Source: Acidobacteriota bacterium (lineage in GTDB: Bacteria; Acidobacteriota; Vicinamibacteria; Vicinamibacterales; JAFNAJ01). From it: 64,000 bases of DNA. This document shows, piece by piece, positions 1 to 64,000 of the stretch (position 1 is the stretch's first letter; the number at the start of each line of letters is the position of its first letter). Under the pieces are notes generated by a model. The model did not search any database. It worked only from the letters and a program-made list of their open reading frames with translations, and had not been told where the DNA came from. The stretch spans positions 3,962 to 67,961 of the forward strand of contig JAHDVP010000027.1 in NCBI GenBank assembly GCA_023384575.1, given 5' to 3'. The position numbers were made by a program, and so were the translations under genes.

Positions 1-293
1 GCGACGAAGATGTCGCCGCTCGCGCGCTCCGTGTCCCGGTCGGGCCGGACGAACCCGAAACCGTCCGGGTGGACCGAGATGCTGCCGACGACGAGGTCCA
101 TCTTCTCGGGCAGCCCGTAGTGCCGGCCCCGCGTCTGGACCAGCGCCCCGTTGGCAACGAGCGTCGCGAGGTGGCGGCGGAACGTCGCCTTCTCGGTGCG
201 GGGCACGCGCAGCAGCCGAATCAGCTCAGCGGCGGTCGCCGGGTGGTCGACCTTCGTGCGGATGCGCCGGAGCGTCTCGTCGGCTGACCACAT
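1..293 (-). CDS. rnr: Ribonuclease R, N-terminal part only (gene runs off the left edge)
   Basis: Own translation of the minus strand from ATG at 293-291: MWSADETLRRIRTKVDHPATAAELIRLLRVPRTEKATFRRHLATLVANGALVQTRGRHYGLPEKMDLVVGSISVHPDGFGFVRPD..GDIFV. This is a winged-helix N-terminus followed by the HPDGFGFV..DIF cold-shock-like motif typical of RNase R. It is not in the ORF track because no stop lies in the window. Confidence 0.6.
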   Translation of the reverse strand, partial: MWSADETLRRIRTKVDHPATAAELIRLLRVPRTEKATFRRHLATLVANGALVQTRGRHYGLPEKMDLVVGSISVHPDGFGFVRPDRDTERASGDIFV

Positions 294-333
294 GACGTCC
301 AGTCTATCCGACCCGAACGCCGGAATTTTCTCC

Positions 334-359
334 AACCGGCGGCGCCTTCCGCTCGTCTA
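334..359 (+). promoter_or_regulatory. Possible ECF-type promoter (cAACc-N17-CGTCTA) upstream of the first ECF sigma gene
   Basis: AAC at 334-336 and CGTCTA at 354-359, 17 nt apart, 8 nt before the GTG start at 368. This resembles the AAC/CGT architecture of ECF-dependent autoregulated promoters. Seen by eye only. Confidence 0.25.
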
Positions 360-367
360 CTGGACAG

Positions 368-958
368 GTGACCGATGCCGACCTCGTCGCCCGGGCCCGC
401 GACGGCGACGTCGACGCGTTCGGCGTGCTGGTCGATCGCCACCGCCGTGCCGTGCACCGCGCCGCGCTCGCTGCCCTCGGTTGCCCCGGCGAGGCGGACG
501 ACGTGACACAGGAGGCGTTCATCCAGGCGTGGCAGGCGCTGCCCCGCTTCCGCGGCGAGTCGAGCGTGCGCACGTGGCTGCTCGCGATCGCGTGGCGACG
601 GGCGATCGACCGGCGGCGAAGCCTGAAGCGCCTGGCTACTCGATTCCTCGGCCTCGACGGGCGTCGCAACGACCTGTGGCCGGCGACCGACGAAGGAGGG
701 CCATACGCATCGATCGACGAGAGTGGGGGCTCGCCGGAACGGCAGGTGCTCGTCACGGAGCTGGCGGCGGCGACCAGGCGCCTCGTCAGGACGCTGCCGG
801 CGCCGCTGCGCGACGCGCTCCTGCTCGCCGCGTCAGGCCAGCACACGATGGAGGAGATCGCGGCGATGACCGACACGCCGACGGGCACCGTGAAGTGGCG
901 GGTGGCCGAGGCGAGACGCCGGCTGCGCGAACGCCTCGCCAGGTTGGGCTTCCCATGA
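368..958 (+). CDS. RNA polymerase sigma factor, ECF (sigma-70 family)
   Basis: 196 aa. Region 2 (DDVTQEAFIQAWQALPRFRGESSVRTWLLAIAWRRAIDRRR) and region 4 HTH (HTMEEIAAMTDTPTGTVKWRVAEARRRLRE) are present. GTG start. Confidence 0.9.
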   Translation: MTDADLVARARDGDVDAFGVLVDRHRRAVHRAALAALGCPGEADDVTQEAFIQAWQALPRFRGESSVRTWLLAIAWRRAIDRRRSLKRLATRFLGLDGRRNDLWPATDEGGPYASIDESGGSPERQVLVTELAAATRRLVRTLPAPLRDALLLAASGQHTMEEIAAMTDTPTGTVKWRVAEARRRLRERLARLGFP

Positions 959-1521
959 CCGGCCACGACCACCCCACGAGCGACGTGCCGCTCGACCCCG
1001 ACGTCGACCGGACGCTGCGCCAGATGACGGCCGCGCCACCGCGCGACGATCTCACGCGACGCGTGATCGACCAGCTCCTGACGGGCCGACCCCCTCACCC
1101 CTGGCCCTCGTGGACGCTGGCGGCCGGCATGGCGGCCGGGCTCGTGGCCGCCGCGTGGCTCGCCTTCGAGGTGGCGGTCCCACGACGGGACGCACCGGCC
1201 GACGCGACGCCGGTCGTGACCAGCACGCCGCCGGCCACCCCGGCAAGCGCCGACACGCCAGACGAGGCGCGCCTCGAAGCACCGGAGACGGGCCTCGTCG
1301 GGGCGATGCGTGGCCGCGTCCGAGCGCGCCCTCCCGGCACGCGGGCGCGCCCGGTCGACCTGACGTCGATCGACTTCCGCGTCGAGTTCACGCCACCACT
1401 CGACGTGGGACACATCCCGGTGGCGGACGTTCCGCTGCCTGACATCGACCTGGATCGGGTCGCCGTCGAGCGAATCGACACGGCACCCGTCGACATGACA
1501 TCCTTCCCCCCAGGAGCATGA
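955..1521 (+). CDS. Putative anti-sigma factor (single-pass membrane protein)
   Basis: ATGA start/stop overlap with the sigma gene, in frame with track ORF 151..1521. About 50-aa cytoplasmic N-terminus, then one TM helix (WTLAAGMAAGLVAAAWLAF), then an Ala/Pro/Thr-rich extracytoplasmic part. No ZAS motif. The call rests on position and topology. Confidence 0.5.
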   Translation: MTGHDHPTSDVPLDPDVDRTLRQMTAAPPRDDLTRRVIDQLLTGRPPHPWPSWTLAAGMAAGLVAAAWLAFEVAVPRRDAPADATPVVTSTPPATPASADTPDEARLEAPETGLVGAMRGRVRARPPGTRARPVDLTSIDFRVEFTPPLDVGHIPVADVPLPDIDLDRVAVERIDTAPVDMTSFPPGA

Positions 1522-2231
1522 CGATGACCAACCCGACTGTCCATCCCTGCCTCCGCGCGTTCGCGTACGTCGTCATCGCGCTCGGGCTGCTCGTGGCGGC
1601 CCCGTGGTCGACGTCGGCCTCGCCGGATCCGGAAGGGCCCGACGCCCAGGTGGTGCCGGCTCCCCCGGCACCGCCGGCGGCCCCGCCCGTACCCCCGGCT
1701 CCTCCGGTGCCGCGCGAGGCGACTGCCTCGACGCAAGAGCCCCCGCCTCCGCCGCCACCGCCACCCGTCCCGCCCGCGCCGCCCACGCCGGCCGCCCCGA
1801 AGCCTCCGCCGCCACCTCCACCACCCCCGCCGGCGATTGCCGAGATGAAGAACGTGCGCATCGAGATCACCGTTGCCGAGGCGTCGTCGGACCGGGCACC
1901 GGTGACGCACACCGTCGCGCTCACGGTTGCCGACCGTCAGAACGGACGGCTCCGAACCGGGGGCCCGATCAAGACGGCGGACGGGGTCAGGCAGGTGGGA
2001 TGGTCGGTGGACGCGCAGCCGGTGATTGCCGAGCCGAGCCGAGTCTTCCTGAAGCTCACCATCGAGTTCAGGCACACGCCCGATTTGACCGACGCGGCGA
2101 GCGACGGGCGGCTCACGCTCTCGCAGGACGTGGTCTGCGAGAGTGGCAGGCGCCTCGTCGTCGCCGAACCGCCGCTCAGCGGCACATCGCGTCCGGCGAT
2201 TGTTTCGGTGACGGCCACGATCCTGCCGTAG
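1518..2231 (+). CDS. Secreted or membrane-anchored proline-rich protein of unknown function
   Basis: 237 aa with an ATGA overlap with the upstream gene. N-terminal hydrophobic signal/anchor (AFAYVVIALGLLVAAPW), a ~60-aa Pro-rich tract with runs of 9 and 10 consecutive Pro, then a ~125-aa beta-rich C-terminal domain (NVRIEITV..VFLKLTIEF..) that I cannot assign. Confidence 0.6.
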   Translation: MTMTNPTVHPCLRAFAYVVIALGLLVAAPWSTSASPDPEGPDAQVVPAPPAPPAAPPVPPAPPVPREATASTQEPPPPPPPPPVPPAPPTPAAPKPPPPPPPPPPAIAEMKNVRIEITVAEASSDRAPVTHTVALTVADRQNGRLRTGGPIKTADGVRQVGWSVDAQPVIAEPSRVFLKLTIEFRHTPDLTDAASDGRLTLSQDVVCESGRRLVVAEPPLSGTSRPAIVSVTATILP

Positions 2232-2287
2232 CCGCCGGCGCGACGCATCGCTGGCGCAAAGGTGGCGGGCCGGCGGTTCCCCGAGCG

Positions 2288-3757
2288 TCAGGAGCGCGCG
2301 ACGGCGGCCACCGCCTCGACCTCGACCTCGACGAGGTACTCCTCTCCCACGAGATCGGCCCGAACCAGGGTGTTGGCCGGCTGGATGCGGGCGAACCGTT
2401 CGCCGTGCACACGCGCCACGGCCTCCCAGTCGGCGAGGCGTGCCACGAACACGCGCGTGCGTACGACGTCGTCGAGTCGCGCGCCGAGCGACTGCAGGGC
2501 GCCCTCGATCTTGTCGATGACGAAGTGCATCTGCGCGGCCGCGTCCTGTCCGCCGATGAGCCGGGCGCCGTGAGTGGCCGTCGTCCCGGAGACGTGAATG
2601 CGGTCGCCGTGGCGGACGGCGCGGCTGTATCCCGCAAACGCTTCCCACGGCGTCCCGCTCAGGACGAGCGTGCGCCCGTCGGCTCCGGTGCGGGTCGCGT
2701 AGGGCGGCGTCAACGCGTCGAGATGGTGACTGAGGTCGCCGGCGGCGGTCAGGTACGGCGGCCGCCGGTACTCGTCGCCCGGCTCTCCGGGAATCGCGCG
2801 GAGCCCGTCGCTTGCCGCGTCGATCGCGCGCCGGTCGTCGGCATCCAGCGCAAACCCGAACACGCGCAGGTTCTCGGCCACGTGCGAGCGCTGCCCGAGT
2901 CGCGCGCCGATGATCACGCCCGCCACGGCGGGTTCGTCGAGGATCGCCCGGCAGGCGACGTTGGCCATCGACACGCCGTGCCTGCGGGCGACGCCGTCAA
3001 GCGCCCGCAGCAGCCGCTGCAGTGCCTCCCATCCGCCCGCCTCCCGCACGAAGCGGCCGTACTTCATCTGGGCCCAGGTGTCGACCGCGCTCCAGTCGGG
3101 CTCGGGCGCGCCGAGCCATCGCTCCGACAGGAAGCCGCCGGCCACCGTGCCGTAGGCCAGCAGCTTCACGCCGCGCTCGGCGCACCATGCGGCCATCCGG
3201 TCGCGCGGCCGCCGGTCGATCAGCGAGAAGCACACCTGGTTCGAGGCGACGGCGATCCCGCTCGCGAGGGCGACCCGCAGGTGCGCCGTGTCGAAGTTGG
3301 TCACGCCGAGGTGGGCGATGGCGCCCTCGTCCTTCAGTTCCTGCAGGAAGAACATCGCGTCGAGCCAGCTGGGGTCGGCGTAGTTCCACGCGTGGAACTG
3401 GAGCAGGTCGATGCGGTCGCACCGGAGGCGGTCGATCGACCGCCCCACTGCCGCCCGCACCTCGTCGCGCGTCACGGGCCCCGGCTTCGGTACCCACTTC
3501 GTGAGCAACTGCACGCGACCGCGGTTGCCGGCGCGGCTGGCGTACCGGCCGGCCACGATTTCCGCCGACCCGTAGTGGTCGGCCATGTCGAAGGTGGTGA
3601 GGCCCGCGTCCACGTACGGCGCCATCGCGTCGGCGGTGGTCTCGACGTCGACGGGCTGGCCGCCGCGTTCGAGATCGGCAATCTGCCACAGCCCTGTGAG
3701 CACGCGACTGATGGACAGGCCGGGGGCGAGTTCGACGTGTTCGACGGACGGGATCAT
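2288..3757 (-). CDS. Aldo/keto reductase fused to a C-terminal RidA/YjgF/L-PSP endoribonuclease-like domain
   Basis: 489 aa. AKR catalytic tetrad context: FDMADHYG (Asp, Tyr), LLTKW (Lys), LQFHAWN (His). The C-terminal ~125 aa (GYSRAVRHGDRIHVSGTTA..DDVVRTRVFVARLADW..PANTLVRADL..VEVEVEA) is a typical YjgF/RidA fold signature. Confidence 0.85.
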   Translation of the reverse strand: MIPSVEHVELAPGLSISRVLTGLWQIADLERGGQPVDVETTADAMAPYVDAGLTTFDMADHYGSAEIVAGRYASRAGNRGRVQLLTKWVPKPGPVTRDEVRAAVGRSIDRLRCDRIDLLQFHAWNYADPSWLDAMFFLQELKDEGAIAHLGVTNFDTAHLRVALASGIAVASNQVCFSLIDRRPRDRMAAWCAERGVKLLAYGTVAGGFLSERWLGAPEPDWSAVDTWAQMKYGRFVREAGGWEALQRLLRALDGVARRHGVSMANVACRAILDEPAVAGVIIGARLGQRSHVAENLRVFGFALDADDRRAIDAASDGLRAIPGEPGDEYRRPPYLTAAGDLSHHLDALTPPYATRTGADGRTLVLSGTPWEAFAGYSRAVRHGDRIHVSGTTATHGARLIGGQDAAAQMHFVIDKIEGALQSLGARLDDVVRTRVFVARLADWEAVARVHGERFARIQPANTLVRADLVGEEYLVEVEVEAVAAVARS

Positions 3758-3809
3758 CAGCAGTCACTCCATTCACCCGGCGGCGAGTGGGGCCGGGTGC
3801 GGTCAGCGC

Positions 3810-5165
3810 TCACGACGAAGGCGGCGGGTCGGCGTCGGAAGCGTCGGGGTCGCCGGCGAGCACGACCTGCAGGTCGCCGACGTTCGTGCCGGTCGACCCC
3901 GGGCGCCACAGGTCGCCGAGCGGTTCGAAGAAATGATACGCGTTGTTGTCGTCGAGGCACGACTGCGGATCGAGACCGTGAGCCCTGGCCCGGTCGAGCG
4001 TCCGGGTATCGACCATCGCCCCTGCCGCATCGGTGGGACCATCGATGCCATCGGTGCCGATGCTCGCCAGCACGATCGCGCGCCTCGCGGCGGCGAGCGG
4101 CGCGACGGCGGCCAGGGCCACCTCCTGGTTGCGTCCACCGCGCCCCCCTCCCCGCACGCGGACGGTCGTTTCGCCAGACGACACGAGGCACCAGCGCCCG
4201 GACCCGAGTGCGGCGGCGCGGCGCGCGAGGGCCCGTCCGGCCTCGCGGGCCTCGCCGACCACCGCAGGGCCGTCGACGATCGCGCGATAGCCTCGCCGCG
4301 CGGCCTCGTCTCGCGCCGCCGCCATCGCCTCCCGGCGACTGCCGATCACGTGGAAGGCGTGCCGCGTCCAGCCCCGCGCGTCGGGCTTCGGCGTCTCGGC
4401 CAGCCGGTGGCCTGCCCCGTCCGACAGGATTTGCCGGACGCGGGCCGGACAACGCTCCCAGATGCCGGCCGCTTGCACCGCGTGCAGGGCCTCGTGCCAG
4501 GTCGACGGGTCGGGCGCCGTCGGTCCCGACCCAATCACCGACGGGTCGTCCTCGTGTGCGCCCACGACGTCGGAGATGGCCAGCGTCAGGGTCGAGGCGC
4601 GCGTCTCGGCCGCCAGGCGTCCACCCTTGACCGCCGACAGGTGTTTGCGCACCGCGTTGATCGTGTCGATCGTCATGCCCGACGCCAGCATGAGGCGCGT
4701 GACCTCGATCTTCTCGTCGAGCGTGAGGGGGGGCAGCGGCACGGCCAGCATGGCCGACGCGCCGCCTGAGAGCAGCACGACCAGGAGGTCCGCGGCGTCG
4801 AGGCGCCGCGCGAGGCCGAGCGCCGTGCGACCGGCGTACTCGCTCTCGAGGTTCGGCCACGGGTGGCCGCCGGCGAAGGCCGAGACACCTGGCCTCGCCG
4901 GAGTGGGCGTCGGACTCGAGACGAGGCTGTGCTGCAGATCGACGAGGACCCGTGACGACAGCGCCTCGAACATCGGGGAGGCGGCCTTGCCGGCGGCGAT
5001 GACGGGCACCGGGCGCCCGCCCGCCGGCCACTCGCGCCTTTCGAGCCACGCGTCGAGCAGCCTCGCCGGGTGCACGGCGTCGAGCGCGGCGCCGACGATG
5101 GCCGCGAGGTCGCGTCGGAGCGCGTCGAGGGCCCGCGTCAGTGGAGGTGCCGCGGCTCGTCCCAC
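3810..5165 (-). CDS. Glycerate 2-kinase / hydroxypyruvate reductase-like protein (DUF4147 + MOFRL family)
   Basis: LLVVLLSGGASAMLAVPL..LMLASGMTIDTINAVRKHLSAVKGGRLA..SGETTVRVRGGGRGGRNQE..GTDGIDGPTDAAGA are hallmark motifs. The track ORF extends to 5456, but its first ~97 codons overlap the small gene 5138..5449 in another frame. The start was placed at the in-frame GTG at 5165 and is uncertain. Confidence 0.8.
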   Translation of the reverse strand: MGRAAAPPLTRALDALRRDLAAIVGAALDAVHPARLLDAWLERREWPAGGRPVPVIAAGKAASPMFEALSSRVLVDLQHSLVSSPTPTPARPGVSAFAGGHPWPNLESEYAGRTALGLARRLDAADLLVVLLSGGASAMLAVPLPPLTLDEKIEVTRLMLASGMTIDTINAVRKHLSAVKGGRLAAETRASTLTLAISDVVGAHEDDPSVIGSGPTAPDPSTWHEALHAVQAAGIWERCPARVRQILSDGAGHRLAETPKPDARGWTRHAFHVIGSRREAMAAARDEAARRGYRAIVDGPAVVGEAREAGRALARRAAALGSGRWCLVSSGETTVRVRGGGRGGRNQEVALAAVAPLAAARRAIVLASIGTDGIDGPTDAAGAMVDTRTLDRARAHGLDPQSCLDDNNAYHFFEPLGDLWRPGSTGTNVGDLQVVLAGDPDASDADPPPSS

Positions 5166-5449
5166 GACGAGAGTCGCGTGACGACGTCGAGTTTGCGCAG
5201 CACGGTACCGACCACCTGGTCGGCGTCCTGCTGGCGACAGAGATGTTCGAGGCGGGAGATGATGCGGGAGAGGGCGGATTCGACTTGCCTGATGGCCTGT
5301 TCCGAGAAGTGCTCGCGCTGCTCTTCGAGGCAACGGCGGTGCCGTAACAACTCTTCGAGGTAGAACTGCTCGTGGGGGGTGCAGCCGCAGCGCCCGAGGG
5401 GCACCGGGCCACGAGCCTGGAACGTCAGTCGACTCTTCGGTTCCGCCAT
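5138..5449 (-). CDS. Small (103 aa) helical Cys-containing protein, unknown function
   Basis: Non-shadow-like composition (HEQFYLEELLRHRRCLEEQREHFSEQAIRQVESALSRIISRLEHLCRQQD), locally lower GC than its flanks, and its own sigma-70-like promoter just upstream (5469..5498). Four Cys, including C-G-C. Confidence 0.55.
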   Translation of the reverse strand: MAEPKSRLTFQARGPVPLGRCGCTPHEQFYLEELLRHRRCLEEQREHFSEQAIRQVESALSRIISRLEHLCRQQDADQVVGTVLRKLDVVTRLSSWDEPRHLH

Positions 5450-5468
5450 GTGCCAAGCAGACTCTTCG

Positions 5469-5498
5469 AGTCTAATCAGCGGGTCGACGGGCTGTCAA
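5469..5498 (-). promoter_or_regulatory. Sigma-70-like promoter TTGACA-N18-TAGACT for the small ORF and downstream genes
   Basis: The minus strand reads TTGACAgcccgtcgacccgctgatTAGACT. The -35 is a perfect TTGACA (5498-5493) and the -10 is TAGACT (5474-5469), about 20 nt before the ATG at 5449. Confidence 0.4.
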
Positions 5499-5553
5499 CC
5501 CGTGGGACGAATGCACTCTGTCACGACACGACACCGCAGGTGAGGCGAAGGCC

Positions 5554-6456
5554 TCACGGGAGACGCAGCGCGCGTCGGCCGACGGCGAGCCTCCCGGCGA
5601 TCGCCCCGACGGCCCCGGCGGCGACGAGGATCGAGACGACCACGCCGGGCGACAGGAACGGTACCGGGTCGAGACCGAGGGCCAGCGCCAACGCGGCGCC
5701 CCATCGCGCCCGCGCGAGTTGGACGGCGCCCCACAGGACGATCAGCGCGAGCGCGGCGCCGAAGGTCCCCTGCAGCCAGCCCTCGGCGACGAACGGCCCG
5801 CGGATCGACGACACCGGCGCGCCGACGAGCGCGAGGATCTCGACTTCGTCGCGCCGATCGACGTACGACAGGCGCACGACGCTCAGCACGGCGATCGCCG
5901 CCGCGCACGCGAGCAGGCCCGCGAGCGCGAAGAGCCCCCAGCGTCCCATGGCGACGACGCGCGACACGCGCTCGACGAGCGCGCGGTCGTACCGCACGTC
6001 GTCGACGCCCGGCAGGCGCTCGAGGTCCGCGACGAGGGCCTCGATGTCTCCGCCGCCGGCGGCGAGCGGCGCGAGCCTGACCTCGAAGGTCGGCGGCAGG
6101 GGCGACACGGGGAACGAGTCGACGAGACCGCGGAACTCGGGGAACGCGCGCGCGAACACTCGAGACGCCTCGTCGGCCGAGAGGAACGTCGCCTCGACCA
6201 CCGCGGGGCTCATCGCGAGCGTCGTGGCAATGGCCTGCCGCTCGCCGTCGGTGATGCCGTCGTCGAGGAAGACCGACAGCTCTCCCGCCTGCTCCCACCG
6301 CGCCAGCGACTCGCCGACCGCCCGCGACACCACGAGCGTCAGGCCGAGCACGAAGACGGCCGCGGCAATCGTGGCCACGGCGAGCACCGCCGATTGCCAC
6401 CCGCGCACGAGGTTGACGGCGCCGTCGATGAGGAAGCGGCCGAGCGCGCGGCTCAT
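5554..6456 (-). CDS. ftsX: Cell division ABC transporter permease FtsX
   Basis: 300 aa with an ATGA overlap with ftsE. N-terminal TM, a periplasmic loop (SVFLDDGITDGERQAI..), and a C-terminal FtsX 3-TM bundle (EVEILALVGAPVSSIRGPF). The track ORF 5554..7431 over-extends. Confidence 0.9.
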   Translation of the reverse strand: MSRALGRFLIDGAVNLVRGWQSAVLAVATIAAAVFVLGLTLVVSRAVGESLARWEQAGELSVFLDDGITDGERQAIATTLAMSPAVVEATFLSADEASRVFARAFPEFRGLVDSFPVSPLPPTFEVRLAPLAAGGGDIEALVADLERLPGVDDVRYDRALVERVSRVVAMGRWGLFALAGLLACAAAIAVLSVVRLSYVDRRDEVEILALVGAPVSSIRGPFVAEGWLQGTFGAALALIVLWGAVQLARARWGAALALALGLDPVPFLSPGVVVSILVAAGAVGAIAGRLAVGRRALRLP

Positions 6457-7124
6457 CTCCGCCCTCCAGGCTCCCCCGCGAGCGTGCCGCGCACGAGCGA
6501 GATCGTGGTACGGCCCATGCGCCGGATCAGCGCCCGGTCGTGCGTCGCCACGACGACGGTCGTCCCGCGGGCGTTCATCTCGCGGAAAAGGTTCATCACG
6601 TCGACGGAGAGGTCGGGGTCGAGGTTGCCCGTGGGTTCGTCGGCGAGCACCAGCGCGGGAGCGTTGACGAGCGCGCGCGCGATGGCCACGCGCTGCTGTT
6701 CGCCGCCCGACAACTCCTCGGGAAACGCGTCGAGTCGATCCTCGAGGCCGACGCCCTGCAGGACCTGCATGGCCCGCCGCTGTTCCATGGCCCGCGTGGC
6801 GCCGAGCGCACGCGCGACGAGCGTCACGTTCTCGAACACGGTCTTCCGGGGCACGAGCTTGAAGTCCTGGAACACGAACCCCACGTTCCGCCGGTAGTGC
6901 TGGACCTCGTGGGCCGAGAGCGAGCGGAGGTCGCGGCCGGCCACGTGCAGCTCGCCTTCCGAGACGACGTCGGCGCGCAGGATCAGCTTGAGGAGGGTGG
7001 ACTTGCCGGCGCCGCTCGGCCCGGTGAGGAAGACGAAATCGCCTTTCTCGACGGTGAGCGAGACGTCGCGCAGCGCATACACGCCGCGGCTGTACACCTT
7101 CGAGACGTGTCTGGCGTCGATCAC
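6453..7124 (-). CDS. ftsE: Cell division ATP-binding protein FtsE
   Basis: 223 aa. Walker A GPSGAGKST, signature LSGGEQQRVAIARAL, Walker B LVLADEPTGNLD. Sits immediately upstream of ftsX. Confidence 0.95.
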   Translation of the reverse strand: MIDARHVSKVYSRGVYALRDVSLTVEKGDFVFLTGPSGAGKSTLLKLILRADVVSEGELHVAGRDLRSLSAHEVQHYRRNVGFVFQDFKLVPRKTVFENVTLVARALGATRAMEQRRAMQVLQGVGLEDRLDAFPEELSGGEQQRVAIARALVNAPALVLADEPTGNLDPDLSVDVMNLFREMNARGTTVVVATHDRALIRRMGRTTISLVRGTLAGEPGGRR

Positions 7125-8191
7125 AGGCGCTCGAGGGGAAGGCCGGAGCCGGGGGAGAACGCGATCGAGACGGCCGAGTATACCACGCGGGTTTCCGCGG
7201 CCCGGGCGTCATCCTGCCGCGCGTCGGGAATTGCGCCTCGCGCGACGCACACCGCCTCGATCCACAGCAGCGCCACGACGAGGACGACCGGCCAGGGCAC
7301 GCGCGCGGCTCGCCGCGGGATCCGCCGCATCGATTCGGCGCCGATGCCCGCCAGGACCGCGATGCCGAGCATGAAGGCGACTGCCGCGGCCGGCAGCGCC
7401 GCCGAGGGCGACAGCCACGCCATGGCCGCAAGCGACGCCCCGCTGACGCCGACGGCGGCGGTGGCCACGGCGGCGAGGTCGAGCGCGCGCGAGCGCCACC
7501 AGCCAGCGAGCGCCAGCACCAGGGTCACCGCGCCGGGAAACGCCGCCGGCCCGTGCGCGGGCAGGACGCGGGTCCACCCGTAGACCAGGTGGTCCTCCGG
7601 TACCGAGACCAGTGCCTCGGCGACAGGCCCCCAGCCCGCTGCCGTCGACGCCCCAGTCGCAAACGGCGACGCCCGGAGGCCCGCGGCGACGCTCGCGCCG
7701 ACCACCACGGCGGCCGTGATGCCGGCGATGGCCAGCGTGCGGAGCGTCGACCGGCTCCGCCACCGGCCCACCGCGGCCGCCAGGCCGAGGGCCCCGCCGA
7801 GCGCGGCCGCGAGCACCGCGGCGCCAGCGGCCCCGGCGGCCGCCGCCTGCGCCCCGGCGAGCCCGCCGAATTCGACCATGTGGCGCACGCGCCGGCCGGC
7901 CAGCGCTCGGTGCAACGCGACGAGCGCGAGCGGCAGCAGGAAGAACCACCGCACGGCCGCTTCGTCTCCCGCGGCGATGCGGCCCGGCCAGATGCCCCAG
8001 GCCAGTCCTGCCACGACCGCGGCCCACCGCGGCACCCCAATCTGACGGAGCGCGACGAGCAGCACGGTCGCTGCCGCCAGCGGGGGCCAGAGGAACACGG
8101 CGCGGTCGGGCGCGCTGGAGGCCAGGGCGAGGGTGAGGAGGACGAACGCGTATCCGCAGACGGCGATCGGCGTGAACAGGTCGGATCGCAT
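7121..8191 (-). CDS. Polytopic integral membrane protein, unknown function
   Basis: 356 aa, Ala/Leu/Gly-rich with about 9-10 hydrophobic segments. 4-nt overlap with the ftsE start. No family recognised. Confidence 0.5.
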   Translation of the reverse strand: MRSDLFTPIAVCGYAFVLLTLALASSAPDRAVFLWPPLAAATVLLVALRQIGVPRWAAVVAGLAWGIWPGRIAAGDEAAVRWFFLLPLALVALHRALAGRRVRHMVEFGGLAGAQAAAAGAAGAAVLAAALGGALGLAAAVGRWRSRSTLRTLAIAGITAAVVVGASVAAGLRASPFATGASTAAGWGPVAEALVSVPEDHLVYGWTRVLPAHGPAAFPGAVTLVLALAGWWRSRALDLAAVATAAVGVSGASLAAMAWLSPSAALPAAAVAFMLGIAVLAGIGAESMRRIPRRAARVPWPVVLVVALLWIEAVCVARGAIPDARQDDARAAETRVVYSAVSIAFSPGSGLPLERL

Positions 8192-8204
8192 TCGCGGTGC
8201 GTCG

Positions 8205-9646
<1,442 letters not shown>

Positions 9647-9647
<1 letters not shown>

Positions 9648-11245
9648 CAGGCGTTCGGCCCGGCCGCCTTGACCTCCGGTCCGACCTCGTCCGCGTACTT
9701 CGCGAAGTTCTCGACGAACATCGCGGCCAGTTTCCGGGCCTGGGCATCGTACGCGGCCGGGTCGGCCCACGTGGCACGGGGCCTCAGCACTTCGGCCGGC
9801 ACGCCCGGGCACGACGCGGGCACTGCCAGGTTGAACACCGGGTCGGTGTCGTACGCGACGCCGGCCAGCGCCCCGGACAGCGCCGCGTTGATCATCGCCC
9901 GCGTGTGGGCGATCTTCATCCGGTGCCCCGTGCCGTAGGGCCCGCCGGTCCAGCCGGTGTTCACGAGCCACACGCTCGCCTGGTGCGTCGCGATTTTCTC
10001 GCCGAGGAACTTCGCGTAGACGTTCGGGTGGAGTGGGAGGAACGGCGCCCCGAAGCACGTGCTGAAGGTCGCCTTCGGCTCCGTCACGCCCTTCTCGGTG
10101 CCGGCGACCTTCGCGGTGTAGCCCGACAGGAAGTGGTACATCGCCCCCTCGGGCGTCAGCCTCGCAATGGGCGGCAGCACGCCGAACGCGTCGGCCGTCA
10201 GCATGACGATGTTCTTCGGGTGGCCACCCTGTCCCGTGGGCACCGCGTTGTCGATGAACCCGATCGGGTACGCGCCCCGCGTGTTCTCGGTATAGCTGTC
10301 GTTGTCGAGATCGAGGTGGCGCGAATCGCTGTCGATCCACACGTTCTCGAGCACCGTCCCGAACCGTCGCGTCGTCGCGTAGATCTGCGGTTCGGCCTCG
10401 GCCGACAGCTTGATCATCTTCGCGTAGCAGCCGCCCTCGAAGTTGAACACGCCCGCATCGCTCCAGCCGTGCTCGTCGTCGCCGATCAGCCGACGCTCCG
10501 GGTCGCTCGAGAGCGTCGTCTTGCCGGTGCCCGACAGCCCGAAGAACAGCGCCGTGTCGCCGCCGGGGCCGATGTTCGCCGAACAGTGCATCGGCATGAC
10601 GCCGCGCAGCGGCAGCAGGTAGTTCATCACCGTGAAGATCGACTTCTTGATCTCGCCGGCGTAGCTCGTGCCCCCGATCAGCACGAGCCGCTTGCTGAAG
10701 TTCACGAGGATGAAGACCTCGGAGTTCGTGCCGTGCTCTTCGGGGTCGGCGTGGAATCGCGGGACGTCGATGACGACGAACTCGGGAACGTGATGATGAC
10801 GGATGGCGACGTCGCGCTCGGGGATGAACATGTGGCGGGCGAACAGGCTGTGCCACGCCGTCTCCGTGATGATACGAATCGGCAGCCGGTAGGCCTGGTC
10901 GGCCCCTGCGTAACAATCCTGGACGAAGAGTTCCTTGCCCTCGAGGTACGAGAGCATCTGGTGATGGAGGCGGTCGAAGTGCTCCGGTGAGATCGGCCGG
11001 TTCACCGGACCCCACCAGACTTGCCCGGCCGTCTCGTCGTCGCGGACGACGAACTTGTCGTTCGGTGAGCGGCCGGTGTGGTGCCCGGTGCGGCACACGA
11101 GCGGACCCGCGTGCGCGACGAGCCCCTCGCGGCGGCGGATGGCCTCTTCGTACAGGGCCGGCGTCGTCAGCGTCCAGTACACCCGGGACACGTTGACGAT
11201 GCCGTGAGCGTCGAGGCCCACAACAGGGTGCACATCAGCAGTCAT
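9647..11245 (-). CDS. pckA: Phosphoenolpyruvate carboxykinase (ATP)
   Basis: GRSPNDKF, kinase-1a [29 protein letters not shown]. Start at ATG 11245, preceded by GAGGAG. The 28-codon upstream extension in the track begins with a TTG that is actually the -35 box. Confidence 0.95.
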
Positions 11246-11300
11246 CTGATTGCTCCTCGGGAAGGGTGCAGGACGCGTTCCGTGCGTGCCTACGGACGGC

Positions 11301-11329
11301 ATGCTACTTTGGCCCACCGTCGCCGTCAA
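11301..11329 (-). promoter_or_regulatory. Sigma-70-like promoter TTGACG-N17-TAGCAT for pckA
   Basis: The minus strand reads TTGACGgcgacggtgggccaaagTAGCAT (11329-11301), about 55 nt upstream of the pckA ATG. Confidence 0.45.
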
Positions 11330-11416
11330 ATGCCGGGCCGGCGGTCTTCGTGAGGGCGCGCGTGCCGCACGGGCCCGCCGGACTGGCGCCCGAGACGGCC
11401 ACCACGTGGCAGGCGA

Positions 11417-12487
11417 TCAGCTGGCGTCGATCGACGCGAGGACCGCGTCGACGACCGCCGGATCGAACTGCATGCCGGCCACGCGGCGCAACTCCGCGCG
11501 CGCGTCTTCGGGCGACCGGGCGGGCGCGAACCGTCGGGGGTGGATCATGGTGTCGTAGGCGTCGGCGACGCCAAGGATCCGGCTGCCGAGGGCGACATCG
11601 GCGCCGGCGAGGCCACGAGGATAGCCGGTGCCGTCCCAGCGCTCGAACGCGTCGCGCACCAGTGCGGCCGCCGGCGCGAGCGCCGGGATCCGAACGAGCA
11701 GGTCGTGAGCGTGCTGCGGCACCTCACGGACGAGATCGGCGTCCTCGGGCCTGAGCGGCCCCTCGCCGTGCAGCAGGGCGTCGGGGAGGGAGAGCTTGAT
11801 CACGTCGTGCACCAGACCCGCGACGTCGACCGCGTCGAGTCCCTCCGGGGCGAGGCCCAGCATCCGGCCCGCTCGCACCGCCAGGGCCGCCACCCGCCGT
11901 GAGTGCCCGAGCAAGGCAGGCTCGCGCACCGTGAGCAGCGCCAGCAGCGTGTCGATCGCCGCGCGCGATTCGAGGGGCACCGCCGCCATCGCCTGCGTCA
12001 GGTGCTCGCGTCGCAGGCGCGCCTCCTCGTGCAGGGCCTCCCGCGACCGCCTCGCCGCCGCGGTGCCCCGGTGCCACTCGAAGCCCCGCTCGACCGCCTC
12101 GCGCAGCCGGTCGCGTCCGAACGGCTTCATCAGGTAGTCGATCACGCCGTGGCGCAGGCTCGTCACCGCCGACCCGACGTCCTGCACGCCCGTGGCCATC
12201 ACGAGAGCCGTGGCCGGCGAGCGGCGTCGCAACTGCTCGGCAAGCCACAGCCCGTCGCGTCCCGGCATGCGGATGTCGCAGAGCGCAACGGCGACGGGCG
12301 TCGTGTCCGCGACGGCCAGCGCTTCCTCGGCACTGGCCGCGGGTACCACCCGGTAGCCGATCGCCCGGAGCCACCGGGTCATGAGGTCGCGAACGCCAGC
12401 CTCGTCGTCGACGACGAGGACGGCCCCGGGCGGGGCCTCCGCGTCGGCCGGATGCGCCGCCGGCACGCGAACCGCTTCGTCAGTCAT
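11417..12487 (-). CDS. Response regulator with HD-GYP domain (RpfG-like; metal-binding motif partly degenerate)
   Basis: REC domain (LVVDDE..ALCDIRMPGRDG..MATG..YLMKP), then an HD-GYP domain (GHSRRVAALA..GLVHDVIK..AFERWDGTGYPRGL..DAYDTM). Confidence 0.85.
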   Translation of the reverse strand: MTDEAVRVPAAHPADAEAPPGAVLVVDDEAGVRDLMTRWLRAIGYRVVPAASAEEALAVADTTPVAVALCDIRMPGRDGLWLAEQLRRRSPATALVMATGVQDVGSAVTSLRHGVIDYLMKPFGRDRLREAVERGFEWHRGTAAARRSREALHEEARLRREHLTQAMAAVPLESRAAIDTLLALLTVREPALLGHSRRVAALAVRAGRMLGLAPEGLDAVDVAGLVHDVIKLSLPDALLHGEGPLRPEDADLVREVPQHAHDLLVRIPALAPAAALVRDAFERWDGTGYPRGLAGADVALGSRILGVADAYDTMIHPRRFAPARSPEDARAELRRVAGMQFDPAVVDAVLASIDAS

Positions 12488-13975
<1,488 letters not shown>

Positions 13976-14179
13976 GCGTCTCACCTTTCTCGATCAGCAC
14001 CGCGCGCGGCCGGTCTCGCCCCGGGCGAGCCGCGTGCGGAAACGCTCACGGAGACCAAATCGGCAAGCACACGCGCGTTCATGAGCCAACCGTGCAGCGA
14101 CCCGGGCCTGATGCCGATATCCGGAGTGGGAGTCGGGCCTCGCCGAATCGAACCATGGCCTTCGACCCCGATCGCCGAC

Positions 14180-15220
14180 ATGCGTCCCCGCACCCTCTGC
14201 CGGCTCCTCCCGGCCGTGGCGATCGCCACGCTCGTCTCCGGGTGCGCCTCGACGGGTCCGGGCCCTCGACCGGCACCTCACCCGTCCCCCGGCCCGGCCC
14301 CAGCCGACGAGGCCGTCAGCGTGCGCCTCGGGCCGCCAGGGTCGCGCGCGGTGACACGCGTTCTGCTCGAGGCCTATGTCGAGGGTGTCGTCGCGGCGGA
14401 GCTCTCGGTGAGGCAGCTCCCGCCGGGCGCAGCACGCGCGATGCTCGAACTGCAGGCCGTTCTCGCGCGGACGTACGCGGTGGCCCATCGCGGACGCCAT
14501 GCGGCCGAGGGGTTCGACCTCTGCGCCGGCACTCATTGCCAGCTGTACCAGCCCGAACGGGTGCGCGCGGTCGCCGACGTGGTCGGTGCGGCGGTGGCGG
14601 CCACGCGGGGCCTGGTCCTGACCTACGAGGGCCGTCCGATCGTGGCGCTCTACCACGCCGACTGCGGCGGCCGCACGAGCACGGGCGAAGCCATCTGGGG
14701 CGGCACCGCGCTCCCCTACCTGCGAGGCGTCGACGATCGCTCCTGTCTCGCCCCCCCGCGGGTCTGGCGCTTCGAGGCGACCGCCGAAGCGCTCGCAGCC
14801 GCCCTCGCCCGCGAGGACGGGCTCGATGTGGGGGGCCGGCTCGACGCCATCGACATCCTCGAGACCGACGACGCGGGCCGTGTCACCGGGCTCGCGCTCG
14901 AGGGCTCGCGCAGCCGGCTGACGCGGGGCGAGGGTCTTCGCCGGGCCGTGATGGCCGCCTTCGGCCCCGACTCGATCCGCAGCCCCCGCTTCGCCGTGGC
15001 CCGTGACGGCCAGCGGTTCGTCTTCGAAGGGCGCGGCCTCGGTCACGGCGCCGGCCTCTGCCAGCGCGGCGCGCTCGCCCGACTCGCCGCCGGGTCGACC
15101 CTCGCCGACGTGCTCGGGCACTACTACCCCGGGACCCGTCTGAGCCCGTGGAGCTCACGAACCCGGGTCGCCGACGCCCGCGACGGAAGGCACCGGGCCG
15201 ACGTGAGGTCCGCTCCGTGA
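14180..15220 (+). CDS. SpoIID/LytB-domain lipoprotein (peptidoglycan-remodelling enzyme family)
   Basis: Lipoprotein signal MRPRTLCRLLPAVAIATLVSGC. SpoIID motifs LEAYVEGVVAAE, LQAVLARTYA, CAGTHCQLY, LYHADCGGRT and GHGAGLCQRGA. The track ORF 13802..15220 over-extends at its 5' end. Confidence 0.85.
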   Translation: MRPRTLCRLLPAVAIATLVSGCASTGPGPRPAPHPSPGPAPADEAVSVRLGPPGSRAVTRVLLEAYVEGVVAAELSVRQLPPGAARAMLELQAVLARTYAVAHRGRHAAEGFDLCAGTHCQLYQPERVRAVADVVGAAVAATRGLVLTYEGRPIVALYHADCGGRTSTGEAIWGGTALPYLRGVDDRSCLAPPRVWRFEATAEALAAALAREDGLDVGGRLDAIDILETDDAGRVTGLALEGSRSRLTRGEGLRRAVMAAFGPDSIRSPRFAVARDGQRFVFEGRGLGHGAGLCQRGALARLAAGSTLADVLGHYYPGTRLSPWSSRTRVADARDGRHRADVRSAP

Positions 15221-15227
15221 GGATGAG

Positions 15228-16706
15228 GTGGGTGACGCTCGGCCGGCCACTGCGCGCCCCGCGCGCGACGGGGTCGTCATGAGCGCGCGGGTGCTGGCCG
15301 CGACAGCCGGCGTGGCGGCGGGGCTGCTCGCCGTCGGCGTCCCCGGCATGTGGCTCGCCAGCCTCGCCGCAGCGGTGGTCCTGGTCGTAGGGACGTGGCT
15401 GGCCGCGGTGCGGTGGCACACCACCCGACTCGACGCCGCGACGGCCGCCCTCGAACGCGTGACCGCCGGAGACTTCGAGGCGCGAATCGCCCTTTCGGGC
15501 ACGCCCGCGCTCGGCGCGCTCGCCCGCGCGGTCAACCGGGTCGGGCACGCGTGCGCCCGTCGCGACGACGACCTCAACGACGCGCTCGAGGACGCGGCCC
15601 GTCAGCGCGATCTCTTCTACTCGATCATCAACGCGTCGAGCGACGGGTTGCTGCTCTACGACGCCGACCGGCGGCTGGTCGCGGCCAATCCCCGGTGCGG
15701 CGAGCTGCTCGGCTTCACGCTCGACGAGCTGCTGCATCGCGACCCGGTCTGGCTGCAGCTCAGTCTCCAGTCGCGGTGCGAGCACCCCGATCGCTACCAC
15801 GAGAGGCTCGACGCGCACTTCGCCAGCCCCGACCGGACGCATCAGGACCTGCTCGTCGTCTTCGCCCCGCGCCGGCGGGTGATTCGCCGCTTCTCGTCGC
15901 CCGTCGTCGTGCACCGGCGCGACGGTGGACGCGTGTTCACGTACACCGATGTCACCGCCGAGGCCGACATCGATCAGATGAAGAGCGAGTTCGTGTCGAT
16001 CGCGAGTCACGAGCTGCGAACGCCGCTGACCTCGGTCCACGGCGCGCTGCAGCTGGCGCTCACGGGCAGCGGTCACGTGATTGGCGACGAGGACCGGGAA
16101 CTGCTGGAGATCTCGCTCGCGAGCACCGAACGGCTCGTCCGGCTCGTCAACGACCTGCTCGACCTCTCGAAGATCGAGGCCGGCGGGATGCCCGTCTCGC
16201 GCGCGGCCGTGGAGGTCGAGCCACTCATCGGTGATGCCATTCGAGGCATGCAGGGTTTCCCGGCCAACCGGCAGGCACGCGTCGTCGCCACCGTCGCCCC
16301 GGACCTTCCGCGGGTGGTGGCCGACCGCGACCAGCTGCTCCGCGTGCTCACGAACCTCCTGAGCAACGCCCTCAAGTACTCTCCCAGGGAATCGGCCGTC
16401 GTGGTCGACGCCCGCGTGGTCGACGACGGCATCGCCATGTCGGTGACCGATCGCGGCCCGGGCATTCCGGCCGCGCACCTCGACCGCCTGTTCCGTCCGT
16501 TCTCCCGGGTCGGAGTCCACGAGCGCCAGTCGACGGGCGGGACGGGCCTCGGCCTCGCCATCACGCGCGCGATCGTCGAACAGCACGGCGGGCGGATCTG
16601 GGTCGAGCCCGTCGAGCCGGCAGGCAGTCGATTCGTCGTCGTCCTGCCGGCCCTCCCGGCCAGGAGCGCCGCGATCGACAGGCCGGAGGAAGCTGACGTG
16701 GCGTGA
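15228..16706 (+). CDS. Sensor histidine kinase (2 TM, HAMP, PAS, HisKA, HATPase_c)
   Basis: H-box FVSIASHELRTPLTS, N-box LTNLLSNALKYS, G-boxes DRGPGIP and GGTGLGLAI, and PAS (FYSIINASSDGLLLYDADRRLVAANP). The start is either the GTG at 15228 (GAGGA upstream) or the ATG at 15279. Confidence 0.9.
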   Translation: MGDARPATARPARDGVVMSARVLAATAGVAAGLLAVGVPGMWLASLAAAVVLVVGTWLAAVRWHTTRLDAATAALERVTAGDFEARIALSGTPALGALARAVNRVGHACARRDDDLNDALEDAARQRDLFYSIINASSDGLLLYDADRRLVAANPRCGELLGFTLDELLHRDPVWLQLSLQSRCEHPDRYHERLDAHFASPDRTHQDLLVVFAPRRRVIRRFSSPVVVHRRDGGRVFTYTDVTAEADIDQMKSEFVSIASHELRTPLTSVHGALQLALTGSGHVIGDEDRELLEISLASTERLVRLVNDLLDLSKIEAGGMPVSRAAVEVEPLIGDAIRGMQGFPANRQARVVATVAPDLPRVVADRDQLLRVLTNLLSNALKYSPRESAVVVDARVVDDGIAMSVTDRGPGIPAAHLDRLFRPFSRVGVHERQSTGGTGLGLAITRAIVEQHGGRIWVEPVEPAGSRFVVVLPALPARSAAIDRPEEADVA

Positions 16707-16708
16707 AT

Positions 16709-16729
16709 CGCCAGCGAGGACGGCTGGCG
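16709..16729 (+). terminator. Stem-loop directly after the kinase stop (7-bp stem, 7-nt loop, no U-tract)
   Basis: cgccagc-gaggacg-gctggcg, 3 nt after the TGA at 16704-16706. Lies between convergent genes. Confidence 0.3.
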
Positions 16730-16880
16730 TCCCGTGCCCGCCCTCGTTCGCGGCAGCAGCCGTGAGCCTTGAGCTGTCAGCGCCGAGCGAATGATCTCCT
16801 CCGATCCGGGGCGCCACGCGCAGCCCACGGCTCAACGCTCACGGCTGACGGGGACATCCAGGGCGCAACCCCTGGTCGGA

Positions 16881-17573
16881 TCAGAAGTGCCGAATCAGAT
16901 CCTCGAAGCGCTCGAGCACCAGCAAGCGCGGGTGTGGCGCCTCTGGCAACCGCTCGAGCTCGAGCGCCCACGTGGCCGCGTGCGGGATGAACACGGCCCC
17001 GAGCCCGACCGCCAGTGCGGGCAGGACGTCGGACTTCGGGCTGTTGCCCACCATCCAGGCGCCAGCGGGGTCGACCCGGTAGCGGTCGAGCACGTCACGA
17101 TAGGTGTCGGCGTCCTTCTCCTTGACGACCTCGACGGCGTCGAACATCGGCCCGAGTCCGGACCGCTCGACCTTGCTCGCCTGGTCGGCCGCGTCGCCCT
17201 TCGTGAGCACGATCAGGCGATGGCGTCGGCGGAGGGTCTCGAGGGTCGCTTCGACGCCGGGCAGCAGCGCCATGTCCTGCGCGGCGATGCTGGCGCACAG
17301 CGCGTCGACCTCGGCCAGTTCGTCGAGGCAATCGTCGCCGAGCAGCGATCGGCAGGCCTCGTTCAGCGACAGGTTGAAGTTGCGCAGCCCGTACCCATGG
17401 ACCCGCGTGCGCACGCGCTCGATGTCGAGCAGCGTCTGCCGGGCGGTCTCCGGTGGACAGCCGCGCGCTTCCAGGCGCCGGGCGTAGGCCTGGACGACCG
17501 CCTCGAAGTACACGTTGTTCTCCCAGAGCGTGTCATCGGCGTCCACGAAGATCGTCGACCCGTTGGCTGGCAT
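16881..17573 (-). CDS. HAD-superfamily hydrolase
   Basis: Motif I FVDADDTLW. Motif II/III context LTKGD..KEKD, then GNSPKSDV. 230 aa. Confidence 0.8.
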   Translation of the reverse strand: MPANGSTIFVDADDTLWENNVYFEAVVQAYARRLEARGCPPETARQTLLDIERVRTRVHGYGLRNFNLSLNEACRSLLGDDCLDELAEVDALCASIAAQDMALLPGVEATLETLRRRHRLIVLTKGDAADQASKVERSGLGPMFDAVEVVKEKDADTYRDVLDRYRVDPAGAWMVGNSPKSDVLPALAVGLGAVFIPHAATWALELERLPEAPHPRLLVLERFEDLIRHF

Positions 17574-17589
17574 CGGCCCGCGCTCCTCT

Positions 17590-18312
17590 TCACCAGCCCA
17601 TGGCGTAGACGACGATGTTGACGGCGAAGCGGGTGTTGTCGTCGCGCAGGAAGCGTTTGTTCCGCCAGTCGTAGTCCCACTCGCAGCCGTAGTCCTTGTT
17701 GCTGTAGAGGACGCCCACGCGGCCGCGGTGCTCGACCGCGCGCAGGTAGTCGTGGACGAGGTCGTCGCCCCAGCCGTTCAGCTCGTGCGAGGTCTGCGGC
17801 GGCCCGTCGGGAAACGGGAAGAAGGCGGTGTAGAGCGGGTGGCGCCCCGGCAGCTTCTCGAGCGTGCCGCGTCCGGGGAACATCAGCCGCATCTCCTGCT
17901 CGAACGATCGCGCGTACAGGCCGTTGATGTCGTGGTTGCAGTCGTCGGAGAACAGCAGGCCGCCCTGCTCGACGAACCGCACGAGGCGGTCGCGCTCCCG
18001 CCGGCTCCAGCGCACCAGCTTGTGGCCCGTCATGAAGAGAAACGGGAACGCCAGCAACTCGTCGGAGTCGGCCCCGATCACCACCTCCTCGCGGTACACG
18101 GGAATCGTGGTGTACTCGACGACTGAGTTCAGCACGTTGGCGGCGACCTTTGGGTTGTAGTCCCAATCGCCCGACTCGTACCGCAGGCGGGCGAACACGA
18201 ACTCCGAGGGACCCGGCCGGCGCTGGGCGAGAGCCCCGGCCGGTCGCCACGCGGAGGCGGCCAGGGCCGCAGCCGCCTCGAGGAGGCGTCGTCGTGCTGG
18301 ACGGAACGGCAT
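17590..18312 (-). CDS. DUF4159-like exported protein (Tat-type signal)
   Basis: N-terminal RRRLLEAAAALAASA. FARLRYESGDWDYNP..LAFPFLFMTGH..RFVEQGGLLFSDDC..HPLY match my recollection of DUF4159. Confidence 0.6.
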   Translation of the reverse strand: MPFRPARRRLLEAAAALAASAWRPAGALAQRRPGPSEFVFARLRYESGDWDYNPKVAANVLNSVVEYTTIPVYREEVVIGADSDELLAFPFLFMTGHKLVRWSRRERDRLVRFVEQGGLLFSDDCNHDINGLYARSFEQEMRLMFPGRGTLEKLPGRHPLYTAFFPFPDGPPQTSHELNGWGDDLVHDYLRAVEHRGRVGVLYSNKDYGCEWDYDWRNKRFLRDDNTRFAVNIVVYAMGW

Positions 18313-18340
18313 GCTCCTGGGGTATTCTACTCAGACGGTA

Positions 18341-18365
18341 AACGAACCGGGGAGACAGACGTAAG
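18341..18365 (+). promoter_or_regulatory. Possible ECF-type promoter (gtAAAC-N16-CGTAAG) upstream of the second ECF sigma gene
   Basis: AAC at 18341-18343 and CGTAAG at 18360-18365. The -10-like element ends only 2 nt before the annotated ATG (18368), so if it is real the true start may be the internal Met at 18446. Confidence 0.2.
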
Positions 18366-18367
18366 TC

Positions 18368-19024
18368 ATGACAGGGAGAGGGCATCAGGCGCCTCACCTC
18401 GACTGCCGTTCGACCCAGGAGGTCGCGGCCGAGGTGCGGGGGCTCATGGCGGCAGGCGAGGTCGAGGCCGCCCGCGAGCGCTACGGCACGATCGTCGACG
18501 CGCTCCAGCGGCGGGCGAACCGGCTCGCGCTCTACTACCTTCGCAACGTCGCCGATGCCGACGAAGCGGTGCAGGACGCCTTCGTGAAGGCGTACCTGCA
18601 TCTCGACTCGTACAACCCGGCGCTGTCGTTCGACGTCTGGTTCCTGCGCATCCTCGTGAACGGGTGCCTCGACCGTGTCAAGGCGCGAACGCGCCGGGCC
18701 CGTTGGATGCTCGCGCTCGGCGACCTCGGTCCACCGGGGACGTTCGACGAGCCCGACACGCCGTCGGACGAACCGACGCCGGAGGACGCGTTGCTTCGCA
18801 CCGAGCGTGCCGACGAGCTGGCTCTGGCCATCGCGACGCTGCCGGACCGGCAACGCACGGTGGTGCTCCTCAGTCAGCTCGACGGCCGGTCGACGCGCGA
18901 GGTCAGCCAGATCACCGGCCTCAACGAGTCGACGGTGCGCGTGCACCTGTTCCGCGCGCTGCGACGGCTGCGGGCGACGATAGGCCGCCCTGCGGAGGAC
19001 GTGGCGAGAGGATCTGACCGATGA
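18368..19024 (+). CDS. RNA polymerase sigma factor, ECF (sigma-70 family)
   Basis: Region 2 (ADADEAVQDAFVKAYLHLDSYNPALSFDVWFLRILVNGCLDRVK) and region 4 (RSTREVSQITGLNESTVRVHLFRALRRLR). Confidence 0.9.
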   Translation: MTGRGHQAPHLDCRSTQEVAAEVRGLMAAGEVEAARERYGTIVDALQRRANRLALYYLRNVADADEAVQDAFVKAYLHLDSYNPALSFDVWFLRILVNGCLDRVKARTRRARWMLALGDLGPPGTFDEPDTPSDEPTPEDALLRTERADELALAIATLPDRQRTVVLLSQLDGRSTREVSQITGLNESTVRVHLFRALRRLRATIGRPAEDVARGSDR

Positions 19025-19650
19025 CGGGCCGCTTCGATCCGGATCGGACCCTGGAAGCCCCCCACATGGCCGACGAGGCCCTGCTCGCCTGTGCGGTCGA
19101 CCGCGATCTCGCTCCGGTGGCCGACTGGCGGCACGTCGAGACGTGCGCGGTGTGCCGTGCCAGGGCCGATGCACTGGCCGACGAGTGTCTGGCGCTCTCC
19201 GTCGCGCTCGCCGCGGAGGCCGACGGCCGGCTGTCGGCTCCTCGTCTCGACCGGCAGGCGGCGAGCATCGGTCGCCGCCTCCGCGGCGCGGCGTTTCCGG
19301 CGCGCGTCCTCCGCTTTCCCTCGCCTTCGACGGTGCTCGACGCGGCGAAGGCCGCCAGACGGCGCTGGGTGGCGGCTGCGGCCGTTGCCGGTCTGTTCGT
19401 GGGCCTGGTCGCTGGCCGTCTCCTCGGCCCGTCGGTGCTCGGCACCTCGCCGGCCGACGAGTCCATGACGGCGGCCCCGACGCTCGTCGCCTCGTCGAGC
19501 ACTGGTGAGGTCGGGCTCTCGACGATGGCCCTGACGGACGAGGCGCTGCTCATCGAAGTCGACGCCGCCATGGTCGCGCCCAGAATCGAGCCGTTGGCCA
19601 CGCTCGACGCGATCACGCCCCGGGCGCACGAGTGGCCGCCGGGCTACTGA
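19021..19650 (+). CDS. Zinc-binding (ZAS-type) anti-sigma factor, single-pass membrane protein
   Basis: ATGA overlap with the sigma gene. H-x3-C-x2-C motif in WRHVETCAVCRAR. One TM helix (WVAAAAVAGLFVGLVAGRLL). Confidence 0.7.
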   Translation: MTGRFDPDRTLEAPHMADEALLACAVDRDLAPVADWRHVETCAVCRARADALADECLALSVALAAEADGRLSAPRLDRQAASIGRRLRGAAFPARVLRFPSPSTVLDAAKAARRRWVAAAAVAGLFVGLVAGRLLGPSVLGTSPADESMTAAPTLVASSSTGEVGLSTMALTDEALLIEVDAAMVAPRIEPLATLDAITPRAHEWPPGY

Positions 19651-19674
19651 CCCGGCGACGGCCGCGCCACCCGG

Positions 19675-19680
19675 TATAAT
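19675..19680 (+). promoter_or_regulatory. Perfect TATAAT hexamer 6 nt upstream of the ispH GTG (candidate leaderless promoter)
   Basis: ccggTATAATcgacgcGTG. The hexamer is at 19675-19680 and the start codon at 19687. No SD fits in the 6-nt gap. Confidence 0.35.
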
Positions 19681-19686
19681 CGACGC

Positions 19687-20886
19687 GTGCCCCCGCTCAT
19701 CTTCCGCAAGGGCCTCGACCTGAAGCACGCCGTCGCCGGCGCGCTCGCCGAGGACTATCACAGCGCCATCGTCGATCGGATGAAGGCCGACGGCTTCCGG
19801 CACGTTGCCGGGCGGCTCACCATCCACCTCGCCCACGAGTTCGGCTTCTGCTATGGCGTCGACCGGGCGGTCGACTACGCGTACCAGGCCCGCGCCCGGT
19901 TCGGGGGCCGGCGCATCTTCCTCACGGGCGAGATCATCCACAACCCGCACGTCAACGACAAGCTGCGGGGGTTCGGCATCCGTTTCCTCAGCGACCCCGG
20001 CGAGCGGGCCGACGACCTCGGCCCCGACGACGTCGTGATCCTGCCGGCGTTCGGCGTGACGGTCGCGCAGTTGCTGCAGTTCCAGCGCCTGGGGTGCACG
20101 CTCGTCGACACGACCTGCGGGTCGGTGCTCAACGTCTGGAAGAACGTCTCGCGGTACGCGCGCGAGGGCTTCACGGCCGTCATCCACGGGAAGATCCGTC
20201 ACGAGGAGACGCAGGCCACCGCCTCGCAGGCCCTCCAGTTCCCGGGCGGGCGCTACGTCGTGGTGTTCGACCGCGACGAGGCCGCCGAGGTCTGCACCTA
20301 CATCCGTGGGGGCGGCGACCGGTCGGCGTTCCTGGCGCGGTTCGGCCACGCCGCGTCAGACGGCTTCGACCCCGACGTCGACCTCGGCCACATCGGGCTG
20401 GCCAACCAGACGACGATGCTCATGTCGGAGTCGCTCGAGATCGGCGAGATGTTCCGCGACGCGATGCGCGACCGCTACGGGGAGGACGCGCTGGCGTCCC
20501 GCTTTCGTGCGTTCGACACGATCTGCAGCGCGACCCAGGAGCGGCAGGACGCCGTCGTGGCGCTGCTCGACGAGCACCCGCTCGACCTGATGGTCGTCGT
20601 CGGCGGGTACAACAGCAGCAACACCTGCAACCTCGCCAACATCTGCGCCGAACGCGTGCCCACCTATCACATCGCCGAGCCGGCGTGCCTGGTGTCGCGC
20701 GACGAGATCCGGCATCGGCCCGTGACGCCGCCGGGCGCGGCGAAGCGGGCGGCCGGCGAGCAGTCGGCCCTGCACTGGCTGCCGCGCGACGGGGCGGTCA
20801 CGGTGGGTCTCACCGCGGGCGCCTCGACGCCCAACAACATCATCGGCCGCGTCATCGAGCGCCTCGAAGAACTGGCCGGCGCGTGA
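19687..20886 (+). CDS. ispH: 4-hydroxy-3-methylbut-2-enyl diphosphate reductase (long, cyanobacterial/plant-like form)
   Basis: HEFGFCYGVDRAV, TCGSVLNVW, IHGKIRHEET, GLANQTTM, VVGGYNSSNTCNL and GASTP. 399 aa, compared with about 316 aa in E. coli-type IspH. Confidence 0.9.
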   Translation: MPPLIFRKGLDLKHAVAGALAEDYHSAIVDRMKADGFRHVAGRLTIHLAHEFGFCYGVDRAVDYAYQARARFGGRRIFLTGEIIHNPHVNDKLRGFGIRFLSDPGERADDLGPDDVVILPAFGVTVAQLLQFQRLGCTLVDTTCGSVLNVWKNVSRYAREGFTAVIHGKIRHEETQATASQALQFPGGRYVVVFDRDEAAEVCTYIRGGGDRSAFLARFGHAASDGFDPDVDLGHIGLANQTTMLMSESLEIGEMFRDAMRDRYGEDALASRFRAFDTICSATQERQDAVVALLDEHPLDLMVVVGGYNSSNTCNLANICAERVPTYHIAEPACLVSRDEIRHRPVTPPGAAKRAAGEQSALHWLPRDGAVTVGLTAGASTPNNIIGRVIERLEELAGA

Positions 20887-20920
20887 CCGTCTCCTCTCCC
20901 TCAGCCGGAGGTTCCGCACG

Positions 20921-23554
20921 ATGAAGCGCTTCGTCCAGACGGCGCTCGTGGCCGTGCTCGTCGCGACCGCACTCGGTCGCTTTCTCGCGGCCCAGCCCGC
21001 GCCGGTGCCCACGCCCGCCTCGGTGTTCGGGTTCGCACCGTGCGACGACCACAAGCTCGCCACCTACGAAGAGATCGCGACCTACTTCCGCCACCTCGAC
21101 GCGGCCACCGATCGGATGCGGCTCTTCGAGATCGGCACGACGGCCGAGGGGCGCACGCAGCTGCTGGCGGTCGTGTCGTCGGAGGCGAACCTCGCCCGTC
21201 TCGATCACTACAAGGACATCGCGCGGCGACTGGCACTGGCACGCGACCTCACCGACGAGCAGGCGCGCGCGCTCGCCCGCGAGGGCCGCGCGGTGATGTG
21301 GGTCGACTTCGGGCTGCACTCGAGCGAGCTGGCCCACGCGCAGACGGCGCCGCTGATGGCCTGGCGCGCGGTGACCGAAGAGACCGAGGAGTGGAAGGCC
21401 ATCCGCGACCAGGTGCTGTTCGTGCTCGTGCCGAACATGAACCCGGACGGCACGACCCAGTGGGCGGAATGGTACCGGCGGCACCTCGGCGGGCCGTACG
21501 AGCGGTCGTCGCCGCCCGAGCTGTACCAGAAGTACGTCGGGCACGACAACAACCGCGACTGGTTCATGTTCAACATGCCCGAGTCGCGGAACATCGCGCG
21601 GCAGCTCTACTTCGAGTGGTATCCGCAGATCGTGCACAACCAGCACCAGTCGGCCCCGTTCCCGGCGCGAATCTTCCACCCCCCGTTCGCCGACCCGATG
21701 AACCCGAACATCCCGCCCCTCGTGATGCGCGGCATCAACACCGTGGGCGACGCGATGGGCCGGCGCTTCGATCAGGAGGGCAAGAGCGGCGCCATCTCTC
21801 GCGTGCAGTTCGATGCCTGGTGGAACGGCGGGATGCGCACGGCCCCCTACTTCCACAACATGGTCGGCATCCTCACCGAAACCGGCCACACCTCGCCGGC
21901 GCCAGCCGACTACGACGCGGCCAACTTCCCGAAGACGTTCGCCAACGGCGTGGCCACGCTCGAGCCGAGCGTGTTCTACCCCAATCCATACCGCGGAGGC
22001 CGGTGGCACTTCCGTGACAGCTGCGAGTACATGTACACCGCGTCGATGGCCGTGCTCGACCTCGGGGCGAAGCGCCGGCAGGAATGGCTCTACGACATCT
22101 ACCAGATGGGACGTGACGCCATCCGGGCCGGAGCGAACGAAACCTACGTCGTGCCGGCCGACCAGTGGGACCTGCCCACCGCCGTCAAGATGATCAACGT
22201 GTTGCGGATGGGCGGCATCGAGATCGAGCAGGCCACGGCGCCGTTCACGGCGGGCGGCACGACCTACGCGGCCGGCAGCTATCTGATTCGGGGCGCGCAG
22301 GCCTTTCGGCCCTACCTGACCGACCTGCTGAACCCGCAGGTCTATCCCGACCTGCGGCTCTATCCCGGAGGGCCGCCGCAGCGGCCGTACGACATCACGG
22401 GGTGGACGCTGCCCTTCCAGATGGGTGTCAAGGTCGACCGGGTCGCCGAGGTCGTGAAGGCGCCGACGATCGCGGTCGACGTCGCCACGGTGCCGACGGG
22501 CGGCGTCGAAGGGCCGGCGGCCGCCGGCTACGCGATCGACCCGCGCGTCAACGACGCGTTCATCGCCGTGAACCGCCTCCTCGCGGCCGGCGACACGATT
22601 GCCCGCTCCCGCGACGCGTTCGACGCTGGAGGCCGCACGTGGCCCGCCGGCACGTTTCTCGTCTCGCCCGGCCGCGGCACGGCCGCGCGCGTCGACGCCG
22701 CCGCCACGACGCTCGGTCTCCGCGTCGGCGGGCTCGACGCGATGCCGGGCGTTGGCGTCGATCGCCTTGCCCGCCCGCGCATCGGCCTCTACCACGCCTG
22801 GGGCGGCAACATGGACGAGGGCTGGACGCGCTGGGTTCTCGAGCAGTTCGAGTTCGCCTTCGACCTCGTGCACGACGCGGACGTACGGGCGGGCGACTTG
22901 CGCGCACGGTTCGACGTGCTGGTGCTGCCCCACGCGACGTACGCCCAGATGCTGAACGGCCTCGCGCCCGGCAGCACGCTGCCCGAGTACGTCGGCGGGA
23001 TGACGCCGGATGGCGTGGCCGAGTTGTACCGGTTCGCCTCGGCCGGAGGCACGCTTGTCGCCATCGATGCGGCCACCGAACTGCCGCTCACCACCTTCGG
23101 TCTGCCGGTCCGTGACGTCACGCGGGGGCTCGCCGACGAGCGCTTCTTCGTTCCTGGCACGCTGCTCCGCGTGCAGGTCGACCCGACGCACCCAGTCGGG
23201 TACGGGCTGCCACCCGAGGTGGCGGGCTTCTTCACGCGCAGCGCCGCCTTCGCGCTCGGCCGAGGGCGAAGTCGGGCCGACTTCGAGCTGGGGCTGCCCG
23301 CCGCGGTGCCGGAGGACCTGAGGGTCGTCGGCCGGTACGCGAAGCCGGACCTGCTCATGAGCGGCTGGATGCTCGGCAGCGACATCATCGCCGGCCAACC
23401 CGCGGTGGTCGACGCCACGGTGGGGCAAGGACGTGTCGTGCTGCTCGGCTTCCGGGTGCAGCACCGGGCCCAGCCCCACGGCACCTTCAAGCTGCTGTTC
23501 AACTCGCTCTACCTGGGACAGCCTCCGGCCCCCCCCCGCGCGCGCAGCCGCTAG
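20921..23554 (+). CDS. Secreted M14-family zinc carboxypeptidase-like protein (large, 877 aa)
   Basis: Signal peptide MKRFVQTALVAVLVATALG. GLHSSELAH (HxxE zinc motif), VPNMNPDG, GHDNNRDW and NQHQ. GGAGG SD upstream. Confidence 0.8.
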   Translation: MKRFVQTALVAVLVATALGRFLAAQPAPVPTPASVFGFAPCDDHKLATYEEIATYFRHLDAATDRMRLFEIGTTAEGRTQLLAVVSSEANLARLDHYKDIARRLALARDLTDEQARALAREGRAVMWVDFGLHSSELAHAQTAPLMAWRAVTEETEEWKAIRDQVLFVLVPNMNPDGTTQWAEWYRRHLGGPYERSSPPELYQKYVGHDNNRDWFMFNMPESRNIARQLYFEWYPQIVHNQHQSAPFPARIFHPPFADPMNPNIPPLVMRGINTVGDAMGRRFDQEGKSGAISRVQFDAWWNGGMRTAPYFHNMVGILTETGHTSPAPADYDAANFPKTFANGVATLEPSVFYPNPYRGGRWHFRDSCEYMYTASMAVLDLGAKRRQEWLYDIYQMGRDAIRAGANETYVVPADQWDLPTAVKMINVLRMGGIEIEQATAPFTAGGTTYAAGSYLIRGAQAFRPYLTDLLNPQVYPDLRLYPGGPPQRPYDITGWTLPFQMGVKVDRVAEVVKAPTIAVDVATVPTGGVEGPAAAGYAIDPRVNDAFIAVNRLLAAGDTIARSRDAFDAGGRTWPAGTFLVSPGRGTAARVDAAATTLGLRVGGLDAMPGVGVDRLARPRIGLYHAWGGNMDEGWTRWVLEQFEFAFDLVHDADVRAGDLRARFDVLVLPHATYAQMLNGLAPGSTLPEYVGGMTPDGVAELYRFASAGGTLVAIDAATELPLTTFGLPVRDVTRGLADERFFVPGTLLRVQVDPTHPVGYGLPPEVAGFFTRSAAFALGRGRSRADFELGLPAAVPEDLRVVGRYAKPDLLMSGWMLGSDIIAGQPAVVDATVGQGRVVLLGFRVQHRAQPHGTFKLLFNSLYLGQPPAPPRARSR

Positions 23555-23745
23555 CCCCGGGGTCGCGAGGGGCTGAAGCCTCTCGCGCGACGGGGGCGGG
23601 AGCGCAGGGGCTTCGCCGGGGCTTCAGCCCCCGGCGGAGGCGACGCGGCGCGATCGCGGGGTCGCGAGGGGCTGCCTTCGGCTTCGCTGAAGCCAGGGGG
23701 AAAGCCCCTCGCGCGACGGACGAGAGACGCTGGGCGCCCCGTGCG
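23555..23745. repeat. Cluster of GC-rich palindromic (REP-like) elements in the M14/CpxP-like intergenic region
   Basis: Two copies share the 17-nt arm ggggtcgcgaggggctg (23559 and 23658) and the partner arm cc(t/c)ctcgcgcgacgg (ending at 23593 and 23719). Between them lies cgccggggcttcagcccccggcg (23614-23636), the reverse-orientation form of the motif at 40312 and 49784. Confidence 0.7.
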
Positions 23746-24258
23746 GTGCCTACCGTAAACGTCGGGGTCGCGACCGTCGTAGACAGCCGTGTGGGAGCAA
23801 GGCGCGTCATTTCGCAGCTGATACCGGTCGTCGCGTGCGCCGCTGGGGTCGCGCTCGCAGCGAGTCTCGCCCACGCGAGCGACGACCGGCACAAGTGGTG
23901 GCTCTCCAGCCGCGTCAAGGCCGAGATCGGCCTGACCGACCAGCAGTCGCGCGACATCGAGGCCATCTTCCAGGCGATGGTGCCGCGTCTTCGCGCCGAG
24001 AAGGAAGAGCTCGACCGCCAGGAGGGGCTGCTTGCGGCCGTCATGAAGGACGACACGGCCGATGAAGCGAGCGTCACCCAGGCGATCGAGCGTGTCGAAC
24101 GCGCACGCGGCGCCATGAGCAAGACCCGGACGTTGATGCTCTTCCGCATGAACCGGGTCCTTTCAGCGGACCAGCGCGTCAAACTAGCGGCGTATCGCGA
24201 GCAGCGCGAGCGCGAACGGCGGTCGTCCGGACCGACGCCGCCGTCGCGGCATCGCTGA
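23746..24258 (+). CDS. Periplasmic Spy/CpxP/ZraP-family (LTxxQ) protein
   Basis: Signal peptide ..VISQLIPVVACAAGVALAASLAHA, an LTDQQ motif, and a helical Arg/Glu-rich body. The start may be the GTG at 23791 rather than 23746. Confidence 0.65.
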   Translation: MPTVNVGVATVVDSRVGARRVISQLIPVVACAAGVALAASLAHASDDRHKWWLSSRVKAEIGLTDQQSRDIEAIFQAMVPRLRAEKEELDRQEGLLAAVMKDDTADEASVTQAIERVERARGAMSKTRTLMLFRMNRVLSADQRVKLAAYREQRERERRSSGPTPPSRHR

Positions 24259-24287
24259 CGCGACATGCCCAACCGGCGAGGGGTCCG

Positions 24288-25976
24288 ATGGGCGGGACGC
24301 CGGCCGGGGACGGAGGTTCAGTGTTGACTCGGTTGCTGTGTGTCCGCGGCGTCCTGATGGCCGCCCTCGTCGTGGGGATCGCTCTGCCTGCTCTGGCGCA
24401 GGCGCCGCCGGAGTCGCGCGTGCGCGAGCTGCTGTCGCAGGCACTCGCAGAGGCCCAGCCCGCCAGCGCGCCGATGCTCCCCGCCGGCCCATCGGTCGAC
24501 CTGACGATCGACGAGGCCGTCGCGCGCGCGCTCGAGCGGAATCTCGACATCGCCGTGGAGCGCCTGACGCCCCAGACGTTCGACTTCCAGCTCGCGGGGA
24601 TCCGCTCGGCCTACACGCCCACGGTCACCGGGCTCGTCGGTCAGAACAACGTCGTCCAGCTGCCAACGAGCCAGCTCGTCGGCGGCCAGCGGGTCTCGCA
24701 GGACGCGGGCACTTACAACTTCGGGTTGACGCAGCGCACGCCCTGGGGGGGAGGCTCGTTCCAGGCCACGTGGAACAACCGGCGACAGGAGTCGACCAAC
24801 GCCTTCAATACCTTCAACCCGCAGTTCAACTCGAGCCTGCTGCTCAGCTACACCCAGCCCCTGCTGAGGGGGTTCCGTATCGACTCCACGCGACAGCAGT
24901 TGCTCGTGACGCGCATCAACCGGGACATCTCGGAGATACAGCTGAAGCAGACCATCACGAACACGCTGGCCAACGTCAGGAACGCGTACTGGGACCTCGC
25001 GGCGGCGATTCGCGCGGTCGACGTGGCCCGCCGTTCGCTCGCGCTCGCGGAGAAGCTTGTCGAGGACAACCAGATTCGCGTCGAGGTGGGCACGCTCGCC
25101 CCGATTGACGTCGTGCAGGCCGAGGCCGAGGCGGCCACCCGCCGTCAGGCCCTGGCCCAGGCCGAGGCGTCGTGGCGCACGACGGAGCTCGCGCTGAAGC
25201 GTCTCATCGTCAGCGGCACCGGCGACGCGCTGTGGGCGGCGAGCCTGAACCCCGTCGATCGGCCGTCGCCGATGGCGGCCAGCATCGACATCGAGGCCGC
25301 GGTCAGGCGGGCGCTCGCCGACCGCACCGATCTCGCACGCGCCAGGAAGCAGCTCGAGAGCAGCCACACGACGCTCGGCCTGCTCGGCGACCAGAAGCTG
25401 CCGGCACTCGATCTGCTGGCCTCGTACGGGCTGCAGGGCATCGGGGGCACCCGCTTCGTACGAGAGGGCGGACTCGGGGGCCAGATCACCGAAGAAATCC
25501 CCGGAGGTTATGCCGACGCGCTCCGCCTCATTCGCAATCGCGACTATCCCAACTGGACGGTGCAGCTGAACCTCTCGTACCCCATCGGGACGAGCAGCGC
25601 CGACGCGCAGCACGCGCGCGCGAAGATCCAGCTGGCGCAGGCGCAGACGCAGATCCGCCAGGTCGAGCTGCAGGTCGCCACCGAGGTCACCAACGTCGCC
25701 TTGCAGGTCATGAGCAACCAGAAGCGCGTCGACGCGGCCATGGCGGCCCGCGAGCTCGCGCAGCGTCGGCTCGAGGCCGAGGAGAGCAAGTTCGAGGTCG
25801 GCATGTCCACCAATTTCTTCGTCGTCCAGGCGCAGCGCGATCTGGCCGACGCGGAGGTCACCGAGCTGCGCGCCCTGCTCGACTACGCCAAGTCGCTCGT
25901 CGACTTCGAGCGGTCGCAGCAGACGTCGCTCACGAGCGGTGGCATCACCGTGGTCACCGCAGGCGGTGGCCAGTAG
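24288..25976 (+). CDS. TolC-family outer-membrane efflux protein
   Basis: 562 aa. Signal peptide, LTIDEAVARALERNLDI, two OEP repeats (..AYWDLAAAIRAV.. and ..QVELQVATEVTNV..), and Y/F-rich beta segments. GAGGGG SD. Confidence 0.9.
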   Translation: MGGTPAGDGGSVLTRLLCVRGVLMAALVVGIALPALAQAPPESRVRELLSQALAEAQPASAPMLPAGPSVDLTIDEAVARALERNLDIAVERLTPQTFDFQLAGIRSAYTPTVTGLVGQNNVVQLPTSQLVGGQRVSQDAGTYNFGLTQRTPWGGGSFQATWNNRRQESTNAFNTFNPQFNSSLLLSYTQPLLRGFRIDSTRQQLLVTRINRDISEIQLKQTITNTLANVRNAYWDLAAAIRAVDVARRSLALAEKLVEDNQIRVEVGTLAPIDVVQAEAEAATRRQALAQAEASWRTTELALKRLIVSGTGDALWAASLNPVDRPSPMAASIDIEAAVRRALADRTDLARARKQLESSHTTLGLLGDQKLPALDLLASYGLQGIGGTRFVREGGLGGQITEEIPGGYADALRLIRNRDYPNWTVQLNLSYPIGTSSADAQHARAKIQLAQAQTQIRQVELQVATEVTNVALQVMSNQKRVDAAMAARELAQRRLEAEESKFEVGMSTNFFVVQAQRDLADAEVTELRALLDYAKSLVDFERSQQTSLTSGGITVVTAGGGQ

Positions 25977-26002
25977 CCGGGGGTCTGCCGCCCGGGGTTC
26001 TT

Positions 26003-27355
26003 ATGCGCAAAGCACTCATCATCGTCGGACTCATCGTGGCTGCCGCGGGCGGCTTCATGTACTACAACCGCGCCGACAGCCGGGCCGCCCAACCCGGCGC
26101 CGCGCCTGGCGGCGGCATGGGCGGCGGCATGTTCGCGCGGCCGCCCATGACGGTCGAGCTCGCCACCGCGACTCGGGCGCCCGTCGCCGAAACGGTGCAG
26201 GTCGTGGGCAACCTCGTCGGGGCCCAGATGGTCGAGGTCGCGCCGAAGGTCAGCGGCCGCCTGCAAGCGGTCGAGGTCCGCATCGGCGATCCCGTGAGGC
26301 GCGGACAGCTCATCGCGCTCGTCGAAGACCAGGAGATCCGCGAGCAGGTGAAGCAGGCCGAGGCGTCGTACCAGGTCAGCCAGGCCACCATCCGTCAGCG
26401 CGAGGCCGACCTCAAGTTCGCGGAGACGAACCTCGACCGGTCGCGGAGCCTGTTCGAGCGCCAGTTGCTCCCGAAGCAGGCGCTCGACGACGCGGAGGCC
26501 AGGTTCCAGTCGGCGGCCGCCCAGCTCGACCTGGCGCGGGCCCAGTTCGCGCAGTCGACCTCGCGTCTCGACGAGCTGCGCATCACTCTCGGCAACACGC
26601 GGATCGTGTCGCCGGTCGACGGCTTCGTCGGGCGTCGCCGTCTCGACGCCGGGGCCTTCGTCAACTCGAACGCACCGGTCGTGGATGTCGTCGACATCCG
26701 GACGGTTCGCATGGTGGTGAACCTCGTCGAGCGCGACATTCGCCGGATTTCGGTCGGGGCGCCGGCTGACGTCGACGTCGATGCCTACCCGGGCGAGGTG
26801 TTCAGGGGGCGCATCGCGCGCGTCGCGCCCGTGCTCGATCCGGCGACACGCACCGCCGAGATGGAAATCGAGGTCCCCAACGCCGACTTCCGCCTGAAGC
26901 CGGGCATGTACGCTCGTGTGAACCTCGTCGTCGGCCAGCGGCAGGACGCCCTCGTGGTGCCGCGCAATGCCGTGGTCGCCGTCGACGGCCGCCAGGGCGT
27001 GTTCACGATCGAAGGCGAGAGCCGCGTCGCCACGTTCGCCCCGGTCGGCGTGGGCCTCCAGAACCAGGAGAGCGCGGAGATTCTGTCGGGGCTCTCCGAG
27101 GGGCAAAAGGTCGTCACGACCGGCGCCGCGGGCCTGCGCGACGGCGACCAGATTCTGCTGCCAGGCGATCCGCCGCCGGGACCACGCAGCGGACCGGGCG
27201 GCGGTGGCGCACGCGCGGGCGGCGGCGGGCCGGGCGCGCCCGGGGCGCCGGACGACGCGGCCACGGAGCGCGCCGGGCGCGTGCCCGCGTCGGGCCCGCC
27301 CGCCGACAGCCAGCCCGGGCAGCCGACGCCGGCCGGGCGGCGCAACGCGTCCTGA
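26003..27355 (+). CDS. RND efflux periplasmic adaptor (membrane fusion protein) with a Gly/Pro-rich C-terminal tail
   Basis: 450 aa. N-terminal TM, APKVSGRL..VEVRIGDPVRRGQLIA, a coiled-coil hairpin, IVSPVDGFV and RLKPGMYARV. The last ~65 aa (PPGPRSGPGGGGARAGGGGPGAPGAP..) are low complexity. The track ORF 25172..27355 over-extends. Confidence 0.9.
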   Translation: MRKALIIVGLIVAAAGGFMYYNRADSRAAQPGAAPGGGMGGGMFARPPMTVELATATRAPVAETVQVVGNLVGAQMVEVAPKVSGRLQAVEVRIGDPVRRGQLIALVEDQEIREQVKQAEASYQVSQATIRQREADLKFAETNLDRSRSLFERQLLPKQALDDAEARFQSAAAQLDLARAQFAQSTSRLDELRITLGNTRIVSPVDGFVGRRRLDAGAFVNSNAPVVDVVDIRTVRMVVNLVERDIRRISVGAPADVDVDAYPGEVFRGRIARVAPVLDPATRTAEMEIEVPNADFRLKPGMYARVNLVVGQRQDALVVPRNAVVAVDGRQGVFTIEGESRVATFAPVGVGLQNQESAEILSGLSEGQKVVTTGAAGLRDGDQILLPGDPPPGPRSGPGGGGARAGGGGPGAPGAPDDAATERAGRVPASGPPADSQPGQPTPAGRRNAS

Positions 27356-27400
27356 GCACGACACGACATCGACTGTCCACTTCCGACCATCGAGCGAACC

Positions 27401-30400
27401 ATGAGTATCCCGCGCGTCGCCATCAACCGCCCCGTGACCATGGCGATGATCAGCTTCGTCATCGTCCTGCTCGGCGCGATCTCGCTGCTCAGGCTGCCCG
27501 TCGACCTGATGCCAGAGGTTGAATCGCCCACGCTGACGATCCGCACGAGCTACTCGGGCGTGGGCCCCCTCGAGATCGAGGAGTCGATCACGCGGCCGAT
27601 CGAGCAGTCGGTGAGCGCCGTCGCGGGCCTCGAGCAGATCAGCTCGGACTCGCGCGAGGGATCGAGCCAGGTCCGTCTGCAGTTCACCTACGGGACCAAC
27701 CTCGCCGAGGCGGCCGACGAGGTGCGCACGCGCATCGACCGGGTTCGGGGCCGGCTGCCGATCGATGCCGACCCGCCCGTGATCTTCAAGTTCGACTCGA
27801 CGCAGTTCCCCATCGTGTGGATTGCCGTCGAGGGTGACGCCGACCCGGTGGCCCTGCGTGAGCTCGCCGAGAACGACCTCGCGCGTCGCCTCGAGCGCGT
27901 GCCCGGCGTCGCGTCCGTCGATGTGAGCGGCGGCCTGCGCCGTCAGATCCGCGTCGAGCTGTCGAAGGAGAAGATCACCGCTCTCGACCTCCCCGTGGAC
28001 CGTGTGATCGCGTTGCTACGCGCCGAGAACCAGAACGTCCCGATCGGCGAGATCACCGAAGGCGACATGACCTACCTGCTGCGGAGCCCGGGGCAGTTCG
28101 AGAGCCTCGAGGACATCCGGAGCCTGGTGGTGCTGACGAAGGCCGGCGTGCCGGTCTACCTGCGCGACATCGCGACCGTGCGCGACGCCACCGAGGACGT
28201 GCGGTCGGTCGTCCGGGTCAACGGCCGCTCCGGCGTTCGCATGATGGTGCGCAAGCAGTCGGGCGAGAACACCGTGCAGGTGGCGAAGAACGTCATCGCC
28301 GAGATGGAGCGTGTGAACCGCGAGGTCTCGGGCGTGCGGCTCAACGTCACCAACGACACGTCGCGCTTCATCGAGCAGTCGATCAAGAGCGTCCGCGACG
28401 CGGTGATGCTCGGTTCGGTCCTCGTCGTCCTCATCATCTTCGCGTTCCTGCGGAGCTGGCGGTCGACGCTCATCATCTGTACGTCGATTCCCATCTCGAT
28501 CGTCGGCACGTTCGCGCTGCTCTACTTCGGTGGCTTCACGCTGAACACGATGACTTTCGGCGGGCTCGCGCTCGGCGTCGGCATGATCGTCGACGCCGCG
28601 ATCGTCGTGCTCGAGAACGCGCAACGCCACCTCGAGATGGGCAAGACGCGGATGCAGGCCGCGCTCGAAGGGAGCGAGGAGATCTGGACGGCCATCCTGG
28701 CGTCGACGCTGACGCAGATCGCGGTCTTCGTGCCGCTGTTCTTCCTCGGCGGCGTGTCGAGCGTGCTCTTCAAGCAGCTCTCGATCGTGGTCATGTTCTC
28801 GTTGTCGATGTCGCTGTTCGTGGCGGTCACGCTCGTCCCCGTGCTCTGCTCGATCCTCCTCAAGCGGCCGGCGCCGGCCGAGGAGCGGACGACCATCGCC
28901 GCGGCGCTCTTCACCGCGAGCGGCAACTTCCTCGACCGCCTCGATTCACACTATCGCCGCCTGCTGCACGGCGCGCTCCAGCACCGGCCCACGGTGCTCG
29001 CGACGGCGGCGGGCCTGTTCGTCCTCGCGATCCTGCTCGTGCCGACGCTCAGCTTCGAGCTGCTGCCGCAGGCCGACGAGGGCGAGGTCAGGGTCGACAT
29101 CGAGCTGCCGGTCGGCACGCGGATCGAGCGCACCGACGCGGCCCTGCGCGCGGTCGAGGAAACGATCGCGCGCACGGTGCCCGAGGCCGTCAACGTCATC
29201 ACGAACGCCGGTGGGGGCGGGATGGGCTTCGGGGCCGCCGGAACCCACCGAGGCAGCATCGACATCCTGCTCACGTCGAAGCGCGAGCGCCAGCGGTCGA
29301 ACGCCGACATCGCCATGATGCTGCGGCGTGAGCTGTCGGGGATGCCGGGCGTGCAGGCCCGCGCCCGCCCCTCGGGCGGCAACTGGGCGCTCAACCGCAT
29401 CCTCGGCGGCAGCTCCGACGCCCGCCTGGCCCTCGAGATCCGCGGGCACGACCTCGCCGAAGCTCGCTCGCTCGCCGACCGGGCCAAGGCGATGATGGAG
29501 CAGACGCCCGGCATCGCCGACGTGCGCCTGTCGCAGGAAGCGGGCCGTCCCGAGCTGGCGATCCGGGTCGACCGCGACAAGGCCGCGCTGCTGGGCCTGA
29601 CCGTGACGAACGTCGCCTCCAACATGCGCACGGCCATCGCCGGCACCCAGGCCGCGTTCTACCGCGAGCGCGGCGTCGAGTACCCCATCATCGTGCGCCT
29701 GCGCGAGGAGGATCGTCACCAGACGGCCGACGTCGGCGACCTGCTCGTGGCCACCGCCGGCGGCCGCGTCGTGCCGGTGAAGAACGTGATCGCGATGCGC
29801 CCCGACGCCGGGCCCGTCGTCGTCGAGCGCAAGAACCAGGAGCGGATCGCTCGGGTCAACGCCGAAATCGAGATCCCGCTCAGTCAGGCCGTCGCGAACA
29901 TCCAGGCCTGGATCCCCGAGTTACGCGCGCCGAGCGACTTCTCGGTCGGGTTCGGCGCCGAGGTCGAGGAGCAGGCGCGGGCGTTCTCCCAGCTGCAGTT
30001 GCTGCTGATTCTCGCCATCATCCTCGTGTATGCGGTGATGGCCTCGCAGTACGAGTCGTTCCGCGACCCGTTCATCATCATGTTCTCGATCCCGCTCGCC
30101 GCCATCGGGGTCGTCACGATGCTCAAGATCACCAGCACCGCCTTCAGCCTGCAGGCCTACATCGGCGTGATCATGCTGACCGGCATCGTCGTCAACAACG
30201 CCATCCTGCTCGTCGACTACACCAACACGCTGCGGCGGCGCGATCGCATGGGGCTTCGCGACGCGGTCGAGCTCGCCGGCCGTCACCGGCTGCGGCCGAT
30301 CCTGATGACGTCGCTCACCACCATTCTCGGCCTCACGCCCATGGCGCTCGGCCTCGGCGAAGGTGCGGAGCTGCAGGCGCCGCTCGCCCGCGTCGTCATC

Positions 30401-30544
30401 GGCGGCCTCTTCACCTCGATGCTCATCACCCTGCTCTTCGTGCCGACGATGTACACGCTGTTCGAAGAGGGGCTGCGGGGCCTCGTGAGGGGCGTGAAGC
30501 ACGAGCCCTCGCCGGCGCAGCCGCAGGAATCGCCCGCCAGGTAG
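27401..30544 (+). CDS. RND efflux transporter, AcrB/HAE1-like inner-membrane pump
   Basis: 1047 aa. MSIPRVAINRPVTMAMISFVIVLLG..LPVDLMPEVESPTLTI.., 12-TM architecture, GLALGVGMIVDAAIVVLEN and the duplicated half. Confidence 0.95.
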   Translation: MSIPRVAINRPVTMAMISFVIVLLGAISLLRLPVDLMPEVESPTLTIRTSYSGVGPLEIEESITRPIEQSVSAVAGLEQISSDSREGSSQVRLQFTYGTNLAEAADEVRTRIDRVRGRLPIDADPPVIFKFDSTQFPIVWIAVEGDADPVALRELAENDLARRLERVPGVASVDVSGGLRRQIRVELSKEKITALDLPVDRVIALLRAENQNVPIGEITEGDMTYLLRSPGQFESLEDIRSLVVLTKAGVPVYLRDIATVRDATEDVRSVVRVNGRSGVRMMVRKQSGENTVQVAKNVIAEMERVNREVSGVRLNVTNDTSRFIEQSIKSVRDAVMLGSVLVVLIIFAFLRSWRSTLIICTSIPISIVGTFALLYFGGFTLNTMTFGGLALGVGMIVDAAIVVLENAQRHLEMGKTRMQAALEGSEEIWTAILASTLTQIAVFVPLFFLGGVSSVLFKQLSIVVMFSLSMSLFVAVTLVPVLCSILLKRPAPAEERTTIAAALFTASGNFLDRLDSHYRRLLHGALQHRPTVLATAAGLFVLAILLVPTLSFELLPQADEGEVRVDIELPVGTRIERTDAALRAVEETIARTVPEAVNVITNAGGGGMGFGAAGTHRGSIDILLTSKRERQRSNADIAMMLRRELSGMPGVQARARPSGGNWALNRILGGSSDARLALEIRGHDLAEARSLADRAKAMMEQTPGIADVRLSQEAGRPELAIRVDRDKAALLGLTVTNVASNMRTAIAGTQAAFYRERGVEYPIIVRLREEDRHQTADVGDLLVATAGGRVVPVKNVIAMRPDAGPVVVERKNQERIARVNAEIEIPLSQAVANIQAWIPELRAPSDFSVGFGAEVEEQARAFSQLQLLLILAIILVYAVMASQYESFRDPFIIMFSIPLAAIGVVTMLKITSTAFSLQAYIGVIMLTGIVVNNAILLVDYTNTLRRRDRMGLRDAVELAGRHRLRPILMTSLTTILGLTPMALGLGEGAELQAPLARVVIGGLFTSMLITLLFVPTMYTLFEEGLRGLVRGVKHEPSPAQPQESPAR

Positions 30545-30546
30545 GC

Positions 30547-30563
30547 GCGGGCCTCGGGCCCGC
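30547..30563. terminator. Short GC hairpin between the convergent RND and folK genes
   Basis: gcgggcc-tcg-ggcccgc (7-bp stem) inside the 27-nt gap between the stops at 30544 and 30572. No U-tract. Confidence 0.35.
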
Positions 30564-30571
30564 CCCCGGTC

Positions 30572-31192
30572 TCACGACCGCGGGCGGGCTGACACCTGCG
30601 TCGCGTCGAGCGCCGCCAGCAACTCCGCGACCGTCCGCCCCGTCACGGGGTCGCGCAGGTCGGGACCAATCGCCGCAAGAGGCTCCAGCACGAATCGTCG
30701 TTCCCGAAAGCGGGGATGCGGTACGCACAGTCCCGGCGCCTCGATCACCTCGTCGCCGCACAGGATCAGGTCGAGGTCGATGCGCCGGGGGGCGCCGGGA
30801 AACGGCCGCTCCCGCCCGAGTTCGGCTTCGATGGCCAGGAGACGGTCGAGCACCTGTCGTGGCGCGGCCGTCGACAGGCCGACGGCAGCGGCATTGAGGA
30901 AGTCAGGCTGCGGCGATACGCCGACCGGCGCCGTCTCGAAGACCGGCGACACCCGCAGATCCGTGAGGAACTCGGCCAGCCGGGCGGCTGCCCGATCCAG
31001 CGCGGCGCGCCGATCGCCCAGATTGCTGCCGAGGGCGACCGCGACCGGACGGACTCCCCCCGAAGAGACAATCCGGCTGGCGGCTGACGGCTGGCGACTG
31101 GCGGCCTGGTTGGAGGAATCAACGATTGAACGGAAGGCCTTCGCGGCACTCCCGGTGAGGTCACCGATCACGGAGAAGACGGCGATCTTCAT
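30572..31192 (-). CDS. folK: 2-amino-4-hydroxy-6-hydroxymethyldihydropteridine diphosphokinase (HPPK) with an unexplained ~46-aa N-terminal extension
   Basis: VAVALGSNLGDR..SPVFETAPVG..QPDFLNAAV..RERPFPGAPRRIDLDLIL..VPHPRFRERRFVLEPL. The only in-frame ATG/GTG/TTG start codons upstream of the conserved core are ATG 31192 and the GTG ~21 nt downstream. Both lie inside the repeated element at 31067..31238. Confidence 0.85.
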   Translation of the reverse strand: MKIAVFSVIGDLTGSAAKAFRSIVDSSNQAASRQPSAASRIVSSGGVRPVAVALGSNLGDRRAALDRAAARLAEFLTDLRVSPVFETAPVGVSPQPDFLNAAAVGLSTAAPRQVLDRLLAIEAELGRERPFPGAPRRIDLDLILCGDEVIEAPGLCVPHPRFRERRFVLEPLAAIGPDLRDPVTGRTVAELLAALDATQVSARPRS

Positions 31193-31238
31193 CGTGTTGG
31201 CCGGTAGCCGCTGGCCGGTAGTCGCCAGCCGAACGTCG
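31067..31238 (-). repeat. Copy A of a block-conserved ~160-170-nt paralogous element (partner at 59755..59912 on the + strand)
   Basis: Begins 8 nt after the TAG of the upstream gene. It shares four ordered blocks with copy B, including a 57-nt block (31204-31148) at 51/57 identity with a 28-nt identical core GATCGCCGTCTTCTCCGTGATCGGTGAC (31187-31160). Confidence 0.7.
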
Positions 31239-31246
31239 GACTGGGG

Positions 31247-31738
31247 CTACCCCACCCACCGGTCGGGTAACACGCCGCCGCCGGTGGTCTTTCCGCCGGT
31301 GCGGCGACCGAGGAGGTCGTCCCGTCCGGCGAGCATCTGCTCGAAGAACCGCTTCTGCTCGATCATCTCGCCGAGCATCAGGCGCAGCATCGTCCGGTTG
31401 CGCGCGTGGGTCAGCGTCTCGACCCTCGGCGCCCAGCGGTCGATGAACTCCGCCATCCGGCGCGCGTCGTCCGCGATCACGGCGCGCATGGCCGCCTCGC
31501 CACGTCCTTCGCGCGGCACCTCGGGTACGGGCACCTCGCCGGGCACGTCACCGGTGAGATCCCTGAGGGCATCGCGCACCCATTGCACGTGGTGTTCCTC
31601 GCGGCCGATCACGTACTGGTAGGTGTTGTTGAAATCGTAGGCCGGGACGAAGGCTGCGCCGGCGACGTGCCGGTCGCGCAGGGCCACCTTCTCCCGGTAG
31701 AGATCCTGCAGCAGGGCGATCAGAGCCTTCGAGGTCAC
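31247..31738 (-). CDS. Hypothetical helical protein (163 aa), possibly a ferritin-like/four-helix bundle
   Basis: GTGA overlap with the DksA-like gene stop. Helical composition with ExxH/ExxE-type motifs (GREEHHVQW, GEMIEQKRFFEQ). No family recognised with confidence. The track ORF 31247..32092 over-extends. Confidence 0.5.
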   Translation of the reverse strand: MTSKALIALLQDLYREKVALRDRHVAGAAFVPAYDFNNTYQYVIGREEHHVQWVRDALRDLTGDVPGEVPVPEVPREGRGEAAMRAVIADDARRMAEFIDRWAPRVETLTHARNRTMLRLMLGEMIEQKRFFEQMLAGRDDLLGRRTGGKTTGGGVLPDRWVG

Positions 31739-32067
31739 GCGCTTTGCTTTTCCTTGCAGGTGATGCAGACCCGCGTCCAGGGGATGGCGTTCAGCCTGGC
31801 CGGCGCGATCAGTTCGCCGCAGTCGCGGCACACGCCGTAGGTGCCCTTCTCGATCCGCTCCAGCGCCTCCTCGATGGCCTGGAGGATCTTGGCATCGGTC
31901 TGCCGGAGCTTCAGCTGGATGTGGACCTCGTTGTTGCCGCTCGCCTGGTCGGCGAGGTCGCCCTGTCGGGTGTTCTCCATCGAGGTCTGCAGGGGCTTCA
32001 TGCTCCCGCTCGAGAGGATCTCCTCCCTCTTTCGCACCAGGACATCGCGGAACTGTGCAGCCTCCAT
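31735..32067 (-). CDS. DksA/TraR-family C4 zinc-finger protein
   Basis: 110 aa. A coiled-coil N-terminal part, then CRDCGELIAPARLNAIPWTRVCITC (CxxC-N17-CxxC). Confidence 0.85.
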   Translation of the reverse strand: MEAAQFRDVLVRKREEILSSGSMKPLQTSMENTRQGDLADQASGNNEVHIQLKLRQTDAKILQAIEEALERIEKGTYGVCRDCGELIAPARLNAIPWTRVCITCKEKQSA

Positions 32068-32186
32068 CGGGGTCTCCTGTGTTCGCCTTCAACCAGCACG
32101 GACCTTCATCTTACCACTTGGTCGCGGCGGCTGATGGACCCGCCCGCGTGCCGACTCGCCCGACCGCGGGGCGTGCCCCTCCCCGG

Positions 32187-34783
32187 CTACTCGGCGCGCA
32201 GGATCGACAAGGGCTTGCGCCGCAGCACGTCGAGGCTCGACGCCACGCCCAGCGCGCCAACGAGGGCGGCCGTGACGACCACGCCGACGAGAGCCACCTC
32301 GCCCGCCGGCGACCACGGAATCTGCAGGACGTGCCGGCTCACCGCCCAGGTCAGCGCCACCGACCCGAGGGCGCCGACGAGGCCAGCCAGGGTCCCGAGC
32401 GTGCCGTACTCGAGCGCCAGCATCGTCGTCATCGTTCGAGTACTGGCACCCAGCGTCTTGAAGACCGCGGCTTCGTGCAGGCGCTGGAACTTCGTCATCG
32501 CCACCGACCCGACGAGAATCAGGATGCCGCTCAGCAGGGCCACCGCGCCGACGATCGACACGGCGAGCGTCACGTTCTCGATCACCCCCTCGACCGTCTT
32601 CGCCACCTCGCGCACGTCGATGGCCGACACGTTGGGGAACCGCTCGACGAGCGCGCGCTGCAGGGCCGCTCGCTCCCGTGGCTCGTCGGGCCCCCGCGTC
32701 ACCGCAATGTAGGTGCGCGGAGCCTGGTCGAGCAGGCCGGGCCGGAAGACGAACATGAACCCACCGCTGCGCGCGTCGGCCCACTGGACCTCGCGAACGC
32801 TCGTCACCCGCGCGACGACCTCACGCCCGAGCACGTCGAAGCGCATCAGGTCGCCCAACTCGACGTTCCAGCGCTCGCGAATGCCGTCCTCGATGGACAC
32901 CTCGGGCTCGCCGGTCATCGGACCGGTCCAGAACGCGCCGGCGACGACCCGCTCGTTCTCTTCGAGCTGGTCCCGGTACGTCACGACGTACTCACGACCG
33001 AACCGACCCTGGCCTCGCACCTCGACGCTGCCCTGCAGTTCCGCCTCCCGGCCCATCACGCCCGTCACCCGCGCCCGCACGACGGGCAGCAGCCTCGATG
33101 GGTACCCCGGAACGTTCTGCTCGAGGAACGACCGGACACCAGCTTCCTGGTCGGGCTGAATGTCGACGAGGAAGAAATCGGGCCCGTCCGTGCGCAGGTC
33201 GAGGCTGAACTCGTCGAGCAGGTTCGACTGCAGCGACTGGACGCCGATGATGAAGAACGCGCCGACGCCGACCGCGAGCAGGATGACTCGGGTCTGGTTA
33301 CCCGGCCGGCCGAAGCTGATGACGGCGTGCCGTAGCGGGAACCACCGCACGAAGCGCAGCGGCCGCACGAGGCGCACGAGCAGGACCCCCGCCAGATGGA
33401 GGGCAAAGGCCACGCCGACGAAGCCGAGCGACACCACGATGCCCACCTGCAACGAGGCCGCCTGCCAGCTGGCGAGCACGACGAGCGCCACCGTCACGGC
33501 CACACCGGCCGCGACCTGGACCCAGTCGGCTCGAGCCAGCCGCGCAACGGCCCGCGCGCGCCAGCCAGTGGGACGCGGCGCGGCGCCCTCAGACGCGCTC
33601 GAGTCGCGCAGGAGCAGCAAGGGCCGGATGCGCCGGACCTCGAGTAGCGGCACGAGCGAGAAGAGGAGCGAGACCAGCACCCCAATGCCGACGCCCTGCC
33701 AGACGGCCGACGCGGTCAGCGCGACGGAAGCGGGTCCCGATGCCGATCCGAAGCCCTCGAGCGTGGTCTCCGGCACGGCCGCGAGCGCGGCGGCCGCGAT
33801 GCCGACGCCGAGCAGGCTGCCGGTCAGACCGAGCAGCAGCACCTGCGCCACGTACACGCCGAGTACCTGCGCAGTGCTGGCGCCGAGACACTTCAGCACC
33901 GCAATGCTCTTGAGCTTCTGCCGCACGAAGACCCGCGTCACGCTCCAGACGCCAATGCCACCGAGGATGACGATGACGAAGCCGACGAGGCTCAGGTAGT
34001 TCTCCGCCCGGGTCAGATTCTCGCCCAGCCGGTCTTCCGTGCCGCGGTACGAGCGGATGCGGACGAACCGCTCGCGAAGATCGGGGCCCAGCGACTCGAC
34101 GAGCGACGCCATGGCCGCGTCGTCCACCCGGAGCATCATCTGATAGCGCGCTCGACTGCCAAACGTCAGCAGGCCCGTCTGCTCGAGATCCCCGCGGTCG
34201 ACCAGCACGCGCGGCCCGAGGCTGAAGAAGCCGACGCGCCGACCCGGCTCACGGAGCACGACGCCCCGGATGGTGAACACGGACGAGCCAATGACGATCT
34301 CGTCACCAACGGCCACGTCGAGCTGCGCCAGCAGCTCCGGCCTCACGAGCGCCCCGCGGTCGGCGAGCAGGGCGTGGTCGTACGGCATCCCCCCTTCGAG
34401 CTCGACGGTACCGTGCAGCGGGAAGCCGGGCGAGACGCCCTGAAGCTCGACCATTCGCGCGAGCCGCTTCGACTCGTCGCGCGGCCGCACCATGGTGGCC
34501 GTTTCGATCGCTTCGGTCCGCTCGCGAACCGGGGCGGTCGCCAGCCGCTCGTCGATGAACGCCCGTGTCTCGTCGACCCAGGGCCGATCGGTCCAGATCA
34601 GCACGTCGGCGGCCAGCAGCGTGCGCGCCTCGCCCGCAATCGCCCCCTTGACCGTCTGCACGACCGAGCGCAGCGCCACGATGGCCCCGACGCCCACCGC
34701 CACGCAGACGAAGAAGAAGAGCAGCCGCCGCCACGACGCCCGCATCTCGCGCGCGGCCATCCGAACGACGAACGCCGGCCCCG

Positions 34784-34787
<4 letters not shown>
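32187..34787 (-). CDS. ABC transporter permease with duplicated FtsX-like domains (YbbP-like)
   Basis: 866 aa. Two MacB/FtsX-type modules, each with an N-terminal TM, a large periplasmic loop and a 3-TM bundle (..KCLGASTAQVLGVYVAQ.. and ..FKTLGASTRTMTTMLALEY..). Confidence 0.85.
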
Positions 34788-35490
<703 letters not shown>

Positions 35491-35494
<4 letters not shown>

Positions 35495-36246
35495 GTCGTC
35501 GTCGCCGCCTTCAGCACGGGCTCGAGACGCTCCCAGACGAGCGTCGCCATTCGGCGTGCGCCCTCCGCGTTCGGGTGGATGCCGTCGGCCTGGTTGAACG
35601 ACGGCACGCCCGCAATGCCCTCGAGCAGGAACGGCAGGAAGACGATGTCGTGCCGCGCGGCGAGGTCGGCGTAGACACCACGAAACTCGGCGGTGAACTC
35701 CGGCCCGAAATTGGGCGGCGCCTCCATGCCGCACAGCAACACCCTCACGCCGCGCGCGTGGGCCTGCCGGATCATGGCCTCGAGGTTGGCCGACATCTCC
35801 GTGGGCGACAGCCCGCGCAGCCCGTCGTTGGCCCCGAGCGCGAGCACCAGCACGCGGACATCGCCCTCGAGCGCCCACTCGAGCCGTCGCCGGCCTCCAG
35901 CCGACGTGTCGCCCGACACCCCCATGTTCACGACCTCGACGTCGTAGCCGGCGGCATCGATCAGTGTCTGCAGGACGGCCGGATAGGCTTCGTCGGGCGG
36001 CAGTCCCAGACCGGCCGTCAGGCTGTCGCCGAGCGCCACCACCCGCGGCCGGTCGACGCGCCCGGCGGGTCGATCGGCCGGAGCCAGCGCCGGCGAGGCC
36101 ACGGCCGTGTCGTCACGCCGGTCGCCGCCGCACGCCGTGCCCCCGGCCAGCAGGACCAGAAGGCTCGTGAGCAGCAGCGTCCCGCGGCGCGCGGAGACGC
36201 GGGCGCCTGCATGGTGACGTCGTTCAAGACTGCCCATTCCAGCCAT
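35491..36246 (-). CDS. SGNH/GDSL hydrolase, TesA-like (arylesterase / lysophospholipase L1), probable lipoprotein
   Basis: Block I VVALGDSLTAG, block II MGVSGDT, block III LGANDGL, block V DGIHPN. N-terminal LLLTSLLVLLAGGTAC. The start is ATG 36246 or ATG 36237. Confidence 0.85.
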
Positions 36247-36250
36247 TATG
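36245..36250 (-). promoter_or_regulatory. CATAAT hexamer 7 nt upstream of the second candidate ATG (36237) of the TesA-like gene (candidate leaderless promoter)
   Basis: The minus strand reads ctatagCATAATggctggaATGGGC. This is a locally AT-rich island in the divergent 100-bp region shared with the M24 peptidase gene. Confidence 0.3.
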
Positions 36251-36345
36251 CTATAGTCCGGCGTCTGAATGGCGCCGCCTTCGTAGGACGCTTCGCCCGG
36301 GCGCGCTGTTCCATCCCCGCGGCCGCCCCTTCTTCGAGGACCACC

Positions 36346-37656
36346 ATGCGCGTACTGTTGCCCGCCGGTGCGCTCGCCGCGCTGCTCGCCACTGCCCTGC
36401 CCCTCGGCGCCGGAGAGCGCGTGCTCTCGCATCGCGAGCAGGCGCCGCTCGTCCGCGGCTGGATCGTCGAGCGCTTCGACACGCTGCTGCCGACGCTGAT
36501 GCGCCGCGAGGGCATCGACATGTGGATCGTGGTCTCGCGCGAGTACAACGACGACCCGGTGTTCCGGTCGATGGCGCCCCTTACCACCTACTCGTCACGC
36601 CGGAGAACGATCCTGGTCTTCTTCGACCGAGGGGGCGAGCGGGGCGTCGAGCGCCTCTCCATCGGCCGCTTCGACTACGACGGGCTCTTCACCGTCGTCG
36701 CCACGCACAACGACGAGCAGTGGCAGGGCCTCCGCCGCGTCGTCGACGAGCGGCGGCCGCGCGCGATCGGCGTGAACACCTCGAACGCCTGGAACCACGC
36801 CGACGGGCTCACCGCGAACGAGCGCGACCAGTTGATGGCCGCGCTCGGCCCCGATCACGGATCGCGCGTGCGATCGGCCGAGATGCTGGCCGTGGGCTGG
36901 CTCGAGACGAAGCTCCCGGCCGAGACCGACGCCTACCGTCACGTCATGCGGGTCGCACACCAGATCATCGCCGAGGCCTTCTCGAACGCGGTCATCGTCC
37001 CGGGCGTCACGACGACGGAGGACGTCGTGTGGTGGATGCGGCAGCGCGTCGCGGAACTCGGGCTCGGCGGCTGGTTCCACCCGTCCGTGACGATCTGGCG
37101 CCAGGGTGGGCTGCCGGCGGGGCTCCCGCCGTCGCAGCGGGTCATCCAGCGCGGCGACATGCTCCACACCGACTTCGGCATCGTCTACCTGGGATTCTCG
37201 ACCGACACGCAGCATCTCGGGTACGTCCTGCGTCCGGGCGAGGCCGATGCGCCCGAGGGGCTGCGAGCCGGCCTCCGCGCCGCCAACCGGCTGCAGGACC
37301 TGACGATGAAGCACGCGCGGGCCGGCACGACGGGCAATCAGGCGTTGGCCGCGGCCCGCGCCGAGGCCATCGTCGAGGGGTTGGCGCCGTCGATCTACTG
37401 CCACGCCATCGGTTACCACGGTCACGGCGCGGGCCCTCCAATCGGCATGACCGATTACCAGGAGGGGGTGCCGGTGCGCGGTGACTACGTCCTGCGGCCG
37501 AACACCTGGCACTCGATCGAGTTGAACGCCACCGTCAAGGTGCTCGAGTGGGGTGGCCAGGAAGTCCGCTTCGCCCTCGAGGAGGACGCCATCCTGCTCG
37601 AGGCCGGGTGGGACTGGGTGCTCGGCCGCCAGGAGCGCTTCCACCTCATCCGATGA
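36346..37656 (+). CDS. M24-family metallopeptidase (Xaa-Pro aminopeptidase/creatinase-like) with a signal peptide
   Basis: 436 aa. MRVLLPAGALAALLATALPLGAG, then a creatinase-like N-domain and a pita-bread C-domain (MLHTDFGIVYLGFSTD..HAIGYHGHG..WHSIELN). The track ORF 35575..37656 over-extends. Confidence 0.8.
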   Translation: MRVLLPAGALAALLATALPLGAGERVLSHREQAPLVRGWIVERFDTLLPTLMRREGIDMWIVVSREYNDDPVFRSMAPLTTYSSRRRTILVFFDRGGERGVERLSIGRFDYDGLFTVVATHNDEQWQGLRRVVDERRPRAIGVNTSNAWNHADGLTANERDQLMAALGPDHGSRVRSAEMLAVGWLETKLPAETDAYRHVMRVAHQIIAEAFSNAVIVPGVTTTEDVVWWMRQRVAELGLGGWFHPSVTIWRQGGLPAGLPPSQRVIQRGDMLHTDFGIVYLGFSTDTQHLGYVLRPGEADAPEGLRAGLRAANRLQDLTMKHARAGTTGNQALAAARAEAIVEGLAPSIYCHAIGYHGHGAGPPIGMTDYQEGVPVRGDYVLRPNTWHSIELNATVKVLEWGGQEVRFALEEDAILLEAGWDWVLGRQERFHLIR

Positions 37657-37675
37657 GCCAGATGGCCTGACCGAT

Positions 37676-37927
37676 TCACGATGAGCCATCGAGCGCGCGC
37701 AACTGCCCGTCCAGGGCCGCGATGGCCGCTTCGAGCATGGCGCGGTGCGCGGGGGCCCGCGCGAGCCCGAGGTCGGTGAGGGCCCGCTCGCGGGCCAGCT
37801 CGAGGCGGCGCCGCTCGGCGAGCCTCGTCCGCTCTTCCGGCCCCAACTCGGGGCGACGGTCACCGCCCCGGCGCGAGGCCTCGTCCTGCTGCGCCTCGAT
37901 GTGCTTGCTCTCCCAGCCTCTCGCCAT
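37676..37927 (-). CDS. Small (83 aa) Arg/Glu-rich helical protein with an N-terminal MARGWESK motif
   Basis: The MARGWESKHIEAQQDEA.. N-terminus resembles small conserved hypothetical proteins I recall from high-GC soil bacteria. Start placed at the ATG at 37927 inside track ORF 37676..37948. Confidence 0.45.
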   Translation of the reverse strand: MARGWESKHIEAQQDEASRRGGDRRPELGPEERTRLAERRRLELARERALTDLGLARAPAHRAMLEAAIAALDGQLRALDGSS

Positions 37928-38015
37928 CCGATCGCCTCCGCGAACCAACGCACTGACGAGGTGAGGGAACGCTCCTCTCAGCAGCCTGCGGTTGAGGTGA
38001 GCGCGAAGGTCACCG

Positions 38016-38045
38016 TTGACGACAGCGATCCCGGCGCACTATTCT
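38016..38045 (+). promoter_or_regulatory. Sigma-70-like promoter TTGACG-N18-TATTCT for the 724-aa secreted protein gene
   Basis: TTGACG at 38016-38021 and TATTCT at 38040-38045, 58 nt before the ATG at 38104. The TTG also seeds a spurious 650-aa track ORF. Confidence 0.3.
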
Positions 38046-38103
38046 CGCCGGAACCCTGCGGTCGAGTCGGCCGCCCACTTCACCCGTTTCTCAGGAACTC
38101 CGC

Positions 38104-40278
38104 ATGCTCTACCCGACTCGTGCTCTGTCAGCCGCGACGCTGGCCGTCGCGCTGCTGGCCCTGCCCCTCTCTGCCTCGGCCAACGGTGCCAAGACCACGT
38201 GGTACCTGGCAGAAGGCGCCACCTCGACGACTGGCCTCTTCGACGAGGAGATCATCGTCGTCAACCCGAACGCCTCGACGGCCAGCCTCGTGGTGACCTT
38301 CCTGCCCGAGGGGGCAGCGCCCATCATCGTGCCGCTCGCGGCGGGGCCGACGAGCCGCCTGTCGATCCCCGTGAACGCCTACGTGCCCGGGCTGCCGCAC
38401 GGCACCATCGTCGAGTCGGATCAGCCGGTCGTCGTCGAGCGCACGATGTACTGGTCGCAGGCGTCTCGCCAGGCGGGCCACCACAGCAACGGCGTGACCG
38501 ACCCGGAGTTGACCTGGTATCTCGCGGAAGGCGCGACGGGCTTCTTCAGCACGTTCGTGCTCATCGCCAACCCCGATCCGTCGAACACGGCCCAGGTCAC
38601 GGTCACCTTCCTGCTCGACGACGGCACCACCCACTCGATCGTGCGCAGCGTCGCGCCGCGTTCCCGCCAGACGATCTTCACCAACGTCGACCCCGAGACG
38701 GCGACCGCGCTCGCCAACCGGTCGTTCTCGACCGTCGTCCAGTCGACAAACGGCGTGCGGGTGCTCGTCGAGCGGGCCATGTACTGGAACGCGCTCGGCG
38801 CGGGGCACAACGCCACGGGCGTGACCGGCACCGGCCTGACATGGCTCTTCGCCGAAGGCGTGACGAGCGCCGACTTCCTGACCTACCTGCTGATGGTCAA
38901 CCCGAACGACGACCCGACGCGGGTGCGCATCACATACTACTTCGACGACCAGACGACCGCGGAGCGCTTCTACGACATCGACGCCAGGACCCGGAAGACG
39001 GTGCTCGTGAACGTCGACGGGAACGGCGGCGGTCCCGCCTTCCCGAACCACGTCTTCTCGATCAAGATCGAGAGCATCGCCTCAGGTCTCGGCCCGGCGC
39101 AGCCCATCGTGGCCGAGCGGTCCGTGTACTGGAAGAACTACCTCGAAGGCCATGCCACGGCAGGCGTCAACGAGTCGGCACTCAGCTGGGCGTTTGCCGA
39201 GGGCATCGAAGACGGCCACTACAACACGCAGTTCGACACCTACTACCTGTTCCAGAACGCCACGGGCACGACGGCGCAGGTCGAGGCGACCTTCTACCGC
39301 GAAGACGGCACGGGCGTCGTGAAGACCTTCACCATCCCGGCCAACGCGCGGCAGACCATTGGCGGCTTCCTCTACGAGGAGTTGACGAACCAGAAGTTCT
39401 CGGCGGTCTTCCGCTCGACCAACGGCGTGCCGTTCGTCGCCGAGCGGGCTGTGTACTGGAACGTCTTCACGGGCGGGCACGTCAGTTTCGGCACGCCCTG
39501 GGAGGGTGCCGCCGCGACGCCGCCGGCGCCGCCGCTGCCGACGTTCACCTCGGCGTCGGCGAACCAGGCCCCGACGAGCGGCGGCACGTCGATTGTCGTG
39601 ACGGGCAACAACTTCCCGACAGGGGTCTGGGTGCTCTTCGGCGACACGCCGGCCCTTTCGGTCACCATCGTCGACAAGACGACGGCGATTGTCGTGACGC
39701 CTGGGCGGCCCGCGGGCCCGGTGAACATCACCCTGCAGTTCCCGGCGCTCGGGCTGACGGTACCGACGTCGTTCACCTTCACGTTCGTGGCTCCGCCTCC
39801 GCCGCCACCTCCGCCCCCGCCCCCGCCGCCCACGGGCGACCCGAGCACGTTCAACATCAACAACGTGACGTGGCTGCGGGGCGCGAACATCTCCGGCTTC
39901 GCCGAGACATCGAGAATTACGAGTCTCGACATCAGCATTCCAGGAACGGTGTGCACGTACTACGATGAAGCGGGTCAGTGGCCGCGCACGCCGTTTGGCG
40001 ATATCGAGATCGACGGCAACGTCTGGATCATCGCCTTCATCAACGGCCAGTGGTACGCCGCGACGTGGGACTGGCTGCGGCCCGGCCAGCAGTGCAAGTT
40101 CATCCACGACTCGAACGAGTTCGCCCGGGACCAGATCGGCCAGTTCCCGATGTCCGGCAGTTGGCAGCCGGCCCAGGGCCAGTGGATCGGCTTCATGGTC
40201 TCGACCCGCGCGCGCGATTACGTGGGTCCGGGCCAGCGGCGGACGAACGTCGCGTGGGTCCGTTGGCAGTGGCCGTAA
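38104..40278 (+). CDS. Secreted mosaic protein: 4 tandem ~105-115-aa modules + IPT/TIG domain + Pro13 linker + Trp-rich C-terminal domain
   Basis: Signal peptide MLYPTRALSAATLAVALLALPLSASA. Modules start at aa 31, 137, 245 and 360, each with W-x-[LF]-AEG..NP..V.[VI]T[FY]..ER.[MV]YW..GH. IPT-like segment TSGGTSIVVTGNNFP..VTPGRPAGPVNITL. 13 consecutive Pro (39793-39831). A 145-aa C-terminal domain carries 12 Trp. Confidence 0.85.
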   Translation: MLYPTRALSAATLAVALLALPLSASANGAKTTWYLAEGATSTTGLFDEEIIVVNPNASTASLVVTFLPEGAAPIIVPLAAGPTSRLSIPVNAYVPGLPHGTIVESDQPVVVERTMYWSQASRQAGHHSNGVTDPELTWYLAEGATGFFSTFVLIANPDPSNTAQVTVTFLLDDGTTHSIVRSVAPRSRQTIFTNVDPETATALANRSFSTVVQSTNGVRVLVERAMYWNALGAGHNATGVTGTGLTWLFAEGVTSADFLTYLLMVNPNDDPTRVRITYYFDDQTTAERFYDIDARTRKTVLVNVDGNGGGPAFPNHVFSIKIESIASGLGPAQPIVAERSVYWKNYLEGHATAGVNESALSWAFAEGIEDGHYNTQFDTYYLFQNATGTTAQVEATFYREDGTGVVKTFTIPANARQTIGGFLYEELTNQKFSAVFRSTNGVPFVAERAVYWNVFTGGHVSFGTPWEGAAATPPAPPLPTFTSASANQAPTSGGTSIVVTGNNFPTGVWVLFGDTPALSVTIVDKTTAIVVTPGRPAGPVNITLQFPALGLTVPTSFTFTFVAPPPPPPPPPPPPPTGDPSTFNINNVTWLRGANISGFAETSRITSLDISIPGTVCTYYDEAGQWPRTPFGDIEIDGNVWIIAFINGQWYAATWDWLRPGQQCKFIHDSNEFARDQIGQFPMSGSWQPAQGQWIGFMVSTRARDYVGPGQRRTNVAWVRWQWP

Positions 40279-40307
40279 GCGCGAGGCGGCTCGCCTGACC
40301 GAAGTCC

Positions 40308-40337
40308 GTAGCGCCGGGGCTGAAGCCCCGGCGCTAC
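40308..40337 (+). terminator. Perfect 13-bp hairpin (REP-family member) 30 nt after the stop of the 724-aa gene
   Basis: gtagcgccggggc-tgaa-gccccggcgctac, followed by accuuuc. A second copy of the 3' arm (ggcgctacgg, 40351-40360) can pair with ccgtagcgcc (40305-40314). Confidence 0.5.
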
Positions 40338-40415
40338 ACCTTTCGGCTTCGGCGCTACGGTCGTACGTTCTCCCTCTCACCCTGCTCTCATGCGGCTGTG
40401 CTACAAGCTCGGCCC

Positions 40416-41723
40416 ATGAGACACGCGTGGAGTGCGCTCTCGATCGCGGCGTTCGTCGTCGGTCCCGCCGCCACGGCCGCGGCCGACCCGCCCGCACCGT
40501 CCGTATCATTGGCGTCGTTCTCGATGGCGCGGCAGCCCGGCACCGCGCCGACGGCGCTGACGCTCGAAGCCGTGCTCGAGCGCGTCCTGCGTGAGTCGCC
40601 AATCCGCCGGGCGGCCGCAGCGCTCGTCGACGGCGCCAGCGACGCCGTGCCGCTGGCCGCGCGGCTCCCCAACCCGCTGCTCGAGCTGCGCCAGGAGAAC
40701 TGGAACTTTGGATCGAGCGGCGCGAGCGATCCCTTGCTCGATGCCTTCGCGGTCGTCACCCAGCCCATCGAACTCGGCGGCAAGCGTGCGGCGCGCCGGC
40801 AGCTCGCCGAAGCCGAGCGGTCGATGACCGAGGCCGGGCTCGCCGACGTCGAGCGGCAGCTGTCGCTGGCCGTGGTCGACCGGTACGTCCAGGCGGTGCG
40901 CCTGCGCGAGTGGACCGTCACGCTCGCCGACGAGCGCGACAGCCTGCAGGAGCTGACCGACGTGATGCGCCGCCGCGTCGACGAGGGTGCCGCGGCCGAA
41001 GCCGACCATCGCAAGCTCGAGGCCGAGCTGACGCGCGTCGACGCCGAGCTGCTCCGCGCCCAGTTGGGTCTCGACGCGGCCCTGCTGGCGCTCGAAGCGC
41101 TGCTTGCCGACGGCACGCCCGTGGAGCCCGCCGCGCTCGTCGTACCGGCCCCGCCAGCCGTACCCGCCGTTCTGCCAGAGGCGACGCTCGACGAGGCGGT
41201 CGAACGGGCTCCGGCGGTGACCCTGGCGCGGGCCCGCGCCGAACGTGCAGCCCGGCAGCTGCGGCTCGAGCGCGCCGTGCGCGTGCCCGACCTGCAGGTC
41301 TCGGGTGGCTACAAGCGGACCGACGGCGCACACACCGGTGTCGTCGGGGTCGTGCTGCCGGTGCCCCTGTTCGACCGCAACGGCGTGGCCATCGCGCGCG
41401 CGAGTGGCGAGGCGCGCGCAGCCGACCTCGGTCTCGAGGGCGCGCGCCGCGAGGCCCGCGCCGACCTCCAGGCCACGCTGCGCGCGGCGCGCTCGCTTGC
41501 CAGCCGGTCGACCCGGACGCCCTCGGAACTCGCCGCCCCGGCCGAGGTCGTGCGCCGGGCCGCCCGGGCCCTGTTCCGCGAGGGTTCGGGCGACGTGCTC
41601 CACCTCGTCGACGCCGAACGCGTGTACGCGACGGCCCAACGTGAGGCTCTGGCACTCACCCTCGATGCCGTGGTGGCATCGGCGCGCGCCCGCCTCGCTC
41701 TCGGAGAGTCGTTGATCCCATGA
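40416..41723 (+). CDS. Outer-membrane efflux protein, CzcC/TolC family
   Basis: Signal peptide MRHAWSALSIAAFVVGPAATAAA, LTLEAVLERVLRESP, and two OEP repeats. The GTG at 40398 is an alternative start. Confidence 0.85.
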   Translation: MRHAWSALSIAAFVVGPAATAAADPPAPSVSLASFSMARQPGTAPTALTLEAVLERVLRESPIRRAAAALVDGASDAVPLAARLPNPLLELRQENWNFGSSGASDPLLDAFAVVTQPIELGGKRAARRQLAEAERSMTEAGLADVERQLSLAVVDRYVQAVRLREWTVTLADERDSLQELTDVMRRRVDEGAAAEADHRKLEAELTRVDAELLRAQLGLDAALLALEALLADGTPVEPAALVVPAPPAVPAVLPEATLDEAVERAPAVTLARARAERAARQLRLERAVRVPDLQVSGGYKRTDGAHTGVVGVVLPVPLFDRNGVAIARASGEARAADLGLEGARREARADLQATLRAARSLASRSTRTPSELAAPAEVVRRAARALFREGSGDVLHLVDAERVYATAQREALALTLDAVVASARARLALGESLIP

Positions 41724-42958
41724 CCTCGAGCGACACCACCCCGTCGACCACCCGCCTTCCCCTTGTCGTCGCGGCCGGCCTCGGCGTCGGCGTCCTTTTC
41801 CTGGCCTGGTGGCTCTCGCGCCCGGACGCCGGTTTCGACGCCCCGCCGGTGTACGAGGCCGAGCTGACCGACGACGGCGCCGTGATCCTGCCCCCTGAGA
41901 TGATCGCGGCGGCAGGATTGGTGGTCGTCGACGTCGAGTCGGACACCCGGCCCGACACCTTCGAGGCCACCGCGCTCGTCGCCCTCGACGAGGCCCGCAC
42001 GGCGAGGATTGGCTCGCTCGTCGAAGGCGTGGTGTCGGCGACCTACCGTGAGGTGGGAGCGCGCGTCGCAGCCGGCACGGTGCTCGCCGCCATCCACAGC
42101 CACGTGGTCCACGACGCCTGGGCCGGCTACCGCAAAGCCGTCGCCGACCGTCGTCGCCTGGCCAATGAGGTCTCGTACGCCACGCAGGCCGAGGCGCGCG
42201 CCACGCGTCTGTTCGCGGATCGCGCCGTCTCGACCCAGGCGGTCGAACGCGCGCAGGCCGATCGCCTGGCCGCCGAGGAGCAGCTCGTCGCCGCCGATGC
42301 CGAGGTCCGCCGTGCGACCGACGAGCTCGAGCACCTCGGCATCGACGCGACCGCCGACGCGACCAGGGAGGACGTCGACCGGGTACCCGCCCGCGCGCCG
42401 ATCGGCGGGGTGGTCCTCGAACGGCTCGTGACGCCGGGAACGGCCGTCACCCCGGGGACACCCCTCTTCGTCGTGAGCGACATCGCCAGCGTGTGGGTCC
42501 TGGCCGAGATCGACGAGCGCCGCATCGCGCAGGTGGCGCTCGGGCAACCTGCGGTCGTCCGGGTCTCGGCCTATCCCGACGACGCGTTCGCCGGGCGCGT
42601 CACCTTCGTCGGCGACACGGTGAACCCCCGCACGCGCCGCGTGCTCGTCCGCTGCGAGGTCCCGAACCCCGAAGGCCGGCTCAAGCCCGAGATGTTCGCC
42701 ACGGTGACGCTCGGCTCGGGCGAGCCCCGCACGGTCGTCACCGTCCCGGCCGTCGCGGTTCACGACCTCGAGGGCCACGCCGTGGTGTTCGTCGAAGAGG
42801 CCCCCGGCCGGTTTCGACCGCGGCGCGTGGTGATCGCGACCGAGCGGAACGGGCGCGTCGACGTGATCGACGGCCTCGGTCGCGGCCTGCGGGTCGCGAC
42901 GACCGGAAGCTTCCTCGTCAAGTCGGAGCTGCTGCGCTCCGCGCTCGTGGAGGACTAG
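41720..42958 (+). CDS. RND efflux periplasmic adaptor (CzcB/CusB-like)
   Basis: ATGA overlap with the upstream gene. N-terminal TM, IGSLVEGVV..VGARVAAGTVLA, a hairpin, APIGGVVLERLVTPG and RLKPEMFATV. Confidence 0.9.
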   Translation: MTSSDTTPSTTRLPLVVAAGLGVGVLFLAWWLSRPDAGFDAPPVYEAELTDDGAVILPPEMIAAAGLVVVDVESDTRPDTFEATALVALDEARTARIGSLVEGVVSATYREVGARVAAGTVLAAIHSHVVHDAWAGYRKAVADRRRLANEVSYATQAEARATRLFADRAVSTQAVERAQADRLAAEEQLVAADAEVRRATDELEHLGIDATADATREDVDRVPARAPIGGVVLERLVTPGTAVTPGTPLFVVSDIASVWVLAEIDERRIAQVALGQPAVVRVSAYPDDAFAGRVTFVGDTVNPRTRRVLVRCEVPNPEGRLKPEMFATVTLGSGEPRTVVTVPAVAVHDLEGHAVVFVEEAPGRFRPRRVVIATERNGRVDVIDGLGRGLRVATTGSFLVKSELLRSALVED

Positions 42959-42963
42959 TCGCG

Positions 42964-45900
42964 ATGGGCCTCGTCGAGCGATTCGTCGCTGCCGCGCTGC
43001 GGCAGCGGTTCTTCGTCCTCCTGTGCGTCGCGGCCCTCGTCGTGACGGGCATCGTGGCGGTCCGCGACCTGCCCGTCGAGGCGTTTCCGGACCTCACGAA
43101 CAACCAGGTCGTGGTGGTGATCGACGCCGAGGGCATGGCGGCTCCCGAGGTCGAACAACGCATCACCTACCCGGTCGAGACCGCCCTGATGGGGACGCCC
43201 GGCGCCCAGGAAGTGCGTTCGATCTCCAAGTTCGGCCTCTCCATCGTCACCGTCGTCTTCGAGGACCGCGTCCCGGTGTACTTCGCGCGCCAGCTCGTGA
43301 CGGAGCGGCTGGCCGACGCGCGCGGCCGTCTCCCGGAGGGGCTCGAGCCCGTGCTCGGCCCGGTGGCCACCGCCTTCGGCGAGATCTACCAGTACCTCGT
43401 CGAGGGCGAGACGGCCGACGCGATGCAGCGCAAGACGCTGCACGACTGGGAGATTCGCAACCGGCTGCGTGGCGTGCGCGGCGTGAGCGAGATCAACTCG
43501 TGGGGCGGCCTCACCCAGCAGTACCACGTCGTGGTCGACCCCGTTCGGCTCGACAAGTTCGGGCTCGCCCTCGGCCAGGTGATCGACGCCATCGCGCGGA
43601 ACAACGTGTCGTTCAGCGGCGGGTTCATCGAGCACCGCGGCGAGCGCGTCACGGTGCGCGGCCTTGGCCTCGCCACGGGCGAATCCGACATCGAACGGGT
43701 CGTGCTCGCCGCGGCCGACGGCGCGCCCGTCTTCGTCGGCGACGTGGCCACCGTGCGAACCGGGCCGATGCCCCGGCAGGGAGCCGTGACCCGCGACGGC
43801 CGGGGCGAGACCGTCTCGGGCATGGTGATCATGCTGAAGGGCGAGAACGGCCGCGACGTCGCCGAGCGCGTCAAGGTCCGGGTCGAGGAAATCCAGAAGA
43901 CGCTCCCCGCCGGCCTCTCGATCGTGCCGTTCTACGATCAGACCGAGGTCATCAACCGCACGGCACGCACCGTCCGCACCAACCTCCTCGAGGGCTCGCT
44001 GCTCGTCGTCGCCGTGCTGCTCGTCTTCCTGCGCGACATCCGCGCCGCGCTCATCGTCGCCGCGGTGATCCCGCTCTCGATGCTCGCCGGCTTCGTCGGC
44101 ATGCGCGTCTTCGGCGTGTCGGCCAACCTCATGTCGCTCGGCGCCATCGACTTCGGCCTGATCGTCGACGGCGCCGTCGTGATGATGGAGAACTTCGTCA
44201 GGCGCCGGGCGCACGCGCCGCCCGAGATGTTCGACGGCCCGCGCGAGCACCGCGCCGCGGTACGCCGGCAGGTGTTCACGTCGGCCGCCGTCGAGGTCGC
44301 CCGCCCCGTCCTCTTCGGCGTCCTCATCATCATCGCCGTCTACCTGCCGATCTTCACGCTCGAGGGGCTCGAGGGCAAGATGTTCCGGCCGATGGCGATC
44401 ACGGTCTGCTCGGCACTCTTCGGCGCGCTGGTGCTCGCGCTCACCGCCGTCCCCGTCGCCTCGTCGTGGTTGCTCAAGATGGGAGGCGGAGGGCACCAGG
44501 AGGACCGCTGGTTCGTCAGGCTCCGCGAGCGGTACGTCGGTCACCTCGAGGACGCGATGAACCACCGTCCGCGCACGCTGGGGGTCGCGGCCGTGGTCGT
44601 CACCGCGGCCGTCGCCTCCATCCCGTTTCTCGGCACGGAGTTCATGCCGCGGCTCGACGAGGGCGCGATCCTGGTCGAGACGCGGAAGCTGCCGTCGGTG
44701 TCGATCGACGAGTCGGTCGCCATCTCCACCCAGGTCGAGTCGCTGCTGGCTCCCATGCCGGAGGTACGCCAGATCGTGACGAAGCTCGGGCGTCCCGACC
44801 TCGCGACCGAGGCCATGGGGATCTATCAGGGCGACGTGTACGTCAACCTCCACCCGGCCGACCGGTGGCCGCGTTTCAAGACCAAGGAGGCGCTCGTCGA
44901 CGAGATGGCCGCGCGCCTGTCGGCCATCCCGGGCCTCAGCGTCAACTTCACCCAGCCAATGGCGATGCGGCTCGACGAGGTGGTGTCGGGTGTCAAGGCG
45001 GACGTCGCCGTGAAGATCTTCGGCCCCGACACCGGCGAGCTGGAACGTCTCGGCGAGGAGATCCGCCAGGCGCTCGAACGGGTGCGCGGGGCCGCCGACG
45101 TGCAGGTCGAGGTCCTCTCCGGCGCCGCGCAGATCGAGATCGTCGTCGACCGGGAGGCCACGGCGCGGTTCGGGCTCAACGTCACCGACGTGCAGCAGTT
45201 CGTCGAGGCCGCCGTCGGCGGCATCACCGCGACCGAGCTGCTCGACGGCGCCCGGCGTTTCGCGGTCGTCGTCAAGCTGCCGGAGGAGTACCGGCGCGAC
45301 AAGGCCGCCATCGGGGCCCTGCTCCTCACGGCGCCGGGCGGCGAACGCGTGCCCCTGTCGCGCGTCGCGCGCATCGAGCAGACCCGCACGCCCGAGACGA
45401 TCTCGCACGAGAACGGCGAGCGACGGCTCGTCGTCCAGGCCAACGTGCGCGGCCGGGACATCGGCGGGTTCGTCGGTGACGCGCGGCGGGTCGTCGAGGC
45501 GGTCCGCCTCCCGAGCGGTTACTACCTCGACTGGGGCGGCCAGTTCGAGAACCAGCAGCGCGCCATGGCGCGCCTCGCCATCGTCGTTCCCCTGTCGCTC
45601 GCGATCATCTTCGTGCTGCTCTTCGTCACGTTCAACCGCGTCAGACAGGCCGCGCTCATCATCCTCAACGTGCCGTTCGCACTCGTCGGCGGCGTGGGTG
45701 CCCTCTGGATTCGCGGACTGACCCTCAATCTCTCGGCCTCGATCGGCTTCATCGCGCTCTTCGGCGTCGCCGTGCTGAACGGGGTCGTGATGATTGCGGC
45801 GATCAACGGCCTGCGGGCCGAGGGACGCGGGCTGCGTGAGTCCATCCTCGACGGTGCCGGCACCCGGCTCAAGCCGGTGCTGATGACGGCCCTCGTCGCG

Positions 45901-46071
45901 TCGCTCGGCTTCGTCCCGATGGCGCTCTCGCAGGGCGCGGGCGCCGAAGTCCAGCGTCCCCTGGCCACGGTCGTGATCGGGGGGCTCATCACCTCGACGC
46001 TGCTGACCCTGATCGTCCTGCCCACGCTGTATGAGATCATCGAGCGGCGAGCGGCCCGGCGCGCCTCCTGA
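42964..46071 (+). CDS. Heavy-metal-efflux (HME) RND pump, CzcA/CusA family
   Basis: MGLVERFVAAALRQRFFVLL..VEAFPDLTNNQVVVV..GEIYQY..WEIRNRL..GAIDFGLIVDGAVVMMEN. 1035 aa. The track ORF 42493..46071 over-extends. Confidence 0.95.
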   Translation: MGLVERFVAAALRQRFFVLLCVAALVVTGIVAVRDLPVEAFPDLTNNQVVVVIDAEGMAAPEVEQRITYPVETALMGTPGAQEVRSISKFGLSIVTVVFEDRVPVYFARQLVTERLADARGRLPEGLEPVLGPVATAFGEIYQYLVEGETADAMQRKTLHDWEIRNRLRGVRGVSEINSWGGLTQQYHVVVDPVRLDKFGLALGQVIDAIARNNVSFSGGFIEHRGERVTVRGLGLATGESDIERVVLAAADGAPVFVGDVATVRTGPMPRQGAVTRDGRGETVSGMVIMLKGENGRDVAERVKVRVEEIQKTLPAGLSIVPFYDQTEVINRTARTVRTNLLEGSLLVVAVLLVFLRDIRAALIVAAVIPLSMLAGFVGMRVFGVSANLMSLGAIDFGLIVDGAVVMMENFVRRRAHAPPEMFDGPREHRAAVRRQVFTSAAVEVARPVLFGVLIIIAVYLPIFTLEGLEGKMFRPMAITVCSALFGALVLALTAVPVASSWLLKMGGGGHQEDRWFVRLRERYVGHLEDAMNHRPRTLGVAAVVVTAAVASIPFLGTEFMPRLDEGAILVETRKLPSVSIDESVAISTQVESLLAPMPEVRQIVTKLGRPDLATEAMGIYQGDVYVNLHPADRWPRFKTKEALVDEMAARLSAIPGLSVNFTQPMAMRLDEVVSGVKADVAVKIFGPDTGELERLGEEIRQALERVRGAADVQVEVLSGAAQIEIVVDREATARFGLNVTDVQQFVEAAVGGITATELLDGARRFAVVVKLPEEYRRDKAAIGALLLTAPGGERVPLSRVARIEQTRTPETISHENGERRLVVQANVRGRDIGGFVGDARRVVEAVRLPSGYYLDWGGQFENQQRAMARLAIVVPLSLAIIFVLLFVTFNRVRQAALIILNVPFALVGGVGALWIRGLTLNLSASIGFIALFGVAVLNGVVMIAAINGLRAEGRGLRESILDGAGTRLKPVLMTALVASLGFVPMALSQGAGAEVQRPLATVVIGGLITSTLLTLIVLPTLYEIIERRAARRAS

Positions 46072-46099
46072 GGGCGCGGCGGCGCAGGCCGGGGGAAGG

Positions 46100-46795
46100 A
46101 TGCGCCTGCTGCTGGTGGAAGACGACCCGAAGATCAGCCACTTCCTCGTGAAGGGCCTGCGCGAGGACCAGCACCTCGTCGACCTCGTCGAGGACGGGCT
46201 GCGCGCCGAGGAACAGGCCTCGGTCGAGGCCTACGACGCCATCCTGCTCGACGTGATGCTGCCCGGCCTCGACGGCTTCACCGTCTGCCGGCGGCTGCGG
46301 GCGCAGGGGGTCGATACGCCGATTCTCGTCATCACGGCCCGTGATGCCGTGCACGAACGGGTCGAGGGCCTCGACGCCGGCGCCGACGACTACCTCGTGA
46401 AGCCGTTCGCCTTCGACGAACTGCTCGCCCGTCTGCGCGCGCTGACCCGCCGCGGCCGCACGCGGCACCTCTCGGCCGAGCTGCGCTACGGGCCCATCGC
46501 CATCCTGCAGCACGACCATCTCGTGCACCTCGATGACGTGCCGGTCGCGCTCACCGCCACCGAGTACCGGCTGCTCGAGTACCTCGTCCGGCGCGCCGAG
46601 TGCATCGTCTCCCGCGACCAGCTGGCCTCGCACGTGTGGGGCGACGGGGTCGACCGCGCCTCGAACGTGACCGACGTCTACATCGGATACCTGCGCCGCA
46701 AGCTCGGTCGGCACGGCGCCATGATTCAAACCGTGCGGGGGCTGGGGTACCTGCTCAAGGCCCCCCTCTCCCCCGCACCGGCCGACGCGTCGTGA
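46100..46795 (+). CDS. OmpR-family response regulator (CusR/CopR-like)
   Basis: MRLLLVEDDPKI..LLDVMLPGLDG..ITARD..YLVKPF, plus a winged helix (LTATEYRLLEYL..VDVYIGYLRRKL..TVRGLGY). GGGGGAAGG SD. Confidence 0.95.
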   Translation: MRLLLVEDDPKISHFLVKGLREDQHLVDLVEDGLRAEEQASVEAYDAILLDVMLPGLDGFTVCRRLRAQGVDTPILVITARDAVHERVEGLDAGADDYLVKPFAFDELLARLRALTRRGRTRHLSAELRYGPIAILQHDHLVHLDDVPVALTATEYRLLEYLVRRAECIVSRDQLASHVWGDGVDRASNVTDVYIGYLRRKLGRHGAMIQTVRGLGYLLKAPLSPAPADAS

Positions 46796-48273
46796 CGCCT
46801 GACGGCCCACGGCTGTCGTTCCGCACCCGCCTGACGCTCCGGTGGACGCTCGCCTTCGGGGTGGTGCTGGCCCTGGCCAACCTCGCCATCTACCTCGGCG
46901 CGCGCGCCTACCTGTACCTCGATGTCGACGCGAAGGTCCGCACGCTGGGCGCGACCGAGCTCGCCTCGGCCATCGACGAGTCGGGCGGCGTGCACCTGCA
47001 CGACTTTCCCGTCGAGGCCTTCGGTGACAACGAGTACGCCGACAAGTTCAGTCAGCTGTTCGATGCGCGCGGGGCGCTGCTGATGCACTCGCCCGGCCTC
47101 GACGGGGTTGCAGGTCTGCTGGCGCCGGAGACGATGGCCGAAGCCCTCGACCGGCGCGCACCCCTCGTCAGCGTCGTGGTCCACGGGCGCCACGGCCGCA
47201 TGGTCGGGCTCCGGGCCGACTACGAGGGCGAGCCGTACGTCGTCGCCGTGGGCCTCTTCACCGACCCTCTCGAGCGGCACCTCGTGAAGCTGGCGTGGTT
47301 CCTCGGTGGCGTCTGGTTCGTGGGCCTCGTCGTGACCGCGGGCGTCGGAGCCGCGCTCGCCTCGCGCGCGCTCGCGCCGATTGACCGGATCACCACGCGC
47401 GCGGCGCGCATCGCGCGCGGAGACATCGACGCCCGCCTCGATCCGCCCCCGGTCGACGACGAGATCGGCCGCATGACGGGGCTGCTCAACGAGATGCTCG
47501 ACCGGCTGCACGCGGTCATCGAGGCGAACCGCCGCTTCGCCGCCGACGCGTCGCACGAACTGCGCAGCCCGCTCACCGCCATGGTGGGCGAGGTCGACGT
47601 GGCCTTGAAGCGTGAACGGCCGCCGGCCGAGTACCGCGCCACGCTGACACTCGTGCGGGAACGGCTCGCCGAGATGGCCGATCTCACCGAGGACCTGATG
47701 ACGCTCGTGCGGGCCGAGGAGGGCGCGACCGACCGCGTCATGCGCGAGGTCCCGCTCGCCCCGCTCGTCGAGGCCTCCGTCGCGCGGCTGACCCCCCTCG
47801 CCGCCTCGCGCGGCATCTCGCTCACCCGCCGCAACCTCGACGCGCTCGTCGCGTACGGCGACGCACGCCTCTACGCCCGCGCGGTCGACAACCTCGTGGC
47901 CAACGCCGTGCAGTACAACCGGGACGGCGGCCGCGTCGTCATCACCGGCCGGCTCGACGAGCCAGGCGGGGACGCCTGGCAGCCGGCCTCGGTCGTGCTC
48001 ACCATCGACGACACCGGGCCTGGCATCCCGCGCGATCAGTGGGAGCGCGTGTTCCGGCGATTCCACCGCGTCGACCGCTCGCGGTCGCGCGCGACCGGCG
48101 GCACCGGCCTCGGACTGGCGATCACCAAGGCGGTGGTCGGCCTGTTCAACGGCTCGGTGCGGGTGGTCGCGTCGTCGGCCGAGGGCACGCGCTTCGAGGT
48201 GCGGCTGCCAGGGCGAGGCGCCGTCGACGGGCCCAGGGCCGTTGATCCGCAGGCGATGGCTCGGATAACGTGA
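46792..48273 (+). CDS. Sensor histidine kinase (CusS-like: 2 TM with periplasmic loop, HAMP, HisKA, HATPase_c)
   Basis: GTGA overlap with the regulator stop. FAADASHELRSPLTAM, NLVANAVQYN, DTGPGIP and GGTGLGLAI. Confidence 0.9.
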   Translation: MTPDGPRLSFRTRLTLRWTLAFGVVLALANLAIYLGARAYLYLDVDAKVRTLGATELASAIDESGGVHLHDFPVEAFGDNEYADKFSQLFDARGALLMHSPGLDGVAGLLAPETMAEALDRRAPLVSVVVHGRHGRMVGLRADYEGEPYVVAVGLFTDPLERHLVKLAWFLGGVWFVGLVVTAGVGAALASRALAPIDRITTRAARIARGDIDARLDPPPVDDEIGRMTGLLNEMLDRLHAVIEANRRFAADASHELRSPLTAMVGEVDVALKRERPPAEYRATLTLVRERLAEMADLTEDLMTLVRAEEGATDRVMREVPLAPLVEASVARLTPLAASRGISLTRRNLDALVAYGDARLYARAVDNLVANAVQYNRDGGRVVITGRLDEPGGDAWQPASVVLTIDDTGPGIPRDQWERVFRRFHRVDRSRSRATGGTGLGLAITKAVVGLFNGSVRVVASSAEGTRFEVRLPGRGAVDGPRAVDPQAMARIT

Positions 48274-48293
48274 GCGATGGGAGGGCGCGCGAC

Positions 48294-49268
48294 ATGAATG
48301 CCGTCGTGGTCCGGGCGTTTGGCGAGCCGGACGTGCTGCAACTCGAACAGATCGACACCCCTTCGCTCGGCGACGGCCAGCTGCTCGTTCGCCTGCTCGC
48401 CGCCGGCATCAACCCGGTCGACACCTACATCCGTACGGGCACCTACGCCCGCCGGCCGCCGCTGCCCTACGTGCCGGGCACCGACGGCGCCGGCGTCGTC
48501 GAGCAGATTGCGCCCGGTGTCACCGAGTTCGCCCCGGGCGACCGCGTCTACGTCGCGGCGACGATTGCCCGACGATTCAGCGGCGCCTACGCCCAGTACG
48601 CGGCGTGCGACGTCGATCACGTGCATCCCCTGCCCGCGCGAGCCACGTTCGACCAGGGAGCGGCCATCGGCGTGCCCTACGCGACGGCCTACCGGGCGCT
48701 GTTCGGGCGCGGCCGCCTGCGTCCCGGGGAGACCGTGCTCGTGCACGGCGCGAGCGGCGGCGTGGGCGTTGCCGCCGTGCAGTTCGCCCGGGCGGCCGGC
48801 GCGCGCGTCATCGGCACGGCCGGCTCCGACCGCGGACGCGAGCTGGCAGCCGACCAGGGCGCTCATCACGTCCTCGATCACACCACCCCGGGGTATCTCG
48901 ACGAGGTGACGCGAATCACGGCAGGACACGGGGTCGACCTCGTTGTCGAGATGCTCGCGAACGTGAACCTCGAGCGCGACCTGGGCATCGTCGCCATGCG
49001 CGGACGCGTCGTCGTCGTCGGCAGTCGCGGCACCATCGAGTTCACGCCGCGACTCACAATGGCCCGCGACGCCTCGGTGCTCGGGCTCACCTTGTGGAAC
49101 GCCTCGCCTCCCGAACTCGCCGAGGCGCACGCCGCCATCGTGGCCGGCCTCGAGCAGGGGGTGCTCCACCCGGTCGTCGGCCGGCAGTATCCCCTGTCCG
49201 AGGCGGCAACCGCGCACCGCGACGTGCTGGCCGCCGGCGCCTGCGGCAAGCTGGTACTCGTTCCCTGA
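48294..49268 (+). CDS. NADPH:quinone oxidoreductase (zeta-crystallin-like MDR family)
   Basis: MNAVVVRAFGEPDVLQLE.., GINPVDTYIRTG, GTDGAGVV and VHGASGGVGVAAVQ. The GTG at 48270, overlapping the kinase stop, is an alternative start. Confidence 0.9.
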   Translation: MNAVVVRAFGEPDVLQLEQIDTPSLGDGQLLVRLLAAGINPVDTYIRTGTYARRPPLPYVPGTDGAGVVEQIAPGVTEFAPGDRVYVAATIARRFSGAYAQYAACDVDHVHPLPARATFDQGAAIGVPYATAYRALFGRGRLRPGETVLVHGASGGVGVAAVQFARAAGARVIGTAGSDRGRELAADQGAHHVLDHTTPGYLDEVTRITAGHGVDLVVEMLANVNLERDLGIVAMRGRVVVVGSRGTIEFTPRLTMARDASVLGLTLWNASPPELAEAHAAIVAGLEQGVLHPVVGRQYPLSEAATAHRDVLAAGACGKLVLVP

Positions 49269-49281
49269 AGGCGCCCGCGCC

Positions 49282-51042
49282 GTGTTCGGGCTCTCTCTCC
49301 GCTCCTCCCGCGCCCGCGCGGCCGCCGCGACCGCCATCGTCGTCGGAAGCCTGTATGTCTTCCCGCTTCTGCTCGACCTGCCGCTCGTCGACCCCGACGA
49401 AGGATTGCACGCGGCCATCGCGCTCGAGATGGTCGAGCAGGGCGACTGGGTCACCCCACGCCTGCTCGGCGAGCCGTTCCTCGACAAGCCAATCCTGTTC
49501 TTCTGGGCCCAGGCTGGCGCCCTCGCGGTCTTCGATGCGCACGAGGCCGCCGTACGGCTTCCGGGCCTGGTCTTCGGCCTGCTCGGGGCCGGCGCGACCG
49601 CGCTGATCGGACGCCGGCTGGCGGGCCGTCGCGCCGGCCTCCTCGCCGGCCTCTTCTACGCGACGATGGCCCTGCCGCTCGCCCTGCACCAGGCGGCGGT
49701 CCACGACGTTGCGCTCGTGCCGTGGACGACGCTGGCGCTTCTCGCCTTCTGGAACGCGGCACGACCGCCGGCGGCCTCATCTCCGCCGGGGCTGAAGCTC
49801 CGGCGCTACGAAGATGAAGGGCTGGAACCCCGCCGCGGCAGCAGGGTCATCCGCTGGTCGGTCGTGGCCGGTCTGTGGCTCGGTCTCGCCGTCCTGACGA
49901 AGGGTGTCGTCGGCGTGGCACTCGTCGGCCTCGCGCACGCCGCCGCGCTGCTGGCCTTCCGACGAGTCCGCCCCGTGGTCGTGCTCGGCGGCGGGCTCGC
50001 CCTGCTCGTCGCAGCTATCGTCGCCGCGCCCTGGTACCTCGCCATGGAGCAGGCCAACGGCGGCTACCTTCACTACTTCTTCGTCGAGCGCCACGTGCTC
50101 GGCTATACGACCTCGACCCAGATTCATGCGTATCGTCCCTGGTGGTACTACCTGCCCATCGTCGCCGGCGGCGGGTTCCCCTGGGTCGCCTTCCTGCCGC
50201 TGGCCGCCTGGATCGCCGTGCCGGCGGGGAAGCTCGGCCGGACCACCCCTCACCGGGACGCCGCTCGATACGCGTGGATCTGGCTCGTCTCCTCGCTCCT
50301 GTTCCTGAGCGCCGCAGGCTCGAAGCTCGTGACCTACGTGCTGCCGGCCTTCCCAGCCGTGGCGCTGCTCTCGGCGATCGCCTGGGACCACGCCCTCGGC
50401 CGCCGCGAGGACGACGCCGGAGTCCCGCCCGCACCGACGCTGCGCGCCGCCGTTGTCCTGGTCGCCAGCGTGGGAGCGGCCATGGCGCCTCTGGCGCTGT
50501 TCATCGCCGCCTTGCGGTACGGCGTGCCCCACGGGCCCACCGCCTGGGTCGCGGCGGCTGCGGCCACGCTCGCATGGACCGTCGGGATCGCGGGGGGATG
50601 GCGACGAGGCCGGCTCCCGGCGCTCGCCACGGTTTTCGGCGCCATGGTCGTCACCGCAGTCGTGCTGCTGTCGTCGACCATGCCGCGCGTCGCCGCGGTG
50701 CTGTCGGCCCGGGACCTTGCGCGTTTCCTCAATGCCCAGGCTGCCATGCCGTCGACCACCTGGGTGGTCGGCGAGCGCATCGGGTCGCTCGTCTTCTACC
50801 TCGACCCGGGACGACGTCAGGGCCTGACGCCCGACCGGCTCGTGCACGTCGAGGTCAACGACGTGCTCCGCATGGCCATCCCTCAGGCAGACGCCCTCGT
50901 CGCCGTCTCCGCACAGCACCTGGCCATCGTTGGACGACGGCTCCCGCTCGATCGGGTGGCGTACGAGCAGGCGGGTCTGTACAGGGTCTACTCGGCCAGG
51001 GCCCTGCACGCGGAGATCGTCGAGCAGCGTCGACGCTTCTGA
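49282..51042 (+). CDS. GT-C-fold glycosyltransferase (ArnT/PMT-like, family 39/83)
   Basis: 586 aa and polytopic. First-loop DPDEGLHAAIALEM..FLDKPILFFW. The C-terminal ~110 aa are soluble. Confidence 0.8.
   Translation: MFGLSLRSSRARAAAATAIVVGSLYVFPLLLDLPLVDPDEGLHAAIALEMVEQGDWVTPRLLGEPFLDKPILFFWAQAGALAVFDAHEAAVRLPGLVFGLLGAGATALIGRRLAGRRAGLLAGLFYATMALPLALHQAAVHDVALVPWTTLALLAFWNAARPPAASSPPGLKLRRYEDEGLEPRRGSRVIRWSVVAGLWLGLAVLTKGVVGVALVGLAHAAALLAFRRVRPVVVLGGGLALLVAAIVAAPWYLAMEQANGGYLHYFFVERHVLGYTTSTQIHAYRPWWYYLPIVAGGGFPWVAFLPLAAWIAVPAGKLGRTTPHRDAARYAWIWLVSSLLFLSAAGSKLVTYVLPAFPAVALLSAIAWDHALGRREDDAGVPPAPTLRAAVVLVASVGAAMAPLALFIAALRYGVPHGPTAWVAAAAATLAWTVGIAGGWRRGRLPALATVFGAMVVTAVVLLSSTMPRVAAVLSARDLARFLNAQAAMPSTTWVVGERIGSLVFYLDPGRRQGLTPDRLVHVEVNDVLRMAIPQADALVAVSAQHLAIVGRRLPLDRVAYEQAGLYRVYSARALHAEIVEQRRRF
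49784..49809 (+). repeat. REP-family copy embedded in frame inside the GT-C glycosyltransferase gene
   Basis: cgccggggctgaagcTccggcgctac is 25/26 identical to 40312-40337. It is translated as ..PPGLKLRRY.. and followed by a related half-site gggctggaaccccgccg. Confidence 0.65.
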
Positions 51043-51051
51043 ACGCTGGCC

Positions 51052-52341
51052 TCACGGAAGGTGGGCCGCGCCCGCGCCTGTGGACTCGTCGGAGACCTCG
51101 ACGAAGTCCACGCCATAGCGCAGCCGATCCTTCGTCGTGCGGAACGCAAGCGTCCGCCGCGGCGGGCTGTCCACGGGACCATCGAGGGGCGCCGGCGGTC
51201 CGCACGAAAGCCGTCGTCCGTCAGTCTCGTAGGCCGTCTTGACCCGGCCGGCGACGACGCGTGCGACTTCAGCGACGGCAAGCCTGAGGTCGACCTCGGT
51301 GGCCTGTTCCGGGATGATGTCCAGGACGACCCTCGCGACAGCCCGGGCCGTATCGGGCTCGCACCTGAGCAGCATCTCGACACCGACCGGTGGATCCGCG
51401 ATGGCCAGACGCACCCGCGCGCCCGGCAGGTCTGCCGGGGCCAGGGCTTCGGGATCCGGCTCGACCTCGAGCGACAGCATCATGCCGAAGAACTGGCTGA
51501 GGGCGGTGGAGACGGCCTCGACAACGGCATCGAGCGGATCGTCGGCGGCGTGGGCGGCCACGTCTCGGACGAGGGTACTGAGCTGTGAACGAAGGCGTTC
51601 GCGGTCGCTCGTCCGTTCGACGACGCCATCGTGGCCAGCGAGGGCACGCGCGGCAGCCGGCTCGGCCACGACCACGTAGAGCCGGATCCGGCCGAGTTGC
51701 TCGTTGCCACGGAGTTTCTTGAGCAGCAGGTCCGGCCCGACGAGGCCGAGGTGGTCGCCAACCAGCACCGCCGCCGGCTTGACCTCGACAGCTCGCTTGA
51801 GCGCCGCCACGCCCGACTCGGCCTCGACCACCTCCCAGCCGTCGAGCGCCTCACCAACCGCCCGCCTGAACGCCGCGTCGCCGTCAGCCACCAGCAGGCG
51901 CAGCGGACCCTCGGCCGGCCGGCCTCCGGGTCGGAGCGAACCGGCACGCGCGTCGTGGATCTTCGCGATGAGGGCTCTGAACCTGGCGCTGACGTTGTCG
52001 GGTCTCAGGGGCTTGAGCAGGTAGTCGCTGATGCCGAGCTCGACGACGCGCCGCACGCGGGCCTCGTCCCGCTCGATGGTCATCATCACGACCGGCAGCG
52101 ACGCGAGCTCGGGCGACCGGCGGATGGCTTCGAGTGTCTCCACCCCGTCGAGCACCGGCATGCGGATGTCGAGCACGGCGAAGTCGAACGCCTGGCCGGA
52201 GAGCGCCTCGAGCGCCTCGAGGCCGTTCTGGCATTCGGTCACGTCGCAACCCAGCTCACGGGAGAGGATGCGACGAAGGACGACCCGGGTCGTGATCTCG
52301 TCCTCGACGATCAGTACGTTCATCGCCACGTCTCGCCTCAC
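51052..52341 (-). CDS. Response regulator: REC + degenerate REC + CheX-like C-terminal domain
   Basis: REC1 (VLIVEDE..VLDIRMPVLDG..MMT..YLLKP). REC2-like (LLVADGD..VLVGDHLG..). The C-terminal 150 aa align by eye to CheX (DAVVEAVSTALSQFFGMMLSLEV.. and ..VDLRLAVAEVARVVAGRV..SCGPPAPLDG). The start is GTG 52341 or ATG 52323. Confidence 0.75.
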   Translation of the reverse strand: MRRDVAMNVLIVEDEITTRVVLRRILSRELGCDVTECQNGLEALEALSGQAFDFAVLDIRMPVLDGVETLEAIRRSPELASLPVVMMTIERDEARVRRVVELGISDYLLKPLRPDNVSARFRALIAKIHDARAGSLRPGGRPAEGPLRLLVADGDAAFRRAVGEALDGWEVVEAESGVAALKRAVEVKPAAVLVGDHLGLVGPDLLLKKLRGNEQLGRIRLYVVVAEPAAARALAGHDGVVERTSDRERLRSQLSTLVRDVAAHAADDPLDAVVEAVSTALSQFFGMMLSLEVEPDPEALAPADLPGARVRLAIADPPVGVEMLLRCEPDTARAVARVVLDIIPEQATEVDLRLAVAEVARVVAGRVKTAYETDGRRLSCGPPAPLDGPVDSPPRRTLAFRTTKDRLRYGVDFVEVSDESTGAGAAHLP

Positions 52342-53492
52342 TCCTGTGCCCGCGCCGCGAGATCGGCCAGCAGGGGCTCGAGCCGCGACCAGGCCGCCAC
52401 GAACGCGTCGCGCGCCCGCGTCGCCCCCGCCGCGTCGCCGCTGCGGGCCGCGGCAAGCAGCGCCGAGGCCGACGCCTCGGCCGACGGCGCGCAGAAATTG
52501 GCGATCGCACCGGCCAGCGCGTGCGCCGTCTCCCGAAGCCCCGCCAGATCGTGGCCGGCCAGGCAGTCGTCCACGCGTCGCAGCGTATCGGGCACCGTCG
52601 CGCGCAGCAGCGCCACGAGTTCAGCCACGAGCTCGCGGTCGCCTCCCAGACGGTCTTCGAGCGCCAGGGCATCGAGGTCGTGAGTCTCGACCGATGCCGG
52701 CGCGCCGGCCGGCGGGACCGAGGTCCGCAGCCCGTGCTGCCGCACCAGCCGCTCGAGGTCGCCCTGTCGTAGCGGCTTCGCCACGTAGTCGTCCATGCCG
52801 GCCTCGAGGCAGCGCTCGCGGTCGCCAGGCATGGCGTGCGCGGTCACCGCCACGATCGGCACGTGACGGCGCCCGGCTTCGACGGCCCGTATCCGCCTCG
52901 TGGCGTCGTAGCCGTCGAGCACGGGCATCTGGCAGTCCATCAGGATCAGATCGTAGTCGAACGCCCCGGCCTCGAACCGGTCGACCGCCTCCTGGCCGTC
53001 CGCGGCGTGGTCGACCTCGCACCCGAGCTTTGCGAGGGTCGTGCCGGCGACCATCCGGTTGATGGCGTGGTCCTCGACGACCAGCACACGGAACGGCCGC
53101 CCCCCGGGCTCTTCTCTCGACGACGCCGGAAGGGGCGTCACCTCGGCCAGCCCGGACAGCGTGGCGCCGTCACCCGCGCGCTCGAGGCGTACCGTGACCA
53201 GCCCGCGACCGTCGACGAGCCGTCCGCGCGCCTCTCCGACCGGGACGCGACCCTGTGCGAGATCGACGGTGAGCACGCGGAGCGCGGGCCGATCGTCCGC
53301 GTCGAGAAGATCGGCGAGGGCCATCCCCCGGCACACTCGCCCGTCAGCGAACACCTCGACCCAGGTGGGGTCGACGTACCCCAGGGTGCCATCCGGCCCC
53401 AGCTCGACTGCCAGGCACAGGCCTGGCGAGGCCGCCTCAGCGCGCCTCGACTCCTGCTCCATCGCTCGCCCCTCTCGCCGCCCTCCGGCCAC
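52338..53492 (-). CDS. Phosphorelay protein: PAS-like N-domain + REC + HPt
   Basis: REC (VLVVEDHAINR..LMDCQMPVLDG..VTAH..YVAKP). HPt (LRETAHALAGAIANFCA). A ~120-aa N-terminal sensory-looking domain. No HisKA or HATPase domain. Confidence 0.8.
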   Translation of the reverse strand: MAGGRREGRAMEQESRRAEAASPGLCLAVELGPDGTLGYVDPTWVEVFADGRVCRGMALADLLDADDRPALRVLTVDLAQGRVPVGEARGRLVDGRGLVTVRLERAGDGATLSGLAEVTPLPASSREEPGGRPFRVLVVEDHAINRMVAGTTLAKLGCEVDHAADGQEAVDRFEAGAFDYDLILMDCQMPVLDGYDATRRIRAVEAGRRHVPIVAVTAHAMPGDRERCLEAGMDDYVAKPLRQGDLERLVRQHGLRTSVPPAGAPASVETHDLDALALEDRLGGDRELVAELVALLRATVPDTLRRVDDCLAGHDLAGLRETAHALAGAIANFCAPSAEASASALLAAARSGDAAGATRARDAFVAAWSRLEPLLADLAARAQE

Positions 53493-53516
53493 GCGACTGC
53501 GGCCGGGTCGCCCTCG

Positions 53517-53957
53517 TCAGGGAATCGACGGCGAGGCCCCGGTTCGTGAATCCGCTTCGGTGACGATCTCTTCGAGCCACCGCCAGGCGTCGAGCGCGGC
53601 GTGCAGTCCGATCGTCGGCAGCGACAGCGCCACGACGTGGGTCAGTTCGCGGGGATCGACGCCGACCTCGAGGGCCTTCCGCGCGTGCGCGTGCACTGCC
53701 CGCGACGACCCGCGCCCCACCGATACCGCGAACTTGGCCAGCGCGACGCCCCGGGCATCGAGCGGCCCGGCCTCCGCCGCCGCGTCGGCCAGGGCCCTGT
53801 AGCGCTCGGCCACGGCGGGAAGCGCCGCCGACAACGAGGCCAGGGCGCCGGCGCGACGCGTTCGGCGCTTCCTGGCGTCGTGCGCCTCGGGCTCGAACGG
53901 GCCTTCGTGGGGTCCGGGTGTGGTCGTCATGCCTTCCTCCTCGTGGGGCCTTGCCAT
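53517..53957 (-). CDS. Carboxymuconolactone decarboxylase (AhpD-like) family protein
   Basis: 146 aa. LDARGVALAKFAVSVGRGSSRAVHAHARKALEVGVDPRELTHVVALSLPTIG matches the CMD-domain pattern. No CxxC. Confidence 0.65.
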   Translation of the reverse strand: MARPHEEEGMTTTPGPHEGPFEPEAHDARKRRTRRAGALASLSAALPAVAERYRALADAAAEAGPLDARGVALAKFAVSVGRGSSRAVHAHARKALEVGVDPRELTHVVALSLPTIGLHAALDAWRWLEEIVTEADSRTGASPSIP

Positions 53958-53969
53958 CGACGCTCCACG

Positions 53970-55748
53970 TCAACGCGACACGTCGGTCGAGCGTCGCCAC
54001 TGGAACCGCAGCACGCGCCACAGCCCGGCGCCGCTCGCGGCGAGCACGACCAGCCAGAACACCGACTGCGGCACGCGTCCGTAGAGCAGGCTCCCGACTG
54101 CGAACAGCGCCGCGTAGACGAAGCTGCACCCGAGCACCCAGCCGAGCAGGGCCTGCGGCAGGCTGTCCGGGGAGGCCGGCACGCCGGCGTCCCTCCGGAT
54201 AGCGGCCCAGCCCGGGCCAGCGGGCCTGACCAGACGACAGAACCTGACCAGCGTCTCGCGGTCGGTGGGCGGGGTCAGGTAGGTCACCGTGACCCACACG
54301 AGCGTCGTCGTGGCGACGCTCGCGAGCAGCACCACGTGCGACGGCAGGTTGAGCCCGCGTCGGCCGGCGATGAAGAAGCCCACGGCGACGAGAAACGAGC
54401 TGGCCATCGCCGCGACCTCGCTCCAGGCGTTGATCCGCCACCAGAACCACCGGAGCAGGTAGATGAGACCGGTGCCGGCGCCAATCGCCATGAGCAGCTC
54501 GAAGCTCTGACGCGCGGTGTCGAGGACGAACGTGAACGCCGCGGCCACGGCCATCAGGGCGACGGTGGCGAGCCGGCCGACGAGCACGTAGTGGCGCTCG
54601 CTCGCGTCGGGCCGCAGGAACCGGCGGTAGAAGTCGTGCACCAGGTAGGACGTCCCCCAGTTCAGGTGGGTCGAGATGGTCGAGATGTAGGCGGCGAGCA
54701 GCCCGGCCACCATGAGGCCGAGGAATCCGGCCGGCAGGAACCGCAGCATGGCCGGGTAGGCCATGTCGTGCCCGATCAGCCGCGCGTCGAGGTACGGGAG
54801 CGCCCGCGCCAGGTCGTCGAGCTCCGGGTACACGAGCAACGACGCGAGGCCGACGAGGATCCACGGCCACGGACGAATCGCGTAATGCGCCACGTTGAAG
54901 AGCAGCGTGCCAGCCATGGCGTCGCGTTCGGATCGGGACGCGAGCATTCGCTGCGCGATGTAGCTCCCGCCTCCCGGCTCGGCTCCGGGGTACCAGACCG
55001 ACCACCACTGCACCGTGAGCGGGATGACGAGCACGGCCAGCGTCACGCTCCAGTCGCCGAAGTCGGGCAGCAGGCGCAGCGTCGCCGGGTCGACCCGGGC
55101 GATGAGGCCGTCGAGCCCGCCGACCTCGGGCTGGCCGAGCGCGAAGTACGCCGCCGCGACCGACCCGGTCATCGCGATCCCGAACTGGATGAAGTCGGTG
55201 ACGAGCACCCCCCAGAGACCCGACACGGCGGCGAACGACACGTTGAGCACGGCGCAGACGGCGAGCGTCTGCCACATCGGCCAGCCGAGCAGGACGTTGG
55301 CGATCTTCGCCGCGGCGAGGTTCACCGACGCCATGATCACCAGGTTGAAGAACAGCCCGAGGTAGAGCGACCGGAAGCCGCGGACGAACGAGGCGGCCCG
55401 CCCCGCGTAGCGCAGCTCGTAGAACTCGAGGTCGGTCAGCACGCCCGACCGGCGCCACAGCCGGGCGTAGAAGAAGACCGTCATCATCCCGGTGAGCAGG
55501 AACGCCCACCAGATCCAGTTGTTGGCGACGCCCCGCTCGCGCACGAGGTTGGTCACCAGGTTCGGCGTGTCGGTGCTGAAGGTCGTGGCGACCATCGAGA
55601 CGCCGACCAGCCACCACGGCGCGGCGCGGCCCGAGGTGAAGAACTCGACGGTGCTCGACCCCGCGCGCCGCGCCATCAGCACCGCGGGCACGAACGAGAG
55701 CCCGATCGAGCCGAACACGATGACCCAATCGAGCGTCGTCAGGTGCAT
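53970..55748 (-). CDS. Sodium:solute symporter (SSS) family transporter
   Basis: 592 aa with about 13-14 TM. FFTSGRAAPWWLVGVSMVATTFSTDTP.., GGSYIAQRMLASRSERDA. Confidence 0.85.
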   Translation of the reverse strand: MHLTTLDWVIVFGSIGLSFVPAVLMARRAGSSTVEFFTSGRAAPWWLVGVSMVATTFSTDTPNLVTNLVRERGVANNWIWWAFLLTGMMTVFFYARLWRRSGVLTDLEFYELRYAGRAASFVRGFRSLYLGLFFNLVIMASVNLAAAKIANVLLGWPMWQTLAVCAVLNVSFAAVSGLWGVLVTDFIQFGIAMTGSVAAAYFALGQPEVGGLDGLIARVDPATLRLLPDFGDWSVTLAVLVIPLTVQWWSVWYPGAEPGGGSYIAQRMLASRSERDAMAGTLLFNVAHYAIRPWPWILVGLASLLVYPELDDLARALPYLDARLIGHDMAYPAMLRFLPAGFLGLMVAGLLAAYISTISTHLNWGTSYLVHDFYRRFLRPDASERHYVLVGRLATVALMAVAAAFTFVLDTARQSFELLMAIGAGTGLIYLLRWFWWRINAWSEVAAMASSFLVAVGFFIAGRRGLNLPSHVVLLASVATTTLVWVTVTYLTPPTDRETLVRFCRLVRPAGPGWAAIRRDAGVPASPDSLPQALLGWVLGCSFVYAALFAVGSLLYGRVPQSVFWLVVLAASGAGLWRVLRFQWRRSTDVSR

Positions 55749-55766
55749 GAGGGGCCGTGCGCGGCG

Positions 55767-57146
55767 TTACGACTTCTTGCGGCCGGTCTCGCGTCGTGGG
55801 GTCTCGGCTGCCGCCGCCGGCGTCACCTCGTCGGGCGGCAGGTCGTCGGGCCCCGGGGCAGGAGCGCCCGGCACCGCGATGTGCAGCGGTGGCGGCTCGC
55901 GATCGATCAGCATCGCGAACTCGGCGCGGAACTGCTGGAGGCTCATGCCGGCGGTCGCCGCGAACTTGGCCAGCTCGTGCGGGTCCTCGAAGTCGTCGCG
56001 CCGGAGCCGGATCATGTACCGCCGCGCGATTGCGTAACGCGTGGAGTTGATGTCGACGAGGCGGATCTTCGCGCGGCCCGTCTCGGGATCGAGCAACTCC
56101 TTGAAGGGGACGGGCACGAAGTGGCCGCCCTGCATCGAGATCATCACGGCGTTGCCGCCAGACAGGAGGTACTTCGCCGCGCAGTAGCCGAGGTCGCGCG
56201 TGTATTCCATGTCGAGCGGGATGGGGTCGGCGCACCGCAGTTCGTAGCCGATGTTCTTGGCGACGATCGTCGACTTGAGCCCGAACGCCTTGAGACGTTT
56301 CATCACCTCGGCCTTCAGGATCTCGCCGATGTTCACCTCGGCGATGCGCACGTTGCCGTGCGCGTCGCGCTCGATGTCCTCGAGCTGGTCGAGGTCGTCG
56401 GGGTCGAGGTCGAGGACGAGGCCCTCGGCGATCACCGCGACGCCGTCGCGGCGTCCGTAGCTGAGGCGCTTGATGATGGCCCCGACGAGCGTGTCGACGA
56501 TGGCCTTCAGCTTGACGCGCTGACCGGCGAACTCCTCGGGGATGAGCGAGAGCGTCGCGCCCGACGCCTTGCCGATGCCGAGGGCGAGGTGGCCCGCCTT
56601 CCGCCCCATCGCGATCACGAAGTACCAGCGCGACGTCGTCTTCGCGTCGACCATGAGGTTCTTGACGATCTCGACGCCGTAGTGGCGGGCCGTCTGGAAC
56701 CCGAACGTGTCCACGTAGTGAGGCAGGTCGAGGTCGTTGTCGATCGTCTTCGGCACGTGCACCACGCGGATGCGCCCGCCCGCCTTCTCCTCGAGCTTCA
56801 TCGCGGAGAAGGCCGTGTCGTCGCCCCCGATCGTGATGAGCTGCGACACGTTCAGGCGGAGGAGCGAGATGACCGTGTTCTCGAGGTGCTGGGGGTTCTT
56901 GGTCGGATTGGCCCGCGAGATGCCGATGTGCGACCCGCCGCGGAAGTGGATCCGGCTGACGTTCTCGATGAGCAGCGGGACCACGTGGTCGATGTTGCCC
57001 TCCATGATCCACTCGAACCCGTCGCGGATCCCTACGACCTCGACGCCGTCGAGCATCGCGCGGATCGAGGCGGCGCTGATCACGCTGTTGATGCCGGGGG
57101 CGGGACCGCCGCCCACCAGGATGGCCAGTTTCTTGTGCTGACTCAC
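55767..57146 (-). CDS. pfp: 6-phosphofructokinase, predicted pyrophosphate-dependent
   Basis: KLAILVGGGPAPGINS, ITIGGDDTAFSA, HVPKTIDNDL, MGRKAGHLAL and GYELRCADP. 459 aa with a GTG start. The track ORF 55767..59561 over-extends as an antisense shadow of glgP. Confidence 0.9.
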   Translation of the reverse strand: MSQHKKLAILVGGGPAPGINSVISAASIRAMLDGVEVVGIRDGFEWIMEGNIDHVVPLLIENVSRIHFRGGSHIGISRANPTKNPQHLENTVISLLRLNVSQLITIGGDDTAFSAMKLEEKAGGRIRVVHVPKTIDNDLDLPHYVDTFGFQTARHYGVEIVKNLMVDAKTTSRWYFVIAMGRKAGHLALGIGKASGATLSLIPEEFAGQRVKLKAIVDTLVGAIIKRLSYGRRDGVAVIAEGLVLDLDPDDLDQLEDIERDAHGNVRIAEVNIGEILKAEVMKRLKAFGLKSTIVAKNIGYELRCADPIPLDMEYTRDLGYCAAKYLLSGGNAVMISMQGGHFVPVPFKELLDPETGRAKIRLVDINSTRYAIARRYMIRLRRDDFEDPHELAKFAATAGMSLQQFRAEFAMLIDREPPPLHIAVPGAPAPGPDDLPPDEVTPAAAAETPRRETGRKKS

Positions 57147-57236
57147 GGGTGCTACTCTCCTACGCTGGCGACCGCCCGGACCGCTCCCGCCGCGTGCGCG
57201 GCCGGAGCGCGGCCCGGGTCGTGCGGCGCCTGCGTC

Positions 57237-57242
57237 ATTATA
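57237..57242 (-). promoter_or_regulatory. Perfect TATAAT (minus strand) in the pfp/glgP divergent region
   Basis: The minus strand reads cgaTATAATgacgc, about 90 nt upstream of the pfp GTG. No convincing -35. Confidence 0.25.
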
Positions 57243-57278
57243 TCGAGGAGAGTCCGGCCCCGCCGGCGAGGAGAGCCC

Positions 57279-59735
<2,457 letters not shown>

Positions 59736-59754
59736 TCAACCAACCCTTCTGACG

Positions 59755-59912
59755 CGACATTCGGCTCGAGGCTGCTGGCTGCCGGCCAGCACGACGACGA
59801 TCGCCGTCTTCTCCGTGATCGGTGACGTCAATGGGAGTCAACCGACGGCCAGTGGTCCGAGCGCTGATCTGCCCAGCCGGGCCGCCAGGCGCCGCCGACA
59901 GCCGGATCGTCA
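59755..59912 (+). repeat. Copy B of the block-conserved paralogous element (partner at 31067..31238 on the minus strand)
   Basis: Begins 19 nt after the glgP TAG. The 57-nt block 59782-59838 is 51/57 identical to the reverse complement of 31148-31204, with the 28-nt identical core at 59799-59826. Flanking blocks cgacattcggct, gggccgccaggcgcc and agccggatcgtc appear in the same order. Confidence 0.7.
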
Positions 59913-59988
59913 CGCTGGGCTCGTCCCTGCCCCATCGCTCCGACTCCCGTGAGATGATGGCGGCCGTCGTCATGGGAGGAACCCCGTC

Positions 59989-60126
59989 ATGCCGCGACGT
60001 CCGACCCGCCGCCCGGTTCTGTCGTTCCGCGCCGCCACCGCGGCCCTGCCTGCGTGCGTGCAGGTCGACGAGCTGCTCGCCCTCGTTGGCCGCGCGGGCG
60101 CGCCCGGCACGGCCGCGGCCCGTTAG
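59989..60126 (+). CDS. Candidate small ORF (45 aa) with a strong Shine-Dalgarno
   Basis: GGGAGGAaccccgtcATG. MPRRPTRRPVLSFRAATAALPACVQVDELLALVGRAGAPGTAAAR. High GC3. Below the ORF-track length cut-off, with no homology recognised. Confidence 0.3.
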   Translation: MPRRPTRRPVLSFRAATAALPACVQVDELLALVGRAGAPGTAAAR

Positions 60127-60138
60127 CCAGGCCGACCC

Positions 60139-60894
60139 GTGTACGCCCTCGTCTCGAAGCTCGTCGAGCCGTTCACCCTCGGCCTGATCGTCCTCGTGGC
60201 GGTGCTCGTCAGAACCCTGCGCCACCTCGGACCAGGCTGGCGGCGCGTCGTCGTGGCCACGAGCCTCGTCGTGGTATCGGCCTCGTCCTGGCCGCCCGTG
60301 GCCTGGGTGGCCATGCGCAACCTCGAGCGAGCGTCCGTCGACCGGGCCGCCGAGGCGGGTCCCGCCGACCCGATCGTCGTGCTCGGCGGCGGCATTCGCC
60401 GGCAGGCCGACGGCACGTGGGACCTCGCCGACGATTCGCTCGTCCGAACGCTGCACGGCGCGCGGCTCTATCACGCCCTCGGTCCCCGGACGGTCGTGGT
60501 GAGCGGCGGGCCACCGCCAGGCCTGCCCGACGCGGCCGTTGCGCGACCGATGCGCGAGCTGCTGCGGCGGCTCGGCGTCCCCGGCGAACGGATCCTCGTC
60601 GACGACCGATCGCGAACGACGTTCGAGAACGCCCTCGAAACGGCTCGGCTGCTCGACCAAAGCGCCTCGCGACGCATCGTCCTCGTCACCGAGGCCTATC
60701 ACCTGCCGCGCAGCGTGCGCGTGTTCGCCGCACAGGGCTTCGAGGTGCTGCCGTCGGGGTGCGGCCACGTGACCGCCGGCGCCGGGTGGCGTCTGACGGA
60801 TCTGCTGCCCGACGGACGATCGGCGCGCCGCACGTCACTCGCGGCGCACGAGTCGCTCGGCCTGCTCTACTACTGGGTCGCAGGCCGGCTGTAA
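60139..60894 (+). CDS. DUF218 / YdcF/ElyC/SanA-family membrane-anchored protein
   Basis: N-terminal TM (FTLGLIVLVAVLV), IVVLGGG, RLYHAL..VVVSGG, DDRSRTTFENA and LVTEAYHLPRS. Confidence 0.8.
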   Translation: MYALVSKLVEPFTLGLIVLVAVLVRTLRHLGPGWRRVVVATSLVVVSASSWPPVAWVAMRNLERASVDRAAEAGPADPIVVLGGGIRRQADGTWDLADDSLVRTLHGARLYHALGPRTVVVSGGPPPGLPDAAVARPMRELLRRLGVPGERILVDDRSRTTFENALETARLLDQSASRRIVLVTEAYHLPRSVRVFAAQGFEVLPSGCGHVTAGAGWRLTDLLPDGRSARRTSLAAHESLGLLYYWVAGRL

Positions 60895-60970
60895 CCTTTG
60901 GGCCGCGCTCCCCCGGCGCCCGAGCCGCTTTCCCTCAGTGCTTCGATTCGTACGCCCGACGACGTCCGGC

Positions 60971-63247
60971 TCAGCGGAGCACGTCGATCAAGCGGCTGAA
61001 CTTGATGGTGAGGCTGCGCCCGAGCTGGCGCGTCGACCGATCGTCGAGGTCCTGCACGTCGTTGTAGACGACGAAGAGCCCGGTGTTCGAGTCCGAAAGC
61101 CATCCGAACCGGAGGTTCGTCGACCAGATCTCGGCCCGGTCGTTGTACTGAAGCAGCGCCTGCAGGTAAACGCGCGGTGAGAACGAGTACGACACGCGCG
61201 TCCGCACGAGGTTCGTCACGAAGTCGCCCCAGGGCAGGTTCACGTCGTTGCGGTTCCAGTACACGCTCGCGTTGAACGTCTCGCCCGGCCGGACCACGAT
61301 GCCCGTGTTGGTGCTGAACCTCGTGCCCCCGAAGAACCCGCCAATGCGGTTGGTCGAGTCGACGTAAATCCAGTGGCCGCGGTTGGTGAAGCCCACGATC
61401 TGGGCCTCCTTGTGGTCGTACGTCCCGGCGGGGACCACGACGCCCGGGTAGATCGTGAACGGCCTCACCACGCCCTCGCGGGTGAAGTTGACGCCGGTGT
61501 GCAGCTCGTGGGCCGATCGCCACTCGTAGTGGTTGTCGACGTGCAGGTAGCCCGTCTCCTGGAACCCCTCGTGGTTCCAGAACCCGCGATACGACACGTG
61601 CGGGCGCAGCTCGAACAGGCCCAGGCGATTCTCGGGCAGGCGGATCGTCCGGAACGCGAGGAGGTCGGGCTTGCGGAAGCCGCGGCGCGAGAGGAAACCC
61701 ACCTCAGGGTTGAAGCCGTCGCCCACCTCCGTGTAGTCGGCCGAGAGCCGCCAGCGCTCCGACTCGTACTGCGAGCCCACGCTGTAGGCGTAGGCGTCGC
61801 TGCGGATCCCCGGCGTCCGCGTGCTCGCCGCGTAGCCGCGCACCTGGCCCCGCCGGCCAATCCCGAATCGGGCGTCGACGGCGACGGTCTGGTTGTTGTC
61901 GTCGTCGCGACGGCTACCCCCGGTGGCCATCCGGTTCACGAACAAACCGCCCACGCGAGACCGGTTCCCGAACTCCCGGTTGACCCGCACGGCCGTGAAG
62001 TTCTGCGCCGGCGTGAAACCCTCGTCCTCGCTCGTCTGCATGTTGAGCAGGCCGACGTTGAACCCGCTCGCCTTCCCGGTGAGGCGTCCGCCGGCCACGA
62101 TCGGGATCACGCGCCCGTCGTTGCCGATCCCGATGCGCCGGCTGAAGAACATCTCGACCTCGCCGGGGTTGCCCACCGAGAAGAGGCCGGCGTTCTCGAG
62201 GAAGAACGGACGCTTCTCCGGGAAGAACAGGTTGAAGCGATCGAGGTTCACCTGTTCTTCGTCGACTTCCACCTGCGCGAAGTCGGTGTTGACCGTGAAG
62301 TCGAGCGTCAGACTCGGCGTGACGCCGTACTTTACGTCGACGCCGAGATCGGGATCGAGGCGGGCACCGCGGTCGTCGTGCCGCTGACTCACGGCCGCCC
62401 CGAGGACGTACGGCATCAGCTTCAGGTTCCTGGGGACCGGCAGGGCGAGTCCCGTCAGCACACCCGCCTCCGAGAGCCGGTAGAGCGAGTACTGGCGGTC
62501 GAGGCGCGCCCAGAACGCCCGCTCGTTGCGACGCCGGATGTTGCGCTGGACGTTGAACCCCCAGCTCGTCTCGCCCGGGCGGTAGCGCAGCGTCTTGAAC
62601 GGGATCGCGAACTCGGCGCTCCAGCCCTGCTCGAAGATGCGCGTGCGGACCTGCCAGGCCCCGTCCCAGTTGAGATTGAACCCCCCGCCCGAGCCGGTCT
62701 GCTGCCGCGCGCCGCCGCCGCCGCCCTGGCCCTCGTTGCTCACCTGCCCGTCGTACTCCATGCCGGCGGGGTTCGTGCCGAACACGAAGCCGTTCTGCCC
62801 GTCGCGGTAGGTGTCGAGGATGATCTGCAGGCTGTCGGTCTCGTCGAGGGGCGAGTCGCGACGGGTGTCGGAGACGACGATCCCGGCGGGATTCGAATCG
62901 TAGCAGACGATGCCGAAGTAGATCGTCGACTCGGTGAAGACGACACGCACCTCGGTGCGCTCGGACGCCGGGCGCCCCTCGTCGGGGGTCGTCTGCCAGA
63001 AGCCACTGATGGGCGCGACCTCCCGCCAGACCGGGTCGTTCAGGACGTCGCCGTCGATGAGCGGCGCCTCTTCGACGCGCGTGGCCTCGGCCTGGGGCCG
63101 AACACCCGGCACGGCCACGGCGTTGCCGTTGTCGCTGCCTGCCTGAGCGCCAGCGACTGCAGGCAGGCACAGGGCCCACAGGCCCGCGACGACCCACGCA
63201 CGCGACCGATTCGCGGCGCAACTTCGACGACGAGGTGAACGGACCAT
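60971..63247 (-). CDS. DUF5916 / CBM9-like domain outer-membrane-type protein
   Basis: Signal peptide (..AWVVAGLWALCLPAVAGAQA). IDGDVLNDPVWREV..GFWQTTPDEGRPASERTEVRVVF..IYFGIVCYD..DSLQIILDTYRD..GFVFGTNPAG, then a long beta-strand-rich C-terminal region ending ..LTIKFSRLIDVLR. Start at the ATG at 63247 inside track ORF 60971..63316. Confidence 0.65.
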   Translation of the reverse strand: MVRSPRRRSCAANRSRAWVVAGLWALCLPAVAGAQAGSDNGNAVAVPGVRPQAEATRVEEAPLIDGDVLNDPVWREVAPISGFWQTTPDEGRPASERTEVRVVFTESTIYFGIVCYDSNPAGIVVSDTRRDSPLDETDSLQIILDTYRDGQNGFVFGTNPAGMEYDGQVSNEGQGGGGGARQQTGSGGGFNLNWDGAWQVRTRIFEQGWSAEFAIPFKTLRYRPGETSWGFNVQRNIRRRNERAFWARLDRQYSLYRLSEAGVLTGLALPVPRNLKLMPYVLGAAVSQRHDDRGARLDPDLGVDVKYGVTPSLTLDFTVNTDFAQVEVDEEQVNLDRFNLFFPEKRPFFLENAGLFSVGNPGEVEMFFSRRIGIGNDGRVIPIVAGGRLTGKASGFNVGLLNMQTSEDEGFTPAQNFTAVRVNREFGNRSRVGGLFVNRMATGGSRRDDDNNQTVAVDARFGIGRRGQVRGYAASTRTPGIRSDAYAYSVGSQYESERWRLSADYTEVGDGFNPEVGFLSRRGFRKPDLLAFRTIRLPENRLGLFELRPHVSYRGFWNHEGFQETGYLHVDNHYEWRSAHELHTGVNFTREGVVRPFTIYPGVVVPAGTYDHKEAQIVGFTNRGHWIYVDSTNRIGGFFGGTRFSTNTGIVVRPGETFNASVYWNRNDVNLPWGDFVTNLVRTRVSYSFSPRVYLQALLQYNDRAEIWSTNLRFGWLSDSNTGLFVVYNDVQDLDDRSTRQLGRSLTIKFSRLIDVLR

Positions 63248-63374
63248 GGCGTGGTTCGAGTCTCTGTCAGGTATCCCGGCGCGAGTCCGGCGACCGGTTG
63301 CTGACCGGTGGTTCAAAACTCATACGATACACTGGATTCGCCGTGCGGCGTGTCTGCGATTGTCATCACGGCCG

Positions 63375-64000
63375 TCAGCCGCCCAGGAGCTCTCCGAGCA
63401 GCCGCTCCACGCGCGACATCACGGTCGGCCAGCGGTATTCGGCTTCGACGTAAGCCAGGCCCTGCCGTCCGAGCTGCCGCGCGAGGTCGGGGTGCTCGAG
63501 GACCCACGACAACGCCGCGGCGAACTCGCGGGACGTCCCGTAGTGCAGGCCGCCGTTGGACCGCTGGACCTGCCCGCGCAGCACCGCGCAGTGACCGTTC
63601 ACGATGGCCGGCAGCGCGTGGTTCCAGGCTTCGAGCAGCGCCATGCAGAGGCTCTCGTACGGGGACGGCATGACGAGCGCGCGGGCGCGCTCGAACAGCG
63701 CATCGCGCACGGCGTCCGACACACGCCCGAGCACGCGGATCCGGGGATGCGAGGGCATCGGGATGTGCACCGGCCCGGCGAGCACCAGCGTGACCTCCCG
63801 CCCGACCTCGGCAACGTAGCGCGCGAAGTCGTTCACGAGCGCTTCGCACCCCTTGTTGCGATCGACGCGCCCGACGTAGACCACGAACGGATCGGTCAGG
63901 TCGAGCTCGTCGAGCACGGACGCCGGCCGGTCGATGGCCGGCTCGAGCCCCGTGCCGATGACCGCCGACGGCACGTCGAGCCCCCCGGCGCGCGCGGTCA
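63375..64000 (-). CDS. Glycosyltransferase family 1 (GT4-type), C-terminal part; the gene continues past the right edge
   Basis: FVVYVGRVDRNKG..LVLAG..VMPSPYESLCMALLEAWNHALPAIV (the E-x7-E region). Confidence 0.8.
   Translation of the reverse strand, partial: TARAGGLDVPSAVIGTGLEPAIDRPASVLDELDLTDPFVVYVGRVDRNKGCEALVNDFARYVAEVGREVTLVLAGPVHIPMPSHPRIRVLGRVSDAVRDALFERARALVMPSPYESLCMALLEAWNHALPAIVNGHCAVLRGQVQRSNGGLHYGTSREFAAALSWVLEHPDLARQLGRQGLAYVEAEYRWPTVMSRVERLLGELLGG

Follow-up and report, generated by a model that had tools for sequence, protein, structure and literature searches.

On opposite strands of the window (the whole 64-kb stretch of DNA that was analysed), two elements share a series of conserved blocks, each beginning just past a stop codon, and the question raised by this locus is what kind of element they represent. 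The earlier note had offered three readings, of which the cis-regulatory RNA and the structured intergenic RNA did not hold up, and the small non-autonomous mobile element did. In our judgment, copies A and B (Table 1) probably belong to a lineage-restricted, non-coding repeat family that most resembles MITEs. The repeat is dispersed, imperfectly palindromic, non-coding DNA, MITE-like rather than an RNA family; it is an ordinary sort of element, but a described family that matches it was not found. The mobile-element reading follows from the empty orthologous site of copy A, the presence of copies at unrelated loci, the inverted arms that the copies share, and the direct repeats that flank them.

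Table 1. Positions of the elements, their parts and the adjoining genes (window coordinates unless a contig is named)
Feature	Position	Strand	Description
Copy A	31246->31058	-	189 nt, 5' CCCCAGTCCGACGTTCGGCTGGCG ... CGCCAGCCGGATTGTCTCTTCGGGG 3', between the 163-aa gene and folK; nhmmer E = 1.4e-58
Copy A, left arm	31195..31246	-	~50 nt, 14-nt and 7-nt periodicity
Copy A, right arm	31058..31111	-	4.6 tandem copies of the 7-nt CGGCTGG (+ strand spelling)
Copy A, 28-nt core	31160..31187	-	GATCGCCGTCTTCTCCGTGATCGGTGAC, exact match
Copy A, putative left target duplication	31247..31250	-	GTAG, contains the TAG stop of the 163-aa gene
Copy A, putative right target duplication	31054..31057	-	GGAG, 3/4 match to GTAG
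folK (HPPK) ORF	30572..31192	-	206-aa called gene, PF01288
163-aa conserved hypothetical gene	31247..31738	-	upstream of copy A, no Pfam domain on record
Copy B	59744-59919	+	176 nt; glgP stop on one side, a 45-aa ORF and the DUF218 gene on the other
Copy B, 28-nt core	59799..59826	+	GATCGCCGTCTTCTCCGTGATCGGTGAC, exact match
glgP	57279..59735	+	818 aa, PF00343; TAG stop 8 nt before copy B
DUF218 gene	60139..60894	+	downstream of copy B
Copy C	L076 3108-3319		full copy, nhmmer E = 1.7e-37

All of the ordered blocks that had been listed for copies A and B are present where they were placed, as is the gctggc...gccagc hairpin with its different loops, and the distances to the stop codons were right: as first delimited, copy A begins 8 nt past the TAG at 31249-31247 and copy B 19 nt past the glgP TAG at 59733-59735. 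The extent of about 160 to 170 nt was too short on both sides. The longer boundaries given in Table 1 derive from comparison with four further copies, and within them both A and B start CCC(C) and finish GGG(G). Together the two copies form the longest inverted repeat of the window, with arms of 117 nt (31093-31209 and 59777-59893) that are 77% complementary, and their overall identity is about 71 to 72% (71% over 172 homologous columns; 77.7% over ungapped columns). The 28-nt core occurs exactly twice in the window, with no occurrence expected from 100 shuffles even when three mismatches were allowed. The conservation is spread significantly unevenly over A and B, as judged by column shuffling of the longest perfect run (28 nt, P = 0.0012) and of the best 57-nt window (51/57, P = 0.0018). 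Such block-wise conservation, in copies that share the polarity of their neighbors, might point to a structured cis-regulatory or small RNA whose conserved blocks are functional RNA motifs. It is also possible to draw a consensus fold, closed by a stem, in which 2 of 44 pairs are changed on both sides, an uninformative count since RNAalifold was given two sequences.

Alternatively, the similarity could reside at the protein level, either as a conserved peptide at an N terminus (IAVFSVIGD...) or as a small gene encoded on one strand or the other. One forward frame is indeed open through the core in the three full copies of the A/B/C type, with high third-position G+C, and gene callers run folK into copy A and place an 81-aa ORF over copy C. 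However, this frame has no start in copy B and meets a stop 40 codons further on; outside the core the three full copies no longer have a frame in common, and indels shift the frame between blocks. The mismatches are mostly non-synonymous; in the 57-nt block, five of the six fall at codon position 1 or 2 of the sole frame open in both A and B, as had been observed before. When the frame-1 translation of copy A was compared by phmmer with 1.84 billion representative proteins, the sole match was P0152 (E = 2.8e-6), the spurious 81-aa ORF across copy C on contig L076. Likewise, all open frames of A and B were joined into a 744-aa chimeric protein query, which yielded 8000 noise candidates, none of which scored. 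The earlier rejection of a coding origin thus stands, and a protein-level explanation has next to no probability.

Looking for further copies and their contexts, as the earlier note had proposed, turned up copies C to F at other loci, copy C by way of the P0152 match. The family thus has six known copies at six loci in two closely related genomes, with presence/absence differences between relatives; full copies measure 176 to 212 bp, and the one truncated copy, F, measures 120 bp. Copy C has a tail-sheath gene on one side and a PIN gene on the other, is antisense to the two, and comes from a contig of the same JGI sample as the closest-relative locus (L055). Copies D, E, and F are found within 9.6 kb of the window's edge, on the contig that contains the window (L077). 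A profile made from A, B, and C alone detects D and E at E ~3e-5, and a profile of the termini finds paired arm matches in opposite orientation in A to E (E 5e-13 to 2e-4) and one arm in F. Only the arms are common to all copies, the middles falling into two subfamilies, A/B/C and D/E. The copies are mostly intergenic, at unrelated sites and in either orientation relative to their neighbors.

These additional copies bear on the possibility of a one-off local duplication, or of chance similarity, involving just the two loci of the window. Only two copies are present within the 64 kb, and the Jukes-Cantor-type (JC) distance between A and B (0.27) is no greater than the fourfold-site JC distance to the relative that has the empty site (0.25 to 0.59), so A could postdate the split and have been copied from B; the argument that A is too diverged to derive from B was dropped for this reason. 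With four more copies elsewhere, including one in a different genome, confinement to two loci is refuted, chance is excluded, and A is closer to C (80% identity) than to B (72%). We consider a purely local origin extremely unlikely. The same comparison affects the standing of the 28-nt core, which differs at 4 of 28 positions in copy C and is missing from D and E, where a different middle is found. From the copies at hand, the core appears to be a feature of the A/B/C subfamily rather than a family-wide invariant, and we infer that it is not a functional RNA motif. Its identity in A and B would then reflect recent common origin or gene conversion within the genome.

The contexts of the copies also argue against an RNA. 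Neighbors include folK, a DUF218 gene, tail sheath/PIN genes, RNase R/SelB, and convergent gene ends, copies C and D are antisense to their neighbors, and no promoter-like or terminator-like site was found. The polarity shared with flanking genes, part of the initial description, holds for A and B only and fails for the family, and we judge it a coincidence. A cis-regulatory RNA would be expected to accompany a single gene family, always in one orientation, and to persist at orthologous loci, and none of this was found. The Rfam comparison that had been suggested gave no match that reached a family's gathering threshold in the window, L076, or L077, the best sub-threshold hits over copy A reaching 15 to 16 bits (E about 1).

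Relatives have no element at the site orthologous to copy A, which identifies this copy as an insertion. In the closest relative, whose neighboring protein is 95% identical (L055, L056), the 163-aa gene overlaps folK by 13 nt, as it does in Luteitalea pratensis (L059), and in a second Luteitalea sp. (L057) the two genes are separated by a 35-nt gap without an element. Absence of the element from the orthologous locus of the nearest relative and of two Luteitalea genomes is again at odds with a conserved regulatory RNA. By blastn against L055, the window carries a 186-nt insertion, with 7 nt of L055 (3121-3127) used on both sides; the empty site reads GGGGTAG|TTCG. A 7-bp target duplication at A (GGGGTAG/GGGGGAG), as blastn would have it, was considered and dropped, since copy C shows that the G-run belongs to the element. 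The nearest DUF218 homologues (71 and 67% identical) have other genes upstream, which places copy B at a break in synteny.

Each copy consists of two inverted arms of about 50 nt with 7-nt periodicity, placed around a variable middle. The arm consensus reads CCCC-NNNN-CGAC-RATCCGGCTGGCGGCTG..., and the consensus of the arm profile is CCCCNNNNCGACRATCCGGCTGGCGGCTGNCGGCTGGCG. In copy A, the termini profile matches the left arm at 31245->31194 (E = 7.4e-9) and the right arm at 31059-31111 (E = 5.1e-13), and TRF reports period 14 over 31198-31231 and period 7 over 31074-31105. Within a copy, the left arm and the reverse-complemented right arm are 57 to 67% alike. Copies A and C are predicted to fold as long rods (z = -5.3 for A; -3.0 and -3.2 for the two strands of C), and the predicted fold of copy B is no better than that of shuffled sequence (z = -1.0). 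The covariation expected of a structured RNA is not seen in the arms: departures from the consensus were one-sided in 100 cells and matched in 7, and arm substitutions are not compensated. Considering all of this evidence together, a structured cis-regulatory or small RNA is very unlikely, and for annotation purposes these sequences should be treated as a repeat family and not as an RNA gene.

Short direct repeats at the flanks fit the MITE-like reading. They are perfect at copy C (TTGA/TTGA, 4/4) and copy D (TCCTAA/TCCTAA, 6/6), with boundaries set by eye, and match at three of four positions at A (GTAG/GGAG), E (TCAG/TGAG; boundary uncertain by 1 nt), and F (TTGA/TTCA). Copy B, whose arms are more eroded, is flanked by CCAA and CTCG, with no direct repeat. 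An inversion between A and B as the cause of this missing duplication was considered and dropped, both flanks of A being syntenic with Luteitalea. From base composition, the probability of at least two perfect 4-mers among six is about 8e-4, a value uncorrected for the freedom in choosing boundaries. In a MITE, each copy would be expected to have a target-site duplication of fixed length; here the repeats vary in length (4 versus 6 bp), and their boundaries were placed by eye within 1 to 2 nt. We envisage that a transposase encoded elsewhere would recognize the arms and insert the element by a short staggered cut, which would leave the 4- to 6-bp direct repeats at the flanks of the copies.

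Several of the flanking repeats contain or adjoin stop codons, and this may explain the position of the element that first drew attention. Judging from five sites, the targets may be A/T-containing, stop-codon-like tetranucleotides, which in a 71% G+C genome would be found mostly at gene ends. The left duplicate would regenerate the stop codon, and insertions exactly at stops would then be tolerated. Such a choice of target would account for the start of copies A, B, D, and F at or just after a stop codon. The family may serve as an example of how target choice and base composition can place a mobile element at stops, where it can mimic an RNA motif of a 3' UTR or leader.

Copy A has a particular consequence for folK. 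The first ~46 codons of the called gene are copy A sequence, and in relatives FolK is 156 to 158 aa long, its gene overlapping or adjoining the upstream gene. The ancestral overlap of the 163-aa gene and folK (GTGGGTGGGGTAG) appears to have been split, and on the reading frames alone folK must now start inside copy A: the only canonical in-frame starts upstream of the conserved N terminus are ATG 31192-31190 and GTG 31171-31169, and both are within the element. Copy A thus gives folK a mis-extended or a genuinely altered start, just as copy C gives a spurious 81-aa ORF in the relative. A mobile repeat seems to provide the start on which an essential gene of the folate pathway depends, which would be a testable case of recruitment of a repeat into coding sequence. 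Among 120 listed homologues of the product of the upstream gene, one (Luteitalea pratensis) is labeled bacterioferritin (UniRef), another is labeled Mn-containing catalase (JGI), and the rest are unnamed or "hypothetical protein."

A more speculative idea, and a long shot in our view, is that the element is a mobile translational-coupling module adapted to operon junctions in a high-G+C genome. Stop-codon tetranucleotides would be targeted, the duplicated target would restore the stop of the upstream gene, and conserved internal signals would re-establish expression of the downstream gene. Candidate signals are the invariant CGGTGAC, with its TGA stop, and a start codon (ATG or GTG) that precedes it by a few codons in a different frame. 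Such an arrangement can be followed at copy A, where a 32-codon ORF now runs from the ancestral folK GTG (31259-31257) to TGA 31163-31161, this stop lying 6 nt past the in-frame folK GTG and 27 nt past the folK ATG. The element would qualify as a coupling module of this kind if the translational relay functions and is repeated in further copies.

The distribution of the MITE-like family seems to be narrow, as exact 20-mer scans of 185,579 species-representative genomes, JGI metagenomes, and viral contigs gave only chance matches. The 20-mer bait was taken from the core, a subfamily-specific part of the element, and all 34 exact matches sit inside unrelated genes and were classed as chance by blastn and nhmmer. 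Viral contigs gave no match to either of two degenerate patterns that span the sequences of A, B, and C; searches of plasmids and phages gave none either, and other Vicinamibacteria loci (about 65 kb) contain no copy. The gene lists consulted include no transposase, and no autonomous element with matching ends was found in the ~81 kb read. An integron attC site was also considered and rejected: the R''/R' core sites (RYYYAAC ... GTTRRRY) are absent from the ends, the neighbors are syntenic housekeeping genes, and the gene lists contain no integrase. The repeat provides a marker for comparing strains and lineages in this uncultured Vicinamibacteria-like group.

The repeat family may also cause contig breaks in short-read assemblies of this organism. 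Two breaks were considered as a possible sign of extra copies. The one at 31190 may relate to a strain SNP through which A and B come to share a 31-mer, the break position predicted on that basis not being an exact match to the observed one, and the one at 31096-31100 may instead be a sequencing drop-out in a GGC-rich hairpin.

Among known systems, the closest likeness is with bacterial MITEs such as Correia/NEMIS of Neisseria. These are 100 to 250 bp long, lack coding capacity, and have inverted terminal arms and short flanking direct repeats; they are dispersed in intergenic regions, vary in presence between related genomes, and insert beside or between operon genes, with which they are co-transcribed. 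The family described here is alike in size, inverted arms, short flanking repeats at five of six copies, dispersal, presence/absence, and location at operon junctions. Its copies (120 to 212 nt, with no frame common to them) lie within the usual limit for MITEs of less than about 500 bp without a gene of their own, terminal inverted repeats are common to the copies by the termini profile and an alignment of ten arms, and multiple dispersed copies go together with a copy A site that is empty in L055, L056, L057, and L059. In contrast to typical MITEs, the arms are unusually long (~50 nt), 57 to 67% self-complementary, and built of 7-nt repeats, and in A/B/C conservation is higher in the middle than in the arms, the opposite of the usual pattern. 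The TA flanking repeat of Correia is not seen, no parent IS is known for this family, and no sequence similarity to any searched collection was found.

The short duplications invite comparison with IS5-group insertion sequences, which generate a 4-bp YTAR target duplication (PMC5009759). A 4-bp, A/T-containing duplication is common to both, CTAA at copy D fits YTAR exactly, and GTAG, TTGA, and TCAG are each one base off. On the other hand, the ends of this family (CCCCAGTCCGAC...) are unlike IS5 ends, and no IS5-type transposase was seen nearby. With five sites, the resemblance is a lead rather than a test.

A different comparison is with REP sequences, defined as 20- to 40-bp units with a 5' GTAG or CGTC head, an 8- to 9-bp stem beginning with A/T pairs, and a loop of 4 to 5 nt (PMC3733652). 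The element might accordingly be a REP/REPIN- or ERIC-like palindrome, spread by an HUH/RAYT-type transposase or by another route without target duplication and kept for the action of its hairpin in the transcript, for example in mRNA stabilization or processing. This would suit the long rods formed by A and by either strand of C, the lack of a DDE transposase partner in the ~81 kb read, and the position of copies after coding regions, where neighboring genes run in one direction or converge, as for REPs (Di Nocera et al., PMC3733652). The outward ends moreover read YGTC, and CGTC-type heads are often changed to TGTC (PMC3733652). As with REP/REPIN, the repeat is palindromic, lineage specific, and mostly downstream of coding regions, with inverted halves around a spacer that in those repeats is 20 to 100 bp and sometimes conserved (PMC3733652). 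However, the head/stem/loop architecture is missing: by eye, the ends on each strand read CCCC-NNNN-CGAC-RATCCGGCTGG, so that the tetranucleotide is wrongly placed and polarized for a REP unit. Flanking duplications are present, and the perfect ones at C and D are unexpected from HUH-type transposition. Arm changes are uncompensated, copy B has no stable fold, and no RAYT gene was seen in the ~81 kb read. We therefore regard a REP- or ERIC-like origin as unlikely and retain the MITE-like reading.

The ERIC/IRU sequences of enterobacteria are likewise imperfect palindromes, of just over 100 bp or more, located in transcribed intergenic regions. They occur in Gammaproteobacteria, have a conserved central inverted repeat, and sometimes carry internal insertions that give size classes. 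The imperfect palindrome is shared with our family, but here the conserved parts are the arms, and there is no detectable sequence relationship. Rickettsia palindromic elements (RPEs) insert in frame within ORFs, and mycobacterial MIRUs are direct repeats arranged in tandem, whose ORFs keep translation coupled. RPE-4 and RPE-6 have been equated with CGTC repeats (PMC3733652). In-frame insertion into ORFs and coupling-preserving ORFs belong to those systems and would be conjecture for the present family, which does have in common with both that small repeats are tolerated within genes or in the gaps between them. As with RPEs, copy A would supply codons to a host protein, at the N terminus of FolK, and, like MIRUs, copies A and D are situated exactly at junctions of operon genes that once overlapped or were tightly spaced.

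Copies A and B, the two look-alike elements in the window, share a similarity that is real and nonrandom. On reading and alignment, all the ordered blocks listed in the earlier note were found at both loci. Its distances from the preceding stop codon (8 nt for A and 19 nt for B) are right, and the mismatches do lie, as it had said, on positions 1 and 2 of codons in the only frame open in both copies. The pair forms the longest inverted repeat (117 nt, 77%) of the window, whose G+C content is 70.9%; exact protein matches assign the window to contig JASOAJ010000003.1 of assembly GCA_048499155.1. The 28-nt core, GATCGCCGTCTTCTCCGTGATCGGTGAC, has two exact occurrences, with none expected by chance even at three mismatches. 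Overall identity is 71% (172 aligned columns, CGAC to GTC), and under even divergence both the perfect 28-nt run and the 51/57 window are improbable (P of about 0.001 to 0.002).

Judged from comparison of orthologous loci, copy A is an insertion. The genes on both sides of it are syntenic between the window and relatives. The 163-aa gene (31247-31738, minus) and folK overlap by 13 nt in the 95% relative (L055 and L056) and in Luteitalea pratensis (L059), and are 35 nt apart in Luteitalea sp. (L057). In a blastn comparison of L055 with the window, 186 nt are unmatched and 7 nt of L055 align on both sides. The ancestral junction, GTGGGTGGGGTAG, contained the stop codon of the 163-aa gene together with the start codon of folK, and copy A now splits it. 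Among homologues of the 163-aa gene, those labelled with an organism come from Luteitalea, Vicinamibacteraceae, Vicinamibacterales, and "Acidobacteria bacterium," at only about 56 to 62% identity; a single unlabelled metagenomic homologue (P0001) reaches 95%. The start of the 163-aa gene shares 4 nt (GTGA, 31735-31738) with a gene of the DksA/TraR zinc-finger type (31735-32067), and the order DksA, 163-aa gene, folK is adjacent in every Vicinamibacteria locus examined, which suggests a conserved operon.

The earlier note had allowed that the similarity might be confined to these two loci; nhmmer and profile searches revealed four copies elsewhere, C to F. Exact 20-mer scans of large sequence collections with the core as bait gave chance matches only. 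When the frame-1 translation of copy A was searched against 1.84 billion representative proteins, one match was obtained (P0152, E = 2.8e-6). This 81-aa ORF is spurious; it lies on L076, a 6.7-kb contig that comes from the JGI sample of L055 and carries copy C (nhmmer E = 1.7e-37). Extension of the window's own contig by 9.6 kb past the window start (L077) yielded copies D, E, and F. A profile built from A, B, and C alone recovers D and E (E of about 3e-5), and a termini profile finds both arms in A to E, one arm in F, and nothing in the window besides the arms of A and B. No copies were found in the Luteitalea loci or the other relatives' loci searched, and the plasmid and phage collections held no match.

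Copies of the repeat, their sites, and the sequences flanking them
Copy	Location	Strand	Extent	Site	Flanks (left/right)
A	31246-31058	minus		163-aa gene/folK	GTAG/GGAG; left carries stop codon of 163-aa gene
B	59744-59919	plus		glgP/DUF218	
C	L076:3108-3319		full	sheath gene/PIN gene, antisense to both neighbours	TTGA/TTGA
D	L077:7443-7638			RNase R stop/SelB start, antisense to both	TCCTAA/TCCTAA; right includes RNase R stop TAG, other strand
E	L077:332-520			between convergent genes	TCAG/TGAG
F	L077:4223-4342	minus	truncated, 120 nt	fills gap between two convergent stop codons	TTGA/TTCA

The sheath gene beside copy C is phage-tail-like. The contig, from the relative (L076:1-6736), holds contractile-tail-like genes (sheath, gp19-like tube, baseplate) adjoining two PIN-domain genes, a PhdYeFM-like antitoxin gene, and an HNH/ScoMcrA-like gene, a set that could encode a particle resembling a phage tail or make up a defence island. 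At L077:7424-7644, copy D parts an RNase R stop and a SelB start that lay about 10 nt apart before insertion, the second case of the repeat splitting a tight operon junction. Copy B lies at a synteny break: in a 71% relative (L061:1947-1957), an M24 peptidase gene stops 10 nt before DUF218, and in the window glgP and DUF218 are 403 nt apart (59736-60138), a space taken up by the repeat together with a 45-aa ORF (59989-60126) that follows a Shine-Dalgarno sequence and is missing from that relative.

Common to all copies are two inverted arms of about 50 nt, starting with CCC(C), ending with GGG(G), and repeating in tandem with a period of 7 nt (4.6 units in A, 7.6 in C). The middle defines two subfamilies, A/B/C and D/E, and the core, from which C departs at 4 of 28 positions, is restricted to the former. 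Overall, the identity of A is 80% with C and 72% with B, though A and B are identical in the core; this discordance points to gene conversion, or else to a source within the genome that the two shared recently. With the strain SNP seen in contig L024 (31188 A->C), A comes still closer to B and C and gains a 31-mer in common with B; contig L031 begins as this variant of A and continues as B. Short-read (Logan) contigs of the organism from many samples (L016-L024, L031, L067-L075) terminate within copy A at two recurrent positions, 31096-31100 and 31190; the former break could reflect a further copy or sequencing drop-out in a GGC-rich hairpin.

Of the readings offered earlier, a cis-regulatory or structured intergenic RNA found no support. 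The proposed Rfam search matched no family at gathering thresholds, either in the window or at the loci with further copies (L076 and L077), and sub-threshold hits near copy A were noise (15 to 16 bits); the repeat is not a described RNA. Neither the A nor the B region has a sigma-70-like promoter or an intrinsic terminator. Copies A and C do fold into long rods (z = -5.3, -3.0, and -3.2), whereas copy B gives no such fold (z = -0.6 and -1.0). The left arm and the reverse-complemented right arm are 57 to 67% alike, and where the arms depart from their consensus, 100 cells have changed on one side only and 7 show matched changes, so that arm pairing is not under visible selection. The mobile-element reading is favored by the element-free site of copy A in relatives, the dispersed copies, and the inverted ends.

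Copy B lacks a flanking direct repeat. Two perfect 4-mers among six copies have a P of about 8e-4 by composition, a value uncorrected for our latitude in placing the boundaries. The putative targets are stop-codon-like tetranucleotides. IS5 duplicates YTAR (PMC5009759); the CTAA of copy D fits this, and the other targets are one base off. Stop-like targets would cluster at gene ends in a 71% G+C genome, and the left duplicate would restore the upstream stop codon, which together may explain why the elements start just after a stop codon.

At folK (30572-31260, minus), both the ancestral start codon and the overlap with the upstream gene are lost. There is no in-frame ATG, GTG, or TTG from the element to the conserved folK N terminus (GGVRPVAVALGSNLGDR), and the nearest in-frame starts, GTG 31171-31169 and ATG 31192-31190, both lie within copy A. 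As read from the frame, folK must start at one of these, inside the repeat, and would thereby gain about 40 to 46 residues; the gene caller picks the ATG, giving 206 aa versus 156 to 158 aa in relatives. The old folK GTG (31259-31257) now opens a 32-codon ORF ending at the core TGA (31163-31161); that this ORF couples translation to folK is speculation. Follow-up seems worthwhile on two points only, the targeting of stop codons and the placing of the folK start within the repeat.

The repeat agrees with a MITE in its size and inverted ends, in its dispersion, and in its insertion polymorphism; the target duplication is suggestive but of uneven length, and no parent IS came to light in the roughly 81 kb of the genome read. 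It departs from the REP unit that Di Nocera et al. (PMC3733652) define and matches neither an attC site nor any Rfam family. It appears to be a MITE-like family, lineage-restricted and not described before, itself a known kind of thing, having only its lifestyle in common with ERIC, Correia elements, RPEs, and MIRUs.
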